Translations under genes and position numbers: made by a program
The notes under the pieces: generated by a model
The model's input: only the letters and a program-made list of their open reading frames with translations
What the model was told of the DNA's origin: nothing
Database searches by the model: none
From: an uncultured Cytophagia bacterium
GTDB taxonomy: Bacteria; Zhuqueibacterota; Zhuqueibacteria; Residuimicrobiales; Oceaniaggregativiventaceae
Direction: 5' to 3'
DNA length: 12,549 nucleotides
Assembly (NCBI GenBank): GCA_964413725.1
Contig: CAYPUH010000004.1
Coordinates: forward strand, 27,347-39,895
In this document: positions 1 to 12,549 of the stretch, piece by piece
How the letters are laid out: each line of letters starts with the position of its first letter
How positions within the stretch are numbered: position 1 is the first letter of the stretch

Positions 1-1
1 G

Positions 2-676
2 TCCTATAAAAGTATTCAACAAGGTCGTCAGGGGTACTATCTCTCGGCTATCAAACTCGGCGCCCAGGCCATCGACAAGATGAAGATCGTCGCCAAAAGT
101 CACCCTGACTTTTGTGATCCCCATGTTGCCATCGGCACGTTTCTTTATTGGAAAAGCCGACTGGTTCGACTATTTTCCTGGCTGCCTTTTGTTTCAGATC
201 AACGCAAAGGGGGCATTGAACAGATCCGGGACTCGATACCGTGTTCTATTGTTTCCAGGTGGGCGGGATTATCGAATCTATCGTGGATATATATCCACGA
301 AAAAAACTATAATATGGCCATTTCCACAGCTCTGGACGGACTTGAAACATTCCCGGAAAGTCGCTTTTTTTTATGGCCCCTTGCAGAAGCTCAATTCCGC
401 AAAGGCAATTATCAGAGAGCCCGGACTTCATTTCATAGAATCCTGATGTCTCTGGCCACCGAATCGCCGAACAATCACTATAATGAAATTGTTTTGTATT
501 GGAAGCTGGCCCAGTGCCATCATCATCTGGGAGATGAAGATAAAACGCGCATGGCACTTTACAACCTGGTCGCACTGAAACCCGCCCCCGCCGTCAGGAA
601 ACGGGCACAGGAAAAACAGGAAAAAGCCCAAAAGTGGCTGGATGAACTCGAAGACAAACTGTATTATGGGGAATGA
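2..676 (+). CDS. TPR-like helical-repeat protein, C-terminal part (5' end lies upstream of the window)
   Basis: The reading frame is open from base 2: SYKSIQQGRQGYYLSAIKLGAQAIDK precedes the first ATG at 80. Stop is TGA at 674-676. The sequence is helix-rich with TPR-like spacing (FLWPLAEAQFRKGNYQRARTSFHRIL; VLYWKLAQCHHHLGDEDKTRMALYNLVAL). It ends in a charged tail (KRAQEKQEKAQKWLDELEDKL). The family call is by eye only. Confidence 0.55.
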   Translation, partial: SYKSIQQGRQGYYLSAIKLGAQAIDKMKIVAKSHPDFCDPHVAIGTFLYWKSRLVRLFSWLPFVSDQRKGGIEQIRDSIPCSIVSRWAGLSNLSWIYIHEKNYNMAISTALDGLETFPESRFFLWPLAEAQFRKGNYQRARTSFHRILMSLATESPNNHYNEIVLYWKLAQCHHHLGDEDKTRMALYNLVALKPAPAVRKRAQEKQEKAQKWLDELEDKLYYGE

Positions 677-1143
677 TGTCTCGCCCCCAATCGTCTGAAA
701 CAAAACAGCGTCACCTCTGTTACTGCGATCACCAAAATCCAGACATGGATATACTCCAGAGGTGTTTCGGGCCAGAACCAACCAAGTTCCGGCGAGGACC
801 AGGAAAATGGGAAAAACCAGAAATAAGAAGTTCCAATATGTCGCTGCATGGCATCGAGGGCAAAGTGCAGGGCGGATCCCAACAACAGGGCTGTTCGAAT
901 CTGATGCCGCAAACGTTGCTGGAACGCCTCTGCAATCAAAAAACATGCAACAATGACGAAAAGCGGGGTATGAGTCGCGACCGTCGCCGTGGTCAATGAG
1001 GGAAATACGATATACACCGGTCTGGACAACAGGTCCGGAAGCAGGGAACCCAGATAAAAGACAACACGAATATGGGGAGGCTTGACAAAGCGCACAAAAG
1101 CCCATGCTGCTGCGGTATGTGTGACCAGATCCGGCATTCTCAT
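664..1143 (-). CDS. YdjM/DUF457-family membrane-bound metal-dependent hydrolase (putative)
   Basis: 159-aa ORF with ATG at 1143-1141. Polytopic hydrophobic protein carrying the spaced His/Asp motifs I associate with the YdjM family: N-terminal MPDLVTHT, LLPDL, ATHTPL, and GSALHFALDAM. Its ATG overlaps the stop of the upstream gene (ATGA at 1143-1140). The competing 247-aa ORF 428..1171 in another frame looks non-protein-like. Confidence 0.65.
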   Translation of the reverse strand: MRMPDLVTHTAAAWAFVRFVKPPHIRVVFYLGSLLPDLLSRPVYIVFPSLTTATVATHTPLFVIVACFLIAEAFQQRLRHQIRTALLLGSALHFALDAMQRHIGTSYFWFFPFSWSSPELGWFWPETPLEYIHVWILVIAVTEVTLFCFRRLGARHHSP

Positions 1144-1577
1144 CGCCTTTCAATTTGCCGGTTTGATCCATTCCATTTGTAATGCAATACCAGGAGCCCC
1201 CCTACACCGATCACCGGAATCAGAGAAAACCAGATCTTTTCGCGTCGGTTGTGTAGAATACGATATTTCTTCAATTCGATCCACCCCTCTTGATGGAAAA
1301 TACCGCGAACGGTTATATACTCGCCCGGTGTTAAGGGAGGAGTGTTTCCCTGCACCGGGATCAAATCATTCAGGTATTGGATAACGAACCCGGTATCTGA
1401 AAGAGCATGGACAATGGACCCGGCACCGACCTGAACCGTCCGGCCATCATACTGGCTCGGGGCCTCGAGACAATCGTTCAGTGTGGTAAAGGGAAACATG
1501 ACATATCCATAAGCAAGGAGAATCGATTCCAGAAGCAACAGCATCAGGATTCGAAAAAATCGATTTTGAAAAACCAT
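1140..1577 (-). CDS. Hypothetical bitopic membrane protein (N- and C-terminal TM helices flanking a ~85-aa beta-rich domain)
   Basis: 145-aa ORF with ATG at 1577-1575, 11 nt after the IMPase stop. Hydrophobic helix 1 is FFRILMLLLLESILLAYGYVMF and helix 2 is IWFSLIPVIGVGGLLVLHY. The middle segment (DGRTVQVGAGSIVHALSDTGFVIQYLNDLIPVQGNTPPLTPGEYITVRGIFHQEGWIE) looks like a small beta/OB-type domain. I recognise no family. Confidence 0.6.
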   Translation of the reverse strand: MVFQNRFFRILMLLLLESILLAYGYVMFPFTTLNDCLEAPSQYDGRTVQVGAGSIVHALSDTGFVIQYLNDLIPVQGNTPPLTPGEYITVRGIFHQEGWIELKKYRILHNRREKIWFSLIPVIGVGGLLVLHYKWNGSNRQIERR

Positions 1578-1588
1578 ATCAGACGACC

Positions 1589-2362
1589 CTAAAAATGTCT
1601 GGTCACAGTCTGCAACAACAGCGACAACAGATTTGAATTCGCGGCAACAACGTCCCCTGTCCAGATAGCCTGATTGGTTCCGGAAAAATCACGGACCAGG
1701 CCTCCCGCCTCTTGGATGATCAGGGCCCCGGCGGCCACATCCCACGGTGCCAATCCGACCTCCCAAAACCCGTCAGCACGGCCACAAGCGACCTGACACA
1801 AGTCCAGGGCCGCAGACCCCAACCGACGAATCCCGCTAACCTGGTGAAACAAATCAGAAAACGTCTTTTGATAATTTTCCAACAGACATTTGGACCGGAA
1901 GGGAAATCCCGTTACCAGCAAGGCCTGTGCAGGATCGGAGACATCGCTCACCCCGATCGGATGCCCGTTCAATGTGGCTCCCTTGTCTTTTTCCCCCACA
2001 TAGAGATCATCACGACTGGGATCAAACACCACTCCCAAAACCATTTCCCCTTCATATTCCACGCCGATAGAGACTGAAAAAACCGGATACCCGTGGATAA
2101 AATTGGTTGTGCCATCGAGCGGATCAATAATCCACCGATAGCCTCCCGGCTCCTGCTTAACCGATTCTTCAGCGTAAATCCGATGCGAGGGGAACGATGA
2201 ACGAACCACCTCGATGATCTTTTCTTCAGACGCCTTGTCGGCATGTGTCACAAAGTCGAATGTTTGTTTATGCGTCACCTGTTCGTGTTCAATGGTCCCG
2301 ACAGTATCCATCAAAATCGAACCCGCTTCCCGCGCAGCCGTGACCGCCACCTCTTTGATCAT
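1589..2362 (-). CDS. suhB: Inositol monophosphatase family protein (SuhB/IMPase-like)
   Basis: 257 aa. IMPase signatures WIIDPLDGTTNFIHGYP and the C-terminal AALDLCQVACGRADGFWE block are present. ATG at 2362-2360 overlaps the mutS2 stop (ATGA). Confidence 0.9.
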   Translation of the reverse strand: MIKEVAVTAAREAGSILMDTVGTIEHEQVTHKQTFDFVTHADKASEEKIIEVVRSSFPSHRIYAEESVKQEPGGYRWIIDPLDGTTNFIHGYPVFSVSIGVEYEGEMVLGVVFDPSRDDLYVGEKDKGATLNGHPIGVSDVSDPAQALLVTGFPFRSKCLLENYQKTFSDLFHQVSGIRRLGSAALDLCQVACGRADGFWEVGLAPWDVAAGALIIQEAGGLVRDFSGTNQAIWTGDVVAANSNLLSLLLQTVTRHF

Positions 2363-4755
2363 GTTTCAGTACTCCTATTTTGTTTGGTACGGGAAAACTC
2401 TACGACCGTCACACCTGTCCCCCCTTCATTCCAGTTCCCCAATCGCGTGTTCTGAACCCGGGGATGATTCTCAAGAAACTCGCCGACATATTGGCGAAGG
2501 GTACCGGTTCCCTTGCCATGAATAATACGTACCTGCTGGAATCCTGCCAGAAGAGCATCATCGATAAACTTGTCCACCCTCTCGGTGGCCTCGTCCACCG
2601 TCATTCCCCTCAGATCGATCTCATTGCGATAATCCCCCGAGCGTTCCAGGTCAACTTTAACAAATCGTTTCCGTTTTGGGGCGGGTGAAACACCTGTATG
2701 GCTTAATTCCTTTACCGGAACCTTGAATTTTGCGGTGGGGGTCTGAAGCATCACACGTCCCTGTTTGTCGACACCAGAGACCACGGTTCCATCGTAACCA
2801 AAGGGCATCCAGCGGACCCGATCACCACGATTGACAGGCCGGTCGGATTTTTCTTCCTCCGCCTCCTGAAAAGAGTTCTGCAACGATTCAATTTGCTTTC
2901 GGGCGGCATCCATCTCGGATTTGGCGTTCCGAATGCTCTCTTTGGAGGCTCCCTGTTCTTTAAGCTCTCGAACGGTTCGTTCTATTGTGGCATTGGCATC
3001 TTTAAGGATTTGTTCCGCTTCGGCAGCCGCCTGCTTTTTGAGTTTCTTTTCATGCGTTTTCAACTCTTCGGATCGTTCGCCATATAGCTTGGTCAATCCA
3101 CGCAACTCACTCTCCTTGATAGAGGCCTCTCTGGTGAGTTTTTTATAGTGGATCAGTTTGTCTTCCAGCTCCAACAACAGTCGCTCAAAACGATCCTTGT
3201 GGGACCCTACAATCGTACGGGCCTGCTCGATTATATGATCGTCCAGGCCGAGTCGGTGGGCAATTTCAAACGCATAACTCGAACCCGGGATACCCTCACG
3301 CAGATGATACGTGGGTTCCAGCGTTTCAACATCAAATTCCATAGAGGCATTATCGATATCAGGATGATCAAACGCAAAGGCTTTCAGACTACCCTGATGT
3401 GTGGTGACAACGCTGAGACAGGAACGACGCGTCAGGGTATCCAATACCGACATCGCCAGAGCGGCACCCTCATCAGGATCGGTGCCGGATCCGATCTCAT
3501 CGATCAGTGCCAAGCTCTTGCCATCAGCCCGATCGGTGATATCTTGAAGCCTCGAAAGGTGCGAAGAAAAAGTCGAGAGATCGTTTTCAATGGATTGTTG
3601 GTCACCGATGGCTGCAAACACGGCATCCAGATGCCCCACCCTCGAGTGAGGCAAAGCGGGAATATGCATGCCACTCCGGGCCATTAAAACCAAAAGTCCG
3701 ATGGTTTTCAGGGCTACGGTCTTTCCGCCCGCGTTGGGTCCGCTGATAATCAAACATTTTTTCTCCTCGCCCAGAGAGACATCCAACGGGACGACCTTTT
3801 TCTCTCCCAATCGCAACAGCAACAGAGGGTGACGACCCTGAAACAATGAAATTTCCGGTGTGCTAGAGAGTTCAGGGCTGTGAGCATTCAGGCGCTTTGA
3901 AAAGAGTGCCTTGGCATAGACCAGCTCAAACTGTTTTAACAGATCCACATTGTTACGCAATCCGTCCAAATCGGTTCTGGCGCGGTCGGACAAATCCGCC
4001 AGTATTCTCTGAACCTCCTGCGACTCTTCGGCATAGAGTTCACGAATTCGATTGTTGTCTTCGACCGTTTCAAGCGGTTCAATAAAATAGCTTGAGCCAC
4101 TGGCAGACCGATCGTGGACCAATCCTTTAATTTTTCGCTTATATTCCTCCTTGACCACCAACACCAGACGCCCGTCGCGCACAGATATGATATTTTCCTG
4201 CAACATACCCTGAGTTCCAAGGCGAGTGAGCATGGATTCGATACGACGACGGGCTTTGTGTTCAGCATCGCTTATCTGTTTCCGAATCGAGGCCAGCTTG
4301 GGTGTGGCAGAATCCCTGACATCACCGCTATCGCAATCGATACAGCGGTTGATTTCTTTTTCAAGTGAAGAGAGGACGATCCAGCCTAACGTGATTCGTT
4401 TGAGTTGAGGTATCTTTTCCTTTCGGCTGGAAAAATAAGATAAAAGTCTGCGGATCCCGACCATGGTATGATACAAAGGCAACCAATCCTGAGCAGGAAG
4501 CACACTGTTGCTGACGGCGAGTCGTTTGAGCAATGGCCGGATATCATAGAGACCATCAACGGAAAACGGTTGATCAAACTCGATCAAATCACGGAGCTCT
4601 GTGGTTTGATCCAGAGCCGTACGGATCTGGTCATCCTCGCCCAAAGGCTCCAGTACACTGGCAGCCTCGTGTCCCATGGGTGAGATAGCATAGTCACCAA
4701 GAACCTGCAGGATCTTGTCAAATTCGAGCGTCGTAAATGTTGATTCCACAAGCAA
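2359..4755 (-). CDS. mutS2: Endonuclease MutS2 (MutS-family ATPase with C-terminal Smr domain)
   Basis: 798 aa. It has Walker A GPNAGGKT, the MutS motif LIDEIGSGTDPDEGAAL, and a long coiled-coil (KKLTREASIKESEL...QEAEEEKSD). The C-terminal Smr domain is IDLRGMTVDEATERVDKFIDDALLAGFQQVRIIHGKGTGTLRQ. The start codon at 4755-4753 is TTG, immediately after an in-frame TGA. GTG at 4749 is the only nearby alternative. Confidence 0.95.
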   Translation of the reverse strand: MLVESTFTTLEFDKILQVLGDYAISPMGHEAASVLEPLGEDDQIRTALDQTTELRDLIEFDQPFSVDGLYDIRPLLKRLAVSNSVLPAQDWLPLYHTMVGIRRLLSYFSSRKEKIPQLKRITLGWIVLSSLEKEINRCIDCDSGDVRDSATPKLASIRKQISDAEHKARRRIESMLTRLGTQGMLQENIISVRDGRLVLVVKEEYKRKIKGLVHDRSASGSSYFIEPLETVEDNNRIRELYAEESQEVQRILADLSDRARTDLDGLRNNVDLLKQFELVYAKALFSKRLNAHSPELSSTPEISLFQGRHPLLLLRLGEKKVVPLDVSLGEEKKCLIISGPNAGGKTVALKTIGLLVLMARSGMHIPALPHSRVGHLDAVFAAIGDQQSIENDLSTFSSHLSRLQDITDRADGKSLALIDEIGSGTDPDEGAALAMSVLDTLTRRSCLSVVTTHQGSLKAFAFDHPDIDNASMEFDVETLEPTYHLREGIPGSSYAFEIAHRLGLDDHIIEQARTIVGSHKDRFERLLLELEDKLIHYKKLTREASIKESELRGLTKLYGERSEELKTHEKKLKKQAAAEAEQILKDANATIERTVRELKEQGASKESIRNAKSEMDAARKQIESLQNSFQEAEEEKSDRPVNRGDRVRWMPFGYDGTVVSGVDKQGRVMLQTPTAKFKVPVKELSHTGVSPAPKRKRFVKVDLERSGDYRNEIDLRGMTVDEATERVDKFIDDALLAGFQQVRIIHGKGTGTLRQYVGEFLENHPRVQNTRLGNWNEGGTGVTVVEFSRTKQNRSTET

Positions 4756-4796
4756 TCACAAAGGTTAAGAGTTGTTGGACAGAAATTTCCCGGGGT

Positions 4797-5393
4797 TTAA
4801 GTGCTGGAAGGGGGGGAGGACTCGGATTCTTCCAGTTTCTCTAGCGACTGATCGAGGGGTTCTTTGATTTCAGGTACCATCCTGATAACCCAGTCCACCA
4901 TGACCTGAGCGAATTTAGTCATATGTCCGAACAATACCGAATGATGTTCCAAAGCCTTGATGTTCTCATTCAAAGGCAGTACATAAATCGAAAGGGTAAT
5001 AATACTGATAAAAAACGCACCTTTTATAAAACCAAAAAGCGCACCGACCAGTTTATTGAGCGAATTTTGCAGATCCTGCCCGAACATACGCTGAAACAAT
5101 TGACTAAAGACCTGAAAGAGAACTCGCACACCGATCAAAACCGCGGCAGCGCCAAGAATGGAGGCCAAAGTGGGAGGCAAAGACGTTACTCGGGCCAGTA
5201 CGAGACGAGCGATCAAGCTTCCGAATTTGATGGCCATCAGAATGGCAACAATCCATCCGGTCAATCCCAATAATTCCTCAATCATTCCCCGTTTGGCACC
5301 GATGAACACAAACAACACGAGTGCCGCGAGAATCAGCAAATCAACAGGATTCATGATATTCCGATTATCCTTTCCGGACACCCCATGAATCAT
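4797..5393 (-). CDS. cvpA: CvpA (colicin V production) family membrane protein
   Basis: Four hydrophobic helices with the CvpA-like N-terminus NPVDLLILAALVLFVFIGAKRGMIEELLGLTGWIVAILMA. The start is ambiguous. ATG 5393 has GAGGG 3-4 nt upstream. The internal ATG 5354 (MNPVDLL...) would give the short pre-TM N-terminus typical of the family. Confidence 0.85.
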   Translation of the reverse strand: MIHGVSGKDNRNIMNPVDLLILAALVLFVFIGAKRGMIEELLGLTGWIVAILMAIKFGSLIARLVLARVTSLPPTLASILGAAAVLIGVRVLFQVFSQLFQRMFGQDLQNSLNKLVGALFGFIKGAFFISIITLSIYVLPLNENIKALEHHSVLFGHMTKFAQVMVDWVIRMVPEIKEPLDQSLEKLEESESSPPSST

Positions 5394-5470
5394 AGTCCCT
5401 CAATGTACTTTGGCACAGATTCGGTAGCGGGTGCCCACGGCAAACGTCAAAAACATACCTGGTGTAAATG

Positions 5471-5510
5471 AAAAAAGTGAACGGGTTGGTGACATCACCT
5501 TCCCATCCAC
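5471..5510 (-). terminator. Rho-independent terminator downstream of yqeY
   Basis: Minus-strand sequence: GTGGATGGG-AA-GGTG-ATGT-CACC-AA-CCCGTTCAC-TTTTTT. The outer stem is 9 bp (2 G.U pairs), followed by a 2x2 internal loop and a 4-bp inner stem with a tetraloop. A T6 run follows (TTTTTTCATTT). The hairpin begins 29 nt after the yqeY stop. Confidence 0.6.
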
Positions 5511-5539
5511 TTTAAACAGTAGTCGATTGGTGTAAAGAT

Positions 5540-5983
5540 TCAACTCAACTTTTTCTTTACCAACTCACTGATCGTTTTGCCATCAGCCCTGCCCTTGGCC
5601 TTTTTAATCACAACAGGCATCACCTTTCCCATATCTTTCATCGTCAGGGCGTCCAACTCATCGATGGCGTCTTCTACCATCTTTTCCAGTTCGTCACTGG
5701 AAAGTGGTTGGGGAAGATAGGTCAGTATAACGTTCAGTTCCTTCTGTTCCTTTTCGGCGAGGTCTGTACGTCCTGCTGACTCGTATGCTTGTATGGATTC
5801 ACGGCGTTTTTTGGCAGCACTGTTCAGGATGGCCATCTCCTCATCTTCAGAGAGATCCTCCTGCTTGTCGATGGCTGCATTTTTCATCATGCCGCGCAAA
5901 AGGCGGATAGCGGAAAGACGGTCCTTTTCACCTGCTTTAAGGGCCGTTTTCATATCTTCAGTGAGTTTGTCAAAAATTGTCAT
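5540..5983 (-). CDS. yqeY: GatB/YqeY domain-containing protein
   Basis: 147 aa. Characteristic YqeY N-terminus (LTEDMKTALKAGEKDRLSAIRLLRGMMKNAAIDK) and C-terminal block (MKDMGKVMPVVIKKAKGRADGKTISELVKKKL). It lies directly downstream of rpsU, a widely conserved pairing. Confidence 0.9.
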   Translation of the reverse strand: MTIFDKLTEDMKTALKAGEKDRLSAIRLLRGMMKNAAIDKQEDLSEDEEMAILNSAAKKRRESIQAYESAGRTDLAEKEQKELNVILTYLPQPLSSDELEKMVEDAIDELDALTMKDMGKVMPVVIKKAKGRADGKTISELVKKKLS

Positions 5984-6014
5984 GGCGTTCTCTATTGGCT
6001 ACACTCGATCGCAT

Positions 6015-6212
6015 CTAGCGATTCTCCATCGCCTGCAATTTACGCATTTTGCGTCGTGCCGCTGCCAACTTGCGTTTACGTTTTTCACTGGGTTTTTCAA
6101 AATGTTGATGTTTCTTGATATCGGACATCAACCCAGCTTTTTCACAGGACTTCATGAACCGTTTCAAAGCCTTTTCAAAGGGTTCATTTTCCCGTACACG
6201 AACTCCAGGCAT
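6015..6212 (-). CDS. rpsU: 30S ribosomal protein S21
   Basis: 65 aa, very basic. The N-terminus is canonical for S21: [28 protein letters not shown]...[16 protein letters not shown]. Confidence 0.95.
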
Positions 6213-6222
6213 TAAAGAATCA

Positions 6223-6230
6223 ACCTCCTT
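6223..6230 (-). promoter_or_regulatory. Shine-Dalgarno site of rpsU
   Basis: The minus strand reads GGAAGGAGGTTGATTCTTTAATG. AAGGAGGT lies 10 nt upstream of the rpsU ATG. Confidence 0.65.
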
Positions 6231-6262
6231 CCAGTGTTAAGGGTTATGTAATTTCAAACTCT

Positions 6263-6291
6263 AATCTAAATAAATTTTTCTTCAAATGCAA
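6263..6291 (-). promoter_or_regulatory. Candidate sigma70-type promoter for rpsU-yqeY
   Basis: The minus strand has TTGCAT (6291-6286), a 17-nt A/T-rich spacer, then TAGATT (6268-6263). It sits in the 101-nt HIT-rpsU gap, about 45-50 nt upstream of the rpsU ATG. This is a hexamer match by eye only. Confidence 0.35.
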
Positions 6292-6313
6292 GGAATTTCC
6301 AGAGTTGTGATCA

Positions 6314-6655
6314 TTAACCCGGAGGCCACTGCATAAACCGTCCTCCCAAAAGATGAAGATGGACATGAAAGACGGTCTGTCCGCCCTGTGCGTTGCAATT
6401 GGCAACAATACGGTACCCATCATCGGCGATACCCCGCTCTCGGGCAATGTCTTTAGCCGTCAATATCAACTCTCCCATCAGACCCGCCTGGTCCGGTGTC
6501 AGCTCGTTCAACGATTCGATATGATTTCGGGGAATCACCAGAATATGTGTCGGAGCCTGTGGATTCACATCTTCAAAAGCCAAAACCGTGTCGTTTTCAT
6601 AAACAATTTTGGAAGGGATCTCTCCATTCGCAATCTGACAAAATAGACACGCCAT
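6314..6655 (-). CDS. HIT (histidine triad) family nucleotide hydrolase
   Basis: 113 aa. N-terminal CLFCQIANGEIP and the histidine triad GGQTVFHVHLHLLGG are present. A good SD (GAGGAGG) lies 4 nt upstream of the ATG. Confidence 0.9.
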   Translation of the reverse strand: MACLFCQIANGEIPSKIVYENDTVLAFEDVNPQAPTHILVIPRNHIESLNELTPDQAGLMGELILTAKDIARERGIADDGYRIVANCNAQGGQTVFHVHLHLLGGRFMQWPPG

Positions 6656-6694
6656 ACATCCTCCTCTGTATTTAATCCTCCAAACCCGGGTGGT

Positions 6695-7429
6695 TTAGCT
6701 CAAATCGCCGACGGCGGACAAAAGTTTAACGGCACCAACCAATCCGGCCGTATCACTGCGCAATCGTCTATCCCCCATTCGCAATAGGTTAGAACCTTGT
6801 TCAATAGCGAGCGTCACTTCTTGCTCACTGAATCCACCCTCGGGTCCCACAATCAGCACTGCACGGGATTGATGTTCCAAAAGGGTGATGAGGCTATCGG
6901 GACGGGCTCCCAGATCATGGTCATGCGCGATAAACAACTCACCCTCCTGGGGTGTTGTGACAAAATTGTCAAAGGATTGGGGTTCGGCGATTTCCGGACA
7001 TCGCGACCGCGTACTTTGTTTCATCGCTGCGAGCGCTTTTTTTTCCCAGCGTCCCCGTCGTCCACGGGCCACCACAGATCGCTGCGTTATCAATGGTACA
7101 AATCGAGAAATTCCAATCTCTGTCCCCTTTTCAACGACCCAGTCAAATCCATTGCCCTTTAACATCGCTTGAGCCAATGTAAGATGCAGCCCCGGCTCAT
7201 GAACCATAAAGGACTCTCGCTCGATCGCCACCGTTACACACATTTCATCGATCTTCAGGATCGGCCCTTCATAAAGCCCTCCCTGCCCATCCACAGCATG
7301 GAGCCAGTCTCCCACTCTCTTTCGCATGACGCGATGAATATGCTTTGCCTCATCTCCTTTAATCCAAAACCGATCGGAGCTCAGATGGTCGGGCTCGATA
7401 TAGTACTGTTCCCAGTGTCCTGTAATCAA
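6695..7429 (-). CDS. rsmE: 16S rRNA (uracil1498-N3)-methyltransferase RsmE
   Basis: RsmE-like N-terminus (YYIEPDHL...IKGDEAKHIHRVMRKRVGD) and the C-terminal SPOUT block LIVGPEGGFSEQEV...LGDRRLRSDTA. The 342-aa track ORF (to 7723) has no plausible ATG near the conserved N-terminus. I call TTG at 7429-7427, with GGAG 7 nt upstream (7440-7437). This gives 244 aa, and TTGA overlaps the stop of the upstream barrel gene. Confidence 0.85.
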   Translation of the reverse strand: MITGHWEQYYIEPDHLSSDRFWIKGDEAKHIHRVMRKRVGDWLHAVDGQGGLYEGPILKIDEMCVTVAIERESFMVHEPGLHLTLAQAMLKGNGFDWVVEKGTEIGISRFVPLITQRSVVARGRRGRWEKKALAAMKQSTRSRCPEIAEPQSFDNFVTTPQEGELFIAHDHDLGARPDSLITLLEHQSRAVLIVGPEGGFSEQEVTLAIEQGSNLLRMGDRRLRSDTAGLVGAVKLLSAVGDLS

Positions 7430-8751
7430 AACATAACTCCCAAATCGAAAATCCACTCCGACCGTCCCTCCATGGAACGACCATATTCTATACGAATGAC
7501 ATGTATATACGGAACGCGAAGATGTAATCCCACACCATACCCCGATTTCAGAGCCCCCGGATAGGCTCCCTCCATCCAAACTGCACCCGTGTCGATATAA
7601 AATCCCATACCCAGACCAAATGGCAAATTGGTCAAATAGCGTCCGAATCCCGCTGTTGTGGTGGCCAGACTCGCATACTGGATGGGAACAATCGGTATTC
7701 TGAGCTCGAGACTGGAGAGCCATCGATGGTTTCCGGCATCGCGGTAGTCAAAGTGCCCACGGATCCGTTCATTATAGCCCAGGTAATACCGGGCGTATGC
7801 AGGGCTATCCCCCAATACCCGGCTATAGGCACTTCGCATGGCCAGTGTTGACTGCCCGGGTAAGGGTAAATAGACACGAGCATCCTGTCCAATCCGAAGA
7901 GAATGAAACGCGTCCGGCCAGTACAGTGTCTTTGCGTTGAGCTTGAGATATACTCCTTTACGGGGATAGAAAATGAAATCCCGATTGTCATAGCGAATGG
8001 AAACGCCGGCAACAGATTGCCGATCATTCCCCGTACCTGTCCAGCTGATCGGGTTAAATCGTTCCGGGAAAGAGATCTGTTTAACACCCATCTCAAGCTG
8101 CCCAAACGTATGAAACCCCCATCGTTTTCCCACTGTCAATTCAATGCCAGTGTGCTGTTCATCAAACGTTTCCACGGTATTGACCCGGCTCTCGACACTG
8201 GTATAATAGGTCCGGCCACTGAAATAGAATTTTTGCTGACCCCCAAACCATGGATTATGATAATACAAATAAAGGCCTGGATTGTATCCCAACCAGCCGG
8301 AGAACTGAACCTTTTCAGCACGACCGCGGACGTTCAAATGAGCTAGACCCGCACCATAGGAAAGTTTTTTAACATCCCGCTCATTGTAAAACAATATTGG
8401 ATAGGGCATCCAGTACCAACGTTCCGACACGATGACCAGCAGGGCCACCCCCTCTCCTGTGGAAATCGGTTGGATATCGACCCGGTTGAATAGATCGAGA
8501 CTCTGTAATCGCTTTCGGTCACGCTCGACGTAGAGAGGGACATACCGGTCTCCCGTTTTCAGCTTCATCTCCCGAAGGATCACATCCCGATCCGTTTTCT
8601 CATTTCCCACGATGACAACCCGCTCAATCCTCACCGGACTTTTCTCGTCCTGGGGATCGGATCTCGCTTTCGAAACCGGTATCATAACGGCAGAGAGCAA
8701 CAAAAACACTGCAAAATAGCATAAAGTCACTTTATGAACCACAACTCTCAC
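7426..8751 (-). CDS. Omp85/BamA-superfamily outer-membrane beta-barrel with a single POTRA domain
   Basis: 441 aa with a GTG start at 8751. Signal peptide: RVVVHKVTLCYFAVFLLLSAVMIPVSKA. There is one POTRA-like unit (VRIERVVIVGNEKTDRDVILREMKLKTGDRYVPLYVERDRKRLQSLDLFNRVDIQPI). Barrel motifs are YDNRDFIFYPRKG, the loop-6-type LGYNERIRGHF and GFYIDTGAVW. The C-terminus is the beta-signal FDLGVMF. It is too short for a canonical 5-POTRA BamA. Confidence 0.85.
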   Translation of the reverse strand: MRVVVHKVTLCYFAVFLLLSAVMIPVSKARSDPQDEKSPVRIERVVIVGNEKTDRDVILREMKLKTGDRYVPLYVERDRKRLQSLDLFNRVDIQPISTGEGVALLVIVSERWYWMPYPILFYNERDVKKLSYGAGLAHLNVRGRAEKVQFSGWLGYNPGLYLYYHNPWFGGQQKFYFSGRTYYTSVESRVNTVETFDEQHTGIELTVGKRWGFHTFGQLEMGVKQISFPERFNPISWTGTGNDRQSVAGVSIRYDNRDFIFYPRKGVYLKLNAKTLYWPDAFHSLRIGQDARVYLPLPGQSTLAMRSAYSRVLGDSPAYARYYLGYNERIRGHFDYRDAGNHRWLSSLELRIPIVPIQYASLATTTAGFGRYLTNLPFGLGMGFYIDTGAVWMEGAYPGALKSGYGVGLHLRVPYIHVIRIEYGRSMEGRSEWIFDLGVMF

Positions 8752-8773
8752 GTCTATAGAACTCGTTTAAAGG

Positions 8774-9958
8774 TTAGAACATATCGAGCAATCGCATGGT
8801 AACACGCCAATCTCCATCACCACTGACCAGTTGGCGGCTGGTATCGATACGGACCAGGCCATCAAACAGCCTCAGGGAAACACCTGCGTCAGCATGACCA
8901 CGGAATTTGGACATCCCTTCGAGAAAATCCGTCGGTTTGTCTGGATTGTACCAGGCATCACCAAAATCAAAAAAGAGTCCAAGCGAGGTCGCATCCATCA
9001 GAGGAAACGGCAAAAGGCCCAGGTGGCGTATAATATGACCTCCGAACAGGTAGTTCAGTGAAACGAAAAACAGACTGCGTCCACGACGCAAGTATTCCGG
9101 AAATGCACGCAGGTTCGACAATCCGCCTAACGCCAGCAGATGTTGTGGCCCCATGCGGCCGGCGCGCAATCCAATCTTGCTCTGAATCACGATTTTATGG
9201 GAAATTACCGTTGGAATATGGATATCGCTGTGTACAAAAAGCCCGGTGGTTTCAAAATCACCATACAGTCTTTCCAGAGCGACACGAAACAGCCAGCCCC
9301 GGTTCGGAAAGAATGGATTGTCACGGCAGTCAAACTCAAGCCCCATGCGAAAACACATCTCGGTTCCCTCTTCTATAGGGGGATTGGGGCGAAACCGTTT
9401 GCCATGTCCAAGCAGTGTGGGCGCAAACTGGCTGCTCATAGCCATACTTTCATAGCGCCTCCGGCCTCCATGTATATAAAAGTTGAGTCGATTCGACCAC
9501 CGATGCTGTAACAGACATTTCCACCCCTGCCGACCATAGTGATTCAGAAAATCTTCTTTCAGGAAAATACACGCCAGTGAATTCTCAAATCCACCTACAC
9601 TCCATTTTTCGGAACTGTGTGTTTCTCTATAAACGGCCACCCGCACAACAAGGGGGCGCTTTTTAAAAAAATCCTTTTGGATTCCGGCCTCATATCCCCA
9701 TCGTTCGTTGTTGTGGCCGTATCCGAGCTCACCGATCAGCCCGAGGTTGGATTCTGACAGAACATTGATAAAAGTCCCGACACGGGGATAAGCACCTTCC
9801 ACACGATTATAGCGGAGCTGAAACCAGGTATCAATCCGCTGATAAGACGATATGGGATCATCATCGATTTCTTCCACTCGAAACTGAGCACCTGCCGGAA
9901 TGTTCGAAAGAATCACCAGACTTGTCAATGCAACCCATATGAGTTGAAAAGGTTTCAT
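8774..9958 (-). CDS. Omp85-superfamily outer-membrane beta-barrel lacking POTRA domains
   Basis: Preferred start is ATG 9958, with GGAG 6 nt upstream, 14 nt after the phosphatase stop. This yields the signal peptide MKPFQLIWVALTSLVILSNIPAGAQF. The track start at 9985 would overlap the upstream gene. Barrel motifs are paralogous to the neighbouring gene: FDCRDNPFFPNRGW, LGGLSNLRAFPEY and GLFFDFGDAWY. The C-terminus is RLLDMF. Only about 20 residues separate the signal peptide from the first strand-like segments. Confidence 0.75.
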   Translation of the reverse strand: MKPFQLIWVALTSLVILSNIPAGAQFRVEEIDDDPISSYQRIDTWFQLRYNRVEGAYPRVGTFINVLSESNLGLIGELGYGHNNERWGYEAGIQKDFFKKRPLVVRVAVYRETHSSEKWSVGGFENSLACIFLKEDFLNHYGRQGWKCLLQHRWSNRLNFYIHGGRRRYESMAMSSQFAPTLLGHGKRFRPNPPIEEGTEMCFRMGLEFDCRDNPFFPNRGWLFRVALERLYGDFETTGLFVHSDIHIPTVISHKIVIQSKIGLRAGRMGPQHLLALGGLSNLRAFPEYLRRGRSLFFVSLNYLFGGHIIRHLGLLPFPLMDATSLGLFFDFGDAWYNPDKPTDFLEGMSKFRGHADAGVSLRLFDGLVRIDTSRQLVSGDGDWRVTMRLLDMF

Positions 9959-9972
9959 AGTACGCTCCGGTC

Positions 9973-12201
9973 CTAACTCACACACAATACCACCAGCGTC
10001 AAATCATCGGAGGGATCATGGTAACCGCTGAATTGACTGACATCTTTGACAATATCGACACAAAACGTCTCAGCTGTCAACTCACGATCCTGCTCCAGTA
10101 CATGTAGCAATCTGTGCTCACCGTATTCTTCACCTTCCAAATTGATGGCCTCGGTTACACCGTCTGTGTACAAAATCAGGGTATCCCCACGGCTCAGCTG
10201 AAGCCGATGTTGCCGGTATTCGATATCCTCGTCTACGCCGATAACAGGAGCGCCATTTGTCAAGGGAACGCACCGGCCATCAGCATGCTTGAGCAAGGGA
10301 TAATTGTGCCCGGCGTTGCAAAAAATCAATTCCCGGTTCTGTGGGTTAAAGATGCCATACCAAAATGTGGCGTACTTTTCCGGTGCGGTGGTCCGCGAGA
10401 GGTGTCGATTCACCCGATTGATAACCACTTTCGGGTTCGTTTCATTCAAAGCAGCCGCACGAAAGGAGGCCTGCAGATTCGACATCAATAGAGAGGCCGG
10501 AACACCTTTTCCCGAAATATCACCAATGGCGAATCCGATCGATTCATTCGGCAGCAGTATAAAATCATAAAAGTCCCCACCAACCTGCCTCGAAGGGCGA
10601 TTTCGAGCAGCCAGTGAAAAGGTCGGCCCGGAGGGCACATGCTGGGGCAATAGCATGCGCTGAATGTCCCGGGCAACATCAAGTTCCTCGTTAAGTTTTT
10701 GCTGAGCCCGCACACTATGATACAAATATCCATTTTCTAGAGCGATGGAAGCATGTGTTGCTATCATATCAAGTAACGCCCGCGCTTCTGAGCTCAACGG
10801 CCGGCGGTCTCCGGGACGACCAATAGCCAAAAGCCCTCTAAAGGCGGAACGACCGCGCAGCGGAAGAAGAAGAAAAGCGTTCAGTTTTTCAAACAAATCG
10901 ATCTCACGTGGCTGATTCAGCTGAATACGTATATGTTCTGCCCGAACCGGCCGATCCAGGTTCTGAACCAGTGTCAGGATCTCGCTATACCGGCTCACCT
11001 CCCAACCCGGCCGATACGGATCCCGGCCTAAACGGTCGGACAATCCTCCTCGTTCATCCACGGTCAACAGCGTTGCGGTGGAAATATCAAGGTGCTCCTG
11101 CAACAACTCTCTCAGCGTCAGTAACAACTCGCGTGGATCGATAATCATCCACAATTGTTGACTCACCTCTCGTACAATATCAAAATATCCTTTCCGCAAC
11201 GGACGGATGAATGTATTGACCCAGTGTTCTATCCGGTTCAAAAACGGTTGAAACAAAAACACTGCCAACAATAAAAATCCCATCTGGAACAGAGGCAATT
11301 CAAATTTCAGGGCCCGAGGAGCAAATCGTTCCAGGTACATGTGTAGGATCAGATAGAGGCCTACGACACCAATGGAAGCAATAAAAAAGACCAACCCACG
11401 ACGAAAGACCACCCGCAAACTCAAAAATTGATGGCGGATGATGGCATAGCAAACGGAAATGGTTCCGGCTAAAATCGCCACGATGGTGACAGCATATCCC
11501 CATTTCAACCCCGCAAGAGAAGTGGAGAAGGACAACTGGGCATGGGCGATCGCATACACTACGATACTGATGGCCAGACTGATGCGAACAAGTTGCACAC
11601 GCCGTCGAATCAGACTCTCCTTACCCCCATTATAGGGACGAAACAAGACGACAATCGCTGACAGTGCATAGAGAAGATTGATCCCTTCAAAAAGTTGGCT
11701 GTGAATGGATACAAAACCTTCCAAACCGTACAAGATACCCCGGGCCAACACAAACAACGGATTCAGCAAGGGCCCCCAAAAAGAATCAAGACTCCATTGC
11801 TCCCCACTCAACTGGACAAAAAATGATTTGGGGAACAGCAAAACGGCAATCAGGCGAAAGATATAGGGGACGAAAAGCCATCGAAGTAGTGAGGGGTGAT
11901 GCTTAATAACCGCATGTTCACGGGGAAACAGAAAAGCAAATGCCAACAAAAAAGGAAAAAAGAGATGCCAAACCACCGTGAGCCGTCCCGCCATCGAATT
12001 GGCCCAGGATATGGGATCGGTCATCCCCAAATAAGGACGAAACGCCGCTGCCAGTGTGCCCAATGCAGCACACAAAAGCAACATTCCAGTGACCTGGTAC
12101 AGTCGGTTACGTGTGTTTTCCCGAAAAACGATCAGGCTGAGAAAAAAAAGTACGGCACCCGTAAGTACATAAACTGAAGAGGCCACCCGGAAAAATAGCA
12201 T
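9973..12201 (-). CDS. Membrane-anchored sensor protein phosphatase: ~10-TM N-terminal module, GAF-like domain, PP2C/SpoIIE (RsbU-type) domain
   Basis: PP2C/SpoIIE motifs VGGDFYDF, AIGDISGKG, LILYTDGVTEA and SDDLTLVVL lie at about 9976-10683. A GAF-like region lies at about 10726-11178. The hydrophobic N-terminal half (about 11236-12198) ends in a FQPFLNRIEHWVNTFIRP linker typical of multi-TM sensors. Preferred start is ATG 12201, 1 nt after the kinase stop (TGAaATG). The track start at 12270 would overlap the kinase gene by 68 nt. Confidence 0.9.
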   Translation of the reverse strand: MLFFRVASSVYVLTGAVLFFLSLIVFRENTRNRLYQVTGMLLLCAALGTLAAAFRPYLGMTDPISWANSMAGRLTVVWHLFFPFLLAFAFLFPREHAVIKHHPSLLRWLFVPYIFRLIAVLLFPKSFFVQLSGEQWSLDSFWGPLLNPLFVLARGILYGLEGFVSIHSQLFEGINLLYALSAIVVLFRPYNGGKESLIRRRVQLVRISLAISIVVYAIAHAQLSFSTSLAGLKWGYAVTIVAILAGTISVCYAIIRHQFLSLRVVFRRGLVFFIASIGVVGLYLILHMYLERFAPRALKFELPLFQMGFLLLAVFLFQPFLNRIEHWVNTFIRPLRKGYFDIVREVSQQLWMIIDPRELLLTLRELLQEHLDISTATLLTVDERGGLSDRLGRDPYRPGWEVSRYSEILTLVQNLDRPVRAEHIRIQLNQPREIDLFEKLNAFLLLPLRGRSAFRGLLAIGRPGDRRPLSSEARALLDMIATHASIALENGYLYHSVRAQQKLNEELDVARDIQRMLLPQHVPSGPTFSLAARNRPSRQVGGDFYDFILLPNESIGFAIGDISGKGVPASLLMSNLQASFRAAALNETNPKVVINRVNRHLSRTTAPEKYATFWYGIFNPQNRELIFCNAGHNYPLLKHADGRCVPLTNGAPVIGVDEDIEYRQHRLQLSRGDTLILYTDGVTEAINLEGEEYGEHRLLHVLEQDRELTAETFCVDIVKDVSQFSGYHDPSDDLTLVVLCVS

Positions 12202-12202
12202 T

Positions 12203-12549
12203 TCACTGGGATTTATGATGCTTGACAAGAACGACCTCGGTTCCGTTTGAATGGAAATGAAACTGGACATCGTCCATTAATGTCCGAACAATAAAAATAC
12301 CCCGTCCACTCTCCTTCATCAGGTTCTCGGGATCGAGAGGATTCTGAATGTCATTGAGCTCAAATCCCTCCCCCTCATCTATGACCCGTATGGTCAATGT
12401 TGTACCCGACACCTCAAAACAAACCGTTACACTCTTGTTCGGATCCTGTTTGTTGGCATGATAAATAGCGTTGGCGACGACTTCGGTCACGGCAATAGCC
12501 AGACTGTCCATCTCATCCTGAGTGAAGGATAGCTCTTTGGCATACTGTT
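12203..12549 (-). CDS. RsbW/SpoIIAB-type anti-sigma regulatory Ser/Thr kinase (HATPase domain), 5' end outside the window
   Basis: The frame stays open to the window edge (QYAKELSFTQDE precedes the ATG at 12511). It has the N-box AVTEVVANAIYHA, the G1 box VIDEGEGF and the G2 box ESGRGIFIV. The layout matches RsbW (compare YTYDEIEDLKIAVSEACTNAVQHA in B. subtilis RsbW, quoted from memory). Confidence 0.85.
   Translation of the reverse strand, partial: QYAKELSFTQDEMDSLAIAVTEVVANAIYHANKQDPNKSVTVCFEVSGTTLTIRVIDEGEGFELNDIQNPLDPENLMKESGRGIFIVRTLMDDVQFHFHSNGTEVVLVKHHKSQ

Follow-up and report, generated by a model that had tools for sequence, protein, structure and literature searches.

The stretch of DNA analysed here (the window, 12,549 nucleotides) is best explained as the tail of an operon conserved among candidate division KSB1 and related bacteria, which lineage-specific synteny has placed upstream of a self-sufficient barrel1-barrel2-rsmE unit, a reading to which we assign a probability of about 0.6. 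The kinase and phosphatase at this tail would belong to a partner-switching-type module whose STAS protein and target are encoded elsewhere. The sequence-only reading had proposed that both signaling genes may be wired to the Omp85 barrels that follow them. If true, this link would be a new output for partner-switching signaling. The comparative data speak against it, however, and the adjacency is therefore mostly explained by lineage-specific gene order. The neighbor that recurs among relatives lies upstream of the kinase instead: a gene for a very large predicted barrel, here called OMP622.

The window derives from an uncultured bacterium of candidate division KSB1. The gene order claimed for its minus strand (RsbW/SpoIIAB-like kinase, phosphatase, barrel1, barrel2, rsmE) was borne out by the ORF coordinates and Pfam. 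The features are:

12203..12549, minus strand: kinase, the 3' 114 codons (HATPase_c_2); the 5' end lies beyond the window edge
9973..12201, minus strand: membrane PP2C (PPM) phosphatase (SpoIIE and GAF, Pfam)
8774..9958, minus strand: barrel1, a predicted, divergent Omp85-superfamily barrel (Omp85 in Pfam, hhalign)
7426..8751, minus strand: barrel2, a predicted BamA-like protein with one POTRA (POTRA and Omp85 in Pfam, AlphaFold/Foldseek)
6695..7429, minus strand: rsmE, 16S rRNA methyltransferase (Methyltrans_RNA 1.8e-40, PUA_4)
664..6655, minus strand: housekeeping array of HIT, rpsU, yqeY, cvpA, mutS2, IMPase, a 145-aa unknown and ydjM (Pfam, ORF coordinates)

Starting at the window end, the kinase reading frame runs uninterrupted to a TGA at 12205-12203, with 114 codons inside the window. 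The phosphatase starts at ATG 12201, which gives TGAaATG together with the kinase stop, and ends at TAG 9975-9973. It is separated from barrel1 (ATG 9958, TAA 8776-8774) by a 14-nt spacer containing GGAG. A further 22 nt lie between barrel1 and barrel2 (GTG 8751, TGA 7428-7426), and the TTG start of rsmE (7429) overlaps the barrel2 TGA by 4 nt. The junctions read earlier from the sequence (+1, +14, +22 and -4 nt from the kinase through rsmE) are hence correct, and so is the absence of terminators: no terminator-like site was found at any junction, while the promoter and terminator counts of the window are at chance level. The other ORFs encode HIT, S21, YqeY, CvpA, MutS2, IMPase, the 145-aa unknown, YdjM and a TPR protein. 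The co-directional array at 664..6655 was used as internal control, both for the tightness of the junctions and for the absence of sigma factors. The 12 complete minus-strand junctions of the window measure 1, 14, 22, -4, 39, 101, 31, 146, 41, -4, 11 and -4 nt, and overlaps of 4 nt also join functionally unrelated pairs (barrel2/rsmE and MutS2/IMPase). The tightness from the kinase to rsmE is not special within the window.

Judged by profile matches, the kinase belongs to the RsbW/SpoIIAB superfamily, but it is no equivalog of either, as it stays under the NCBIfam cutoffs for RsbW (79.7 vs 145 bits) and SpoIIAB (61.8 vs 135). HATPase_c_2 matches the window kinase at 1.5e-25 and a full-length orthologue at 3.3e-28 (Pfam; 90-99 bits against a cutoff of 27.4). 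The full gene encodes 135-143 aa in L003 and in L114, a locus of the same genome. The family profile matches the PDB entries of RsbW (6m36, 5e-22) and SpoIIAB (3e-15) over its full length (residues 9-139). The N-box (E51/N55/H59), G1 (D86-x-G-x-G90) and G2 (G110-R-G112) are invariant in 12 kinase orthologues, and the identical ATP-binding residues are found in the window fragment.

The phosphatase combines a membrane region of about 9-10 TM segments (residues 1-320, from hydropathy) with a GAF domain (378-511; Pfam, 7.5e-06) and a SpoIIE-type catalytic domain (about 540-742; PF07228, 5.5e-52, 176.9 bits). The catalytic, metal-binding Asp motifs GGDxxD, D(I/V)(S/A)GKG, TDG and DD (GGDFYD, GDISGKG, YTDGVTE and SDDLTL) are kept across 14 orthologues. 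Its best solved relatives are SiaA (6k4e), RssB, Rv1364c and SpoIIE, with SiaA closest to the catalytic domain (1.5e-11). By their motifs, kinase and phosphatase are catalytically intact members of the RsbW/SpoIIAB and RsbU/SpoIIE families, respectively. The phosphatase tree mirrors that of OMP622 plus kinase, with L005 and L004 as outgroups. The two signaling genes are an old pair that was passed on vertically together. The phosphatase counts as the fourth gene of the ancestral operon, but was often lost. A PP2C gene directly follows the kinase in 11 of 49 kinase-anchored loci (best 80 of 473 relatives).

The claimed absence of a sigma factor also holds. None of the window genes has a sigma match in Pfam (the 145-aa ORF matches no Pfam family at all), nor do the called genes of L003 or the scanned ORFs of L114. 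The latter locus (GCA_054922275.1), 99.86% identical to positions 12549-10483, supplies the upstream extension for which the sequence-only reading had asked: its 4.1 kb beyond the window show neither a STAS nor a sigma gene. Pfam revealed no STAS gene in the window, L114 or L003, and no STAS or sigma gene is present within about 16 kb of the module. When STAS HMMs were run against 7188 ORFs (1.14 Mb of loci), matches were obtained in L005 and L104 only. The outgroup L005 has the canonical STAS-kinase-phosphatase order, and in L104 the STAS gene and the kinase are 5.6 kb apart. The phospho-acceptor Ser motif is retained in both STAS proteins.

Barrel1 carries a signal peptide and scores 28.6 bits for Omp85 (cutoff 24), with a weak DUF5686 match (Pfam). 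Its residues 95-374 align to the barrel domain of the barrel2 family in a profile-to-profile comparison (hhalign 94.7%, E 6e-8). Since only about 70 residues are left between the signal peptide and the aligned barrel, there is no room for a POTRA domain, and barrel1 is a likely Omp85 barrel without periplasmic N-terminal domain ('noNterm'-type). Its family numbers 512 representatives at E<=1e-3; searches for NCBIfam and PDB sequence matches returned none. Barrel2 contains a POTRA (2.3e-10, 41.4 bits) and an Omp85 domain (3.5e-21, 76.5 bits), and its final residue is F. Its AlphaFold model (pLDDT 85.8) finds BamA chains as best Foldseek PDB matches (E 5e-22, TMq 0.69), and a barrel of about 16 strands behind the POTRA is predicted. 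Nevertheless, with one POTRA instead of five and a score far under that of the BamA equivalog (TIGR03303, 95.3 bits vs a cutoff of 297), it is a paralogue rather than the essential BamA.

About 100 related loci were compared overall. For the kinase-anchored metagenome sample, the best 80 of 473 relatives were retained, giving 65 after dereplication; Omp85 neighbors were counted in the 25 dereplicated loci with at least 4 kb downstream. Within 4 kb of the kinase, an Omp85 barrel follows in 7 of these 25 (best 80 of 473 relatives), and profile HMMs detected none in the other 18, including their 8-kb flanks. In the OMP622+kinase tree, every barrel-bearing locus groups in a single clade, and the Omp85 adjacency is confined to it. 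Against the preset adjacency test, the proposed wiring of kinase and phosphatase to the barrels is thus not sustained. Coupling to the two Omp85 proteins, for envelope sensing or for the control of OMP insertion or export in place of sigma control, does draw on several observations. The clade keeps the adjacency at a barrel2 identity of 37-47%, often with overlapping junctions (kinase/barrel1 -4 nt in L016, phosphatase/barrel2 +4 nt in L028, -1 nt in L047), and the phosphatase, where present, always lies between kinase and barrels. Moreover, two loci that do not fit the pattern have a barrel1-like Omp85 gene 2.4-3.5 kb downstream, L031 (after thiC) and L005 (past NUDIX, a histidine kinase and a sigma54 response regulator).

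Nonetheless, we regard this coupling as very improbable. The arrangement seems to have arisen only once, and the gene after the kinase varies between loci (PP2C, barrel1, barrel2, a TPP riboswitch with thiC, rlmN, a histidine kinase, convergent genes). Nor was a conserved phosphatase-barrel adjacency recovered: phosphatase orthologues overlap rlmN by 4 nt in L100 and L105, lie a few nt from it in L060, L061, L106 and L112, adjoin NUDIX in L005 and face a convergent gene for a copper-binding protein in L004. The barrel unit, in turn, can do without the kinase. In 10 of 21 barrel2-anchored loci, barrel1-barrel2-rsmE or paralogue-barrel2-rsmE occurs in its absence, and in L029, L032 and L033 barrel1-barrel2-rsmE stands alone behind a divergent gene. 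The rsmE gene directly follows barrel2 in all barrel2-anchored loci but L031 and the truncated L029. Equal tightness joins barrel2 to rsmE and MutS2 to IMPase. Finally, the kinase is cytoplasmic whereas the barrels reside in the outer membrane, and no periplasmic component that could link them is encoded. In compact arrays of co-directional genes, close spacing, overlaps and synteny inside a single clade are poor indicators of functional coupling, as is evident from the overlaps of barrel2/rsmE, of MutS2/IMPase and, in a sister clade, of phosphatase/rlmN.

The nearly constant neighbor is found on the upstream side. In L114 the order is enolase-...-DUF502-OMP622-kinase-phosphatase, and the conserved unit on this side is (ftsB/DivIC)-DUF502-OMP622-kinase, in which DUF502 stands for an inner-membrane protein. 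Among the kinase-anchored loci (best 80 of 473 relatives), the gene immediately before the kinase is OMP622 in 47 of 49, and DUF502 precedes OMP622 in 29 of 32; for all sets combined, the OMP622-kinase count is 57/60. The distance from the OMP622 stop to the kinase start has a median of 20 nt (<=30 nt in 32 of 47). The pairing spans five clades, with OMP622 identities of 25-50% among kinase-anchored loci, while the downstream neighbor changed at least six times. The DUF502-OMP622-kinase adjacency thus persists in divergent lineages even where the genes around it differ, and the genomic link between OMP622 and the kinase seems to be new. OMP622 itself is confidently modeled as an all-beta protein of about 28 strands that carries a signal peptide and ends in an aromatic residue. 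Its best Foldseek match is MtrB, although the TM-scores reach only 0.3-0.46. No Pfam or NCBIfam family, LptD-type N-terminal domain, plug or signaling domain was found in it. Part of the broader idea behind the sequence-only reading survives here, namely an RsbW-like kinase that lacks neighboring STAS and sigma genes and is genomically tied to an outer-membrane protein; that protein is OMP622, however, and not an Omp85 barrel.

The kinase may be functionally linked to DUF502/OMP622, either as a feedback anti-sigma/kinase like rsbW in the sigB operon or as part of a new envelope-status signaling unit, which would make the phosphatase and Omp85 genes secondary. The conservation of the OMP622-kinase and DUF502-OMP622 pairs, at short spacing and in five clades, argues for such a link. 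The TPP riboswitches or convergent genes found directly 3' of the kinase in some loci point in the same direction, as they mark the kinase as the last gene of the operon. We hold this link to be possible but tentative. All loci come from one phylum-level group, and the conserved block includes ftsB, and in many cases enolase as well, which shows that genes unrelated in function can be conserved to an equal degree. In addition, L108 keeps the kinase without OMP622, in L104 and L005 the kinase sits in STAS-containing neighborhoods, and the two products occupy different compartments. Moreover, the lineage of the window has a long gap (L003, 143 nt; L114, about 330 nt), and there the kinase may be transcribed with the downstream genes instead of with OMP622.

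Alternatively, all adjacencies, that of OMP622 and kinase included, could reflect the inherited order of a compact housekeeping array and be without functional meaning, with kinase and phosphatase as ordinary members of a partner-switching network, comparable to the numerous dispersed Rsb-like genes of other bacteria. A 17-kb array from enolase to IMPase is indeed syntenic in the window, L003, L009, L012, L016 and L043, its tight junctions and 4-nt overlaps join unrelated genes, and our literature search found no published report of such a link. We consider this unlikely, since the downstream synteny is thoroughly scrambled at a depth where OMP622-kinase is still intact in 96% of loci, a contrast not expected if gene order were simply inherited. 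A more ambitious proposal is a KSB1 form of envelope-coupled partner switching. Here, (ftsB)-DUF502-OMP622-kinase-phosphatase would function as a single unit, without STAS or sigma genes in cis, linking the state or biogenesis of the giant barrel to cytoplasmic Ser phosphorylation. The clade of the window would in addition have recruited two Omp85 paralogues, barrel1 and barrel2, as clients or helpers that are expressed together with it. This, too, seems doubtful to us.

In the preferred reading, that of an operon tail ahead of an independent barrel unit, kinase and phosphatase would be the two halves of a partner-switching-type switch. The membrane phosphatase would act as sensor, with its input arriving via the membrane and/or a GAF ligand. 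It would remove the phosphate from a phosphorylated STAS or STAS-like protein, which we assume to be encoded elsewhere. The kinase would re-phosphorylate this protein, and free kinase would sequester the target, which may be a sigma factor or some other protein. Read-through in the compact array probably leads to co-transcription of the Omp85 genes, which would not be obligate partners of the switch. The position of the kinase, last or next-to-last in the DUF502-OMP622 operon, suggests co-expression with, or feedback on, an envelope function.

The module can be compared with the RsbU-RsbV-RsbW-SigB and SpoIIE-SpoIIAA-SpoIIAB-SigF systems of Bacillus subtilis. Like these, it has a single-domain kinase with intact ATP motifs and full-length homology, a PPM domain with all catalytic Asp motifs of RsbU/SpoIIE, and kinase and phosphatase genes that are adjacent and co-inherited. 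SpoIIE contains a polytopic N-terminal membrane domain (about 10 TM) and a central regulatory region. The window phosphatase shares this layout, with about 10 predicted TM segments, but has a GAF domain in place of the SpoIIE central domain. Unlike in the Bacillus modules, there is no STAS or sigma gene in the window or the 4.1 kb upstream (among the loci, STAS occurs only in L005 and L104), and the genes stand behind envelope genes and not in a sigma operon. Partner switching with unlinked genes or non-sigma outputs is documented, e.g. for Pseudomonas SiaABCD, Bordetella BtrUVW (type III secretion), Vibrio fischeri SypE-SypA (biofilm) and Chlamydia RsbU/RsbV1/RsbV2/RsbW; RsbW/RsbU-type enzymes can thus work without an adjacent sigma factor, with envelope-related outputs that include secretion and polysaccharide (PMC8256260). 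Those systems have an identified STAS or STAS-like substrate, whereas none was located in the window or the L114 extension. Our literature search returned no system of these types that shares an operon with a large outer-membrane barrel or stands beside Omp85 genes.

Among the barrels, barrel2 is like BamA in its POTRA plus Omp85 barrel and its best structural matches, and differs in having one POTRA instead of five. Heinz and Lithgow described Omp85 barrels without a periplasmic N-terminal domain ('noNterm'; PMC4104836), and the class is also described in Leptospira (PMC11358297). Barrel1 resembles these but has diverged strongly, with a weak Pfam score and no match to PDB sequences. For OMP622 and the kinase, there is a precedent in which an outer-membrane barrel and an anti-sigma factor are coupled both in their genetics and in their function (PMC11637429, PMC10927553). 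The anti-sigma factors of those systems span the membrane and bridge to the outer-membrane component, whereas the kinase here is a soluble, cytoplasmic RsbW-type protein; OMP622 also has no plug or signaling domain, and the neighborhood does not encode an ECF sigma factor. In size, OMP622 with its about 28 predicted strands compares with MtrB (26 strands), LptD (26) and SprA (36), all of them very large outer-membrane barrels, but it is without the N-terminal domain of LptD. An RsbW-type kinase that ends an envelope operon behind such a barrel, phylum-wide, offers a concrete lead to non-canonical partner switching and also to what the giant barrel does.

The minus strand of the window forms a single co-directional array. 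The gene order read from the sequence alone was confirmed together with its junctions (TGAaATG; 14 nt with a GGAG; 22 nt; a TTGA overlap), and profile searches of the four proteins returned HATPase_c_2, SpoIIE, GAF, Omp85 and POTRA. The features discussed here are the following:

stop at 12203, frame open to the window end, minus strand: kinase, 3' part (HATPase_c_2, 1.5e-25)
12201-9973, minus strand: membrane phosphatase (SpoIIE, 5.5e-52; GAF, 7.5e-06)
9958-8774, minus strand: barrel1, Omp85 barrel lacking a POTRA domain (Omp85, 28.6 bits against a cutoff of 24)
8751-7426, minus strand: barrel2, Omp85 protein (POTRA, 2.3e-10; Omp85, 3.5e-21)
7429-6695, minus strand: rsmE, sharing the TTGA overlap with barrel2
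1140-1577, minus strand: unknown 145-aa ORF between IMPase and YdjM (junctions of 11 nt and -4 nt)

The remainder of the window encodes HIT, S21, YqeY, CvpA, MutS2, IMPase, the 145-aa protein, YdjM and a convergent TPR protein. The 145-aa ORF has no Pfam match; gene calling finds it in L003 too, a related 48.5-kb JGI contig at 88% DNA identity. As the sequence-only reading had stated, inspection of the junction sequences revealed no terminator-like hairpin, and Pfam searches of the window ORFs found no sigma factor; a STAS gene is likewise absent. Scans for sigma-70 promoters and intrinsic terminators gave no more sites in the region than in shuffled sequence. One promoter-like match on the minus strand (10080-10051), some 90 nt ahead of barrel1, was discarded because the scan counts are at chance level. 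Across the array, spacing at the 12 complete junctions is 1, 14, 22, -4, 39, 101, 31, 146, 41, -4, 11 and -4 nt, with the 4-nt overlaps falling at barrel2/rsmE, MutS2/IMPase and 145-aa protein/YdjM. Since tight and overlapping junctions occur array-wide, close spacing is a trait of this genome and not of the kinase-to-barrel stretch.

The kinase genuinely belongs to the RsbW/SpoIIAB type: a profile built from 12 orthologues matches B. subtilis RsbW (6m36, 5e-22) and SpoIIAB (3e-15) over the full length, and the N-box, G1 and G2 motifs for ATP binding are invariant among them; the kinase scores below the NCBIfam equivalog cutoffs. The phosphatase starts with about 9-10 hydrophobic segments (residues 1-320), followed by a GAF and a PPM domain, and the Asp-containing PPM motifs are kept in 14/14 orthologues compared. 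Its closest solved structures are SiaA, RssB, Rv1364c and SpoIIE. SpoIIE combines a polytopic N-terminus with a central regulatory region and a C-terminal PP2C domain, and the phosphatase shares this layout. Full-length relatives are rare, and exact-protein look-ups with the 765-aa and 742-aa versions returned no recorded match. In neighbour-joining trees, built without support values, the phosphatase repeats the two KSB1 clades of the OMP622-plus-kinase tree (OMP622 being the predicted outer-membrane barrel encoded upstream of the kinase), with the relatives in L005 and L004 outside. By motifs and trees, kinase and phosphatase are both intact and co-inherited; the mirrored trees indicate an ancestral pair from which the phosphatase was repeatedly lost or moved.

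Barrel2 is a BamA-like Omp85 protein with a single POTRA domain: its AlphaFold model (pLDDT 85.8) matches BamA chains in Foldseek at E 5e-22. It falls far under the NCBIfam BamA equivalog cutoff. Barrel1, which aligns to the barrel2 family by hhalign (94.7%, E 6e-8) and has no POTRA domain, is by sequence a divergent member of the 'noNterm' Omp85 class, which has been described without an established role (PMC4104836; PMC11358297). With 512 representatives at E<=1e-3 among 1.84 billion, the barrel1 family is small, and its alignment profile found nothing at E<=1 among PDB sequences. Searches of NCBIfam assigned none of barrel1, OMP622 and the DUF502 protein to a family. The adjacency of barrel2 and rsmE (window 6695-8751; L008-L033) recurs, often as an overlap, in nearly all barrel2-anchored loci and extends to a distant group where barrel2 is preceded by an FG-GAP protein and a 1-POTRA Omp85 paralogue. 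To judge from these neighbourhoods, the Omp85 paralogue and the 16S rRNA methyltransferase form a pair that is widely conserved.

The sequence-only reading had proposed that kinase and phosphatase may be wired to the two Omp85 barrels instead of to a sigma factor. Neighbourhoods were counted from tblastn maps in two sets of loci. Barrel2 served as anchor for the first, drawn from species-representative genomes (26 loci, most of them candidate division KSB1), and the kinase for the second, drawn from metagenomes (the best 80 of 473 relatives; 65 after 95% dereplication). An Omp85 barrel lies within 4 kb downstream of the kinase in 7 of the 25 kinase-anchored loci with at least 4 kb of downstream sequence, and profile HMMs detect no barrel1-like or barrel2-like ORF anywhere in the other 18. 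That tblastn had overlooked divergent barrels in these loci can be dismissed, as the HMMs of both families came back equally empty. Conversely, the kinase is present in 11 of the 21 barrel2-anchored loci with at least 6 kb upstream. In L029, L032 and L033, barrel1-barrel2-rsmE sits after a divergently transcribed DUF4331 gene, and in the distant FG-GAP group barrel2-rsmE has its own different neighbours. Directly adjoining barrels are confined to one clade of the OMP622-plus-kinase tree; in L031, from a different clade, barrel1 and barrel2 appear only past an intervening thiC.

Phosphatase orthologues were also found next to unrelated genes, namely rlmN and NUDIX. In the sister clade rlmN follows the phosphatase: the two genes overlap by 4 nt in L100 and L105 and are a few nt apart in L060, L061, L106 and L112. 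The relative in L004 (32% identical) stands alone after an ABC transporter, and that in L005 (30% identical) occupies a canonical STAS-kinase-phosphatase order followed by NUDIX. Wiring of the module to the barrels is thus improbable. A weak hint in its favour is that a barrel1-like gene recurs 2.4-3.5 kb downstream of the module in L031 and L005 despite the intervening genes. The non-KSB1 locus L005 (954-10046) encodes STAS, kinase, TM/GAF/PP2C phosphatase, NUDIX, a HAMP histidine kinase, a sigma54 response regulator, a 598-aa Omp85 protein and DUF4390. This Omp85 protein is barrel1-like (tblastn E 8e-12) and DUF5686-like and lies 3.5 kb from the module; on this similarity, L005 provides an independent second instance in which such a barrel gene lies near the module. 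The simplest account of the Omp85 genes is that they are neighbours following the module within a long array transcribed by read-through; we give this reading a probability of roughly 60%.

Upstream of the window, the same-genome contig L114 (GCA_054922275.1, same MAG) is 99.86% identical to window 12549-10483 and reaches 4.1 kb further. A STAS or sigma factor gene had been sought in this direction; neither was found among the ORFs scanned in the 4.1 kb. The order in L114 is enolase, about 450 nt of unannotated sequence, a DUF502 inner-membrane protein, OMP622, a gap of about 330 nt, kinase and phosphatase. L003 has the same order, with ftsB/DivIC at the position of the unannotated stretch. 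OMP622 is encoded at L114:1914-3752 (0.35-2.2 kb past the window end) and L003:2571-4439 and measures 612-622 aa. The 612-aa protein of L114 has a signal peptide and ends in TF (...LKLRWTF); its L003 counterpart ends in ...RWVF. No Pfam or NCBIfam family matches it. The AlphaFold model (pLDDT 88.9, pTM 0.78) is an all-beta, plug-less barrel of about 28 strands; if this prediction holds, OMP622 would be among the largest single-chain barrels. Against the PDB, Foldseek returned no more than a generic likeness to large barrels (TM 0.3-0.46, MtrB best at 0.46). With TM values in this range and no sequence-family match, an assignment as LptD, TonB-dependent or Omp85 homologue was rejected.

Immediately upstream of the kinase, OMP622 is found in 47 of the 49 kinase-anchored loci with enough upstream sequence (57/60 over all sets pooled), and the pairing persists at OMP622 identities of only 25-50%. 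The OMP622 stop lies a median 20 nt from the kinase start (<=30 nt in 32/47 loci). DUF502 precedes OMP622 in 29/32 loci, usually with ftsB/DivIC ahead of it. Exceptions are L108, where the kinase directly follows DUF502 and OMP622 is absent; L104, where OMP622 is missing and a STAS gene lies 5.6 kb off; and L005, with its STAS gene immediately upstream of the kinase. Across the loci compared, the OMP622-kinase pairing is conserved phylum-wide, whereas the Omp85 neighbourhood is clade-specific.

The gene 3' of the kinase varies: phosphatase in 11/49 loci, otherwise barrel1/barrel2, a TPP riboswitch with thiC, rlmN, a 7TMR-DISM histidine kinase or a convergent gene. The riboswitch lies between kinase and thiC at L031:6387-6485 (73 bits) and L068:7173-7270 (69 bits), so that the kinase ends its operon in that clade. 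At L087:8366-12266 the kinase stop is overlapped by a 7TMR-DISM/PAS histidine kinase, itself followed by a putative response regulator, and at L037:9151-11592 an Rce1-like-SpoIIE phosphatase follows the kinase, which hints at an exchange of the input element next to this kinase from clade to clade. In one clade a conserved 84-90-aa gene converges on the kinase 3' end (L042:8594-8866, L052:8646-8900 and L099:8631-8891, minus strand). Its product reads MxxSDEEKQVIEKKIDKLKKRI..., and the L042 copy has no Pfam match.

It is conceivable, if tentative, that the kinase is functionally tied to DUF502/OMP622, for instance as a feedback anti-sigma factor within an envelope operon; such a tie overlaps with the read-through-array reading and does not contradict it. 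However, all related loci come from one phylum-level group and the conserved block includes ftsB and often enolase, so conservation alone is no proof of a functional OMP622-kinase link. The OMP622-kinase gap is also unusually long in the window's lineage: 143 nt in L003 (4440-4581) and about 330 nt in L114 (3753-4105), where other lineages have a median of 20 nt. About 190 nt of the L114 gap are absent from L003, and Rfam detects no RNA family in this gap or in the window. The two gaps share a conserved block, TTTTTAGGTATTGAATTTTTC..CCAAAATACGTAAATCTTAAAA, containing TTGAAT-N17-TAAATC (L114:3990-4030); it may act as a promoter, specific to this lineage, that drives kinase, phosphatase and barrels. 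Given this long gap and possible promoter, the kinase of the window lineage may share a transcript with the genes downstream.

Two STAS HMM searches, one with two seeds from the study loci and a second adding B. subtilis SpoIIAA and RsbV sequences, found no STAS ORF in any KSB1 locus (7188 ORFs, 1.14 Mb of loci). The gaps of 220-430 nt flanking the kinase in L011-L014 were checked for small STAS ORFs, and none is present. With no sigma gene in the window or its upstream extension either, the kinase-phosphatase pair has no substrate or target gene in cis.

The protein families are already known, and inherited gene order accounts for the specific Omp85 pairing. What is new is an operon, found phylum-wide, in which an RsbW-type kinase, ancestrally with a SpoIIE-like membrane phosphatase, comes behind a giant predicted outer-membrane barrel without nearby STAS or sigma genes. 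Literature searches on partner switching and the outer membrane, on DUF502 and on KSB1 with anti-sigma factors returned no description of this OMP622-kinase arrangement. As a comparative lead in an uncultured phylum the arrangement is solid; it does not yet amount to a mechanism, and it differs from the pairing first proposed. The behaviour of the RsbW/SpoIIAB and RsbU/SpoIIE families (reviewed in PMC8256260) is the basis of the mechanism proposed here. By analogy, the membrane phosphatase would act as the input element and remove the phosphate from a phosphorylated STAS or STAS-like protein. The kinase would put it back, alternating between this protein and its target. The missing STAS and sigma genes have documented precedents (PMC8256260): partner-switching genes are unlinked in Chlamydia, and BtrUVW, SypE-SypA and SiaABCD have outputs other than a sigma factor.
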